DNA of 64,000 nucleotides from Paramoeba atlantica (Eukaryota; Protista; Discosea), in contig CDRNVI010000056.1 in assembly GCA_977017575.1 (NCBI GenBank), positions 1-64,000 of the forward strand, read 5' to 3'. This document shows, piece by piece, positions 1 to 64,000 of the stretch. The notes under the pieces were generated by a model. The model saw only the letters and a list, made by a program, of their open reading frames with translations. It was not told where the DNA came from and did not search any database. A program made the translations under genes and the position numbers. The stretch's first letter is position 1. Every line of letters starts with the position of its first letter.

Positions 1-1
1 G

Positions 2-913
2 GAGATTCACCAGCACAAGAACTATGTACGAGAACAAAACCAAATCGCGAGCATGAAGGATTACATTGCCCGTTTCGGTCATGGCTCACGTAAACTCGCA
101 CGGCAGGCCCAATCCAAGGAGAAGACCCTTGCGAAAATGCAATCCAGTGGGCTTACCGAAAAAGTCGTCTCCGATCGTGTCATTAGCTTTGACTTTCCCA
201 GTCGCGGCCCCCTCCCCCCTCCGGTGCTTCAATTCACCGAAGTCAGCTTTAAGTACCCCCGTCAGCCGACCCTGCTGCTGGAGAACCTCAATTTTGGTAT
301 GGACCTGGACACGCGGGTGGCCATCTGTGGCCCCAACGGGGCAGGAAAAACGACCTTAACCAAACTCATGCTGGGGGAGCTGGAGCCCACCCACGGGGTG
401 GTGACCAAAAAGGGCCACCTCCGGGTCGCCCGGTATCACCAGCATCTGGTCGATATCTGTGACCTCGCCCAGTCCCCTCTGGGGTTTCTCAAGGGGGCCT
501 ACCCGGAGTATCTAACCCCGGAGCCCCTGCGGGGCGCGTTAGGCCGGTTTGGGGTCTCCGGGTCGCTACAGACCCAACCCATGGAGACCCTCTCCCATGG
601 ACAGCGCGCGCGGGTGATGTTTGCCTGGATGGCCCTCACCACCCCGCACATGCTCGTCCTGGATGAGCCCACGAACAATTTGGATATGGAATCAATTGAC
701 GCCCTCGCGGGGGCGCTGAATCGGTTCGAGGGGGCCGTCGTGGTGGTCAGTCACGATCTACGACTGATTGCGCAGATCGCGGAGGAGATCTGGGTCGTGG
801 AGAAGCAAAAAGTGACCAAGTTTGCCGGGGATATTGCGGATTACAAGGCCCACGTGGAACGTAGGATTGCGACACTCTCCAGGGAGTTTGAGAGGAAGTT
901 GAAGCAAAAGTGA
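2..913 (+). CDS. ABCF2: ABC-F family ATPase, ABCF2-like; 5' end truncated by the window edge
   Basis: Frame is open from base 2. Contains the linker IARFGHGSRKLARQAQSKEKTL typical of eukaryotic ABCF2, Walker A GPNGAGKT, signature LSHGQ, Walker B LVLDEPTNNLD and H-loop VSHD. No transmembrane segments; GC-rich codons. Confidence 0.93.
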   Translation, partial: EIHQHKNYVREQNQIASMKDYIARFGHGSRKLARQAQSKEKTLAKMQSSGLTEKVVSDRVISFDFPSRGPLPPPVLQFTEVSFKYPRQPTLLLENLNFGMDLDTRVAICGPNGAGKTTLTKLMLGELEPTHGVVTKKGHLRVARYHQHLVDICDLAQSPLGFLKGAYPEYLTPEPLRGALGRFGVSGSLQTQPMETLSHGQRARVMFAWMALTTPHMLVLDEPTNNLDMESIDALAGALNRFEGAVVVVSHDLRLIAQIAEEIWVVEKQKVTKFAGDIADYKAHVERRIATLSREFERKLKQK

Positions 914-1243
914 GGAAGGGGAGGGGGGGGAGAGAACCAGGGCGGCGTGGGCGAGGCGGGTATGGGTGGGCGAGGTGAGCGCGACCCCTTTCGTTTTTTT
1001 ACTCATTTTTATGAAGTTTGGATAATATTAACTTGAACCGTTCATTCTCGTTCTTGTATTGTGACAAATTTCTTATTACAGTACTTATCATTGGGGAGCA
1101 ATGTATGAGGTAATTTTTTTTAAAGGGAATCAGTCAAGGGAATGAGTCCATGTAAAAAATAAGTAAATTATTGTTGAAGAGTTTCCTTTGGTATTTTCCG
1201 AAGTAGTTCTTAGTATTTCTTTACACCAAATTTGCATTTCACA

Positions 1244-2026
1244 ATGCTATCGCGGACTGTGCTTCATATGGCGGATTCCTTACCCCCACACAGCCGTTTA
1301 GGAAAGGCTCGTGCTAAACTTCCAGAGGAATATCAATTAGCTCAATTTTTGCGCGACATCGACAACAAGCATTCCTCGTGGACTACAGATACTGCCGTGT
1401 GTCAATGGGATGGAGTCACGTGCACCGAAAGCGGTCGAATCAATTTGATTGATTGGGGATGGCGCAAGCTCGTTGGGACTCCGCATTGGGTACATTTGTC
1501 AAGCATGATGCCGAAACTGCATATTTACCTTAATGACAACCAGCTGAACGGGGAGATTGACTTCAAATTCTTACCGATGAGATTTTTCTACGCCAGGCAA
1601 AACAGATTCAAGGGTCGCCTAAAATTGGAAGATATACAAGAACATCTCAAATTCATCTATTTGGGTCATTGCGACTTACGCGGACCCATTTCGTTTCACG
1701 CACTTCCTCCTGGATTCGAATGTCTGTGCGCGCCTGTCAACCATCTCTCGAGATCTCTCGACTTCGGGGTTTTGCCACCTACCATGAGATCGTTGGACTT
1801 GTCAAACAACAACTTCTCTGGACCTGTCGATTTGAATAAGCTTCCATATTGTATATCCCTGCGGTTAGACAACAACGCAGATCTTAGTGGCGCATACGAC
1901 CCGATACTCTTTGCGCGCAGCATTGGCACACTGGGCACGCGGATTAAGAGACTACCGTCCCGCGGGTCTTATCCTTGCTTCTTGCCCCTCAGATACGTTT
2001 TCGATTCCTCGGTTTGGAACTTTTAG
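1244..2026 (+). CDS. LRR protein with cysteine N-cap (plant LRRNT_2-like)
   Basis: N-cap SW..TAVCQWDGVTC followed by LxLxxNxLxGxI/VDxxxLP repeats. First ATG at 1244. Close paralogue of 39184-39984. Confidence 0.88.
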   Translation: MLSRTVLHMADSLPPHSRLGKARAKLPEEYQLAQFLRDIDNKHSSWTTDTAVCQWDGVTCTESGRINLIDWGWRKLVGTPHWVHLSSMMPKLHIYLNDNQLNGEIDFKFLPMRFFYARQNRFKGRLKLEDIQEHLKFIYLGHCDLRGPISFHALPPGFECLCAPVNHLSRSLDFGVLPPTMRSLDLSNNNFSGPVDLNKLPYCISLRLDNNADLSGAYDPILFARSIGTLGTRIKRLPSRGSYPCFLPLRYVFDSSVWNF

Positions 2027-2699
2027 AATAGAAAATGATTTCTCAAAAATCTTTTGTTCCCTGTTTTAACGAACAGGGATTTAGAGTCTTCATTCCGCAC
2101 CTTCATATCCATCACGTATGTATTTAGAGGGGGTACTCCTACCCCTCTAAATATAACTCCTACGAGTCAGCAGATCTTGCCGAGATACGGAGCGATAGCA
2201 TTTCAACTCTTTCTACATGTAGAATCAGAGGACTTGATAAGCATAAGTAGTAAAAAACCGATGTTTGTTTCAGTTTCGCCGAAGCATGCTGTAGTTTTTT
2301 TCGCATTCCAATCATTGATTTCACCATTTCACCAGTCGCTGATTCCTAATGGTTGATTTCACCAAGATGACTGAGTTCATGACAGTTTTCCCGAATAATT
2401 CGACGAAATTCCAAAAATCGCTGCTATCTGCCGCAGACATCCTGTTGCTTTAAATAGAGAGCGTGGGGTATTGCCACCTGCCTCTTACACTTGTATAATG
2501 AAAAATCGTTTGTGTGGCTCCATCAACTTTGTTTTCCAAAGTGGGAGAAGGAGATTTTTGTTTTACTTTGGATGGTAGCTATGCTGACATGAAGAAACTG
2601 CATACTCTGTGTGACGAATACAGATCATCTGCATAGATTGAGTAAAATGAAGACCAGAAAATAATTCTGTTATCCACGTACAAAATGTGTTTAATTCAC

Positions 2700-3130
2700 T
2701 TTTGTTCAAGTAACGTTTGAATTGGGGTCATGGATCCAGTTTACGTCATCGCGGTGCTGAAAAATTTTAAAACTTCCTCGCAGTGCGCTCTGGGTCATAC
2801 TTTGCCGGCATGCCTCGAATGAGACTATCGTTCCGAAGAAAAAGAGAGTTCAGAGCTCGAGCTGAGCTGTGGAGCTTCCCTCGTGCACCTATTTCGAACA
2901 CCAAAAGAAAGGTGGCTGGGTGCTCAAGCTTCCTGGAATGATAAATCTTCGTGTACTTGTTCGTTTTCCGTTCACGCGCGTAGGCAAAGTTCTCCTCCCA
3001 GGGGCAAATTAGCTCGATTATGTACTCCTCTCCTTTCGTTAGTTTCACCCATCCGTCTGCTCGGGGCTCAGTATCGAGGTTCGTGAGCCACGACGGGATG
3101 GAGTTAAACTGTAGAAAATCGAAATTCACT
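2700..3130 (-). mobile_element. 3' fragment of an RLE non-LTR retrotransposon (HERO/R2-superfamily-like endonuclease)
   Basis: RADG..IIELICPWEEN..ARERK..KY..FEIGARG is the PD-(D/E)xK restriction-like endonuclease motif. A frameshifted tail (ALRGSFKIFQHRD) matches the 23605-24009 copy (AFRGSFTIYQNRD). Confidence 0.8.
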
Positions 3131-3830
3131 GAATTCACTGCTTCGTGCTTCGCAAACTCAGAGCCGTTGTCGCAAAAGTACGAACCTCGCAGTGCTCGGA
3201 TAATTTCCTGCGCAATGAGCTACGACCATTTGCAAGACAGCTTGCGAAGGATACCAGACCGGTGTTGTCGTTCTACAATACTGAGAAAAACGCAGTACTG
3301 TGCTGCGTCGTTTCAATGAGGTTCCATTCCCAATCTCATACCCATTCCCAGTCCCCATACGGGAGCGAGTGTTCCCAGAATCGGGATGTTTGCTAATATC
3401 CGTCCTATTTGGTATCTTGAGGCGATTTGTGCCACGACCTTCCTCCCGCCGAAGAAAAAGAAGACCAAGTGCCCCGATCTGTGTTCGCGCTTGATGAAAC
3501 CGTAAATTGCGACACGCGAAAGCTTCACATCATCTTCTTTATGTACTGCAGTCGCTATTTGTTGTGGACTAAATCCCTTTTCCGAAAGGGAGAGAATTTT
3601 ATGTCGCAGTGAATCTGAAATCGTTAGTTTCTTGCGCTTCCGTGACACCCTGGCTTTTTCCGTTGCCCCGTGCGCACTGTACTCGCCGAGAAATGTGCCG
3701 CGCTTGAGCTCTCGGTTCAGAGTAGCCTGGCTTACTAAGGAGGCTTACTCCAACCTTTTCTGCTATTTCTTCTTGTGAGAAGCCTTGATTATATAGCACT
3801 GCCATCGTTTCCCGGCCTTACAGGCTTAGT
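3130..3830 (-). pseudogene. Degenerate IS30-family transposase (second, divergent subfamily)
   Basis: Across frameshifts: HTH LYNQGFSQEEIAEKVGVS, Y...RAQ....RR, GFSPQQIA...LSRVAIYGFIK, GDWE (duplicated), IVERQHRSGILRKL and DNGSEFAKHEAVN. These are IS30 motifs in the correct order. Confidence 0.75.
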
Positions 3831-4551
3831 TACTGGCTGCTTGATGTCCCTGCGGGCGGCGTTAAGAAAATCGATACTCTCGCATAGGCCTCTTTTATCC
3901 ATTCCAGCACCAAATAACGAGTCACCTTACACACAGAGTTCTCGATTCGCCATGAACCAAGCAACTCATAGTACGCCCTCTTAAATAGGCGACTGAGGAC
4001 ACGGTCGTGAAGTTGGATGACAAAGAATCTTTTTTACGTAGAGTTTTTCAACCCAACGAGAAATTCGTAAGTTCACATCTGCGGGAGCTGAGCACCGTAT
4101 TTGCCCCAACCCCACTATACCCAACCATACTACCGTCTGAACTTCGCATATGAGTCTTCCAAAGCACTTATTGAAGTCAGTTCTGTATTTTGTCGGATCA
4201 TATCGATGACTCTTTCGGGCGAGGGGGCACCATAACGAGGAGGCATGAACGCACGAGCGGTGTACCCGTTCCATTGGTGAGTCTCTAGATCGCCATTTTT
4301 CGTCTCAAAAAAATACTTACAGCGACTCACAGCGACTCACAGCGATTCACAGAAATCTACAGGTACTCAAACTTTTTGCTATTCCTTTGTGACTTTTGGT
4401 TCTTGTTTTTCGGTTTTTTTGACAGAAAAAAAAATGGTAAAGCAGATTTATACTCAGTGTTGTAGACCTTGTGTTCTAAAGTCATTTAGTGTAGGAATAG
4501 AGTTTATCTTCTGCTAAACGTTTTTCTTGAAGTTTTTCTTAATCATAAGTG

Positions 4552-5340
4552 ATGGCTGAACTTTATGTGCGTTTGCACTGTTTTCACTGCGATAAGGTTA
4601 CTCAGTTCCGTGCTCGGACTCCTTCCTCTTGCCTTGATTGCGGCAACGAGCACACTAATGAGGAATGCACCTCACTTGAAATGTGCGGCCATTGCTCCGA
4701 GTTTTGCGTGCCTGTTGGCTGCAACATTTGCCCCTCTTGCAATAAGCCGCAAGATCATCAAACCTTAGGTCCTGAAGTTGTGGCAAAGTGTGCCAAGCGT
4801 GGGTTGGACCAAAAGAGAGTCCAGGAAGCATGCTGTGTCTACGAAGGGTGGACAGTATGCCAACGGAAGTTGACATTCGCACTTGTGGCCCAAGTACTTT
4901 GTATTATACAGCGAAGCTTTACTGTGGGAAAGTCGAAAGTGTATCGCCATGCGGCAACTTCCGTATCCGAATATTTCCGTCGTGAGCTTCCCTCTGCAGA
5001 CGTCCCCGTTCTATCAAAGACGATGCGCCGCATTTGGACAACCTACAAGGGAACTGCTGCCAAGAGTGTTAAGGAGCAAAGGGAAGAACGAAGAATGATC
5101 CATGATCAGATTGGAGACCTGCTTGAAGGATATACAATCCGTCGTGATCGTTTGTATTTGGCTAAGGATGCCATTTTCAGCGGCGCAGAAACGCCGGATG
5201 ACCTTTTCTCCGTTCTGTGCTCGTTGAAAATCTTGTTGCCGAAAGCCAAAGATGGAGATTTCAAGTTGCTGCATGTTCAGAAGAGCAGAAAGAGAGCTAA
5301 TTTGAACATTGAAACTGAAGTTGAAGTGATTACTCTCTAA
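4552..5340 (+). CDS. Accessory ORF of the Harbinger-like element; Cys-rich multi-zinc-ribbon protein of unknown function
   Basis: CFHC, CLDC, CGHC and CPSC pairs at the N-terminus. Intact in both element copies. Confidence 0.75.
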   Translation: MAELYVRLHCFHCDKVTQFRARTPSSCLDCGNEHTNEECTSLEMCGHCSEFCVPVGCNICPSCNKPQDHQTLGPEVVAKCAKRGLDQKRVQEACCVYEGWTVCQRKLTFALVAQVLCIIQRSFTVGKSKVYRHAATSVSEYFRRELPSADVPVLSKTMRRIWTTYKGTAAKSVKEQREERRMIHDQIGDLLEGYTIRRDRLYLAKDAIFSGAETPDDLFSVLCSLKILLPKAKDGDFKLLHVQKSRKRANLNIETEVEVITL

Positions 5341-5521
5341 AAAAGGTTGGTTTAAAGGAACAAGGGGATACGAAGTAAGTTTCGATATTTATGGTTGCTC
5401 ACTTATAAATATTTTGATACAAATTAATTTTGCGCGTATAAAGCTTAAGTTACAGTTCATTGTAATTGGTACAACTGCATAGTATTATTTATAGCTTTTC
5501 TGCCATTGTTTCTCTTTTTTT

Positions 5522-6539
5522 ATGCCTTCAGAACTCTCTCCGTGTGGACTTACACACGCTACATACGACTACTTGCGAAAAATTGGTTACGATGAAGAGT
5601 TAATTTTTGTTTCTCCGCACAGGGGGGCACTATGACACTGTTGCAGACCACTTAACCGCAAAATTTGGACGCGGTTGGTCTGAAAGCACTTGCAGGGCAA
5701 AAATTCCTGAATTTTTTGAAACGTTGTACCGTGAGCTACAAGGCAATTGGTTAGTTTTTCGAGACGATATTCTCTTACATGAAGCGAATACAACGGATGA
5801 CTTTTTTTCTAAGGATGTTCTTCTCGCCCTTGACACCGTTCCAATTTATGTGAGATCCGCGGATAGGTGTTTTCAGCCCAAATATGCAGATCATGTCGTG
5901 AAAGCCGCAGTGGGGTGCACATTCTCAGGATATGTGTGTTTCTTCCCCGAAAATCTGTATACCGGTTCCACCCCTGACAACAACATTCTTGAGCACACGA
6001 AAATCACAGATATTCTTAAAATTCATAAAATAAGGTGCCTCGCCGACGGCGGATTCAAAGGGTGCTCAGAAGTGATCCGTCCTTTTACTAAGACCCAAAT
6101 ATGGCCATTAAAGAGGCTTCTTGGTCAAACAGAGAAAGATTACGAAGATCAAGCTGACAAAAAACTCGAATTCAATGAGATGGTTGCCCATTACCGGTCG
6201 AGGGTAGAGCACCTTTTCAGTAGTTCAAATGGGGTAGGCCGATGGACAGCCTTTAAACATTGGAAAAAAGATCTGAACTGTACTCTATTCTATGCATTTG
6301 GTTCTTGCCTTATCGTTCAGAATGTTGAAATGTTCCTTCATCATCGAGAAAAGGGTAAGTATAAACCTATTAACGAAGCTGGGAAAGCATTGTTGGTGAA
6401 GAAATTCAAGGAGCACAAGGCCATGTCATCAAGGTACCCCAATCCTACGACGCGGAGTCCTTGCGCGGAGTTTCAGTCAACTATACCTACTTCTCTCGGA
6501 AAAGAAACGTGGAAAGTAATACTCAGTAGCTATAAATAA
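5522..6539 (+). pseudogene. PIF/Harbinger (DDE_Tnp_4/IS5-like) transposase, frameshifted near the 5' end
   Basis: Motifs LALDTVPI, LADGGF and YRSRVEHLF. Lacks 11 nt (cctcatttttg) that copy 2 has just before TTTCTCCGC. Confidence 0.85.
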
Positions 6540-7039
6540 ATAAATAAAGCTTATTTCTCGACATCATACTGCATATTCATTTAACAACATTCCATTACCG
6601 CTTCTTTTCATTACCGTTCTTTTTGGGGTGCAGTCAGTTTGCTATTTCAATTGCACTTTGTTTAAATTGCTTTTGGACCAAACCTTTTGTTACTTTTACT
6701 GTTTCGAAAGCATGGATATGCTAACCCCCTTAACCACCGATCTTTTGAGTGCCTCTTCTCGTCTTTCAGGCTCTTCCGAGGGAAAAAAATACCCACAGCT
6801 ACTCACAGATACTCACAGAAGCCCACAGCGACTCACAGAAATTTACAGAAACTCACACATACCTACAGATACTAACTACATACTCACCATTGTCTCAGAC
6901 TTATTTTGGGACACTGCTTCGGGAACATTGTAGTCGCGTCCTCGGACGATGAAAGCATGATTTCTGTGGTTGTAAGGAAGTAGGTGTGGAAGTAGGTGAT
7001 GCCGTGGCCTCTAATTTCATCTTCTGTACCCCACTGTAC

Positions 7040-8150
7040 AATTTCCTGTACAATTTTATCCATTGTATCCTCTGTAAATAACTTTTTAAAATAGGAAGAG
7101 CAATGCGAATGAGAACTGAAAGAAAATGAGAAAACAAAGGTACTATATTTTTCTTCTGTGGGTACTAAAATGTTTTTATTCAAAGCATTACAGTACATAC
7201 CGAAGCATTGCGTAGCGAAGCTAAATGCCAATTTCAAAACATACAATGAAATATGCAATGCATGAAATTTGAACAATCAATTAAGGTTACAAATCAAATA
7301 TTGTCGGTTTCAAGTTCAGAATGTGAGCTCTCAGATGTGCACGAGTTGTCTTCCATACATGTATAGTATAGGTGGTAGTTTCTCCCTTCTCCGCATTGCG
7401 TTGCTCAAGAGATGCTATCGCCTTCTCCAATGTATGCAAATGTTTTCTAGTTCTGGGTAGTTCTTATCGCCTTTTCCAAATAGGGGAATGCTTGCAAAGG
7501 TTTTCTAGTTCTCGGTACAGTTATTCCATAGCAATGCGCATTTCTTTGACAAGAAAGGATCTAGAAACAAACTTCTCTGGTACCCATCCAGTGACGCCAC
7601 CTAGTTTCGGGGTTTCTATGGCCCTATAGGGCTCACGAAATGTTCAAGGCTTAGGAAATCTGAGCTCCGTGTTTTAGAAGAATTCCATGCTGTTCCTTGG
7701 TGTTATCTTCATTTTGAAGTTCACTTAATAGTAAATCCTCTCAGTGCTGTCTCTGTGCTTCCCGAATTCGGTATTTGTGGCTACGTAAGTATGCATAACT
7801 TACTCGTTTCTCAAACTTCACAAGCCCCTGCACTTGCCTTGCTTTTCACTACAGTAGTTTCACTACAGTAGTCTTTCACTACAGTAGTCTTTTCACTACT
7901 GTAGTTCGGGCTCCGGGGTAGAACGCATTGCGGAAAGAATGCACAGACTTGAAAAATAGACATGTTTTCATAAACTTTCAAGGCAGTGACTATTGAGGAT
8001 ACCGACAAGTAGTGCTTAACAGCGTGATAAATAGAAGGGAACCTTTCTTTCCGTACATCTGCCCACCACGTTTGATGTTTGACATTATCAATTCCCCCTT
8101 CTACAGCTGGTCCGAAAAACGTAGCCTCCGAAACGGTCTTATTATCTCCC
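7040..8150 (-). mobile_element. Decayed, internally deleted copy of the hAT element at 10447-13757
   Basis: 7081-7340 aligns with 10770-11120, 7500-7680 with 11900-12070, and 7800-7950 with 12280-12400. Confidence 0.75.
7843..7905. repeat. Tandem repeat, unit ~TTTCACTACAGTAGT(C), about 4 copies
   Basis: Read directly. Absent from the homologous hAT segment near 12335. Confidence 0.85.
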
Positions 8151-9570
8151 CCTATTTATAGGGCTACGCGCGCTCCTCCCCTTTACCCCTAGAGCCATTT
8201 TGTCTAGAAGACCAAAACATTTGAGGGGCTGCGGGTCGCGAGGTTTCACCGAGGTTTCTCCCGCAGCCCCTCATTTCAGGGAAGGGCAAAAAAATCCAAT
8301 TTTAGACCCCCCCCTGTATGCCCATTTCGTGCACCCCCGTGAATGCACAACTTACACTTTGAAGTGTAATTGTCGTGGCGCGGATTGTCCCATAGTGGTC
8401 TCCAGCGGTCCATAGTGGCCCCAGAAATGCACCGGGGTCCACTGACGAAAGAGTTTTAAGTTTTTTTCCCAGAAGTTGCTCGGGGTCCACTGACGCAAGA
8501 GCTCCAAGCATCAAGGCACTTGGCGCGTACCGATGACTGATCGAAAAGCTTCACGCATGTCTTTGGACGTTCTGTAGGGCTTAGTCTTCTCTTCTTATTG
8601 CGAGGCTACGCCCTGTAGTGGTTGCGCTGTCAGAATGACTTCGTGGGAACACAATTTATCCCGCAACGCGACAAGAACGGTAGGGCTAACGTCACGGGTT
8701 CAGGGCTGTGCCGGACTTCAGGGCTTCCACGGCCCCAAAGAATCGCTTGCGCTCCTCGCTGAGTGTCCCCGCTTCTGGCCACCGAAGCATCTTCAAAAAT
8801 CGGTTCAATTGGCATCCAGGTTCTTACGCACTAGATAGCGTTTTGTAATAGTTCTACCAACTTCTGCCGCAAGTAACATAGCTTGCACAAGAGGGGTCAG
8901 ACGCCAAAGCGATAGACGTGTTCGATGAGTCCTCTTCGAACGGACGGCCGTCCGATGACTTTACCTAGAGTTTTCGACAATCGAAGAGTTACCGATAACA
9001 TTGTAAATATTTTCTTATGTTTAATAAAGTATTCCTTAGTGATTTATTGCCTCGAACATGAATGTTTTGTTCGCTTTTGTCTATTATAGATGTTTCCAAA
9101 ACATCTATAGACTATAGAGCTTCATATCGGTGTTTGACGGCTCGGCCGTTCAACAGAGGTTTGTTGACTTATCGAGGGTCATGTAGCACGAACGTTTGGG
9201 GTTGGTTCGGGGGTAAGACCAGGTGGCATCTGGGCCCAGCACTCCACGTTCTGACCAAGACAGAGAGACAAGGTATAGAAGGTAAAGGTAATAGAACGAT
9301 TATCTATTTGAAGCGCTTATTGGTGAAATTGTGATGGCAAGTATCTAAGATAACAACTTTTACTCCCCTCCAGGTTTATCAGTTTCACATCCATAAGTAA
9401 ATATAATTATAACTATAATTAAATTTATAGTTCAAAAAAGTTATAATTTATATTTATAATTACTTATGGAGGGGGCAGTAGTACTATATTTTATTTTATA
9501 CATTTAATGCTATTAATTAAACTTTAAGAGTTTTTCTGACACCCGATTGTACTACTATTAGTAGTAACTA

Positions 9571-10317
9571 ATGTCTCGCAGGACATTTTCGCATATCCTG
9601 TGTACGACTGAGGACATTCCATCGTCACGTACCGGTCGGATTCGTGGTGTCAGCGTCCCACAAGAATACGAACTTGCAAACTTTATCAAAGACGTCGGAA
9701 ATACCGATCCCTCTTGGAATACCAACACGCCAGCATGTGAGTGGAATCATGTGATATGTGATGAGGGAAATAAAATATCTAAGCTCGAGTGGGCAGGTCG
9801 CAAACTGCGGGGCCGTATCTGTTTGAAATTTCTCCCCCACTCAGTGCTCGAAATTCGTGCTCAACACAATAAACTTAGTGGGGAATTACCTCTCAAGGAC
9901 TTGCCTCCTGCAATTGCGATCATTGACCTTTCCGACAATAGTTTCACTGGATCAATCGATTTGACATGTTTACCGCAAACATTGCGACAACTAGTGCTCC
10001 AGCGGAATAAACTATCAGGAAACGTCGATTTGGGCCGTCTGCCCCTAAATCTTGAGTTCCTAGCGATAGATGACAATGCCTTTACGGGAACTCCGGATCT
10101 ACGTCGACTCCCACCAAATCTATCCTATCTTGATCTCAGCGGAAATCGGTTCGAAGGCTGGGTAGAGTTTGATTCATTACCTTCAGGTCTGCTGGGTCTA
10201 TGCCTGTTGGGTAATAAAGAACTTCAAGGTGAGGTGAAGAAGAGTCTTTTGCCTCAGAGTCTAAATCCTTACTTCGTAGAGATTGAGGGCACGAAGATAC
10301 GCAAATCAAGGACATAG
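9571..10317 (+). CDS. LRR protein, subfamily A
   Basis: VPQEYELANF..SWNTNTPACEW..VIC N-cap plus ~6 LRRs. Highly similar to 32540 and 35933. Confidence 0.9.
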   Translation: MSRRTFSHILCTTEDIPSSRTGRIRGVSVPQEYELANFIKDVGNTDPSWNTNTPACEWNHVICDEGNKISKLEWAGRKLRGRICLKFLPHSVLEIRAQHNKLSGELPLKDLPPAIAIIDLSDNSFTGSIDLTCLPQTLRQLVLQRNKLSGNVDLGRLPLNLEFLAIDDNAFTGTPDLRRLPPNLSYLDLSGNRFEGWVEFDSLPSGLLGLCLLGNKELQGEVKKSLLPQSLNPYFVEIEGTKIRKSRT

Positions 10318-10446
10318 AGATAGAAAGATATTTTGATCTACCATTTTATTTTGCTTTCTAGTAGGCAAGAAGTTCAAATTCGCAAATGCTTAGATTGTAA
10401 TAGAATCAGGGGTCTGAAAATCTACAAAATCTATTATTAGAAGTAA

Positions 10447-13400
10447 TAATTACATACCTTCCGGGCTAAGTTAGCCACTTACACAATGAGCGTGTAAGTG
10501 GGATCTTACACGCGTGTAAGTTAGCCACTTACACACTTTACACAGAGTATGAAATATTATTTGTCCATCTTTTGGATTTTTGAACCAATGACGTTTTTGG
10601 TCGACGCGTGTACCGTCAATGAGATGGCAGTGCCTGGTAAGTCCGAGAGCTTTCGGAGAAGGCAGCTTTACAGAAACAATATCTTTTTTTTATTTTGAGT
10701 AGTTTTCCTACTCTTATCCCCCTGTATTCACAGGGGTAGTATAGGTTCATAAAATATGTAAATAATTTCCCATTTTTTACAATAGGAAAAACAATGCGAA
10801 TGAGAAGAACGGACGGAAAAACCCACGTAAAATGAGAAAACAAAAGTATACTTTATCGTAATTAGCATCTGAGGATATAAAAATGCTTAAATTCAAAACA
10901 TTACATGCAATTATAACGAATATTTTTTTTAGTGTACACTCCCTAGGCCCACCGGAAGCCTACCCTCCCCCCCGCCCTATCTTATCTTGAAATATATTAT
11001 CTTGTAATTTTCATTTTCAAAACATACAATGAAATATACGACGCATTGTAGAATCACTTAAAGTTACGAATCAATAATATTATCGGTTTCAACTTCAGAA
11101 TGCGAACTCTCAGATGTGCATGTGTTATCTTCAGTATAGTAGCTACTGGTTTCTCCCTTTTGCGTATTGCACTGCTCAATAGGTTTTATCGACTTATCCA
11201 AAGAAGGTAAATATGACATGTTTCCTCGTAAAAACATTTAATTTGCGACTGTACATGTTCCAATACTGGCTTGTCGACTACTGTACTTGTTACTTAACAC
11301 TGAAAGCCACGAATCGCATTGCGTTACTACAGAAGGAAGCCGAATCCAATGTTTCGCTGGCCGATACACTTCCGGAAACATTGTCCGCCCGATGTCCTCC
11401 AACCACAAGTGCTCGTTCGTGTGCTTGACGGGACTTATGTGATAATTAGCGGCGGTAACAAAAGCATTCCAAGCAATCTCAGTAATACCGAACAAATCTT
11501 CACTCTCATCTCGGCAAAATAGGTTGTTGGCGCGATGCACTGATATGGGACTAGCGCCCCGTACGCGCAAATAAGTCACTATGCATATAGGAGAGAACTA
11601 CATAACGTCCTGCCAAATCTTCATGTCGTGGTTTCTTTCGAGCCGGCTCCAATTTCGTTCAATGGCATCACTCAACCCAGATGGGGCATTAGGAGAAGCA
11701 GCAGTCTCACGAAGCCGTTCGAACATTGGAAAAACGCGTGTCGCAGTTGGTACCCGCTTTGAGTCAGAAAAACGGCGAAGGGCTGTGTGCAATTCCTTGC
11801 ATTCGCTTAAAAACAACTTTCCTTCCTCTTGCAACTCTTCATGACCGTGAACCCGAATCAGTCGAGCACATTCCGCAACCGATTTAGATACGCGTTCGTT
11901 TTCTAGTTCTCGGTGCAGGTATTCCATAACAGTGCGCATTTCTTTAACAAGAAAAGAGATAGAAACAAATTTGTCCAGCACCCACCGAGTGACGCCACCT
12001 AGTTTCGGGGTTTCTACGGCCCTATTGGCTCGTGAAATGTTCAAAGCTTCGGAAATCTGAGCTCCGTGTTTAATAAGAATTTCGTGCTTTTCCTTCGTAT
12101 TATCTGGATTATTAAGTTCACTTAGTAGTAAATCCGCGCTCTCTCCCACAACTGGCTTCAGGACGTAAAGTGCTTCCCGAATTCGGGATTCGAGAATAAG
12201 TATCCAAGAATTGGGCGCGTCTTCCATTCCGAGGGCCCCATATGATTGCATGAAAAAAATTTCAGCGTCGACTACTCGCTTCTCAAACTTCGCAAGCTGG
12301 ACGCCTAAGGCGACGCCCCTGTACTTGCCTTGCTTTGCACTACTTTGTGCTCCGGAGTAGAATGCATTGCAGAAGGAACGCTTAAGTCGAAAAATGGGCT
12401 TGTTTTCGTTATCCTTTAATGTCTGTTTCGCAATTTTGTTAAGCACGTGTCCTACGCAGCTCAACAAAGTTATCTTAGGCAGCCTCTCTCGTACCCCGAG
12501 TTGAATGTTGATGCGATCGGTGGAACCGATGTCTTGAATTCTCCCATAAAACTCAGCTAAATTCCCCATGTATTCTTCGCATTCAACGCGAGCAACGTGA
12601 TTCACAGTTGAGCCATCGACTTGTAAAAACCGTAGCTTGAAGATGCAATCTTCGTGAAGCACTCCGGCCAAAGAATTTATCAGAGTATGTGCTGCTTCTT
12701 TCCCGTCAAAGGCAGCGTGTTTTCTACTATACATTGGAGGTAGTAGAAACTGTGCACTCCCAACGTACAACACTCCGATCAGAACATACTCATGCAGTAC
12801 GCGATCAATTCCCGCATCGAGAGCAATTCTAAAGAAGCATTCAGAATCAACCTTCGATCTTATATGGGCCCACAGCTCATCAGCCAACTCTGCTTCCCAT
12901 TCATGCAATTTTGTTGAGTGGTTCGGAAGCCGTGGCGCAATAACATGAGGTGGAAGGTTCGGACGGAAATCTTCATATGCTCGCAGTAACCACATGGCCC
13001 TTGAGGCAGACAAATTGGTGGAGGATAGCGAACACGGTAAAACCTTTCTAGTAAAGACGCTCACAGAATCAATATTTTCTTGATTTATCGATTCTTCAGG
13101 CCCTTTGCATTCGACGCGATGTTTGTAGTATACATTGTTGGAGGGGGAATGCGAGAAGAACTAACAATGTTTACATTGAAAGTATGCTCTGTTCCCGAAA
13201 CTATTCCTGAGGACCTCATCAGTATTGCGCTGAGCATAGGCCTTGCATTTTTCATTGCGGGAGCTGTATGGAGATCCACAACATTGTTCAAGCTTGAAAT
13301 GTTCAGGCAAAAGTTTTTCCGACATTCGATGTCGTGACCTTCGTTCTGGTGTAGGAATGGTGCAATTTGAAATTCTCTGTTCTAAGCGGGTTGGTTGCGG

Positions 13401-13757
13401 AGCTCCTATTGCAATGCGAAGAGACTTGCGTTCTTCGCTCCGCTCCGAGACACTCAGACCCCCGGCTGATGAAGTTCCTGTTGGAGACTCATTCTCCTCC
13501 GTTGGCTGTGAATTCGTCTGTGTGTGTCCGCGTCTGCTTACGCGAGATCGCTTTCCCATAAAGCAAAAAGAGAAATGAAAGTCAGGAAAGAATGTAATCA
13601 GATGAAACACTATATTAAATTTGACTAGTTTCGTTTGGTAAGTACATATAATTATTTTTTTGCTGTACACCTGTTACGAAACGGGTTACCAAAAAAGTGT
13701 GTAAGTGGCTAACTTACACGTGTACGTACACACATACACGCGGAAGGTATGTAATTA
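10447..13757 (-). mobile_element. hAT-like DNA transposon
   Basis: 17-bp inverted repeat TAATTACATACCTTCCG (10447-10463 / 13741-13757) and subterminal ACTTACAC/GTGTAAGT repeats at both ends. No 8-bp TSD was recognised. Confidence 0.72.
11238..13559 (-). pseudogene. hAT-like transposase with stops and frameshifts
   Basis: N-terminal Zn finger (YFQCKHC), IALDAG, QVDGSTVN, CxxH (SCVGHVLN) and GVTRW. C-terminal dimerisation-like FPEVYRPAKHWIRLPSVVTQCDSWLS. Confidence 0.75.
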
Positions 13758-14065
13758 GTACTACATACTAGTAATATTATAATTTTTCAAAATACTATAT
13801 ACAAAAATCTATAATTTTTTGAAGGATTTTTGGCGGGTTTGGATGATTTTTTCCCTCAAAAACGAGTCCTGGTAGCTTCTTTTTTCCTTTGGTGGAAAAT
13901 GCACAATCAAAAAAACTGAAAACTAAGTTTTCTGACGCGAAACATAAGAAAGTTGATTAAGCCTGTCATAAATTGACATTGTACTTGGTGCCAATCTAAA
14001 AGAGAACATCAAAACGTTTTTGAGCACTTTTTCCTGTTATAGATTTTTATAGATTTATAATACTA

Positions 14066-14793
14066 CAGTGGTTTCAGTTGATCTTGCCCCCCCCTCGGAA
14101 TTTTGATTTTTTTTATCCGTTTTTGCTTATCTTTGCAGCATTGGAGAGATCTCGTTCCCCTAGCGAAGGGCTTTGCCGCCTGTTTTTCATAGAGACCCCC
14201 TGGTTCCCCCTGGGTCCAAAAAACACTGTTTTTACGGAGTTTTGCTGTGTACACAACTATTTTTTGCCACATTTTCCCGATTTTCTGCATATTTTGCACT
14301 TGTAAGTACGAGTGATAGCGTTCTGAATTGATAATTTGAAAGCTCTATGTCTAGTACCCTCTCTATTGCCTAGTTCAATTTAGTCAACACCTCTACATTA
14401 TGAAGATCAGACCCTCATACCCCAAACAGGGGGAGTACGTCGAACAAAGTAATGGCAAAAGAGAAGACAACTCCACAATGTGTGCGACATAATTGAATTC
14501 GATCCCAAATAGACTTCGAAGCGTGTTGCAAAACAATGGAAGCCATTCCGGAGTTAACTTTTGGACAGAAAATCCGTTTTTTGCTCTATTTTTCATTGGT
14601 AAAAAAATATCATTTGTTTTTATTTTGGTCAACTTTCGGGCCACCCAGGGGGAACCAGGGGGTCTCTATGAAAAACAGGCGGCAAAGCCCTTCGCTAGGG
14701 GAACGAGATCTCTCCAATGCTGCAAAGATGAGCAAAATCGGATAAAAAAAATCAAAAATCCGAGGGGGGGGGCAAGATCAACTGAAACCACTG
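14066..14793 (+). mobile_element. Non-autonomous Tc1/mariner element (MITE-like)
   Basis: ~150-bp inverted repeats starting CAGTGGTTTCAG, with TA on both sides. Interior keeps the transposase C-terminus SIPNRLRSVLQNNGSHS. Confidence 0.88.
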
Positions 14794-17179
14794 TATACAG
14801 TATGTATAGTACTATAATTTTTTTTCAAATACTATAAATATACATATGATATATTTTCATACGCCTGATATAAATTCTAAATTAGAATTCAGACGCTTCC
14901 TGCAACACTTCAGCACGTTCAATTTGATGAGACGTGGATGAAGAAAACAACGGAGGAAGAATAATTGTAAACCCAATAGAGGCCACAGTCGCGCCCTCTA
15001 ATCCTCTTCATTTACCCCGTCCTCCCATGCGGGTGAATGTCAAAGTGCCCGTGCAGTCCCCAATTGTCCCCCACACTGCAAGCAATGCCCTTTCTCCACG
15101 TACGAAGAAGCACGGACGTCCTCCCGGCTCACTGGCTCCCCCCCACGTACAGTTCAAACAACCGATTTGAACGAAATCTGAGTTTGAGTTGAGGAAGTAC
15201 GGAAGTTGGGGAAGTATGTATCGAAAGTAAGATACGAAAGTCTTAAAGAGGATTTATCTTTCTTAAAGAAACGTGCGTTTCCAGATGAAACGGTTGTTTC
15301 ACTACACTTTTTTTCTAAGAATGCAATCTGGAAAGAAGGCATCTGCGCTCGTTTGTTGGCGTTGAAGTTTGTAAGAAATGGAGTGGGAAGGGAGGTGTTA
15401 CGAAGATGACAATGAAGAGATAGAAGATGACTCTGAAGAAGAGAGTGAACATTCGAATGCGATTCAAGGTTTGTTGATATGATTTGGATGCTAAACGAAA
15501 AATAAACGAAAAAGAGCAAAAAGGTGGTACAAAGAGTAAAACTTTCGTATGGGTACAATATAAGTAGTAGCCCACTGTCCCATAGGTAACCTATGGGACC
15601 CTTAGGTACGTCGTACCTAAGGTACGTCTTCGAGCCGCCATACGAGGACGGAGCGTAGCGCTTCCAACTTTGAGACCCGATAAAACCTTGAGAAGCATAC
15701 ACAAAGAGCTAATTCGGTCATGTTACACACGCCCAGCGGTGCAGGAGCAGCACCCATCTTACACAGGAGGGACCAAACGTCGAGTCGCATGCCCCTGGTA
15801 TGACCGGGGCCTCAGCAAGTGACTCCATCTCTCCTTCGAGCCCGCAGAGCGCGTCACTCAAGGCCACTAAAACGGCTAGAGGACGTTGGCTGCCGAGAAC
15901 TCACATCAGAGTAGGTTCCTGTGCTCAACCCTTTCAGGTTCTGCCGGATGTTCAACTTTTGGCAACTTTCATCGTCATGGACCGTAAAATCTTCATTTGG
16001 TTTCGTACTTCCGCATCACGTTTCTCAAACTCTTTCTGTAAATTTTCGTACGGTGGGAGGAAGCGGGGTGTGGTGTAAGCTCGCACTTGGCGGCGTGGAG
16101 ATGTAATCCCCATTTTGGGCCCGATATCGTAATCACGTCCAGTGCGTGAAAGAATCTCGCGAAATATGATTAAAAGCGTTTTTGAGGTCGATCTATCGCA
16201 CAGCACACAAAAAATCATCGCCCTGTGTGTGTTCGGCGAAGGTCTTCCGGTAGAGATGTATCACTCGTTCTGCACCCGCAGGTGTAGCTACACCATACTG
16301 GTGCCCTTTGAAGAGTTTGCGGGCCTGTGCCCTAGTCGCGAGGCAGGCGACGTTGCTTGCCAGGCGACGAAGGGTTTCACCAGCAGCACTCGGGCGTACG
16401 TCATGTTCATCTTTTTTCAACTTTCAATCTTTTGTGCACAACCGACCCCCCGCATAGCCTTGGACTTCTAACGGTACTTTTCCTGCGAGCATGGGATTGA
16501 TGAATTTGGTGATTGTCCCCAGAGGGCCGATACGCGACATGAGGATACTGCGTGGCTACCTGCAGATGTTCCGGTCGCAGACCAAGAGCCCCACCTGATG
16601 ACCCTCGGTGAAAGGTGGAGAGAGCTTCGGCTACTCCCTCTTGAGTCGCTTCAAGCGGTTCAACATCCGGGATCAGGAGGTTTTGCGGTGAAATTAAAGC
16701 AAAATTCGCATTTTTGAAAAATAAAAGACAGAAAACCGCCCTTTTTTTTCATAATAATACGTATTTTCATTTTTTCGTTTATTTTCCCGACTTTTTCTTA
16801 CAGGATCGTTCAGCATTTTTTGAACAATTCTTACAAGTGTATATATGTTTTATATACCTGTATGTACCTCAAAAGATAGGCGCGAGCCTCCTCTAGAAAG
16901 GAAAAATATGATGACTTTGTCGCCAAGCGCGGTTCAGACACTAATATTTTTTTTGGTAATATTTGACGCCTTTCGTACAGATGAGCCGCTAGAAAACGTC
17001 TTGTTTTTAAAACTCTTCGAATCGTGAAAGAAAAGCTTGTCTTTACTCACATGTATTTGAATCATGCGTTCATATGTATTTGAAGCATCCGACAGAGTAA
17101 GAATTTGATACTATCAAATGCAAAACGTGTTTTGTTGTAGAATTGCCAAATTGCATTTTTTTCTTTACTTTCTTGGAAC

Positions 17180-19136
17180 ATGCCATTGCAACTGGACGAG
17201 GAGTCCAGTTACTGTATTTCCCCTCGCTCTGATGCTAGCTCAATTTCAGATTTGAGCGTATCAACACCATCCACACTCGGTGATGACCCGGATTGGACTT
17301 TGAGTGATTTCTCCGTAGATTCAAGCGATAACTCTCTTATTAGTGAAGATGAGTGGAGTGACGGGGAGGGCCTTGTAGCATATGGCCAATTAGCTTGTAA
17401 CGTCGAACGCGGTGAAGATGAAAGTTTCTTAGATTTTATCTCACGAATAAAAGGGGATGTTTCATCTCGCGCGAGCTCTATCCCCTACGAGAAAATCTCA
17501 CCCCAAAAAAATTATGATCTAGTGGTTGAAGAATTGATTGGCGATAGTCTTTCTTCTCAGCAACCAGAAGAAGAGGTTCTAAGAGCAGAACCTCCGGACG
17601 AGATCGAGCCGAGAACTCCAAATGTACAACCAAGTCACGACGAGGAAAAAATTCAAACAGAAGTAACGGCGGATGAGGTGCGAAGCAAGAGGAACGTCGA
17701 ACGTACTCTACGAAGACGTTTGCGCACACGACAGTTACGAAATGCTGTAAATCGTAACTGCAAGCAAGAAACGCGGTATGATGAAATATGTGAGAGGGTA
17801 AACGCAAGCATGAAAAACAGTGAGTTCACTTGCAAAGAGGCTGAGTTTCGATGCTCTCTGTTAGAAAACGAACTGAAGATAGTAAAGGAAGAAAGAACAC
17901 TTCTTGAAGTACGATACAGGGAAGAGGAGACTGAAAAATTTCAAATAATTAAATCTTTGCAATTGTTGCGCAGCCAGCAGCACACCCAGACATTTGAACA
18001 AAAGCAACAGGGAAAACGAGGTCGACCCATGAAAAGAAGAACAATGAACAGACGAACCGCATTTGAAATATATAGAACTAGAACATGTTTGCTTTGCCCC
18101 GTTCGACGTGCACTTATGTTCTGAAAAGTTCTAAGGCTGGAAAAAGACTTCAAAAAGTTCGACACGTGCGCCAGGTGCTAGAAAACTGGGAAAATTTTGA
18201 GCAGGCCAAAGGAATGCTGTCGAGCGCAATGGCAGCCCATCCAACGCACCGTTCTCTTGCCAGTCTGAGATGCGCCTTCGTAGAAATGAGCAACGGCCGA
18301 CTGATAATTCCACGTTTTCGATTACATGCTTTACTCTACTACGGTGGTTATTCTTTTAAGGCCAAAGTATCAAATCTGTCTCTCTCCCAAAAAAAATGGA
18401 CGCAAGAGTCGCTTTTTGTCAATCAATGTTAAAAGAGAACGAGGCAACCGAAGGCATATTTTTTAAGCGATTAATATTTTCTGACGACTCCTGGATGGAA
18501 GCGGGGGACATGTCCAGAGGTGCTTGGCAAAGTCCGACTGACATTGCGTATAAGTCAAGGACGCATCATCCAACGAAAGTAATGATTTGGGGTGCTATTG
18601 CGGGCGACGGACACGTTTTTTACCACTGGTGCGATTTCACCAAGTTTTACAAGGATGAAGCTTCGCGTGAATTGCTACCTGGGGAAAAGCGGAAAGAATT
18701 TCCTCAGGAATTAAAACTCGGATCGTTATATTACCGCAAGTCGATATTAGAGCCCCATTTTTTGCCTTACGCAGCCACTCATGAAAACATTATTCTTATG
18801 GAAGACGGTGCTCCCGCTCATCGGGCCATACTTACAAAAAAATGGTGGAAAGATCGAAAGGCGATGAACTTGTCACGGTACGTGAGTACAACTGGAGAGT
18901 TAATGCTTCGCTGGCCGGCGGATTCCCCAGATCTTAATCCAATTGAGAACTTGTGGAACCAAACAAAGCAATTCAAGAACCGTAAATGCCCCATTTCTGC
19001 AGGTGAAATTAAGCGCGTATGTGACTCATATTTGGACTCCGTAGAAGCGAAGGAGTCGATAAAGAAGCAGCATGTCTCCTTCAAAAAAAGACTCGAGTTG
19101 TGCATATTATATAAAGGAAAGAAGATTCCTTACTAA
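17180..19136 (+). pseudogene. Tc1-like transposase in three overlapping frames (17180-18124, 18085-18432, 18396-19136)
   Basis: IFSDDSW, VMIWGAI, EDGAPAH and WPADSPDLNPIENLW, preceded by a long Ser/acidic and coiled-coil-like N-terminus. Confidence 0.8.
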
Positions 19137-19429
19137 ATACTGTATATGTACTAATGTTAAAATAAGTGATTTCTGGGAAAGGGGAGAAACTCAGTACCAA
19201 AAACTAAAGTTTATCGAAAAAATAATGATAAAATACTTGGTCAATTTTGCCTGAGATTGCCTTTTTGGACCGTTGCATCTTTTGGGTACAGGGGCCCATG
19301 TGCGTAGAAAATATTTTTCCCTATCGGCTTGTGTTCTAAACTAACGCTTTCCGCACATTTTATTTGAATTCGACATCATGTGCAACCTGTGGAATTGTTC
19401 AGCTTTGACATCAACGGCCCTGTAGATTC

Positions 19430-19780
19430 CGACTTTTAATATTCATCACATGCCCTGTAAAGGATGTAGTGGTTTCTCTTGCCGAGCAAATCTTACATTG
19501 AGCAAAATTTCTCTCTGGAGCGAATCAAAATGTAGTAGTGGTTAAGGAACCACAATTTGGTGGCGCAGAAGGTTATATGTTACAAGTCAGCGCACAAGGG
19601 GCCCTACACTATGCACGTCACTGGCGAGAAGTGGAGGTGTACTAAAAGGTGCAAGGGAATGTACGCCACCTTAGGACCACTCATACCAGGAAGGGAAAAT
19701 GCAACGGCAGTCTACGATGCAATGGTGGCGATGTGATGCTGCGCATCCTAGAGAATCTGCAAGACCATTGTCGTTGTATT
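19430..19780 (+). pseudogene. Merlin/IS1595-like transposase N-terminal fragment inside the DD46E element
   Basis: WLRNHNLVAQKVIC...KWRCTKRCKG is homologous to 30086-30330 (WMKNHSLVAQKVIY...KWVCTKHCKG). Confidence 0.55.
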
Positions 19781-20540
19781 CATTTGTAAGTCTTGTGTAC
19801 GTATTTAAGTTGGAAGCTAGAAGCTGAAAGTTGTTTTTCTCTCCTTAAAATATGAAAAAAATTGAAATTTTTGAAAAATGCGAATTTTGCTTTAAGTTAA
19901 CCGGTTTTGCACGTTGGAGGTGGATCGTCTGGGTGGGTGCTTAGACGTGAGCTTCGCGTAAGTCGCTTCATCGTCAGGGGCAAGAGGTTCACTTGTTAGG
20001 GCAGCCCTCGGGCGAGAGAGCTCCCCGTCACGAACAAGCGTTCGTTCAGCGCGTAAGGTCGCTTTCTTTTCCTCTTCTTTCTTTTTTTTCTGCGCTTCAA
20101 GTGTGTTTTCGTGGATCGCCGTGGATAAGCGTCCACTACGCGTCTTGGCCCACTCTTGCCGGCAGCGGTCTGGGATGTCCTTACAAGTGTGTATGGGCAG
20201 AGCGCTGATCGACAATAAACGCGGAAGGGGTGGATCTATGACCTGGACGCTCTGGCTTTCCGTAGTTTAATGCGCTGGTGCGGGGGACGCGTTGGCCTCC
20301 GGCGCGATATGGGTACTGAGAGCTGTATTCGCAGAGGTGGCGTTGTTGAGGGGGTTGTCGGTGGAATGTGAGGTGGTGAACGGCGGGACGTGCAGTTCTT
20401 GGCATGAGTGTCCCGCTTGCCTATTGTTGCAATCCCGCTTTTTGCAGTCGTTGCAAGAAAAGCGCCCCTCTTCCACCCACCAGGTATCCGAAGCCTCGTC
20501 CCCATGCCTGTGGGCTACGTGGTTGTAGAATGCTTGCCAA

Positions 20541-20774
20541 GGCTATGTCTCTACTTCGTTGACGGATCAAACAATTGACTGCCGCTTCGTTGACAGTAAA
20601 TCCAAGTGTCAACGACTCCTTGTTGTTGTTGGGCTCCTTACTGATTCCCATGCGAGGAATTCGTCGTCGCTACGGCAAAAAGGCAGAAGGCTCCGCCTTC
20701 TCACACTCGTTGACGGGTCAACCAATTGGCAGCCACTTCGTTGACAGTAAATCCGGCTGTCAATGGTAAACCCG
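20541..20774. mobile_element. Merlin-type MITE with a deleted right end
   Basis: Starts GGCTATGTCTCTACTTCGTTGAC, like 35311. Flanked by CTTGCCAA / CATGCCAA (7 of 8 bp). Removal restores the CRE zinc-finger frame. Confidence 0.7.
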
Positions 20775-22069
20775 CATGCCAATGCCCCTCTTGATACACC
20801 GTTTTCCATGCGCATCCCTGGAAAGAATATTTCCGTACGTGTCCATTTTCGCTGGGTGTCTTTTCCCGTGTAGCGGAGGGCGTCTCGGGGATGTGAAGTT
20901 TCTCGGCGGTCATGGAGTCGGTAGGTCAAATTTTTGCTACCTGATGACGTTTGCGTTTCCCGACCGATGCGTTCAGGTTCCGTTCGTCGGGAAGCAATTC
21001 TCCCAACGAGCTGTCAACGCGTCCTGCTACTGCTTCGTCTTCGTTTTCTACAATAGTGCAGGGTCAGGGGGAGTTCAGACTGGAGTCTGTGTTGTCACGG
21101 TCTTCGCTGTCGGACCCGGACTCCGCACTCAGATCAGCAGTACCCGGATGTTCAACTCCAGTGCACCACCCCATTGTCAACTCCAGCGCACCACTTTTTT
21201 CACCATAGTCGACCGTCATTCCTTTTTTCTGCGCCTCACCACAGTTGAACATCGTTCCTTTTTCCTTTCAACATAAAAACTTATCCAGAGTATTTAAAGA
21301 AAGCGTAATACAAGTGTAAGATCTGAGTAAGAAACTTTATTAGACAAGAATTTCTTCACCTTTACAAAATGCTTAAATTTATTGTCATTAAATTTCCAAC
21401 ACTAGCAGACTAACTTTACAAGCTTTCTCACGTACCTTTGCTTACTTAGCTTCTTTTACTTACGCAGTTCATTCACAAAATCCATTGGAGAACGATAATT
21501 TAATAATTTCCGAGGACGAGTGTTCAATTCCAATGCGGTTTTGTTTAATTCACTTTGGTTCAAATTCTCAAAAGATTCGGTTTTCTGATGGAATTGTCGG
21601 ATCAAACCGTTTGCATGTTCCACAGACCCTTTCTCCCACGAATGATACGGAGCGCAAAAGAAAGACTTGCATTTTAATTTTTTGTTTACTTCTTCATGGT
21701 GCCAGAATTCTGTTCCGTTGTCGTATGTGATTGTTTGAACCTTGTAATTCTTTAACCCGTCTACAATTTGTTTGCTTACCCCCTTCGCGTGCTTAGATTC
21801 CAACTTGCGAAGAACAAGGAAGCGACTCTTACGCTCGCACAGGGTAAGAATATATCCGGTATGCCCTCGACCCTCGACCAAGTCTGCTTCCCAATCGCCG
21901 TAGCGCCGACGCTTATTAACAATTTCTGGTCGATTTTCAAGTGGCGTTCGGTTGGAAATCGCGATGCGATCAGGTCTGGTGCGACGACGGTATGGCCTCT
22001 TTCGCCGGATCCGCAAATGGGTGTACAACTTGCCGCCTAAGGACGCGTTGCGACGAATATAGCGATATA

Positions 22070-24379
22070 CAGGGGTGAAAATCAGATGCTGGGGGGGTCT
22101 AAAATTAGCAATGTTTGCGCAATTTTGGAAAATAATAGCGCATTCGAGAGCTCTCGCAGAGATCTATGTATTTGGATAGGCGGTTTCCCGGGGTGTAAGG
22201 GGGTGGTCAACTGAGGAGAAGCCCAAAAACGTGAAAGAAATGCAAAAAGTGAAAGAAAAATTTTGTACGTTCAATAATTACAACTTTCCCCTTTTTTTTT
22301 CTACTACTATGTCGAAACGCCGCGGCATGCTGTTTAAAGTGTTTATGAGCATGTCATGACCATCTGTTTTAATGTAATCAACCGCCTTTTCAATAGAATA
22401 CAAAACTTCAGTCCTATTTTCTGGGTTTGTACCATCTTTAATAAAGGTGTCCATGATGTCCCAAATGTTTTCAATAGGGTTAAGATCTGGGGATTTTGGG
22501 GGAAAGTCTAAAAGACTTGGTTTTCTCGAAAGGTTTTAAAGGTGACATTGTGACAAGGAGCATTATTCATTGCAACTCTAGTACCGCTATGACGCTTCAA
22601 GTAACTTAAGAAACCCCCCCTTTTTGTCATAGCTGCTTTAAAAACATTTGAAGTAATTGTAACTTTCCCATTTCTGACCCTGTCGGGAAAGACGTGATAA
22701 AAAACTCCATAAATAAGGCTTATACCCATCCAAACGTTTACTCCATCCCCCCCAAACCATTTTTGCGCAGCTTTTAGGGGTGGCTTGGGGGGGTCACTCG
22801 CTCGGCAAATGTAAGAACGGCTTTCGCGCCCAAGTTGACAAGTAAACTTTTTTTCGTCACACCAAATAATGTGACGAAGCTGTGCGACGGACCACTTCTG
22901 CATTTTCAGTGCAAATGTTAGTCGCTTGGCCTTGTGAACTTCAGTTAAGAACAGGCCTTTCGAAAAAAATCGTTGGATCATCCCTTCGTCCTTCAAAAAA
23001 TTTACTAGGGCCGGCCTGCTGCAGGAGAAACCCCTTTTCCTAACCTCTCGAAGAATAAAACTCCACGAGGGACAACCTCGCGCACTTGTCGCGTTGGACG
23101 CGTCAATAATTTCGCGGCATGCCTCAAGAAGCTCCGGCGTTGTCACAGTGCGTTCGCGAGGAGGCGTAGCACGTTCAACATCCCCGGTTTCCTCAAATCG
23201 CTTAACCCACAACTTAACAGTGCTGTCGTGGACGCCTTGTCTTTGGCAAGTGGCACTGTAGGAGTTTGTATTCTCGTAATCTTTAACGAGAAGCATCCTG
23301 TGTGAATATTTTGTGTGCCCCGGGGGTTCATGTGATCTATCAGATAAGCTTTTACTGTTTTGAAAAGATACAGTTTCTGTACCTTGTTTTTTTTTAAATC
23401 CGCTGGGGCATATCAACCCACACAGACATCAAATGCCCGCTATGCAAGACAGAGGTACAAACCCCAAGGCACATTCTCGCGGGATGCCGAGTTGCTCTAG
23501 ATCAAGGGCGTTACACTTTCAGACACGACTTCATCTTACGGGCCCTAGATTACCATGTAAGCGAGTCCCCCCATACAGCTCTCTCTCATTTCGACCTACC
23601 TGGCATGCGACGCCCTCCAACGTGGCTAGCCGACAATGACGGTATGATGCGTCCGGACGGGTGGGTAAAGCTAAGGGACGGGAAAGAGTTCATTATTAAA
23701 CTAACTTGCCCATGGGAGGAGAATATGCAGGCCGCGCACGAGCGGAAAATGCTGAAATACCACCACCTGTGGCATACGCGAAAAGAAAATCATCCCGAAA
23801 CATACCTATTCGCCCTAAAGATTGGGGCTCGCGGAAGTCTCCAAGACTCGGCGAGTAAATTAGATATGCTCTTCTGCGAGGAAACAAAGCTTGCCAAGGA
23901 GTGTCGCCAACACTTGGTGACGAGAGCATTTAGGGGGAGTTTCACTATATACCAAAATCGGGACCGCGCAAACTGGAACCCCATGGATGTTTGTATTTCG
24001 GATGAGTAAACAGGAATAGCCAAACACGTCGTATGCGTGTACGGGATCATATGTTATGTGATCCCAAGCTATTTGACTTAATCTCTACAGTATAACTGTA
24101 TGAATCCTCCTCCTTAGAGAGGGATCGCTTTTGCGGCATAATAGTGAGCTGAAAAACAAAAAAAAACACGGAAAAAACTGCAAAAATTGAAAAATCTGCA
24201 ACTTTTAGGTGGGTAAAAAAACTTTAAAAAAATATCTTTTTCAAATTTGTTTTCTTTTAACGTGATAATAGCGCCAAAACATAGATCTCTGCGAGAGCTC
24301 TCGAATGCGCTATTATTTTCCAAAATTGCGCAAACATTGCTAATTTTAGACCCCCCCCAGCATATGATTTGCACCCCTG
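22070..24379 (-). mobile_element. Tc1-like element (CAGGGG-TIR family) nested in IS30
   Basis: ~100-bp TIRs starting CAGGGGTG, TA duplication (22068-69 / 24380-81). Transposase remnant 22508-23416 with IIWCDEKKF, VWMGIS and a frameshifted PPKSPDLNPIE. Confidence 0.92.
23370..24125 (+). mobile_element. 5'-truncated HERO/R2-superfamily-like retrotransposon nested in the Tc1 transposase start
   Basis: IRWG..CPLC..HILAGC..LDQGRYTFRHD (CCHC knuckle), then RPDG..IKLTCPWEEN..AHERK..KY..LKIGARG. GAT is duplicated at both junctions. Confidence 0.85.
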
Positions 24380-24512
24380 TATGGTAGAAGTCGAGGCGGT
24401 ACGACAGCTACGGATCGTATTTGCAATCTGTTCCGGGCTGTGCTTCTTTTGAAGTCGAGAGCTGACTTCCTCTTCCAAAAGGCCTTGTATCTTGTGAGGC
24501 TTGACCTTACAG

Positions 24513-24560
24513 ACACGAGAGGCGTCTTACACGAGAGGCGTCTTACACGAGAGGCGTCTT
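24513..24560. repeat. 16-bp unit ACACGAGAGGCGTCTT x3
   Basis: Read directly. Creates an in-frame TAA (24527-29) in the IS30 ORF. Confidence 0.9.
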
Positions 24561-25698
24561 TTCGAAATGCGCTGTGCCCTCGTCCCCTCATAGCGCTGAC
24601 CCCTTCTTGCATTACGCGCCAACTCGCGACAAACAGTGCTGTGACTTTTGCCAATTATGCGAGCTATGCTTCGCCGACTCTCGCCAGATGTAAAGAGTGA
24701 TTGAATACGATTACGATCGTAATGACTGAGTCTTAAATAATGGCGCATTTGTAGTGTAGATCCGAAGGATAATATAAAATAATACTTCTTTAAATAATTG
24801 ATGGTGCATTGGAAATGAGAATACAGTTTTTAAGAAAAAGTGGTGCACTGGAAATGACAAGAAAATTATTTTTTAGGAAAAAAAGTGGTGCGTTGGTGTT
24901 GACAATCCGCCGTAGCCCCGAGCCTTCTTCTTTTTCCGTCCTTTGCAACATCCGACCACTGAGAAATTGAGATCTTGAGGTGTAAGATCCGGGAAGACTA
25001 GCTTATTTTCATCATAATCGTATTCGGTACGGCTTGACCTGTGGACATGGCGCTCGCACTTCCCCTTCACAGCCTTATTAGAAGTCTTCAATTGGCTGAG
25101 TGACGAGGGGCTGGTTCCTTCGAATTGAAACTCGTAACTCTCAGTCAGTCGGACGCTAGAGAAAGGTTCTTCTTCGGTGATAGTGTCATGGTGCCCCGTA
25201 TCCGGCGTCTCGCCTTCTATAGAGTCCGTAATGTCGCAAGCGATCTTTTCAGCGTGTAGTGACAATTCCGATGAGGGGTCAGGCCGAAGTGGTGTTGTAT
25301 ATAAACTTTCCTCGTATGTGCTCACTCCCTGGACGAGATCTTTGCTAGCGTCAAATCGATTCCAGGAGCCTAGCTTATGCTCTTTCGCTTCACGCTCAAA
25401 ATCAGCGAAACAAAAGGGATGATTAAATAAAAAGGGGTGATCGAAGTTTTGGACGAACTGAACAAAAGGTTTTGAAAATTTTATAACAAAAAGAAGTAAA
25501 AAAAAGTACCGTGACGCCCCCCTATACAAAAAGCTAAAAAGATTTCTACGATGGTCGAGAGTAGCATGATTGTGGGGCCTAATGTAAGAAAGTGGGGCTC
25601 ATAAATGTGGGGCTGTAATATAGGGGTGTTGACTGAATTAAATGAGGCAATTAAATGCGGCAATTAATTAAATGGGAAGGTAATAGAATTATCAAAAA

Positions 25699-26568
25699 AT
25701 GATCTCTCGTTATTCATGCTTGGATGCTCCAGCAACATCCGTTAAATGTCGCACGGGGGATGAAAAAGAATCGTCATTGAAAGTGGCGACAACTGGTGTG
25801 AGAGTGAATACCTCAAAGGTGAGTGCTACGAACTTACCTCAAGAATACCAGTTAGCACGGCTAGTAGCTGACGTTAACAACTTACACAAATCATGGAGTA
25901 CTGAAACCCCAGCCTGTGAGTGGCATGGTGTTGAATGTAACGAAGATGAAGAAGTTATTTATATCACTTGGGAGGTTGCGCACATGTCAGGGTCTTTGAG
26001 GTTTATGTATCTTCCCCGTACCCTGGAGTCGTTTCTGGTATATAATAATAATTTGTCAGGTTCGGTGCCACTGGATCAATTACCATCGGGACTCGAGGAA
26101 CTGAGTCTTTCGCACAATCGATTTGAAGGAGGAATAGATTTGACGTTGTTGCCTCCTGTAACAAAAGAACTCTATTTAGGCAGTAATTACTTTACGGGAA
26201 GCGTTTGCTTATCAAATCTTCCAGTTTCCCTGACCGGCCTGTACATCCAGGACAATCAACTTACCGAATCTATCGATTTGACCTCTCTACCACGCAACAT
26301 GGTGATGATGAACGTGGCTCGAAATCGGTTCTCCGGTAGGCTGCGTCTGGACCAGCTTCCGTCCAAAATAAGAACAATTGACCTGTCCGACAACCTGTTT
26401 TCAGGTCCGGTGGACTTGACGCATCTTCCCGCAAACATGGGAGACTTAAACTTGTGTAATAATATTGGTTTGCATGGCGTCGTACAGAGATTGAGCCTTC
26501 CGCCCAAGTTACAGGAGTTTTGGCTTCACATTCAGAATACGAAAATTACGATTTGTGATGTTGAGTAA
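25699..26568 (+). CDS. LRR protein
   Basis: LPQEYQLARL..SWSTETPACEWHGVEC N-cap plus ~7 LRRs. Confidence 0.9.
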   Translation: MISRYSCLDAPATSVKCRTGDEKESSLKVATTGVRVNTSKVSATNLPQEYQLARLVADVNNLHKSWSTETPACEWHGVECNEDEEVIYITWEVAHMSGSLRFMYLPRTLESFLVYNNNLSGSVPLDQLPSGLEELSLSHNRFEGGIDLTLLPPVTKELYLGSNYFTGSVCLSNLPVSLTGLYIQDNQLTESIDLTSLPRNMVMMNVARNRFSGRLRLDQLPSKIRTIDLSDNLFSGPVDLTHLPANMGDLNLCNNIGLHGVVQRLSLPPKLQEFWLHIQNTKITICDVE

Positions 26569-28099
26569 TCACGGTGCATTTTGTAGGCAAGTTAGTTTTG
26601 AACGGAAGTATACATTATAAAGACGCATTTCAGGCATATCACTCAGAGGATTGAAGCAGGTGGGTGCGTCATGGTGCGGCTGAAGTAGTGGGGGGTGATT
26701 TTTTTGGGATATTTTATTGTACCCCCCTAATTAATTGTCATAGCTCCCCCCCTTAAGTTTACATACTATGTTGTTCTGAGAACTGTTCTTCGTTCTCAGA
26801 ACGCCGATAGCTTTCTATGGCCTAATTTACATGAAAAGTTTCTGTGAGCTTCGAAAAAAAGATACTGTTTATCTTTTTATTTTTTCTCAATGCCTAGATA
26901 TTGGCAAACTCTCAATTGGTACATTTCATATTTTTCGCCTCTTCTATCTTCTTTTAAATATCGTTTTATTACAATACCTTTTTGTAATATATTCCTTAGG
27001 GACGCCTCCCAAAGATAGTGAGATAGTGGCATGTTCAGACTCTGAAAAATTCGATCGATTACGTCATTGGGTGCAGAACACCTTAAAGAAGGTGCTCCAC
27101 ATTTCTTGAAAAGAGCGGAGAGAGATTTAGAGTGCCGTCTCCCCCCTGACTTAGATGTCCAAGTGACTTATCCTCTTTTTCAAAAAGTAGGGAGGATAAG
27201 TCGCCCAACACCTAAAAGCAATTTTGCGTGTTTTTTTTTCTGGAGTTTTTCCAGTACTCTGAGATGAAACACTGTTTTTTTACTTCAATCGTCTTTTCTT
27301 GCTCGATTCATCGCGGTTATTCTAAAATATCTCCTTCAATATATTTTTCTCTGCGCTCCTCAATAGAAAGAGGTCTTTTAATCCCTTTAATGCAAGTCAG
27401 GTTGTTCCCCTGCGCCTGAAAGGTGAAGGCATCGCAGTGATACCAAAAATGGAAGACACAGTAGGAAAGTCACTCAAACGACAAGGTACCGTTTCCGTAA
27501 CAGGTAGTTTCTCCGGAAATTGGACGCAGACTCGATATGTGACAGTCTCTCCATAGTAACACCCTCGTAGTCTTCCTTGGCACTGCCATCTCAGAGATGG
27601 GATCGGGTAACGTAAAGCACTTCTGCACAAAGTAAGGCACTTCCGAATGTTTGTAGGAGGAATGGGACAGAATACGAACTAAGAATAGGAACGCAAGGAG
27701 AAAAGCTACTTACATTATGTTCTACGTCTGCACTTTTCCCACATTAAGGATTGCCTCGCTGTTTTCTTCTAAAGTGCTGCGCTCTAGAAACAACAAGGAC
27801 TCAGAATACATGCTAAGGTCCGTCGGAGGCAAGAGCTCCTCTTTTAAAGAGGAGGAGTGGGTCCTAACCAAGGCCCCTAAGATCATCTCATTACATGGGT
27901 CCCTTGAGGAAGACACCGTTCTTCGTGGGGGTGTATACCAAACTTATTCATGGTACAAGACGCATGGTATCTAAAGATTAGCACTTCAAACTTCAAAAAA
28001 CGAGCTTATCACTTTTCTTGAATTACTACTCTTTTTCTCTTACGTACGCCTGTGCGAGGGAAAACTAAATTGTTTTATCATGCACTTATATAGTGCAGA

Positions 28100-29162
28100 G
28101 ATTTACTCACCATGTCCTTATCCCGCATACGACGGGTGGATCATGTGAGGTTTCGTCCTCGCCGGAGGTGTGCGGGTGCGGAGAGCTGGCGTCCCAGGTG
28201 CAGAGAGCTCGGTTGTCATGTGCAGGTGCAGACAGCCGGATGCGTAATCCCCATATTACAGTTTCGGGGGCAATCCGGGTGCAGAGAGCCGCGACGGAGC
28301 CGAGGTGCGGAGAGCCAAGAGTCTCGTCGGCGGAGGACACGCCTAGTGGTCCTCAAGGGAGGCCACCGTGACGCATGGCCTCTTCGGAAACGTAACTGCG
28401 AGAGAAGGGGGAGCTGATAGAGGAAGCACACACACTCCAGGGAGTGAGTCGGGAAGGGGTGAAGGGGTGGAAGCGCGTCCCCTGCTTCAGCGACAAGAGG
28501 GACAGTTCCGACCTTAGTGCCGGCCGGCAACGGGCATAAAAATGCAGTAAGAGTATGCCCGTTGTCGGGCAAAGAAAGGATTAACTATGGAAAAAGGACC
28601 AACAAGGTACAGAAACCAACAAGGTATCTTTAGGGAAGGAAAACGAATCACTCGAGAGGAACGTGGCTTCAAAAAGGTCTCCCCAAGCGAAGGTTGGGGG
28701 AGCGAGAAAGGTTGAGTGCGCGAGCTGGGTGAAGAGATCACCATGGGAGAAAGAGATTCATCTGCCTGATTGTTTACGCTGGCTACTCTTCCGTTTGCGC
28801 CGCAGAGTGCATGATCTGGAACGCTTTCCTGAAACAGAACGCCACGCGTTCTCCACGAACTCCCCTACAGCTCCTTCATGAGGAGGGGCGTAGAGAGGGT
28901 TCTCTTCCAAGAAAGCTTCCAGATCACGCGTCGCCTCGCGGCAGAAGATCCAAGAGAAGATGTCCTCGGCACTCCACAAGGTGGAAGATGCCACGGTGCA
29001 GCACTTGGGAGCTAACCTCCACGCAACACACAGCGCGTGTGGCATGTAAGTAGCTGTCCATCGTGCGCGCCTCATGCATTCTTCCACCTTGACTCCCAAC
29101 TCCTCGGTGATAACGAGCGCTGCGGGGGGGCGAAATGAATTTTCCGCTTCAAAGGTGCACAT
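28100..29162 (-). mobile_element. Heavily decayed sequence, possibly a non-LTR retrotransposon C-terminal region
   Basis: GC-rich, with stop-broken frames and loose resemblance to post-RT motifs (GGL.., LRIRL..P). No decisive motif. Confidence 0.3.
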
Positions 29163-29320
29163 AAGCGATGGGACAATGACGTCATATACAGTGCGGGATT
29201 TTATTACGGGACACGTTAATTACAGGACAACTCAATTACGGGACACTTAATTGAGGGACACTTGGGCCTTGGGAGTGAGTATTCTCAGCAAAACAGTTTT
29301 ACACGCCAAAATAAGTGGTG

Positions 29321-29900
29321 TATTGCGGCGGTTGTATAACTACCGCTCTACCCTCGATTATTGCAAAAAAAAGGGGACAAAAACAGTGAAAATATAAAGA
29401 GAAACACAGTAATATAATAGAAGAAAAAATATATAAGGGGGCTCCGGTAGTCCAAAATTGAAAAAAAATTGAAAAAAATGGGGGGTCTAGGGGGGGTCCA
29501 TGGGGGGGGCATACGTCGCGAAATTTTTTTCGAATTTTTTGCTTTTCAAATTTGAGCGCAGGTAAGTGGTAGACTAGGCCGCGGCGATAAGTTTCGACCC
29601 CCCCATGGGGGTACCCCCCCCTGGTACGCGCAGGAGGAGTTCGACAAGGTCAAATTTTCCGAAATTTTTGGCGTGACCAAGAAAATTTTTTTTTTGACCC
29701 AAAAAAAAGTAAAAATATTATTTGTCCAAAATCGACTCCTAAAACGTGTTTGGAGAGCTTGGGACCCCAGCTACCACACTACGACGTTTTTATCGTCAGA
29801 TTCGCCTCCTGCCCCTACTGGTAAAGCATCAAAAACGGCCCAAATTCGGGTTAAAATTTCGCATTTTTTGCTGAAAAACCGAGGAAAAGCTCACCCGGGG
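29321..29900 (+). mobile_element. 5' part of a Helentron/HINE-like non-autonomous element
   Basis: Head hairpin GCGGCGGTTGTATAACTACCGC after ATT. Collinear with 58249-58800. Confidence 0.5.
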
Positions 29901-29917
29901 CACTTTTTGTAAATATT

Positions 29918-30545
29918 TCTGGTGAAACTGAACCAATATTCGCACTTTTCTCAATCTGGCAAAATTTTGAACGTTTTATCGCTCCTTTCTTTTATTCTGA
30001 ATCATGGTTCTGCACATTAATTTTATATAAGCATTGTGTTTTTTGAATCCATTAGTACTTGTTTATTGCTCTTCTCACCTTTTAATGACATGCACTGGGT
30101 GCGGTGGGTTCTCGTGCCGTTCGAAACTTACGATCAGAAGAAGTTCTTCCTGGAGTGAGAATCAATGTCTGGACTGGATGAAAAACCACTCTCTAGTGGC
30201 GCAGAAAGTTATTTACTACAAGAAAAATCACAGAGCTCCGCATTAGTAGCATGGCATTAGTCGGGAATAAATGGGTCTGCACCAAGCATTGTAAAGGGAG
30301 GTACGGAGCTATGGGGCCGCTGTTGCCCAGCAAGAGCCAGCGAAGCGCTAAACAGACTCTCCTGTACATCGTTTTGTACTGTAGGGGTGGGCGCCATGCG
30401 TCTTCAGTGGCGGAAACGGAGTTAAGCGAAAAAATGGTGATTAAATTGCGTCAATGGCTGGATTCCCTCATGGCCTCAGCTCATATAAGGGACGTGAAAT
30501 TTTGAAAATTCATAAATTTGCGAATATTGGTTCAGTTTAACCAGA
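29918..30545 (+). mobile_element. Merlin/IS1595-like fragment between inverted repeats
   Basis: ~27-bp IR CTGGT(G/T)AAACTGAACCAATATTCGCA. Interior encodes a Zn ribbon and an HTH-like segment (LLYIVLYC..ETELSEKMVIKLRQWL). No TSD found. Confidence 0.55.
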
Positions 30546-30563
30546 TTTCTTTACTCAAATACC

Positions 30564-31407
30564 TAATGCAGAGGGCGACAAGCAGATGGTGGAGTGCAAA
30601 TTGTGTCCTGAGAATGGCAAAAAACGTTTTTTGACGGCAAGAGGTCTGCAGACCGATTACATATCGGCAGAAAGGCATCTTCGAAAACACGATAAAAGTT
30701 AAAATCCTGCTCGAGAATAAAATCCTGCTCGAGAAGTTTCGCTGTCAAACGTGACTCGCGATTTAAAACTATGGTTTAGCGGACGAGTGCAAGATTTTTA
30801 CATTTCTAACGAAGGTTCTGAAAGTGATAAAGAAAGTGAATTATCCGTTTTATGGGAAGATTTATCAGTTAATTGAAAGTTTGGTCACTTATCCATAACA
30901 GCGCAAAAGCTTATTTCTTTGGTTGCATCTGAAGCAAGCTGCGAGCGGCTGTTCAGTTCTGTGGGGTTCGTGTACGAAGATCTGCGAAATCGCATGTCAC
31001 CGGAATTAGTTGCTGCAGAAACTTCGATTCGATGCAGTTTGCTTTCTCGCAACAGTGACCGTAGGGATCCCCCAGTAGTCTTGGAAAATGAAGCTTTGTC
31101 GGTCGCGGAAACACATCTCGTATCAAACAGCGATGGGATGAGCAAATCGAAAACTATGGGGATGCAAGTGGCCGAGAGATATGCAGCTCTAATGAAGCAA
31201 GACGCCGTGAGCTCTTCGGAAATGGATTTAATCTGCAGTCTTTACAAAATCAAGGCAGTCTTCAATATTATAGAGAAAGATCCCAAGAGTTATCGCATCC
31301 GACTATATAAGCAATGGTTTTATCTTCGGGGGACAGCGAAGTATGGTGGCGATAACAAGCATTATCAGATATTCTGCGAAAATGGACACGTTTTGTCACT
31401 CGTGTAA
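30564..31407 (+). pseudogene. Internally deleted hAT transposase (BED finger joined to the C-terminal dimerisation domain)
   Basis: VECKLC...RHLRKHD at ~30595-30695, then ASEASCERLFSSVGFVYEDLRNRMSPELV. Confidence 0.8.
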
Positions 31408-32379
31408 ATACATGCTGCCGATTATGATTTGGATCACAAGAGGCGTGGGTGCTGGGAAACAGTTGATTTCTCTTTTATTTATCTGCAATTTTCTGAAATT
31501 TATATAATAAAAGTTTGAAACTATTTGTTTAATTCAAGGATTTTTGAGCTTGTGTGCGGGACGAATTTGAGCCGTTCATGTTTTTCGTGTTTAATTTAGC
31601 ATTTAGGCTGCTATCTACATGACTTACGTATCTACATTACTTATTTACATTACGTATCTACATTACTTATGTTAAAGTTTTTCGTGTCTAAGTTATCTTT
31701 TGGGCTGATATCTAACTGATTAAGAGTTCGAACTTTCTGATCTCTCCAGGTGTCTACAGTGTCGTATTTATTGAAAATTGATTGAAAATATCAACACCAA
31801 TCGATGCCACATTGGCAGTTGAGGCGCGATTCTTTTCTCGGTGTTCGAATGTTTCGTATTCAATTTTGCATTTGGGCTGATAAAACGCATATTTTTGATT
31901 TTTACTGCATTTCGCGAATCAGTTGCACTGTTTAGTAGCATTTTTACTATCTTTCTTTACGCACATTTTTTTCTTACTGTCAACTTACTCAATGGAAAAG
32001 TACCTATTCGCGTAATGCGAGATCCTTCATTCCCTTTCACCCTCTTCACCCCCTTCACACAGACTTCCCTTCCACCCATCTTCCCTTTCGCCTTCCTTCG
32101 CTTTCAATTCCCCTGCAATAACAGGTAACCTGAAGTTCGAACGCAAAGAAAAGGTCATGGCAGTACTACTCTACCGAATTTTTGGATAAACGGAAAAAAA
32201 AGCTTTTGAAAGTTTTATAGTGAAAAAAAATAAAAAACGTACTTTAAAGTAACTTTCATCTACGGAAAAAAACTTTTTTTTATTATAAAAAAGTTTCCGC
32301 GAACCCTGTTTATATGTATGTTTATACATAAACATATGTAAAAACACGGGAAACCATATAGACTCCACAAGAGGGTTAT

Positions 32380-32466
32380 GCGAGAGCTCGCGAATGCGGT
32401 ATTACTTCTAAAAATTGGCCAGGTTTTGCGAATGTTAGATCCCTGTATATTTAGCGGACCCCCCTG
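32380..32466. repeat. Solo end of the CAGGGG-TIR Tc1 family
   Basis: GCGAGAGCTCGCGAATGCG..AAAATTGGCC..CCCCTG|TA matches the TIRs of 56098-57718. Confidence 0.7.
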
Positions 32467-32539
32467 TAGTACCTGAAGTATCCACTTTCTTGTTTAAAAG
32501 GCAATTCTTTGCACTTTACTAAGTCTACAAGACTCAGGT

Positions 32540-33328
32540 ATGTCTCACAGGGCATTTTCACATATTCTGTGTGCGGCTGAGGACATTACATCGTCACGTA
32601 CCGGTCGGATTCGTGGTGTCAACGTCCCACAAGAATACGAACTTGCAAACTTTATCAAAGACGTCGGAAATACCGATCCCTCTTGGAATACCAACACGCC
32701 AGCATGTGAGTGGTATCATGTGATATGTGATGAGGGAAATAAAACATCTAAGCTCGAGTGGGCCGGTCGCGAACTGGAGGGTCATATCTGTTTGAAATTT
32801 CTCCCTCACACAGTGCTCAAAATTCATGCTCAATACAATAAACTTAGTGGGAAATTACCTTTCAAGGACTTGCCTCCTGTAATTACGACCATTGACCTTA
32901 CCAAAAATAATTTCACTGGATCAGTCGATTTGACATGTTTACCGCAAACATTGCGACTGCTAATACTCTCGTGTAATAAACTATCAGGAAACGTCGATTT
33001 GGGCCGTCTGCCCCTAAATCTTGAGTTCCTAGCGATAAATGACAATGCTTTTATGGGAACTCCGGGTCTACGTCGACTCCCACCAAATCTATCTTATTTG
33101 AATCTCAGCGGAAATCGGTTCGCAGGCTGGGTAGAGTTGGATTCATTACCTTCAGTTATGTACGCTATATGCCTGGGTTGTAATAAAGAACTTCAAGGTG
33201 AGGTGAAGAATAGCCTTTTGACCCAGACTCCAAATCCGTTATATCTAGAAATTTATGATACAGAGATTACACGCATTAATGACATAGAGATAGAATACAC
33301 TGTACCAAAGGGCGTTTTCCAATTTTAA
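32540..33328 (+). CDS. LRR protein, subfamily A
   Basis: Paralogue of 9571 and 35933; ORF intact. Confidence 0.9.
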   Translation: MSHRAFSHILCAAEDITSSRTGRIRGVNVPQEYELANFIKDVGNTDPSWNTNTPACEWYHVICDEGNKTSKLEWAGRELEGHICLKFLPHTVLKIHAQYNKLSGKLPFKDLPPVITTIDLTKNNFTGSVDLTCLPQTLRLLILSCNKLSGNVDLGRLPLNLEFLAINDNAFMGTPGLRRLPPNLSYLNLSGNRFAGWVELDSLPSVMYAICLGCNKELQGEVKNSLLTQTPNPLYLEIYDTEITRINDIEIEYTVPKGVFQF

Positions 33329-34248
33329 CTGTTTATAAATATGCAATGCGATGAATATCGTTTCGGACTAAATATGGTTTTGTAAGCTTGAGTGAACGAG
33401 TTAGTCGTTTATAGGAGAAAGACAGAAGCGTACAGGGTTGGTGTATTTACATTGATCCCGATTTTACTCCTCATTTAGGGCGTGCGTATTTATATTCATC
33501 TGGATTTGATTGGTGCTTGCGGATTTTACTTAGACTTGCCCATTTGTTTTTTATATAATGTGTAAAAACCTTGTACATATTGACTTGGAATGATATAGAT
33601 ATTGACTATGAAATGTACAATAATTGTACCTGTACTATGCTTGCCAATTTATAACCACTTACTCGCGCATATAAACTTATTTTTACGAATCCAAGTAAAC
33701 ATGTAAACATTTATTACCAAATAGTGGTATGTGATAAAAAGGGAGATCAACTGAACGTGACGTCGAATCGAAGCGTAGCTTACTTCTCCTTTTCCACATA
33801 CAATGTATTCGCAAAGTGAGACTATAGTCGTCTCGAGAGACTAAGTTTATAGTATAAACCTAAGTAGTATAATATATTACTCTTGAAAAAGATATTCAAA
33901 ATAATACTAAATATCCGAATGTACTTCCTGTAACCCATAGCTACTGTCTCGCATCTCGATTGGATGTGTAGTGCGCAGGAAATCCAAATTTGCAGGTGCC
34001 TTTTTTTCTTCAATATCACCACAACTTGGAATTAGTAAGTTGGATGACCTGAAGTAGCATCCCAACTAGTCCGCATGGTGAAGATATACCTTCACTATCG
34101 GTACTTACACTGTAAACGGGAGTATATAAAGTAGTACGTTCGTCTAGCGTTCGTTTTATTTATTTGTGCCAAACGAGATGCCTCGGCGTCGGCATACCCG
34201 GTGTTCGGGACGAAAGCATCTGCCACGTTGCCTGGTTTCTTTATTACC

Positions 34249-35060
34249 CTAAGGCCTCTCTCCTTTATGGAGGATAGTAAAACCCTCCACAGTAAAAACC
34301 TTTACTGTAGGGTAATGGGCGCATCTAATGGCTGCATTAGATGCACCCATTACCCAACGTATCTCCAAATCGAAGTCGTGTTCGGCGATAAGTACCCAAA
34401 TTTCTCTTATTATCTCACATGTCAATATGGATTTGCTGTAGCCTCCCTGGATGGCAGCTTGCGCGGGCATACAGTCGGTAGCCAAAATAAGTAGCCCCAA
34501 TCTCTCATGTTGGGTCTTTAATAATAATACTGGTCCCCAACATACACGGTGAGCTAACGATGCTGACCACGTATGACCCATCGGAAGAACTGTGGGCACA
34601 ACAATTTCAGTGTTCAGGTCAATGCCCATAGTCCTCGAAAACGCATCGCAAATCGGTAATTGGTAAAACCTGTGTCGCAACGATGTTTGTTGCGCAGAGG
34701 TCCAGCTCCGCCTGAGACAAGTTCCCTCTAAGACGGTTTCTTCTCCCTTTCCCAGTGCTCCCGCCACCATAATCCTCATGCTCTGCTTTTGTGGCTACCT
34801 TTCCCTGCGGTTTGACGGACGCGACAAAGGTCTCTGAAAGGCATGGTGAAGATTATATACCGATGAGGCCTGGTAGGGTACCTTCCTTACTTGCGTCTTC
34901 GGAAACGCTGTTTCCCCCTTCTTTGGCGCCACTTTTCTCTGTTTTTTTCTCTGTTTTTTCAGGGCGGAGTAAACGGGAAGCAATTTCCAGTAGAAGCTTT
35001 CCGCTTACCTTTTTCTCATCGCATTTATCCGCTTCCTCTCCTTCTTCGCGAGCATGTTTC
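34249..35060 (-). mobile_element. Tyrosine-recombinase retrotransposon (DIRS/VIPER/TATE-like) fragment with internally deleted RT-RNase H
   Basis: LRHRFYQLPI and VLPMGHTWS (RT), fused to ATDCMPAQAAIQGGYSKS..EIIREIW..LEIRWV (DIRS-type RNase H). A charged, gag-like segment lies upstream. Confidence 0.65.
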
Positions 35061-35310
35061 ATCTTCTCTGCATTTTGACACAGTTCATTTTTTAAAGCAA
35101 GCTATGCTTCCTTATGCTTCACTGTCCCTATTACTTCCTTCCACTCGCTGTGCATTAGCTTGACGTGTTGGATGAGCACAGAGTGAGAGCGCTCTGCTGA
35201 ATTCTTTAAAGCTTTAAAACCAAATCCTTGCAATTTCTTTTTAGGATGGAAAACAATTTACCCGTTTGGTCGAAAACCGTGGCACTATAAGTGGGGGGGG
35301 GGCACAGTAC

Positions 35311-35799
35311 GGCTATGTCTCTACTTCGTTGACGGGTCAATCAATTGGCTGCCACTTCGTTGACAATCGGATTTATTGTCGAAGTGGCTGCCAATTGGTT
35401 GACCCGTCAACAAGTGTGATTTGATCAACGCTAAGACCTGTTACATTTGCGATCCGCAAAACTGTAGAGGAGGGAGGAGGCGGAGTCTTCTGCCTTTTTG
35501 CCGTAGCGACGACGACTTCCTCGCATGGGAATCCGTAAGGAGCCCCACAACAACAAGGAGCCTAGGATCTGCTTTGGAAACACGGAATTGGGGAGCTGTT
35601 AGGATTGGGTGAAAATTTTATTTCCTGAAAATTTTTCATCGACTCAAACACAGTTTTTTTCATTGTTGCATTTCGTGAGCAGAAAATTCATACTCGTTAA
35701 CGGGTCTACCAATTGGCTGCCACTTCGTTGACAGTCGGATTTACTGTCAACGAAGTGGCAGCCAATTGGTTGACCCGTCAACGAAGTAGAGACGTACCC
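35311..35799. mobile_element. Merlin-type MITE
   Basis: 30-bp TIRs GG(C/G)TA(T/C)GTCTCTACTTCGTTGACGGGTCAA; perfect 8-bp TSD CACAGTAC (35303-10 / 35800-07); internal hairpins. Confidence 0.85.
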
Positions 35800-35932
35800 C
35801 ACAGTACTTCCCAAAAAATGGCCAAGTTTTGTAAATGCCAGATCCCCCCATATCTAAGTCCTCTGTGGTATCCACTTTCATTTTATTTTGTAGATTGTTT
35901 TAAAGGCTATTCTTTGCACTATACTACACTCT

Positions 35933-36694
35933 ATGTCTCACAGGACATTTTCACGTATTCTGTGTGCAGCTGAGGATATTACATCGTCACGTACCGGTCG
36001 GATTCGTGGTGTCAACGTCCCACAAGAATACGAACTTGCAAACTTTATCAAAGATGTCGGAAATACCGATCCCTCTTGGAATACCAACACGCCGGCATGT
36101 GAGTGGTATCATGTGATATGTGATGAGGGAAATAAAGTATCTAGGCTGGACTGGGGCCGTATCTATGTACTGCGGGGCCATATCTGTTTGAAATTTCTCC
36201 CTCACTCAGTGCTCGAAATTCATGTTAAACACAATAAACTTACTGGGGAATTACCTCTCAAGGACTTGCCTCCTGCAATTACGATCATTGACCTTTCCTA
36301 CAATAATTTCACTGGATCAATCGATTTGACATGTTTACCGCAAACATTGCGACAGCTAGTCCTCCGGCGGAATAAACTATCAGGAAACGTCGATTTGGGC
36401 CGTCTGCCCCTAAATCTTGAGTTCCTAGCGATAAATGACAATGCCTTTACGGGAACTCCGGATTTACGCAGACTCCCCCCAAATCTATCCTATCTTGATC
36501 TCAATAGAAATCAGTTGGCAGGCTGGGTAGAGTTTGATTCATTACCTTCAGGTCTGCTGGGTCTATGCCTGACTGGTAATAAAGAACTTCAAGGTGAGGT
36601 GAAGAATAGTGTTTTGCCTCAGAGTCTAAATCCTTTCTTCGTAGAGATTCAGGACACGAAAATTACGTACATTAAGGATGTAGAATTTTGTTGA
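35933..36694 (+). CDS. LRR protein, subfamily A
   Basis: Paralogue of 9571 and 32540; ORF intact. Confidence 0.9.
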   Translation: MSHRTFSRILCAAEDITSSRTGRIRGVNVPQEYELANFIKDVGNTDPSWNTNTPACEWYHVICDEGNKVSRLDWGRIYVLRGHICLKFLPHSVLEIHVKHNKLTGELPLKDLPPAITIIDLSYNNFTGSIDLTCLPQTLRQLVLRRNKLSGNVDLGRLPLNLEFLAINDNAFTGTPDLRRLPPNLSYLDLNRNQLAGWVEFDSLPSGLLGLCLTGNKELQGEVKNSVLPQSLNPFFVEIQDTKITYIKDVEFC

Positions 36695-36863
36695 GTGGTT
36701 ATATTTGAAATGAAAGACGAATAGGTATCATAGTATATGGGGGTTATTAAGGGGCATGTTACATCATTCTGAGGATTGACTCAATCAGATTGATTAGATA
36801 ATATTATTGGGACATTTTTTTAGTGAAGAATGTTTTGTTAAAAAGATGGATTATTTCTTCAGT

Positions 36864-37010
36864 AATTACGGTGGTTATGTAACTACCGGTCTACCTTCGA
36901 TTATTGCAAAAAAAAGTGAAAAAAAACAGTGAAACTATAAAGAGGAACACAGTAATATAATAGAAGAAAATATACTAAAGGGGGCCACGGTGGTCCCAAA
37001 CTGAAAAAGA
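36864..37010 (+). repeat. Head segment of the Helentron/HINE-like family
   Basis: ATTACGGTGGTTATGTAACTACCG..CGATTATTGC..AACACAGTAATATAATAGAAG matches 29321 and 58245. Confidence 0.65.
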
Positions 37011-37595
37011 AGCGGGGGTCCTTGTACGATGCCCACGTCTCATCGTGAGCAAAAGAGGTGTGTTTGCTTCAGCACCGCAGATGAAGCAAAGCTTGCGGGA
37101 AGCGTATTCTATAATGGGACCAAGCGCAGCAAAGGGAACCCCAAGAAGCGGAAGTACGGAAATGAAAGTTTCTCAAGCAAGTAATAAAGTAAGTGCTTGT
37201 TTCGAAACTTGTTTTGTATGATCTTTGTATTTTATGATCAATTAAAAAAAACGAAGTTGAATGATTCAAGATTTTGCATCCACACATTTTTTTGCTTGGC
37301 TTTTTGCTCACCGTAACAACCGTTTCCAAGAAGGCGATTCCGTTTTCGGCCTGAGCTGAAAACTGGGCTTTCGGCTGGCAAGGTCAGGGCTTATTGAGAT
37401 CAGATGGGGAGAGAGGAGAACGAGGTTGGTCCGGTGCGTTGGGAAGTCGGGAATAGGAAAGGGGTTGAACGCGAAGGTTACTGTGGCGAGGTGGGGAGAT
37501 AGGTGAAGGGGGTAGGTCGACAGGTTTGCCGTTCTCGTGTGAAGTGAGTGACGGTGTGAGGTGATCGGAGGCGAGAGGAACTTCGTTGAACTCGG

Positions 37596-37597
<2 letters not shown>

Positions 37598-37626
<29 letters not shown>
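37598..37626. repeat. (GA)n microsatellite
   Basis: Read directly. Confidence 0.95.
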
Positions 37627-37628
<2 letters not shown>

Positions 37629-38111
37629 GAAGGTTGAGCAGGATGGTTATGTTCCATGCCTGCCCTTAGTCTACTCCTTCCTCGGAGCACCATCAAGTAG
37701 TCGACGGAGCGAGATGCGCAGTACAGTCCGAAACTTTTTGAACAGCTCAGTTTCTCACCGTTTCGTACGACAGAGAATATCATAAAACTACTTCAACAAA
37801 CGAATTCTTTAAAGCCCTTACTCAAATGAGTGGCACCGGATATGATCTCGCGTGCTCTAACATGATCTCGCCTAATCTGGTTTTGAATTTGTTTCTTTCC
37901 CCCCTAATTTCGCTTCCCTTGTGCCTCAACCGCAACCACTCAAATGATGCATTTGCACCACCTACATCTGCAAATGTCCATCACCGGTAATGAAGATCTG
38001 TAGATGTATGTCACCTGTAAATGCTGGAATGATCCTGGAATGACATTTTCTTTTGTCAGTATTTCTTCTTCCGTGGCATTTAGTCTAGTATTTTGTGAAC
38101 ACACATAACTC

Positions 38112-38954
38112 ATGATTCACAATCCCGTGCCCTCGGTCTTCTCCTCCTGCCGCACAAAAGATGTATCAAATGTTGACACAACGCGCAGTCGTCCCGGCAA
38201 GGTCAGGGGATCTAATTTACCACAGGAATATGAACTTTCACAATTTGTTGCGAATATCGAAAATCCGTATCCTTCTTGGAACACGTCAACCCCTGCGTGT
38301 GAGTGGAAAGGTGCGTGGTGTGATACAGAGAAAAAGGTGAGGTATATTAATTGGCATTCTTTCATCGGACAGCAGCTGAGAGGATCACTGCAATGGAACT
38401 ATTTTGTTTTTACCTTACACGAATTCCGGGCACCGTACAACAAACTTACGGGAAACGTCCGTTTGGATATGTTGCCATCTAAGTTTGTGGAATTTAGTAT
38501 TCCCAGTAACCTTTTTACCGGGGGATTGGAACTATGCGACTTACCGGAAAGCCTAGAAGAGGTTCAACTCTATAGGAATGATTTCCAGGGAAGTATAGAC
38601 ATGTCCTGTCTGGGGAAAAATATACGTACCTTGAAGGTATCGCGCAACGATTTATCGGGGGAAATTGATTTCACAAGCCTGCCGTCATGTATAGATTTCA
38701 TAAGCCTATCCCACAACAGGTTTACTGGACCACTGAACTTGCAGCATTTGCCTTCGTCACTTCGATACCTGAAATGTGGCCATAATCTATTCTCTGGATT
38801 GGCAGAGTTTCATAGTCTTCCACCAGGATTGGAGATCATTTCTCTCAGAAATAACTCTGCGCTTTACGGGGATATCAACGATTCCGATCTGCCTGGCACA
38901 CTTTACAGTATTAAAGTGGATGGTACGAACATAATGGCGAAAAACATAGACTAG
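38112..38954 (+). CDS. LRR protein
   Basis: RPGKVRGSNLPQEYELSQF..SWNTSTPACEWKG..C N-cap plus LRRs. Confidence 0.9.
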   Translation: MIHNPVPSVFSSCRTKDVSNVDTTRSRPGKVRGSNLPQEYELSQFVANIENPYPSWNTSTPACEWKGAWCDTEKKVRYINWHSFIGQQLRGSLQWNYFVFTLHEFRAPYNKLTGNVRLDMLPSKFVEFSIPSNLFTGGLELCDLPESLEEVQLYRNDFQGSIDMSCLGKNIRTLKVSRNDLSGEIDFTSLPSCIDFISLSHNRFTGPLNLQHLPSSLRYLKCGHNLFSGLAEFHSLPPGLEIISLRNNSALYGDINDSDLPGTLYSIKVDGTNIMAKNID

Positions 38955-39183
38955 ATTTGTGTACTATAATTCGTGTGAGTTCTGAGAACTCAACGATAAG
39001 TATACATATAGTATATCATATAGTATACGTATAGTATATCATATAGTATTTCTATTCAGAAAGCTTCTCCTTCTTTTCATTACAATTTTCGCTATTGTGG
39101 CTGGTATCTTCTTGAGTGATGGTTGATATAGTTATTCGTAGGCTAAACTTCATTTTTTACTCACTTATCGCGCTTGACTTGAC

Positions 39184-39984
39184 ATGCCCGATTCTTCACC
39201 ACCCCTACTCCGCCGAGGAAAGGCGAGAACTAAACTCCCAGCGGAGTATCATTTAACCCAATTCTTACACGAAGTTCGTGTGCGTAGAGGAATGCACATG
39301 AGTGTAGAAAACACACACCCCTCGTGGAATGTAAATACTCCCGCGTGCAAATGGGATGGCCTGCACTGTAATGAGCGTGAAGAAATTGTCAGAATAGCGT
39401 GGTCAAATCGCGATCTCAGTGGGACGCCCGATTGGATACATTTATCTCGTGTAGAGTGCTCTGAGGTACATCTTTCTCTTAATGCATTAGACGGCGAGAT
39501 TCCGCTAAAATTCTTACCACCGAACATCATTTGGTTCACCGGTACCGGAAACAAGTTTAATGGCACATTAGAATTAGGAGAAATGCCAGAGCACCTGCAA
39601 GTGTTCAGTCTGAGTTACTGCGACCTCCATGGCTCCATCTCATTACAACATCTCCCTCATGGTTTCCTGGCTTTGCAGCTAATGCGCAACCATCTCACGG
39701 GTAGTCTCGACTTGGGAAGCTTACCCACCACGATGGATTCGTTGGACTTGTCATTCAACGGCTTCTCCGGGCCCGTCAATTTGCACAGTCTTCCAGTTCT
39801 CATCCGGGTGTTTCTGGACAACAACCCGAATCTCAGCGGCGAGTATGATCCATTCCGCGCGTACGTCTTCCGTTATACTATTACCATAGAAGGGACGCAA
39901 ATCAAGCGAATACCTTCAGGCGCCTCATTGCCGTATTGCCTGCCTCTACGGTACGCATTCGACTCTGATGTATGGAAATTTTAG
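39184..39984 (+). CDS. LRR protein (paralogue of 1244-2026)
   Basis: Same N-cap, and shared C-terminus LPLRY(A/V)FDS.VW.F. Confidence 0.9.
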   Translation: MPDSSPPLLRRGKARTKLPAEYHLTQFLHEVRVRRGMHMSVENTHPSWNVNTPACKWDGLHCNEREEIVRIAWSNRDLSGTPDWIHLSRVECSEVHLSLNALDGEIPLKFLPPNIIWFTGTGNKFNGTLELGEMPEHLQVFSLSYCDLHGSISLQHLPHGFLALQLMRNHLTGSLDLGSLPTTMDSLDLSFNGFSGPVNLHSLPVLIRVFLDNNPNLSGEYDPFRAYVFRYTITIEGTQIKRIPSGASLPYCLPLRYAFDSDVWKF

Positions 39985-41779
39985 CAAGAAGAATCTTGCT
40001 CTCTATCTTCTTTCTGAAGATCTAAACTTTGCCCACGTTTGATACTGGTAAGAGGAACGTTTAGGAAAATGAAAACTGAATAGTGATTCGCGCATTCATG
40101 AGTTTCACAATTTGGCTTGCTTGATAAGGTAGGTGAATCGATAGAATTGGTTCAGTTAATCAACAAATATGGTGATCTGTGCGCTAGTGCGCTTCGGGTT
40201 GAAAACTACCTCTATGTTTTGACAAACTAGCTAAGAATAGCGATATTTCTTTTTAAGTCGTAGTATACGAAACACAAGAAAGTAAAAGTAGAATCATGTT
40301 TTTGAGAACAGCGCTCCGCGAAGCGGTGAGATTTTTTTTTTAAAGCAGGGAATACAATACAAAAGCAGGGAACGGCGTAGGGAAGGGCTGCAACGGCGTA
40401 GAATTTCCTTAGGGACCCGCCAACTGCTCCGGGGAAGGGGGTAGTCCTCGATCCTCGGTTGGGGCGACCTGGGTAAGTGGGGTGGAGGACCCTGGGGGAC
40501 TACAACCTACAGACTGCTCTCCACTCCGGGGTGCTGAGTGCGGGGAGCCTACGACATTTGCAGCTGTCGCTATACCCTCAAGGATCGTCCCACTGGGGAT
40601 CGGGGTGGGTCCAGGATTGGCCTCAATGCACCTCCTACGGAGGTTTTTCCTATAATAAGATACTTTACAATTCCTAATAATTGTCTTCTAAAAATAGAAA
40701 ATATAATCTACAATCTGTCTAATAGAGTTATTCTCTCGGTTTATGACCAGCTCTATGCACTAGATCGATAATTTACCTCATTTACACAGCTGATTTCAAC
40801 AAAAGGTTGAGCAAATCACTCTTTTTGGTCCAAAGAAAGAATAAATTTCAAGTTTTTCGGCGAAAAAAACATGATTTGTCATCGATTTTCTTAGAGGCGT
40901 GACTCTGGGCGGGAGCGCCTGGAAGCGCCAAGGACCTTTATCTTAATATTTCTTTTTAATTTTTCTTAATCTTGTTTTGTTTCAGTTAGAGGATGTCGTA
41001 ATCATGTTGTTGGAAATGTTTAGCCTACAAGACTTTATCATGGTTTCGAGTACATAAATATTTTAGAATGTACCAGCGCGGTCATCCCTAGGTGTGGGAA
41101 CCCTCCATTTTTTGATTTTTGTTTTCAATTTTGGACCGACGGAGCCGTTTTATATCTTTTTGACACATGGTAGGCTAACTATGGAGTGTTCATTGTCACT
41201 GGTGAGCCTGCCCACACATCACTCTTCGCCGCTCTCCTCGGAGCCCCCTGGCTGCCCTCCTCGCCTGCCCTCTGGGCCTTCGCCCTCACTCTTGGCCAGC
41301 CTCCTGGCCACTCAATTCGACCCCCTGCCCCGCCCTCTTCGCACCCTCCTTCACCCGTGCGCCGCCCCCCTGACCGCCCGTGAGGAAAGTCCGGTGTCTA
41401 CCTGTATGATCGAGCGTTTCGACGCTCTCGTGTTAGAAGATCACGCTTCGCGTGGAGAACCGGCAGCGCGACCTACGCGTGAAGTAGGAAGCCATAGTTC
41501 TTCGGAGTCAAAAGGCTTGAATCACACACACGCACACACACATTGGTGAAAACCTAGAAGAGCCTTGCGTCCCCGTAATCGGGCGGAGCGCCAGAGCCGG
41601 AGTGGTACTTGCGGCACTTGCATGGGGGTATTGCAAGTGCTCTTATTACCAACAAAACCAACAACAATTTAAGCCATTCATCTCTTTCTGACGCAGTGCA
41701 AAATGCCTTATTACCGCACCCGAATGATAGCCGAGGCCCAATCTGTCGCTTTCTTGGACAATCTTTTAGAACATAGAAA

Positions 41780-42530
41780 AAGGTGTCCCCCCATGTCCCC
41801 CTATAGAGGGGTTTATGTTGCTTGTCCTCAAATTACCAAGTCCGAACTCCGATTTTGGAAATATTTGGTATACCACCGTTTTTCGACCCAATCATTCCGA
41901 ATCCGAGGTCCGTTTCACTCGAGCTACCCCCTACCCCCCTTATCCAGGTAGGGGTCAAAATGAAGGCGAACACGATTTTTAAGGTAAATTTTTGAATATT
42001 TTTTGTAAAACAGTGACTTGAAAGCCAGATAAGAAGTATGTAAGCAGGTAGAAAGCTCGTGATTAGTGCTCAGTTAAGTGTCTCCTTGCCTTCTCGCCCT
42101 CCAAAAATTCTTGGGATGGCTTTGCAAAACGTTTTCAGGCAATTCTGGTTCATCCCGAAAATTATTCAGGATAAAGCGGGGGGTTGTGAAAAAAAATGGA
42201 CAAAATATTAAGAAAAATATTTATTGATAATGATAGCGCTTCTAATAGGTGGCAAAAGGCGTGCACATCTCATGATGTACGTGTCGTGCAGGAGGACACA
42301 CGGGACGAGATAGTTCCGTCGTGTAAAAGCGAAGAAGAGTGAAAAATGACGCAAGAAATAGGTGTTCTGTAAAAATCATGGTTTTTAGCCCAAATTTTTG
42401 CGGTTTCGACATGAACCAGTTTTCCACGAGTGAAAAGGACCTCGGATTCGGAACGATTCGGTCGAAAAACGGTGGTATACCAAATATCTACAAAACCTGA
42501 GAAAATACAAGACCTGTAGGGGGGTACATA
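41780..42530. mobile_element. Long-inverted-repeat non-coding element (MITE-like)
   Basis: 41855-41925 is the reverse complement of 42425-42495, with looser pairing further out. Ends and TSD not resolved. Confidence 0.55.
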
Positions 42531-42652
42531 TCGTGCTCACCACTGTATATTTTTCCAAGCAAGATCTCATTCTAAAAGGAACGAATTCACCTTCTTTTCT
42601 CTTATTTAGAACTTGACCTTCCCATGTTTTTTTTCGCCGGCATGGAGGTGTA

Positions 42653-42968
42653 CACCCCCGCCAAAAAGTATTGTCCACAAAAATGGCCGACACAAAAAGT
42701 ATTGTATTTATTAGTATCGACCATTTTTTTGAGTTTTGACCAGAATTTTAGTTTTTTTCTCGAACTTTCCAGAAATTTACATAATGAGTTCTGATATACG
42801 CGGCCACTTGATCGTGATATACGTTTACAAGGATCCCATATGATAATGTCCAACTTTTTGGAGGCCAGTGGCAATTCGTGGAAATCGAGAAAAAATATTG
42901 TATTTATTAGTATCGACCAAATATTCGTGGTCGATACTAATAAATTACAATACTTTTTGGCGGGGGTG
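42653..42968. mobile_element. Tc1-type MITE
   Basis: TIR CACCCCCGCCAAAAAGTATTGT, with TA on both sides. Confidence 0.85.
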
Positions 42969-44029
42969 TATACTACTTGTCCGATGCCCATCTACATACG
43001 CCCGTGTTTATGTAAGGAGGTACCTTGCATAGTGTACTGTCTGTCTGTCTCGTCTATATGAGACCTCTACAAACAGTCAAACGCAATAAAATCTTCGGCG
43101 CAGAGCTCGATCTTGGGCCGATTCAGTCATATACTTTCTCTGAATAGGAAGAATACACCATACATTTTCGCTGAAAGATCCCTTCCTAAGCACAAGCGTT
43201 TCTGCGAAGAGAAACTGCGAGCGCGGACGCTCGCCCAAGGGGCCCTTGACGCCGCTGGTTAGCGGCATCTTTTAAGAATGATGCAGATCCCTGACGATGT
43301 TCATTTCCTTAGAGCACAATTTCGAAGAAGTACTATCAGCATTCTTGAAATCACACAAGACGTAATAAAAGTAACAGGATAGATCTCCAAATTTAAGTGG
43401 ATCCTCAACGTTCCCAGACTGCACTTTCTTCGCACCTGTCTCATTGTGGTCAAGCTTAATTGGCTTGGTCCATCAACCACCCGCTGATTAACAGCGTCGC
43501 GCAGTTCGTTGCTAATACGGTGCGCTGCTCGTTGCCGAGACATTGGAGTAATATCTGATATTTGACTTATCTGCGGTCATATCAGGATAGTAACTTCATT
43601 AATGAACAGTTTAAATAACTAACAGTTATGACTTTCATTTAATGTATACGAGCATGGGAAAAAATGTGGGGAATAGTAAGAAGTTCTATAAAAGGTACGA
43701 AGGTCCTTACATAGGTCCCAGAGGCACAATAACATCGTATTCTGCACAATAAAGCAGAACCTCTGTATTAGTAGCGAAAAAATCCCCCTGTATCACTTAG
43801 AACACAATTACACTGGTAGAATCATTAATATTTCAAAACTTCAATAGGGCATAAACGGGCACCACGAACGATTATTTCAGTGATATGTAGCCGAAATGAT
43901 CGATACACTCAAAGCTACGGAATGAATAAGAAAGCTTTGATGAGTGTTCGTAAGACGATATGGAAACGTTCGTAACATCAATAATCTAGATTTGATAAAC
44001 CGATATAACGCTTTCTATTACTTTTTTCG

Positions 44030-45013
44030 ATGAAATATCTTCGGCTTTGTGTGCTGCCCTTAAGCGTTCTTTTATTTGCTCAACATCAGTGTATTGTCGC
44101 ACTGGACGAGTCCCGGCAGGCACCTCCGCAGAAAAGACGAAAATTTGGTAGCAAAGTCAGCTCCGTGACATTGTCTGAAATCGACATGATGCGTCGCCTT
44201 GTGCAGCATCTCACGGATTCCCCTGCATCATGGAAGAAGCGATCCTCTGCCTGTGCTTGGAAAGGCGTCAAGTGCAATTCTGAATCACGGGTCACACATC
44301 TCCATTGGGGACGCTTCGATCTCTCTGGGAACATCACGTGGAGTTACTTACCTCCGAATGTAGCGGAAGTTAACGCGGAATCTTCAACCAAAACGGTGCT
44401 AACAGGAGAGTTACACTCCGCAGACTTGACGACCCCATTGAGTCAGTTTGATGTGTTAGAGCACAAGCATCATGGAGTGTTCGATTTTACGTTACTTCCC
44501 GCACAGCTGAGAAAGCTTTACGTATCGTCGAATCGTCTGGTAGGTTCCGCTGATCTTACGCAGTTGCCCCAAAATATGTTCCACGTTTATGCATCGAACA
44601 ATCTTTTTGAAGGCCCTCTTGCTCTACATGCACTCCCTCCTAGCATGGAAGTACTTTACTTGGGTGGCAATCATTTGACGGGCACACTTGATCTTGATCA
44701 TCTCCCGCAATCAATGCGCATTCTTTCCTTGGAAAATAGTCATTTTATAGGTACGCTAAATGTTTCCTCAATTCAACACTTATGTACTCTTGACGTTTCG
44801 CACAATCAGCTTAGTGGCGTCGTAGATTTGACCACAAGCGGTTTAGACCGCACTATTATTGACCTTCGTGGAAACCTCTTTCACGCCCTGATCTACCACA
44901 GATTTGTCTCCAGAAAAGGCTTTCATCGTAGTGACAAAAATATGACGAGATATACTCCCAAAAAATACGCTGAGCTGCTCTCTAAGGTCGCTCGCGGAAC
45001 TGTTAAAGATTAA
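44030..45013 (+). CDS. LRR protein with a possible signal-peptide-like N-terminus
   Basis: Hydrophobic leader MKYLRLCVLPLSVLLFAQ, SW...ACAWKGVKC cap and ~7 LRRs. Confidence 0.88.
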   Translation: MKYLRLCVLPLSVLLFAQHQCIVALDESRQAPPQKRRKFGSKVSSVTLSEIDMMRRLVQHLTDSPASWKKRSSACAWKGVKCNSESRVTHLHWGRFDLSGNITWSYLPPNVAEVNAESSTKTVLTGELHSADLTTPLSQFDVLEHKHHGVFDFTLLPAQLRKLYVSSNRLVGSADLTQLPQNMFHVYASNNLFEGPLALHALPPSMEVLYLGGNHLTGTLDLDHLPQSMRILSLENSHFIGTLNVSSIQHLCTLDVSHNQLSGVVDLTTSGLDRTIIDLRGNLFHALIYHRFVSRKGFHRSDKNMTRYTPKKYAELLSKVARGTVKD

Positions 45014-47199
45014 AGACTCTTAAAGGTCAAAAACAAAGCCACTGGTGCATTGATGTGATGAACATCCTATCCTTTATTTTTTTTCTGGAAACTGAGTACT
45101 CCTGGTGGTTAAAACAAGTGCTCTATTGTTTTCCAAAATTGGCCAAGCTTTACCATTTTTAGACCTCTTTCTTTGATTTACCTCTGCCGTTCTGAAATAT
45201 CTACCCAATAGTGTACAGCGGTGACACCAATTTCGGGGGGGGCTAAAATTTGTGTCGTGTGAGCCTTCGACCTAATTCCTTCGGCATTCAACAGATCTCG
45301 AAATTTTATGCTGTTTTACGGTATGAAAATGATCCGTGGCGCAGTGTCTCCGTGATGGTCGTAAACCACCATTCCCTTTTCCGCTGGTGCCTCCCACGCT
45401 AATACTTTCGTTTTTCAAATTACCGTATACCCGCCCCAGTAATAGAATCGATTTTGGACCGAAACGGCCAAATCCTTGTTCCTGGGGGATATGCTTTTTT
45501 GATGGTAAAAGACCGTTTTTGTTCATGGGTGCGTTGATTTTCTGCCCAGACAACCCCGCAACTACACCAATCGCTCCCGCGCAACTACCCTCATCCCGCC
45601 CAGCCACTCCCACCAAGCCAAACACCCCCTCCTCCCTCCAACCATCCTCCCGAGCCAAATCTCTGTTACTGGGGGTCAGCCCAAAAATAGTCAAATCTCT
45701 GTTACTGGGAGGGGTCTATTGCTAGGGGGGTGTACGGCAACGTTTCTGTCCACTCGGATGCGGGCAAACTCATATTGCTCGGAGTGTTTTTGGGCAGATC
45801 CGTACAAAACAGATTTGCGGAGTCCGCCGAAAGAAATAACAGTAAGGCCTGGGTCAGATGGCTGCGTAAGGAAATGTAAGGCTCGAACTTTCCCATCTTT
45901 ATCCGACAGGCTCCTTAAGATTACAAGATTCAGGATCCTTAAAAATTAATTCTGTATGTGCTCACCGTACTTTACATGTGAGGGTCTGCGGGTATGATCT
46001 CGCATCATGTCGCGTGATCTCGTACGATCTCATGTGATATCGAGTGACCTCACGTGATCACGCGTGATCATAACTGATCTTGTTTTGCCATAGCAGTTTT
46101 GACACAGTAAGTGAAAAAACAGTAAAACATAGTGTGAGTTTTCTCTTGCATAACGTTTGTATAAAATCATATACGTTTTATCCAGTTTTTGATTATCATT
46201 ATTATTATTATTGGTTTTCATTCGATTATCTTGCTTTTGTTCAATGGAAGTGGGACGGATTATAAGATGAAGTTGGTCAAGTCCGCCGTTCAAATAGTTT
46301 CGGCTGCATGCTATGGGTTATTAGCTACAGATCCTAAGTATGATTTTGATCCGTCTATGAATTTAAACCTAAAAAATGTAAAGAAATCTGAATGCTTATG
46401 TAGCAAAGGATGCGGTATTGTCCCCGATGTTAAACCATATCGCGAACATCTTACATCATTGATTCACCATGTTCCATGCGATCCCAAAAAGCCCCGAAAC
46501 TCTACAAAGAAGCTGGAGTGATGCTTTTTTGAATTAATTTTGGTTATAGTTTTGTGACGGTGTTGCAATTAATTTTTTTCGCTACTGGGGGTGTATGCTT
46601 TTTGTGTGGGCAAAGGCCTCTTTTACTCATGAGTGCGTTGATTTTCTGTCCAGCCCACCCTACGCTCAACTACCCTCACCCCGCCGTGTCACTCCCCTAC
46701 CCGCCCTAATGCCCCCTCCCCCCGTCCAACCGCTCTCCCGAACGAAATCAGTTCCCGAGAGATCTCTCGTGATCTTACGTGATCTCGTTTGGACCTCACC
46801 CGCAACCCCTCATGTATATCATAGCACTACGAATATGTCACCATGTACATGTACTGTGACCCCCCCTTTAATAGAGACCCTCCCTCATCAACCCTCTTTA
46901 ATAGAGGCTAAATTTGGGGGATTAAATAAATTTTGGGGACGCACTTCCCCCTCCACGTACTTCCCCCCCCCCATTAATTTCTATAAACTTAAAAGTTCAT
47001 TGAATCATTGAAAAAGAATTCATAAATTATTTGTAGTAACGTATTTATAATAACGCTAAAAAAGGTACTGTACTAATATTAAAACATACATGTACATTAT
47101 GTATGTAGCATAAAATATGCTGTGCAATCAATTTACTTTCATACTTTAAGCACAAAAAATAAAGAAAATAGCATACTCAAAGAGGATTTTGTGACTAAA

Positions 47200-47577
47200 G
47201 AATTTTCGGTGAAAGTGAAGCATTATTTCACATAAAAAATATTTTTTTTTGTTAATTTTTTATGTGTTCTAAGTGTTGCCTTATCATATAAGGCCATTAT
47301 CATATGGCCTTATCATGTAATCGCATTATCATATGGCCATTATCATATAATCGGCTGAAGTTCGGCGCAGAAATTGTGAAAAGTAAGCTAAAGAGAGGAA
47401 AACATGAAGATTATGCCCTCCGTCGCCTGTTTTAGCACCTCAAATGATATTACGAGAACGTAGAAATCGTTCTAGAACAAGGGCAAGAGAGTTATTTTTT
47501 TCTTTTTTGCCAAAATGGGGCGATAATAGATGTTTTAAAAAAAGTGTGAAATAATGCTTCACTTTGACCGAATTTTC
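47200..47577. repeat. ~30-bp inverted repeat enclosing TTATCATAT tandem units
   Basis: TTCGGTGAAAGTGAAGCATTATTTCACA versus TGTGAAATAATGCTTCACTTTGACCGAA. About 5 units at 47279-47355. Confidence 0.65.
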
Positions 47578-48096
47578 TTCACTATTTTTGACAAAGTACT
47601 TTTCTTCGCCACGTCAATGAGGAATATGTAGGTATTTCCAGGTTTTGCCTTGCGTAGGTTTCAACCCTCTAATCTGTTTTTAAAAAAGCTCCACACACTA
47701 ATTAACCCAGGCTAAAGTGGGTCCATGGATTGACGAGCATCTTATCTCGAAGTGGAAAGTGTGAAATATATAAAAAAAATCCTATCTCTTATTTTTTATA
47801 ACATTGTCTTGAAAACAATTGCTCTGAAATGCATTCTTATTTTCCGAAAATGGTCAAAGCTGTACATTTTGTAGAACCCTTTCTTAGGTTTACCGATACC
47901 CCCCTGAAATATCTTGCCCCGTCTACCAAAGTACCCCCAATAGTAAACATACCTTGGACTTCAATTTTTCCTCTCAACAGCTAGACACGACATTGCATAA
48001 ACTTAGTTCATTAGATTACGTAGTTTAAGTACATGATGTAGTTAATGCAACTTGGGTTATAACGCTATGGGTTACCCCTATTTTGCTTTTTCATCA

Positions 48097-48217
48097 CTTC
48101 GTTAAACGCGGTGGTTGTTTTAAACTTAAAAGTCACTTATGCTGCGCGCTGCGCGTCGAAGAAGATCTACCTGAAGAAGAACTACCTCGCCGAAAAATAC
48201 CTCCGCGTTTAACGAAG
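48097..48217 (-). repeat. Palindromic tail hairpin of the Helentron/HINE-like family, reverse orientation
   Basis: CTTCGTTAAACGCGG...CCGCGTTTAACGAAG; homologous to 55271-55402 and 59014-59144. Confidence 0.7.
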
Positions 48218-48531
48218 CGACTAAAAAAGAAAATCGCCGAAAGATCATGGATACAATATGTTGTTGGGGGGGGGGGGTGAATATGCCCGATTTTTGATGC
48301 CAAAAGTCCGAAATTGATGATTTTGAATCCTTACCAGTAGGGGTAGGACCACCTTGACACGTTACTCTATGAGAGCTCTCGAATGCGGTGCTATTTTCCA
48401 AAATGGGACGAGTTTTACAAATTTTGACGCCCCCTATATTTTCGTACCATCCCTTCTATGCCTGATAGTCTTGAGATACTATCTTGAGATACAAACGAAA
48501 TACGATTCCTTTCATCACTGCTCTTCATCCT

Positions 48532-51527
48532 ATGCTTGCCGTCGGGTTCGTATTTCATGACCCCTCCTCAACCTCGGGTGCCGCAAAGGTGAGCAGAGCC
48601 AATCTTCCCCAGGAGTTTACCCTTTCTCATTTTGTTCAACACGTGAATGCAAAGAAACCCTCGTGGAGCGCCGAGACCCCCGCGTGTGAGTGGTCCGGGA
48701 TACAATGGTGAGTATGTAGTTAGTATCTGTAGGTACGTGTGAGTTTCTGTAAATTTCTGTGAGTCGAACATTTCAACATTCTGAACGATAAGGCAAGAAC
48801 CAAATGCATAGAATAGAGTACAGTTCAGATCTTTGTTCCAATGTTTAAAGGCTGTCCATCGGCCTACACCATTTGAACTACTGAAAAGGTGCTCTACCCT
48901 CGACCGGTAATGGGCAACCATCTCATTGAATTCGAGTTTTTTGTCAGCTTGATCTTCGTAATCTTGCTCTGTTTGACCAAGAAGCCTCTTTAATGGCCAT
49001 ATTTGGGTCTTAGTAAAAGGACGGATCACTTCTGAGCACCCTTTGAATCCGCCGTCGGCGAGGCACCTTATTTTATGAATTTTAAGAATATCTGTGATTT
49101 TCGTGTGCTCAAGAATGTTGTTGTCAGGAGTGGAACCGGTATACAGATTTTCGGGGAAGAAACACACATATCCTGAGAATGTGCACCCCACTGCGGCTTT
49201 CACGACATGATCTGCATATTTGGGCTGAAAACACCTATCCGCGGATCTCACATAAATTGGAACGGTGTCAAGGGCGAGAAGAATATCCTTAGAAAAAAAG
49301 TCATCCGTTGTATTCGCTTCATGTAAGAGAATATCGTCTCGAAAAACTAACCAATTGCCTTGTAGCTCACGGTACAACGTTTCAAAAAATTCAGGAATTT
49401 TTGCCCTGCAAGTGCTTTCAGACCAACCGCGTCCAAATTTTGCGGTTAAGTGGTCTGCAACAGTGTCATAGTGCCCCCCTGTGCGGAGAAACAAAAATGA
49501 GGCAAAAATTAACTCTTCATCGTAACCAATTTTTCGCAAGTAGTCGTATGTAGCGTGTGTAAGTCCACACGGAGAGAGTTCTGAAGGCATAAAAAAAGAG
49601 AAACAATGGCAGAAAAGCTATAAATAATACTATGCAGTTGTACCAATTACAATGAACTGTAATTTAAGCTTTATACGCGCAAAATTAATTTGTATCAAAA
49701 TATTTATAAGTGAGCAACCATAAATATCGAAACTTACTTCGTATCCCCTTGTTCCTTTAAACCAACCTTTTTTAGAGAGTAATCACTTCAACTTCAGTTT
49801 CAATGTTCAAATTAGCTCTCTTTCTGCTCTTCTGAACATGCAGCAACTTGAAATCTCCATCTTTGGCTTTCGGCAACAAGATTTTCAACGAGCACAGAAC
49901 GGAGAAAAGGTCATCCGGCGTTTCTGCGCCGCTGAAAATGGCATCCTTAGCCAAATACAAACGATCACGACGGATTGTATATCCTTCAAGCAGGTCTCCA
50001 ATCTGATCATGGATCATAGCAATTCGTTCTTCCCTTTGCTCCTTAACACTCTTGGCAGCAGTTCCCTTGTAGGTTGTCCAAATGCGGCGCATCGTCTTTG
50101 ATAGAACGGGGACGTCTGCAGAGGGAAGCTCACGACGGAAATATTCGGATACGGAAGTTGCCGCACGGCGATACACTTTCGACTTTCCCACAGTAAAGCT
50201 TCGCTGTATAATGCAAAGTACTTGGGCCACAAGTGCGAATGTCAACTTCCGTTGGCATACTGTCCACCCTTCGTAGACACAGCATGCTTCCTGGACTCTC
50301 TTTTGGTCCAACCCACGCTTGGCACACTTTGCCACAACTTCAGGACCTAAGGTTTGATGATCTTGCGGCTTATTGCAAGAGGGGCAAATGTTGCAGCCAA
50401 CAGGCACGCAAAACTCGGAGCAATGGCCGCACATTTCAAGTGAGGTGCATTCCTCATTAGTGTGCTCGTTGCCGCAATCAAGGCAAGAGGAAGGAGTCCG
50501 AGCACGGAACTGAGTAACCTTATCGCAGTGAAAACAGTGCAAACGCACATAAAGTTCAGCCATCACTTATGATTAAGAAAAACTTCAAGAAAAACGTTTA
50601 GCAGAAGATAAACTCTATTCCTATACTAAATGACTTTAGAACACAAGGTCTACAACACTGAGTATAAATCTGCTTTACCATTTTTATTTCTGTCAAAAAA
50701 ATCGAAAAACAAAAACCGAAAGTCACAAAGGAATAGCAAAAAGTTTGAGTACCTGTAGATTTCTGTGAATCGCTGTGAGTCGCTGTGAGTATTTTTTTGC
50801 GACGAAAAATGGCGATCTAGAGACTCACCAATGCAACGCGCAAGGCGAGGTTGAAATCATCGACTGGAACGGAGAATCGTATCACACCGGAGAGCTCGAC
50901 TTCTCGTCACTCCCCGACTCCCTCTGTACAGTGATATTGGAAACGTGTGCGTTCAGCGGCCCCGTGGCGCTGGATCACTTACCCCGTAAATTGATATTCC
51001 TCTATGTAAGTAATAATGATTTTACCGGAACACTCGACTTGGGTTCCCTGCCGTTGTTTATCGAGAGTTTGTATCTCTACCGCAATGCCTTCTCCGGAGA
51101 GATTTCTTTGGTAGCGCTGCCGGCTCACCTTGTCGTGCTCGATTTAGATAACAACAGACTCTCCGGGGGCATTGATTTCACGCTGCTTCCGAACAGGACC
51201 GCGTCCTTGATTTTATCTCGGAACCGATTTACCGGATGTGTGTGTTTAGAAAAGCTCCCTGGAAGTATAAAGCAGCTGTTGTTGCAGCACAATCAATTTT
51301 CAGGTGAACCGAGATTGGGGAAGCTTGCCGATGGACTGGAAGTGCTGCGCTTAAATAATAATCAATTTTCCGGTCATGTGGCGTTTCCACAGCTTCCAGG
51401 ATCGCTACACGGGCTTTACTTGGAGTGGAACAAAGATTTGGAGGGTGAGTTGATAAAGTCAAATTTTCCCGCGCATTTACTAAATAAGATTGATGTCACA
51501 GGTACCCGTATTTCAATAATAGAATAG
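48532..51527 (+). pseudogene. LRR gene interrupted by Harbinger copy 2
   Basis: Removing 48707-50832 rejoins TPACEWSGI|QCNAQGEVEIIDW in frame (~289 aa). Confidence 0.92.
48707..50829 (-). mobile_element. PIF/Harbinger-like element, copy 2 (494-bp deletion at the transposase 3' end)
   Basis: Same ends as copy 1, with AAT duplication (48704-06 / 50830-32). Accessory ORF at 49772-50563. Transposase starts at 49590 and is truncated after VEMF. Confidence 0.92.
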
Positions 51528-51789
51528 TACTACAATCCAGACAGCAGAGTTCTGTGGCAATGTCATTTATAGAAATTAATGAGAAGAGGAGGATGAATTC
51601 CTGTGTACTAGTACCCACAATAGTCTTATCTTTTAGTCTTATCTTTTACCCACAGTACGTGAATTTAAGGTGCCGCATAATGAAGTGACCGGGGGTAGTA
51701 CTGTGGCGCATGCTGCCGTCTGACCTTACACATTTTATTATTGAAGTCAATAAATTTTTGTTCGAAGGCGAATTAAGTTCGAGGCAAAT

Positions 51790-52188
51790 CAGTTATCAAA
51801 TACATTAGAGCTCGCTTTGGATGACAACGATTTCGAGGATAGTGTAGATCTGACTAGCTTAGGGCAGAATATGGGCTCCTTTCTGATTTCGCGGAACAGC
51901 TTCTCGGGGGAGATTAATCTCAGCTGTCTTCCGGCCTTTATTACTACGGTTGGTTTGTCGCGCAACGCATTCACCGGAACACTCGAATTGAATCGTCTAC
52001 CTCCGAGTATTGAATTTCTGAACTGCTCACACAACAATTTTTCAGGGATGGTGCAGTTGGACAGCCTACCAAAGAAATTAATGGAATTAAATCTTGTGAA
52101 CAACAGAGAACTGTATGTCAACATCAAGTATCGCGCTCAACAGCACACAACGACTGTCATTCGACTGCGGGGTACAAAAGGTGCATGA
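51790..52188 (+). pseudogene. 5'-truncated LRR gene fragment resembling the C-terminal half of 38112-38954
   Basis: NDFEDSVDLTSLGQNM..SRNSFSGEINLSCLP versus NDFQGSIDMSCLGKNI..SRNDLSGEIDFTSLP. Confidence 0.75.
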
Positions 52189-52553
52189 CTTTTGAAATTG
52201 ATATAAACTTCACTTCATGTTTTTCGTTTACTTCTCTTTCGTGATTTATTTCATCCTTTTCGTTGTTTATACATTGTATTCTCTTTTTGTAGCAGTCTTG
52301 TAGTAATTTGTAGTAATTTCCCACAAATTGAGTCCAAGGTGTGCAAGGGAATTGTGACAAGACTCTGCGCTACGGGAACGAGATCTATCGAGCGCAAAAA
52401 AAAATACACGATGTGATATGCAGGGGTGAAAATCCCATGGTGGGACCCCTGTATCTTACATGACTCAATTTTGCGACGCAAATCCTTTTAAGCACTATTC
52501 TTTCAAAAACGTCGTTTTTTTCATGCGAATTCAGATTTCATAAAGATTACTCG

Positions 52554-53438
52554 ATGCTCAGTTTGTCTGGTAGAGACGACGGTTCCGATCTACGCCGTGG
52601 TAAGGTAACGGCTCTGCTACTCCCCCAAGAAGATATGCTGGAACGTTTCCTTTCAAACGTAACAGAAAAGCACGACTCTTGGCGTACGACAAAGAAAAGT
52701 TGGTTTGGCCGTGTCGAGCGTATCTCCGCATGCTCTTGGTTGGGTTTTACATGCAATGAGCATCAGCAGGTGGAAAACATACATTTCACGAGGAAAAGAC
52801 TAAAGGGCTCACTACAGTGGGAATATCTGCCGCCCACAATATTATCTTGCAACGTGGCGGAGCACGACTTCACAGGATCTCTCTCGCTCCATGCACTACC
52901 GAGCCGGATGATTGAACTCAAGGCAAAAGGCAACAAATTCAGTGGTGAGTTATGCTTAACCCGTCTTCCCGATACACTGACATATCTCAATTTGGCTAAA
53001 AACCTTTGCGAAGGAAGTGTCGATGTGACGCAATTGCCAGCAGGCTTGATAAGCATACTCCTGTCACAAAATAACCTATCCGGGAATGTTGATTTATCAC
53101 GGCTGCCGCAACATCTGAAAACTCTTATCTTGTCTGATAATGAATTCACCGGACCCCTGGATTTACAGCACTTGCCCCTAGGAATAGATTGGATAAGAGT
53201 ATCGCACAACAACTTTTCTGGGCTACTTGATTTGCAGCATTTACCTCCCGCGCTCTACTTTCTGGATTGCGATGATAACTGTTTTTCTGGGTTAGTAGAG
53301 TTTGATAATCTTCCTCTGAAATTAGCCAGAATCAACTTAAGCTGCAACAAAGATCTTTACGGGGCGCTTCCTCAATCGGTTTTGGCGAACCGACGAAGGA
53401 TCCACGTAGGAGGCACGGCAATTCTAGTTGTATCATAA
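52554..53438 (+). CDS. LRR protein
   Basis: RRGKVTALLLPQEDMLERF..SW...ACSWLGFTC cap plus ~8 LRRs. Confidence 0.9.
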   Translation: MLSLSGRDDGSDLRRGKVTALLLPQEDMLERFLSNVTEKHDSWRTTKKSWFGRVERISACSWLGFTCNEHQQVENIHFTRKRLKGSLQWEYLPPTILSCNVAEHDFTGSLSLHALPSRMIELKAKGNKFSGELCLTRLPDTLTYLNLAKNLCEGSVDVTQLPAGLISILLSQNNLSGNVDLSRLPQHLKTLILSDNEFTGPLDLQHLPLGIDWIRVSHNNFSGLLDLQHLPPALYFLDCDDNCFSGLVEFDNLPLKLARINLSCNKDLYGALPQSVLANRRRIHVGGTAILVVS

Positions 53439-53655
53439 AACAAAAAAATTCCACTGCTAGAAGCGCTAAAAGCAAGCCCATTTGTTCCGATTATTTTGTC
53501 CAAATATCTGCAGTTTACTTCATGAACAGCTAGTGTAAAAGATATTCTGTGAAACTCGGATAGTGCAACAGTGATATACGGATAAAAGATTTCATTTTCA
53601 AAAGTTTCGATTCTTTTTCAACCTATTTTGCACAAGGAACAGTCTTGTACTGTGT

Positions 53656-55490
53656 ATGGCTGAATCTTTACCTCAACGTAATCGCTTGGGAAAAGCGAAG
53701 GCCAAACTAACTGGGGAATATTATTTAGCGCAATTTCTATACGACATTGACAATACGGTCAAATCTCCCTTTTTTCCCTAAGATTTTTAAAGATTTTGAA
53801 GGGCAGCCTGTATACTAAAATTATTTATTTGTATTTCGTCTGTTCATCTTTTGGGGGCTGGGATAAAGATCATTCGTGCTCTCATTTTCCCATTACGCTC
53901 ATTTATGTGTTGTCCACACAGTATCGATAACCTCCCGAGCTCTATAAGTGCGCTACACCTTTTCTCAACCTGGTGTTCCACAATTTGAGCTTTATAACTT
54001 TTATTTTCTATAAATTCCGCCGAATGGCTTCGCGTAAATAAGTGTAAGTCAACGTCCTCTCTTTCGCCAATACTAACATACAGTGTAGAAGGATCGTTAA
54101 ATCAGTGAACCTGAAAAAACTTGAAAATTTTATTTTTGAAACGGAACACGAGCATTTTGGCCACGGGGCCGGCCACTGGGTTGATTTCCCTTTCTGTGAA
54201 GTTACCACTTCAGGGAGTTCGCGTGACTTCTTTCCCGAAACGCTTTCAGGTAATTGCACATTCGCTTCCACCGTTTCGATCTCTGATGAGTGTTTTTCCA
54301 AACGTTCTTTGAGTATTGCGTTCTCCTCACCTTCCTTGCCAAGCTCAGCAGCCACCTTCGCTGCATCCATCTCTTTCTTTTTCTGTGGCACCACTGTACG
54401 AACGTTACTGGGCATATAACAAATAACAGATCAGAAGACAACACTGAACATTTCAACTCCTTTTTCGGTAATCTAGTCTACCATTCGCGTATTTATGCCT
54501 TAAATACAGGCCCGATCTCGATGTAAATTTACAATAAAAACAAATTTACCAAATGGGTCGTTGATGCGAACCTTGAAGGTGCAAAACCAACAAAGCACAG
54601 GGACAGAATACGATACATGTACATGTAGCCTGGCATGAAGGCAGCAAGCTATTCGTGTACGCTACTCAACATTCAGGATAATACAAGTGTAAACCCCTCA
54701 ACAAGAATAAGGCACCCCTCCTTGTTTTTCGCGACCAGGGACCCATGGGGTCTCTCAACATTTCTGTGAAATATATGCGAAGATATCCGGAAGCAAAGAA
54801 AAAGATATCCGGAATCAAAGACACAAATAGACAACAGGTTGACACAGAAGGAAAAAACATTATGTCGAACAAAAAATATAAACGAATCATTTCTGTTAAG
54901 GATATTGATGGAGACTAGCGCTAGATACATTGCAGGAAGACTAAGCAAGTCGGGCGTATTTCCCCCTGGTTAATCTTTTCTGATGAGTACTTCGGGTGAG
55001 TTTCTTCATTTTTTTCTGTCATGCCAGGCCTGGTTCCTGTCATCCCGAAATCAACAAGTAAACGTGAGTGATACAGACTACATTGCGATATCTTAGACCA
55101 GCAACATAAAATGTCATGTATATCCCGGGGCCATAAGTTATACTTTATATTCCTGATCTAAAACCCGTCACTCCGCAGCATCCTAGCGAGGGCCCAATTC
55201 CCTAGGGAATATTGCGGTGGTTGTATAACTACCGCTTTACCCTCGATTATGGCAGAAAAAGGGAACAAATCTAAATTTCCGTTTTAGTCGCTTCGTTAAA
55301 CGCGGGGGTAGTGTTCAACGCGAAGCGCGCAGCAGTGGTGCATTTTAAGTTGAAAACAACCACCGCGTTTAACGAAGCCACTAAAAAAGAAAATTATTTA
55401 GCGCAATTTCTATAGGACATTGACAATACGCATCCCTCCTGAACTACGGATACTCCCATGTGCGAGTGGGGCGGAGTAGAATGTAGCAAA
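53656..55490 (+). pseudogene. LRR pseudogene split by a 1.6-kb insertion
   Basis: MAESLPQRNRLGKAKAKLTGEYYLAQFLYDIDNT (53656-53757) resumes at 55431 as HPS*TTDTPMCEWGGVEC. A 38-bp direct duplication flanks the insert. Confidence 0.8.
55211..55402 (+). mobile_element. Minimal Helentron/HINE-like element (head joined directly to tail hairpin)
   Basis: Head GCGGTGGTTGT at 55214 and its inverted match ACAACCACCGC at 55356-66. Confidence 0.55.
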
Positions 55491-56097
55491 GTACCCCCGC
55501 ATATATTGCAACGCCCTTTCTTAATTGAGAACTCTGTCCGATTCAATGTTCATTATTGCCGTTCCCGGACAGATTTTAGAAACCACCTCTGTAGAGTGCT
55601 CCAAATCTGGTCGCCCACTCAGGGCTTCACGTACTTCGCAGTTTTACATGTTCAGTGGTTCAAGACTCGTACTGAACACGGGGGGTTTCAGACAAGCTTG
55701 TTTCAGATAAGCTTACCACACCGTGGGTCATCACGTGTGCGTATTACGGACCGAAATGCTTCTCAAAAGAAATCTCAAAGAATTTTTGCGCTTTCTGTCG
55801 ATTCGTGGTCCTTCAAGTTCGAAGGCTGATTGTGTACCGGGTTACTGACTTTTTTGCACAGCAAGTTCGTCCCGTAGAGGAACAAGGACAGTGAGGAGGG
55901 ACTTGCTCGATATCACAACGCTCAAAAGCAGCGAGGAGACGACGAATGACTTGTACCTCGCGGGGGTGAAGTCGTTAACGGGGTCAGATTGAACGAAGAT
56001 GATGAAGATTGAACGATAATGCTAGAAAGGACATTTTTCTAAGTCGCACAAGGGACATCCATAAGATCTCGACGGAAAGGTCTTGTATTTGGAAATA

Positions 56098-57718
56098 CAG
56101 GGGGGTGCACGAAATATGGGGGGGTCAAAATTCTTATAACTCGGCCAATTTTGGAAAATAATAGCGCATTCCAGAGCTCTCGCAGAGTTACGTGTCATGT
56201 GATAATGCGTTTCCCGCATTTTTTAATTTTTTTAAAAAATTAAAAAAATCATGATTTTTCAAAGTGCAGAATTCTGCAGTTTTTTGAATTAAATACTTTT
56301 TTTTGTGAATTTATAGACTTTTTTGATCCTAATACACTACCATGCCCAAGAAAAGGTCATATTCGAATAATAAAAAGGTGCAGAAACGGAGTAGATTTTG
56401 TTATTCGCCTCGTGGGCAACTTAAAGCATCTCATAGGATACTTTTGGTTAAAAAATTTGAGGAAACTAATTCTTTTTCAGCTGTCGCCAAGACGTTTAGG
56501 TGTCACGAGGACACTGTCAAGCGTTGGGTGCAGCGTTACGAAGAGACTGGTGAGGTCGATAGGTCTCCCTATAAAACTCGCCAATCTCCTGTAATACCGT
56601 TACCCCCCCTTACTTATCCAGGTACGCTACTTTACCCTATAAAACTCGCCAATCTCCTGTAATATCTGACCCTTTGTTGAAGCGAGCACTCAATCTTATT
56701 GATCAAGCAACAAGGAATGAAACCTATGGTATCGCTTCTTGGGGTCACCTTCTGAACCTACTTGTAGGAGAGGGTTTCAGGTGCTCCCGTCGCGCTCTGA
56801 TACGTTCCTTCAAGAAGGAGGGTATCATATCCCGCACAGTCCCCCGAAACCCTGCACTCACAAAGGAGCACAAAAGGAATCGAGTAGAGCTATGCCAGGA
56901 GTTGGCAACATGGACCCCTGCTCAGTTTGAGGCTATCGTCTGGACAGACGAGAGAAAATTTACTTGCGGGGGCAGCCGCAAAATTACCTACCTTTGCCGT
57001 CGTTCAGACCCCCCAAAGGAGCACGCCGGTGAGGGGGAAAAGTGGTTGGGAGGATGATGGTATTATGGTGTGGATGGGGGTCAGCATTAAGCACGGTTTC
57101 TTTTTTCATGAATTCCCTAATAAAGATCAACAGGGTAATAAAATTTCAGTGAAGGGGAACTTTTAAAAAAAACGTAACGGCTTCTTATCTTTTTTACGAA
57201 GACGTCGGGGGGCAGTCGTTGCTATGGATAATTGTACAATTCACAATAGCACTCGTCGTGCCTTTAATGATGAAGGAGTGAAGATGTTGTGTTGGCCACC
57301 CAAATCCCCAGATTTAAACCCAATAGAAAACATTTGGGGAATAATGGACGAGCATAAAAACGCGCTTTGTACAACGAATCGTGAAGATTTGAGACGAACG
57401 GTCGCTTCTGGGGTCGAAAAATTAAAAGGGGAGCAATATGATGTATTTTTGATAACCTTAAAGAGTGTTCCAACGCGTGTGAAAAATTATGTTGGAGAAA
57501 AAAGGCGGAAATTGTGGATACTAACTTTTTTTACCAGAAAAAAAACTTGCAGTTGCCCTATTTACGGTATTCGGGAGAATGCATATACTTGGAAACTACG
57601 TAAAACGTAATATCGCATGACACGTAACTCTGCGAGAGCTCTCGAATGCGCTATTATTTTCAAAAATTGGTCGAGTTATAAGAATTTTGACCCCCCCATA
57701 TTTTCGTGCACCCCCCTG
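56098..57718 (+). mobile_element. Tc1-like element (CAGGGG-TIR family) with a frameshifted DD32E transposase (56342-57610)
   Basis: ~110-bp TIRs and TA duplication. Motifs IVWTDERKF, IMVWMG, MDNCTIH and WPPKSPDLNPIENIW. Confidence 0.93.
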
Positions 57719-57724
57719 TATATA

Positions 57725-59351
57725 CAGGGGTTTAAATTTGGATGTGGGGGGGTCTAAATTTTCTAAAACTTGGCCAATTTTAAAAAATAATAGCGCATTC
57801 GAGAGATCTCGAACAGGGCTCATGAACGTACATGCACGGCATCTGCGTTAATTACATTTTCGAGTGCACGTAAAAACCTTAGTTTTTTGGGAGACAAAAG
57901 CTTGCATTTTTCACAGTTTTTCTGATTTCTCGCATGATTCATGCTACAAAGACGGGGTAGTGGGCGATCACCCGAACATAAAGACTACTAAAGGGCTTAT
58001 TTTTCGCCTGGGCACGTAAAAGCAAGCTGGTGCATGGTTCTTGTTGCTGATTACGAAACAGCACTATCTTTTTCGCGCTAAAAATTCATGTTCCATAGTG
58101 GGCGACTTCAAAAATGGTTGAGCCCCTCGGAATCGTGCAGATTTGATCATTGCGATTGAAGCAGCGTTTCAAGGCCCCTGAAAATTTCATGAAGAGCTTT
58201 CGAAAGCATGTGATGCTGTATTGTGATTGAGATTAATCGACGATAATTGCGGTGGTTGTAAAACTACCGCTCTACACTCGATTATTGAAAAAAAAGTGAA
58301 CAAAAACAGTGAAAATATAAAGAGGAACACAGTAATATAATAGAAGAAAAAAATATAAAAGGGGGCTCCGGTGGTCCAAAACTGAAAAAAAATTTTGAAA
58401 AAAATGGGGGGTCCATGGGGGGGGTCCAGGGGGGGGGGGCATGGTCGAGCAAATTTTTTCGAAAAAATTAGTTTTCGAAACAAAACCGCAGAAAGGGTAG
58501 CCGGGGTCTTGGCGCGCATTTTCCACCCCCCTACCCGGGGGTGACCCCCCCGCGTATCCGCAGGACGGGTCCGCCAAGTTCGGATTTTTTGGGAAAAAAA
58601 ATTTTGAAAAAAAAATCAACTTGGCGAAAAAAATGACAAAAAAAATAGTTTTCCAAAATCGTTTCCCCTATTGTATTTTGATAGTTTGGGACCCACACTA
58701 GCTTTCTCCGCAGTTGTTTTCGCAAGGTATCACTTCTTCGAACCGTGGTGCGCCCCTCAAAATGACCCATTTTTGACTAAAAAAGGTGAAAAAGTATTTT
58801 TCGGACCTAAAGGGGCATTTTTGTGTCGAAAGAATGGTATGGTTGGAGTCGTATTCTCTACCCAATACGTTCGGTAGGCTTCCATTCATGCCTGCGAGTG
58901 ATTTCCCATGCGCAAATGTCGGATTTAGTGCTCTGAGAGCAAAAATACGCGAAAATCATCCCATTTTTACCCGAAATACGGCTATTTTTGGCTATAATCT
59001 TTCCGTTTTCCAGGCTAAATTTTCTTTTCTAGGCTCTTTGTTAAACGCGGCGGTAGTTTTCAACGCGAAGCGCGCAGCATGAGTGACTTCTAAGTTGAAA
59101 ACAACCACCGCGTTTAACGAAGAGCCTAGAAAAGAAAATTTAGCAATTTTTTTTTTTCGATATTTGCTATTGCTTTAGAAAGTTGCAAATAGCGGGGGCT
59201 CTTTGTCTAGGGGGCAATACCCCTTTGTGCCTAGTTCGGCCTTGTTACGTTCATGAGCCCTGTTCGAGAGCTCTCGAATGCGCTATTATTTTCGAAAATT
59301 GACCGAGTTTTACAAAATTTAGACCCCCCCACATCCAAATTTACACCCCTG
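57725..59351. mobile_element. Non-autonomous CAGGGG-TIR element carrying a nested Helentron-like insert
   Basis: ~110-bp TIRs ending ..AACAGGGCTCATGAACGTA and TA duplication. Separated from the previous element only by TATATA. Confidence 0.88.
58245..59146 (+). mobile_element. Full-length Helentron/HINE-like non-autonomous element
   Basis: 5' subterminal GCGGTGGTTGT with an adjacent partial IR, 3' ACAACCACCGC (59101-11) inside a ~50-bp-arm hairpin, and TT / T-run flanks. Confidence 0.55.
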
Positions 59352-60584
59352 TATTTGCAGCACGGAATTCTTTCAGGCGGAAGCAGCTGTACTCTTCGGC
59401 AATACATCGGAAAAACATCTCATGCCGTTCAAAATCTCACTCACTCACTACATACTAACACTCTATCAAAGAGTTAGTTGAGTGTTTAGCTGTACATACC
59501 AATATTCTTCATCTTCCTCGTATGACTTCGAAGCCATTTGTATCACATCTCGGGATTTCTCCTCGATAAACTCAACCATGCATACAAGGCAGTATTTGCC
59601 TGCAGTATTTGTACAAAGCAGTAGTTTCCTGTCCTGGTTAGAAATGGCGTTTCGTCGTTTCTACCGCGGCCAACGCTTTGCTTCGATTATGCATTCCCGT
59701 CCCGTAAACACCGGATGGTTATACACCCATGGATTGTACACCCATGGATAGCAGTGTCCGCCCGGCCTATCACATGTCGATTTTTTGATCTGTTTTTGCT
59801 CATTTTTGTTGCAAACGAGAGATCTCAATCCCCTAACGAAGAGTTTTCCCCTTTTTTTCATAGGGACCCCCTGGTGCTCTGGTGGTGATCCTAACGTATA
59901 GACCAAAAACAAACAATAGCATATTAAAGAGCCAGAAAAGAAGCATCTTCTCACTGATAAAATAAGAAAAAAGGGAACGAATCAACTCGGTTCACATATT
60001 TACGGTTCACAGTATCGCTTTTTACAAATACTAGTATTTGTTTATACTATAGTAAGTATTGTCTATATTTCTTCGGATCTGATATAAATCACACGTAGGT
60101 ACCGGCGTTCGTTCGATTAAAAACCGTTTGGCTACAGCCGCTATCTTGACGAGGCTTGTGCTACGAATGACATGACGATACGAATCGCATCATACCTGGA
60201 TTTGTACCTGGGTAGTCGAACGCTTAACATACCCCTACATAGGGGAGGGGGAGGTGAAATGATGCCTGCAACTCGCAGGCTGCGAGGTAGTTTTCGATTT
60301 AAACGCAATCCCCGTAAGTAGTGGCACAACGCGTTGGGCATGAACGTCATGTAATCCTACGAAAAAACGCAGTTATTTTTTGTGCATGCGTGTAGTAGAT
60401 GGAGCGATGCCACATTCTTTGGTCAGCGTTTAGTACGAGCAAGGAGAACTGCTCGTCGGAATTCATGCTGATAAATTTGGCGGGGGCGGAATATGTTAAA
60501 TCATATTACTTACCAGAACTACTTACCATACTATACACTGTATATACTATATTTCTTTTTCTGTAGTTTCTTGCACCATCAAGA

Positions 60585-61205
60585 ATGATTCCATACTTGT
60601 TGTTGGAGGACGCGAACTGCGGTATTCGAAAGCCTGCGAAAGTGTCTGGTGTGCCTTTGCCTCCTCAATACGATTTATTACGACTTTTGCAAGACGTCGA
60701 AAATCTGCTTCCTTCATGGAACAGTACTACTCCGGCTTGTGAGTGGGAACAAGTGAGTTGTAAACCATCCGGACAAATTGCTGCCATTTATTGGTGTGAT
60801 AAAAAGTTTCGAGGAAGTTTAATTTGGAATTACTTACCTTCGAAGCTTGAACGGCTGAACGTGGCGCGTAACCAGCTCTCGGGTGATGTTCCTTTTGATG
60901 TATTGCCCGCTACGCTGAAGGGTATCAACTTGTCAAACAACCGTTTTAGTGGAACGCCCTCCTTTCGTTATTTGCCCGCACTTAATGGGGTTGGGTTGCG
61001 CGCAAATAATTTTGAAGGATGGGTCAATTTTGAATTTCTTGCTCTTTCGGTTAGACATTTATTTGTAAATGACAATCTAATGTTACAAGGGTCGCTGAAC
61101 GTTGCAGAGCGCGCCAAAATGAACTATGACATTAACAATACTAATATTTCTTCGAGCAACGGTGAGTTGAGTGCATTTCCAGACACATTAACAATCGTAC
61201 ATTGA
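60585..61205 (+). CDS. LRR protein (short)
   Basis: PAKVSGVPLPPQYDLLRL..SWNSTTPACEWEQVSC cap plus ~4 LRRs. Confidence 0.88.
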   Translation: MIPYLLLEDANCGIRKPAKVSGVPLPPQYDLLRLLQDVENLLPSWNSTTPACEWEQVSCKPSGQIAAIYWCDKKFRGSLIWNYLPSKLERLNVARNQLSGDVPFDVLPATLKGINLSNNRFSGTPSFRYLPALNGVGLRANNFEGWVNFEFLALSVRHLFVNDNLMLQGSLNVAERAKMNYDINNTNISSSNGELSAFPDTLTIVH

Positions 61206-62330
61206 TAATGCACAATTTGGAAATTTAAAGTGTTTTCAAAAAAGTGAAAAATCGCTTGTCTGCGACAGAAATGGGCGGGTGCTAGGCAAAATGTTTAGTT
61301 AAGGAGCCCAATAAATTCACCTTTGCTCCCAGTGAGGTCCCGGAGTTGCGTGAAGGCCTAGCACGGGGGGTACATTATCCTGTATCACCGTTCGTGCTCT
61401 TTTGAATGTCCCCATCAGACAATTAAATGTCCCATTCAAATTAATTTGAAATGTCCAGATTAGAATAGAAATGTCCCGATAATTTGAATGTCCCGATCAG
61501 ACATCGGGACACTGCCAGCCTGGTGGTTGTGTCATTCCGCATGTCAGCTCTGCATGGATGGTGAACTAGTTGAATAAAAAATGCCCAAAAATAGAAGAAA
61601 AACCGTTAACAATTCATAGAGGCGCGTAAGCCACAGCACGTGCCAACGGGGTTATGCCTTCGACCTGTATCCCCGCGAGGAAGTGAGCAGTTCTCACTGA
61701 GCACGACATTCTCCGATGGGATCGTCGAGCTGAACTTCCTATGGGGCCGCGGTCGTCTTTAACCCTGCGGATTCGCTCAAAGCCCAGGTCGGACGCACCC
61801 CCCTTTTCCTTTTAGTTTTGATTAGACTCATCATTAAACGTGCAACTAACTAAGACTTACACTAGTTCCATCCATGTTTTTGCGTACCTATCTACTTCTC
61901 GGGATACGTAAGGTATTTCCTACCCTGACCAAGCAGCGAATTTCATTGTCCATCACCTTTCCACGCGTATCACACGTGTCCCCGGGCTCTGTACCGGTTT
62001 AGCAGGGTTAAAGACGACCCCATAGGAAATCCTCGGATGAGGCTTCCTGGGCTGCCAAAGCATCCATGCCAAATTCTTCTGCCAGAAGAATCGGTATCGT
62101 ATGCATCCACAGATGCAACCACAGAAACCACTGTGGTTACAGTGGTCACAGTGGCAACCACTGTGGTTGCATACCACGTCGTATGCAACCACAGAAACCC
62201 TTGGATAAGATGAGGGGATAAAGAAACAGAGCTGTGGATGTGTGCTCTAAAAATCATACGCAGGGTCGCTGATCCCTGGCTACTTACTACAAAATTGTAC
62301 TAAAAATAACTAAAGAACTTATGATATCTG

Positions 62331-62415
62331 AACACTACAAATAAGAACACTACAAATAAGAACACTACAAATAAGAACACTACAAATAAGAACACTACAA
62401 ATAAGAACACTACAA
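62331..62415. repeat. 15-bp tandem repeat AACACTACAAATAAG, 5 full copies plus a partial copy
   Basis: Read directly. Confidence 0.95.
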
Positions 62416-62605
62416 TATTAAGAATATTTCTTACGCTACGTCAGTGTCGCTGCTTTCCGTTGAATCACTTTCTATTTCGAACTCAGTATCCTCTGATTCG
62501 CTTTCCATTGAGAATATATAGTCCAGCTTGTCAACATTGCCACGAATGAAAACCTGCTCCGCGATGACTTGCGAAGACAGCGAAGCTTGTCGTGAGTTAT
62601 ACATA

Positions 62606-63918
62606 CAGGGGTGCGGGTCTAAAGGTGGGGGGGGGTCTAAAATTCGTAAAAGTTGTCCAATTTTGGAAAATAATAGCGCATTGGATAGCTCTCACAGAGT
62701 TGTATGTTTTAGGCGCATTAAAATCCTGTGATTTTAACGTACATATTTTTTGATACCACATTTCGCTTTTTTCCCTCGCAGGAATTACATTTTTTACTAG
62801 AAAATGCCCCAAAAGCGCGCTCGCTCGAGGACTTCCCGTGGAGTACTGAGCGATAGATCGTATTCTTCCCCCGCCCCCGTCAAAGAGAGTCACCGCATGC
62901 TTTTGGTGGCGGAATACGAGCGCACAGGATCGTACTCCGCTACGGCGCAGCACTTTGGTGTTCATGAGAACACTGTAAAACGTTGGGTTGAACGTTTTAC
63001 CCTTACAGGTGACGTGTTAACGGCATCCCGAGAGCGTGTCTCGACGGTGGTTACCCCTGCGTTCCTGGATGTGGCTCTCAAACTTGTCGACGAGGGGTAT
63101 CGCGACCTTGTTTACGGTGTAGAGAGCTGGAGCGATCTTCTGCGAGAGATCCGTAGCCAAGGATTCACCTGCAGTCGACGGACCCTAGTCGACACATTGA
63201 AGAAGCAAGGCGTTGTGCTCCGCACTCTTCGGCGACGACCATCACTCACACTCGAACACAAGGAGAAACGGTTGCAATTTTGTAAGGCGATGCTCGAGAA
63301 GAGCGACGCTCAACTCCTTCATTTTGTTTATTGTGACGAAAAGAAGTTTACTTGCGGTCGTGGGCGTTCCGGGCGAACTTACCTTTGTCGGAGCACGGAC
63401 CCCCATAAGGAACAACGAGGCGAGCTAGAATCATGGTACGGCGGAAATGGGATTATGGTTTGGATGGGTGTGAGCGTTTCCGTTCTCCCCTGGCCTGCAA
63501 AATCTCCAGACCTGAATCCGATCGAAAATTTGTGGTCTGTGATGGACACAGACAAAAATCTTCTTCGACCCCGAAATCGACAGCAACTGGAAGCCGCTAT
63601 TGAGGAGTCTTTCCTTAAATTGAAACAGACCCACTCTGCAACGGTTCAGAAAACGTTGAAGAGTTTCAGGAAGCGTTGTGAAATTGTTATTGGTCGGAAC
63701 GGGGGGCACTGTGGTTACTAATTGTCTTTTGCAATCCAAATTACAGAAATTATTGACATCACTAAAGTATTGCAATATGTGTTTTTGACCCTTACATGAA
63801 ATGCTACCTATCCTAAAACATACAACTCTGTGAGAGCTATCCAATGCGCTATTATTTTCCAAAATTGGACAACTTTTACGAATTTTAGACCCCCCCCACC
63901 TTTAGATTCGCACCCCTG
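62606..63918 (+). mobile_element. Tc1-like element (CAGGGG-TIR family)
   Basis: ~107-bp near-perfect TIRs; TA duplication (62604-05 / 63919-20). Confidence 0.94.
62804..63721 (+). CDS. Tc1-like transposase with an in-frame internal deletion that removes the second catalytic Asp
   Basis: VYCDEKKF..IMVWMGVS joins directly to VSVLPWPAKSPDLNPIE. The DN..H segment seen in the 56-57 kb copy is missing. Confidence 0.85.
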   Translation: MPQKRARSRTSRGVLSDRSYSSPAPVKESHRMLLVAEYERTGSYSATAQHFGVHENTVKRWVERFTLTGDVLTASRERVSTVVTPAFLDVALKLVDEGYRDLVYGVESWSDLLREIRSQGFTCSRRTLVDTLKKQGVVLRTLRRRPSLTLEHKEKRLQFCKAMLEKSDAQLLHFVYCDEKKFTCGRGRSGRTYLCRSTDPHKEQRGELESWYGGNGIMVWMGVSVSVLPWPAKSPDLNPIENLWSVMDTDKNLLRPRNRQQLEAAIEESFLKLKQTHSATVQKTLKSFRKRCEIVIGRNGGHCGY

Positions 63919-64000
63919 TATGTGTGTACATAATCAAAAGTGTGTAAATCAAAAGAACACTTCGCTATCTAAGGCACAGATAAGGACGGACCCCCATAAG

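Follow-up and report, generated by a model that had tools for sequence, protein, structure and literature searches.

An IS30-type transposon family resident in a eukaryotic genome

An IS30-type element has transposed within a eukaryotic genome. In the 64,000-nucleotide stretch of DNA analysed here (the window), positions 21143-24911 are, with a probability that we put at roughly 90%, a dead, non-autonomous copy of a eukaryote-resident family carrying a transposase of the bacterial IS30 type. Movement in the eukaryotic nucleus is shown directly by clean 3-bp target duplications at independent sites, by preserved empty sites and by insertion into a retrotransposon, and one copy probably moved when it already carried a eukaryotic Tc1. 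The core of an earlier note on this DNA, that an IS30 element had transposed in a eukaryote and had later been invaded by eukaryotic elements, is borne out by the presence of multiple copies with independent duplications, two empty sites and two composites.

The enzyme encoded in the window is an IS30-family transposase. Its gene lies on the minus strand and is split into three pieces. The N-terminal part (24382-24748) has its ATG at 24746-24748 and is broken by a stop codon in frame at 24527-24529; positions 24527-24748 match Pfam HTH_38 (PF13936, E 3.7e-13), a domain also recorded for a 98% identical protein (P0001). The C-terminal 204 codons (21456-22069, stop codon 21456-21458) encode the DDE domain recognised by NCBIfam NF033563 and Pfam rve. 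On these 204 residues alone, NF033563 ("IS30 family transposase") scores 202.9 bits with a cut-off of 80, and the competing profiles remain under their cut-offs (IS481, 42 bits with a cut-off of 224; IS21, 28 bits with a cut-off of 160). The same comparison argues against a transposase of the integrase-like IS481EU, IS3EU or Ginger type. Intact copies elsewhere in the genome have a single ORF of 315 aa, without an accessory gene, preceded by about 163 nt and followed by 313 nt in the canonical element; ORFs of other subfamilies range from 293 to 362 aa. In the intact protein the catalytic triad is D170, D228 and E262 with 33 residues between the last two, and both the triad residues and this spacing are invariant over six subfamilies. 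The DD33E triad had already been read from the window sequence, and so had the rejoining of the transposase frame once the nested Tc1 is removed; both readings hold, and intact copies read TASTSTIYRHIRRNASLGGKLYTHLR across the Tc1 insertion point.

The termini were fixed by aligning the window copy with seven independent full copies. The element, on the minus strand, is 3769 bp long as it stands and 1457 bp without the nested Tc1, compared with 1424 bp for the canonical copy. Members of the IS30 family are about 1.0-1.7 kb long, a range that both lengths fit, and the 315-aa ORF likewise fits the usual 300-380 aa or so. The element is flanked by GTA on the plus strand at 21140-21142 and 24912-24914, as established by the full-copy alignment together with the empty sites. 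The earlier note had placed the ends at 21145 and 24909 and proposed a 2-bp CC duplication; the true termini lie 2 bp further out on each side, and the duplication is the 3-bp GTA, in line with the 2-3 bp of the IS30 family. The terminal inverted repeats that it described were recovered by a repeat search. They are imperfect, 27 bp long (within the IS30 range of about 20-30 bp) and do not vary among 7 copies; each end has GG as its outermost 2 bp, which are not complementary. At the 3' end (21143-21200, minus strand), the terminal repeat 21143-21169 is followed by one inner copy of a motif of about 20 bp at 21173-21200, the inner repeat pair being 21152-21169/21177-21194. The 5' untranslated end (24749-24911, minus strand) holds three direct copies of the motif (24796-24821, 24835-24860 and 24880-24905), the outermost of which is part of the terminal inverted repeat that ends at 24911. 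The alignment shows the end repeats and inner motif copies to be kept in all full copies, including the extra repeat-like copies noticed previously at 21173, about 24800 and about 24840.

The insertion interrupts a degenerate retrotransposon ORF on the minus strand (24915-25529), an intact 959-aa version of which, with reverse-transcriptase-like motifs, is found on contig C9 (L051 3970-6849). Just after 24927 the window carries a deletion of 27 nt relative to contig C30 and 38 nt relative to C9. Contig C30 is collinear with window positions 34802-18202 at 95-98% identity, lacks the element and is the sister haplotype carrying the empty site. Empty sites on C30, C9, C19 and C41 read ...CAGTAGCCCCG, with one GTA only; those on C9, C19 and C41 are in other copies of the host retrotransposon, and the empty form is also present in public runs X1 and X2. 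Contigs of the public runs end at repeats and, among the pieces listed, none is seen to bridge the element-flank junctions of the window copy. The true join matches the conserved reading of the retrotransposon, LGAT..LSAESG.DSEDRDNTDS, as in the 959-aa ORF on C9. Insertion inside a retrotransposon ORF, as originally suggested, is thus confirmed by the intact ORF and the empty sites; the in-frame join then offered for it (KKARGYG followed by TADLS) proved to be a coincidence of the 2-bp end error and the adjacent 38-nt deletion. A host ataxin-2-like gene was rejected as an identity for the flanking ORF, the LsmAD hit (26.9 bits, barely above cut-off) being a weak match inside the retrotransposon ORF. 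A search of the flank for tRNA or other RNA genes found none.

The window copy belongs to a family with at least 149 matches across the 45.7-Mb genome, and in about 24 of these the frame is full and uninterrupted (295-388 aa). More than 50 contigs, the longest reaching 1.2 Mb, carry copies, which lie amid LRR genes and retroelements. Seven near-identical 1424-bp copies elsewhere in the genome have the termini of the window copy and represent six independent sites, each with its own 3-bp duplication; a search for copies sharing the inverted repeats and differing in their duplications had been suggested earlier. The duplications are TAC (window), GAC, GGA, GAT, CTT, CCT and TTT. With the composite on contig C54 described below, there are eight independent insertions with a 3-bp duplication. 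Two are confirmed by empty sites, namely the window site (C30 and the retrotransposon copies) and the C54 site (C9); the earlier note had proposed to look for empty alleles. Five of the full copies (L002-L006) differ from one another by only 2-8 nt in 1424. In subfamily 3 (L012 versus L014), the ends and the duplication are ambiguous because there are extra repeat copies upstream. The element sequence is missing from the single possible RNA run.

Compared with L002-L006, the window copy has 16-20 substitutions, and it bears several layers of damage. The largest is a nested Tc1/mariner-like element of 2310 bp on the minus strand (22070-24379), with TA at 22068-22069 and 24380-24381. Its terminal inverted repeats have arms of about 110 bp, in keeping with Tc1/mariner elements, whose long repeats begin with CAG. 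The transposase frame of the nested element (22508-23416) is partial and its DDE part is frame-broken; HTH_Tnp_Tc3_2 matches with E 1e-5, below the Pfam cut-off, and HTH_23 is also matched. The Tc1 family is multi-copy, with a canonical length of about 1562 bp. Within the nested Tc1, on the plus strand, lies a third-level insert (23363-24112), a 750-bp repeat with a retroelement-like C-terminal ORF at 23605-24009. Its first 24-26 nt are those that end the spliced-leader exon, and it is a spliced-leader-led retrocopy. The insert is missing from other Tc1 copies, and public runs show a joint that skips from 23362 to 24113. Finally, a 16-nt unit found once in intact copies is present three times at 24513-24560. 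This tandem expansion adds 33 nt and creates the premature in-frame stop at 24527-24529; a joint from 24508 to 24543 in public runs corresponds to the single-unit form of the other copies.

The same IS30::Tc1 arrangement, with the same TA and the same orientation, is found with different flanks on contig C54 (L138 736-3718). This second composite has its own 3-bp duplication, GAT, and its empty site was verified on C9. The presence of the same composite at a second locus with its own duplication makes it most likely that the composite transposed as one piece within the eukaryote, mobilised in trans. Alternatively, the two composites might not result from composite transposition at all, if Tc1 had independently entered two different IS30 copies at this TA and in this orientation or if ectopic gene conversion between IS30 copies had carried it into a second, resident one. 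This would agree with the 20 substitutions that separate the IS30 parts of the two composites, which have one derived site in common, outside Tc1, and with the fact that only two IS30::Tc1 composite junctions exist in the genome; the Tc1 copies are all 96-98% alike and hence do not discriminate. However, position, orientation and TA are identical although the IS30 element offers many TA sites, and at each composite the family termini are clean, the 3-bp duplication is a separate one and the empty site has been verified, as expected of a transposed unit. In addition, the one shared derived site, a C>T at element position 37, occurs in none of the 7 other copies. We therefore consider independent hits or conversion doubtful, with perhaps one chance in a handful, and movement of the composite as a unit the preferred reading.

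How the family came to be in this genome was addressed by phylogeny, as had been proposed earlier. Eight subfamily representatives fall into a single clade together with one protein of a second assembly (UFBoot 96/SH-aLRT 96), and this clade is nested in a group of metagenomic and Verrucomicrobiota IS30s that is itself supported at 100/100. Identity to the closest bacterial proteins is 40-49%, and the look-alikes in the ESM Atlas all fall into bacterial clusters. Because the tree nests the genome clade among bacterial IS30s, a horizontal origin from bacteria is suggested, probably by a single ancient transfer. That related bacteria donated the family on several separate occasions, in place of a single acquisition with later diversification inside the eukaryote, might be considered since the subfamilies are mutually 41-60% identical, as distant from one another as from the nearest bacterial proteins (45-49%), and since a quick tree gave the joint clade an SH-aLRT of only 83. 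The careful tree, in contrast, unites the subfamilies at 96/96, with 98% of its bootstrap trees requiring one change only, and the subfamilies share eukaryote-style long untranslated ends and repeated end motifs (as judged from subfamily 3). Multiple transfers are thus improbable, and we favor a single one.

Strong purifying selection between two subfamilies (dN/dS = 0.07) could also be taken to mean that IS30 transposases have been domesticated as host genes and have lost mobility. This is very hard to reconcile with conserved terminal repeats, 3-bp duplications at each site and empty sites, and the near-identical copies at unrelated loci, together with many decayed ones, are marks of a transposon, unlike a single-locus host gene. 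Least credible, to the point of being negligible, is the idea that the element is bacterial DNA (a contaminant, an endosymbiont or a chimeric assembly) outside the eukaryotic nuclear genome: although the transposase fully scores in a family otherwise recorded from bacteria only, a eukaryotic retrotransposon ORF is broken by the element, and the element in turn by Tc1 and a spliced-leader-led retrocopy, copies occur among LRR genes and retroelements on over 50 contigs, GC and GC3 of the element equal those of host genes, and the closest bacterial protein is less than 50% identical. The genome also contains a retrotransposon with reverse-transcriptase-like motifs and Tc1 elements, as well as 181 spliced-leader-like loci versus 0 in the control. 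To judge by the spliced-leader motif, the host is probably kinetoplastid-like.

Based on these features, a mobile IS30-type element in a eukaryote could be pictured as follows. The N-terminal HTH_38 domain would bind the motif of about 20 bp, present in three copies at the 5' end and two at the 3' end, with the imperfect terminal inverted repeats of 27 bp made up by the outermost copies. Target DNA would be cleaved with a stagger of 3 bp and linked to the ends by the DDE domain (D170, D228, E262), which would explain the 3-bp duplications at every copy. Transposition may, as in bacterial IS30, proceed through a circular copy-out/paste-in intermediate. Expression may rely on polycistronic transcription and spliced-leader trans-splicing. 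As for the window copy, a Tc1-like element landed at a TA inside the IS30 transposase gene, and intact copies then most likely acted in trans to mobilise the whole composite. The window copy entered the retrotransposon ORF on one haplotype; the spliced-leader-led retrocopy into Tc1 and the tandem expansion with its stop codon came afterwards.

Like bacterial IS30 (the E. coli prototype; NF033563), the family has one transposase with HTH_38 and DDE parts and a 33-residue spacing, lacks an accessory gene, duplicates 3 bp of target and carries terminal inverted repeats of about 26 bp. In contrast to bacterial IS30, its host is a eukaryote, and identity to the nearest bacterial protein does not exceed 49%; at 1424 bp the element exceeds the prototype in length, its ORF being preceded by about 163 nt and followed by 313 nt; several copies of the end motif (3 + 2) take the place of one binding site per end; and the outermost base pairs, GG at either end, are non-complementary. 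A search of this assembly for circle-type end-to-end junctions, the sign of IS30 circles or dimers, with right and left ends abutted and 0-12 bp between them, found none; such intermediates are transient, and their absence carries little weight. Tc1/mariner elements of the IR/DR type, such as Sleeping Beauty, have more than one transposase-binding repeat per end, and their broken copies can be mobilised in trans. Several repeats per end and, probably, trans-mobilisation of broken copies are common to both, but the likeness is architectural only: Tc1/mariner elements have an unrelated end sequence, a different DDE spacing and a TA target.

To our knowledge, very few prokaryotic IS families have been seen settling in eukaryotes, IS607 being the case known best. 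IS481EU, IS3EU and ISL2EU are eukaryotic superfamilies named after their prokaryotic IS relatives, and further "ISxEU" lineages have been predicted, with no mention of IS30 (Kojima and Bao 2023, PMC10045372). Like these three, the family described here is a lineage of DDE transposons in protists with a clear affinity to one prokaryotic IS family; it differs in its parent family (IS30 at 203 bits versus IS481 at 42 bits) and in its 3-bp duplication. A survey of 430 eukaryote genomes found IS607 as the only IS family, and IS607-like sequences in eukaryotic nuclear genomes were attributed to horizontal transfer; their transposition in eukaryotes could not be demonstrated because inverted repeats and duplications are absent (Gilbert and Cordaux 2013, PMC3673617). 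By contrast, transposition of the present family in a eukaryote is shown by duplications and empty sites. The earlier note was not aware of a eukaryotic IS30 superfamily, and our literature search on IS30 in kinetoplastids/Euglenozoa and on eukaryotic IS30 lineages likewise found none described.

The family newly connects the DNA transposons of prokaryotes with those of eukaryotes and illustrates the remodelling of an IS30-type element in a eukaryote, with repeated end motifs and long untranslated ends. Polycistronic, trans-splicing organisms may be unusually permissive to promoter-less bacterial genes. It is tempting to speculate, with somewhat less than even confidence, that an "IS30EU" lineage is a currently active transposon of a kinetoplastid-like protist, mobilising broken copies in trans, tolerating at least 1.5 kb of cargo and possibly using its repeated end motifs, each of which finishes with a pyrimidine tract and AG, as acceptors for the spliced leader. 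If this is true, IS30EU would join the three eukaryotic superfamilies named after an IS as a fourth, and might be a candidate for delivering genes into Euglenozoa.

The element at 21143-24911 encodes, on the minus strand and in pieces, a transposase whose N-terminal piece (24527-24748) matches Pfam HTH_38 with an E-value of 3.7e-13. Its C-terminal 204 codons (21456-22069) match Pfam rve and, with 202.9 bits (curated cut-off, 80 bits), the NCBIfam profile NF033563 'IS30 family transposase', whereas in the same profile search the related profiles IS481 and IS21 scored far under their cut-offs. In intact relatives elsewhere in this genome the protein is 315 aa long, the length that had been estimated by reconstruction. 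Six aligned subfamilies all keep D170, D228 and E262, the last two separated by 33 residues, in keeping with the earlier assignment to the IS30 family with a DD33E triad. Searched in all six frames, the assembly that contains the window (45.7 Mb, 248 contigs) gave at least 149 matches, about two dozen of them full-length stop-free frames that form subfamilies 41-98% identical to the window copy.

Over the full length, the DNA of seven additional copies (loci L002-L008) has 95-96% identity with the window copy, and in 7/7 the similarity ends at the same two positions. In transposase direction each copy starts with GGCGGATTGTCAAC, ends with GTTGAACATCCGGG and has its own 3-bp direct repeat: TAC in the window and GAC, GGA, GAT, CTT, CCT or TTT elsewhere, L004 and L006 being one site on two haplotype contigs. 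Because all copies have common termini and their own 3-bp repeats, we place the ends at 21143 and 24911 and the target-site duplication, GTA, at 21140-21142 and 24912-24914. The earlier note had proposed a search for copies with differing duplications, and these exist; however, its ends (21145 and 24909) were two bases off per side, and the duplication is 3 bp rather than the 2-bp CC.

The element is flanked by a dispersed repeat of at least 40 copies. That this repeat is a retrotransposon, as thought before, follows from an apparently intact copy on contig C9, whose unbroken 959-aa ORF carries reverse-transcriptase-like motifs (L051, C9:426000-435999, at 3970-6849, minus strand). Downstream of it lies a 446-aa ORF with a Cys/His-rich region (2542-3882, minus strand), and the N-terminal part has a weak LsmAD match. 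In unoccupied copies the sequence is ...ACAGTAGCCCCGAGCC... (C9, C19 and C41) or ...GCAGTAGCCCCGCACC... (C30); in other words, they are the window's two flanks fused exactly, with one GTA. The corrected join recovers the retrotransposon reading LGAT..LSAESG.DSEDRDNTDS. By contrast, the join of KKARGYG to TADLS proposed originally is accidental, being in frame only because the window retrotransposon lacks 38 nt relative to C9 (27 nt relative to C30) directly beside the insertion site, at 24927/24928, which offsets the 2-bp error. The earlier note suggested looking for empty alleles; empty sites are found in host repeat copies (C9, C19, C41) and also in a collinear context: C30:148000-158000 aligns with window 34802-18202 at 95-98% identity, includes the LRR gene and the Tc1-type gene, and is without the element. 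This stretch of C30, with its empty site, is either the sister haplotype or a duplicate of very recent origin. The empty form is also present in public contigs of the same organism, and the window's own flanks occur with zero differences in X2, a public sequencing run. Many loci have a second copy, 95-100% identical and in matching flanks (contig pairs such as C10/C58, C8/C52, C2/C12 and C30/C56), so the assembly apparently contains two haplotypes (or homeologues) that differ by 2-5% and by transposon insertions. Window 20541-20896 (~356 bp) is likewise missing from the collinear C30 haplotype; its units of ~48-86 nt are not tRNAs and are found widely with 88-98% identity, for example at C56:35311-35799, C30:147013-147501 and C12:1116083-1116558.

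Compared with the canonical 1424-bp copy, the window copy has 16 substitutions (1.1%) and a 33-nt tandem expansion at 24513-24560 (three copies of a 16-nt unit where the canonical copy has one) that places an in-frame stop at 24527-24529. A 2310-bp Tc1/mariner-like element (22070-24379) also lies within it, between duplicated TA dinucleotides and with inverted ends of ~110 bp; taking this out with one TA rejoins the transposase frame exactly, as reported previously. The canonical Tc1 is ~1562 bp long; the nested one has an extra 750-bp repeat (23363-24112) that opens with the 3'-terminal 24-26 nt of the spliced-leader exon and continues into non-intron sequence. A kinetoplastid-type spliced-leader 3' motif, which gives only a lead to the identity of the host, matches 181 dispersed loci, against 0 with the reversed control, and GTA follows each match, as at the spliced-leader exon-intron boundary. 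These loci are scattered over many contigs with no single tandem array (e.g. L054-L056 at C14:91759, C23:255060 and C2:38802). The insert's ORF encodes a retroelement-like C-terminal part with a CxxC...H...C motif. The insert resembles a retrocopy, truncated at its 5' end, of a retroelement RNA that had been trans-spliced; 5' start points vary among other copies. The proposed invasion by eukaryotic elements is supported, with four levels of nesting: retrotransposon, IS30-type element, Tc1 and spliced-leader-led retrocopy.

C54 (L138, 736-3718) has this IS30-type element again, with a Tc1 inserted at the identical TA and in identical orientation but lacking the 750-bp insert. Its similarity to the window breaks off precisely where the family termini lie, and the sequence around it is unrelated. 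A 3-bp duplication of its own, GAT, flanks this element, and another copy of its host repeat is uninterrupted with a single GAT. The IS30::Tc1 junction sequence occurs at these two genome places only, and both composites have a C>T change at element position 37 that is missing in the seven other copies. In the simplest account of these sequences, Tc1 would have inserted into one IS30-type copy, and the resulting composite (~3 kb, with a broken transposase gene) would then have been mobilised by the transposase of intact copies. Independent Tc1 hits or gene conversion could also produce two composites, which we consider unlikely. Movement of the composite as a unit implies transposition inside the eukaryote, later than the entry of a eukaryotic element. 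Together with the individual 3-bp duplications and the empty sites, the composite at two loci upholds transposition within a eukaryotic genome. The neighbourhood includes LRR genes, retrotransposons and Tc1 elements, and the GC content of the element (0.43) and GC3 of its ORF (0.46) equal the values of neighbouring genes. Neither contamination nor a chimeric join is a tenable explanation.

The closest database proteins (45-49% identity) come from metagenomic contigs; those from named bacterial genomes, among them Puniceicoccales (Verrucomicrobiota), Ectothiorhodospira and Idiomarina, are 40-44% identical. A careful maximum-likelihood analysis joins eight subfamily representatives and one protein of the ENA assembly ERZ24900291 in a single clade (UFBoot 96 / SH-aLRT 96; 83 in a quick tree), nested among metagenomic and Verrucomicrobiota IS30s in a group with 100/100 support. 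This fits one acquisition with deep diversification thereafter. For a pair of subfamilies dN/dS is 0.07, which shows that the transposase was kept under constraint, and differences of only 2-8 nt in 1424 among L002-L006 point to very recent activity. ERZ24900291 (L053/L145, contigs ctg3222l and ctg3766l) encodes a 98%-identical transposase, beside LRR genes, as well as a subfamily member of 57% identity; it probably comes from this organism or a close relative.

Unlike bacterial IS30, the window family has long untranslated ends (~163 nt 5' and ~313 nt 3' of the ORF), and its ~20-bp end motif is repeated, with three direct copies 5' and two 3', against a single binding site at each end of a bacterial IS30; the additional inverted-repeat-like copies noticed before are among these. 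Each 5' copy closes with a pyrimidine run and then AG, and it is tempting to hypothesise from this form that these copies might be trans-splice acceptors. No end-to-end junction of the element was found in the assembly. Subfamily 3 (L012, C3:576330-579923) has a different end motif, ATTGTCATACTCAGCGCAAC, repeated too, around 1050-1081 and 2420-2467, with more copies beyond the stretch common to L012 and L014; its end limits are ambiguous.

A survey of all IS families in 430 eukaryote genomes found IS607 only (PMC3673617). The 2023 paper defining IS481EU names ISL2EU and IS3EU as the only prior IS-named eukaryotic superfamilies, and IS30 is absent from its text (PMC10045372). 'IS30EU' does not occur in the literature searched. 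What the window newly provides is the exact ends, a 3-bp duplication over independent copies, two verified empty sites, and an IS30::Tc1 composite inserted twice.
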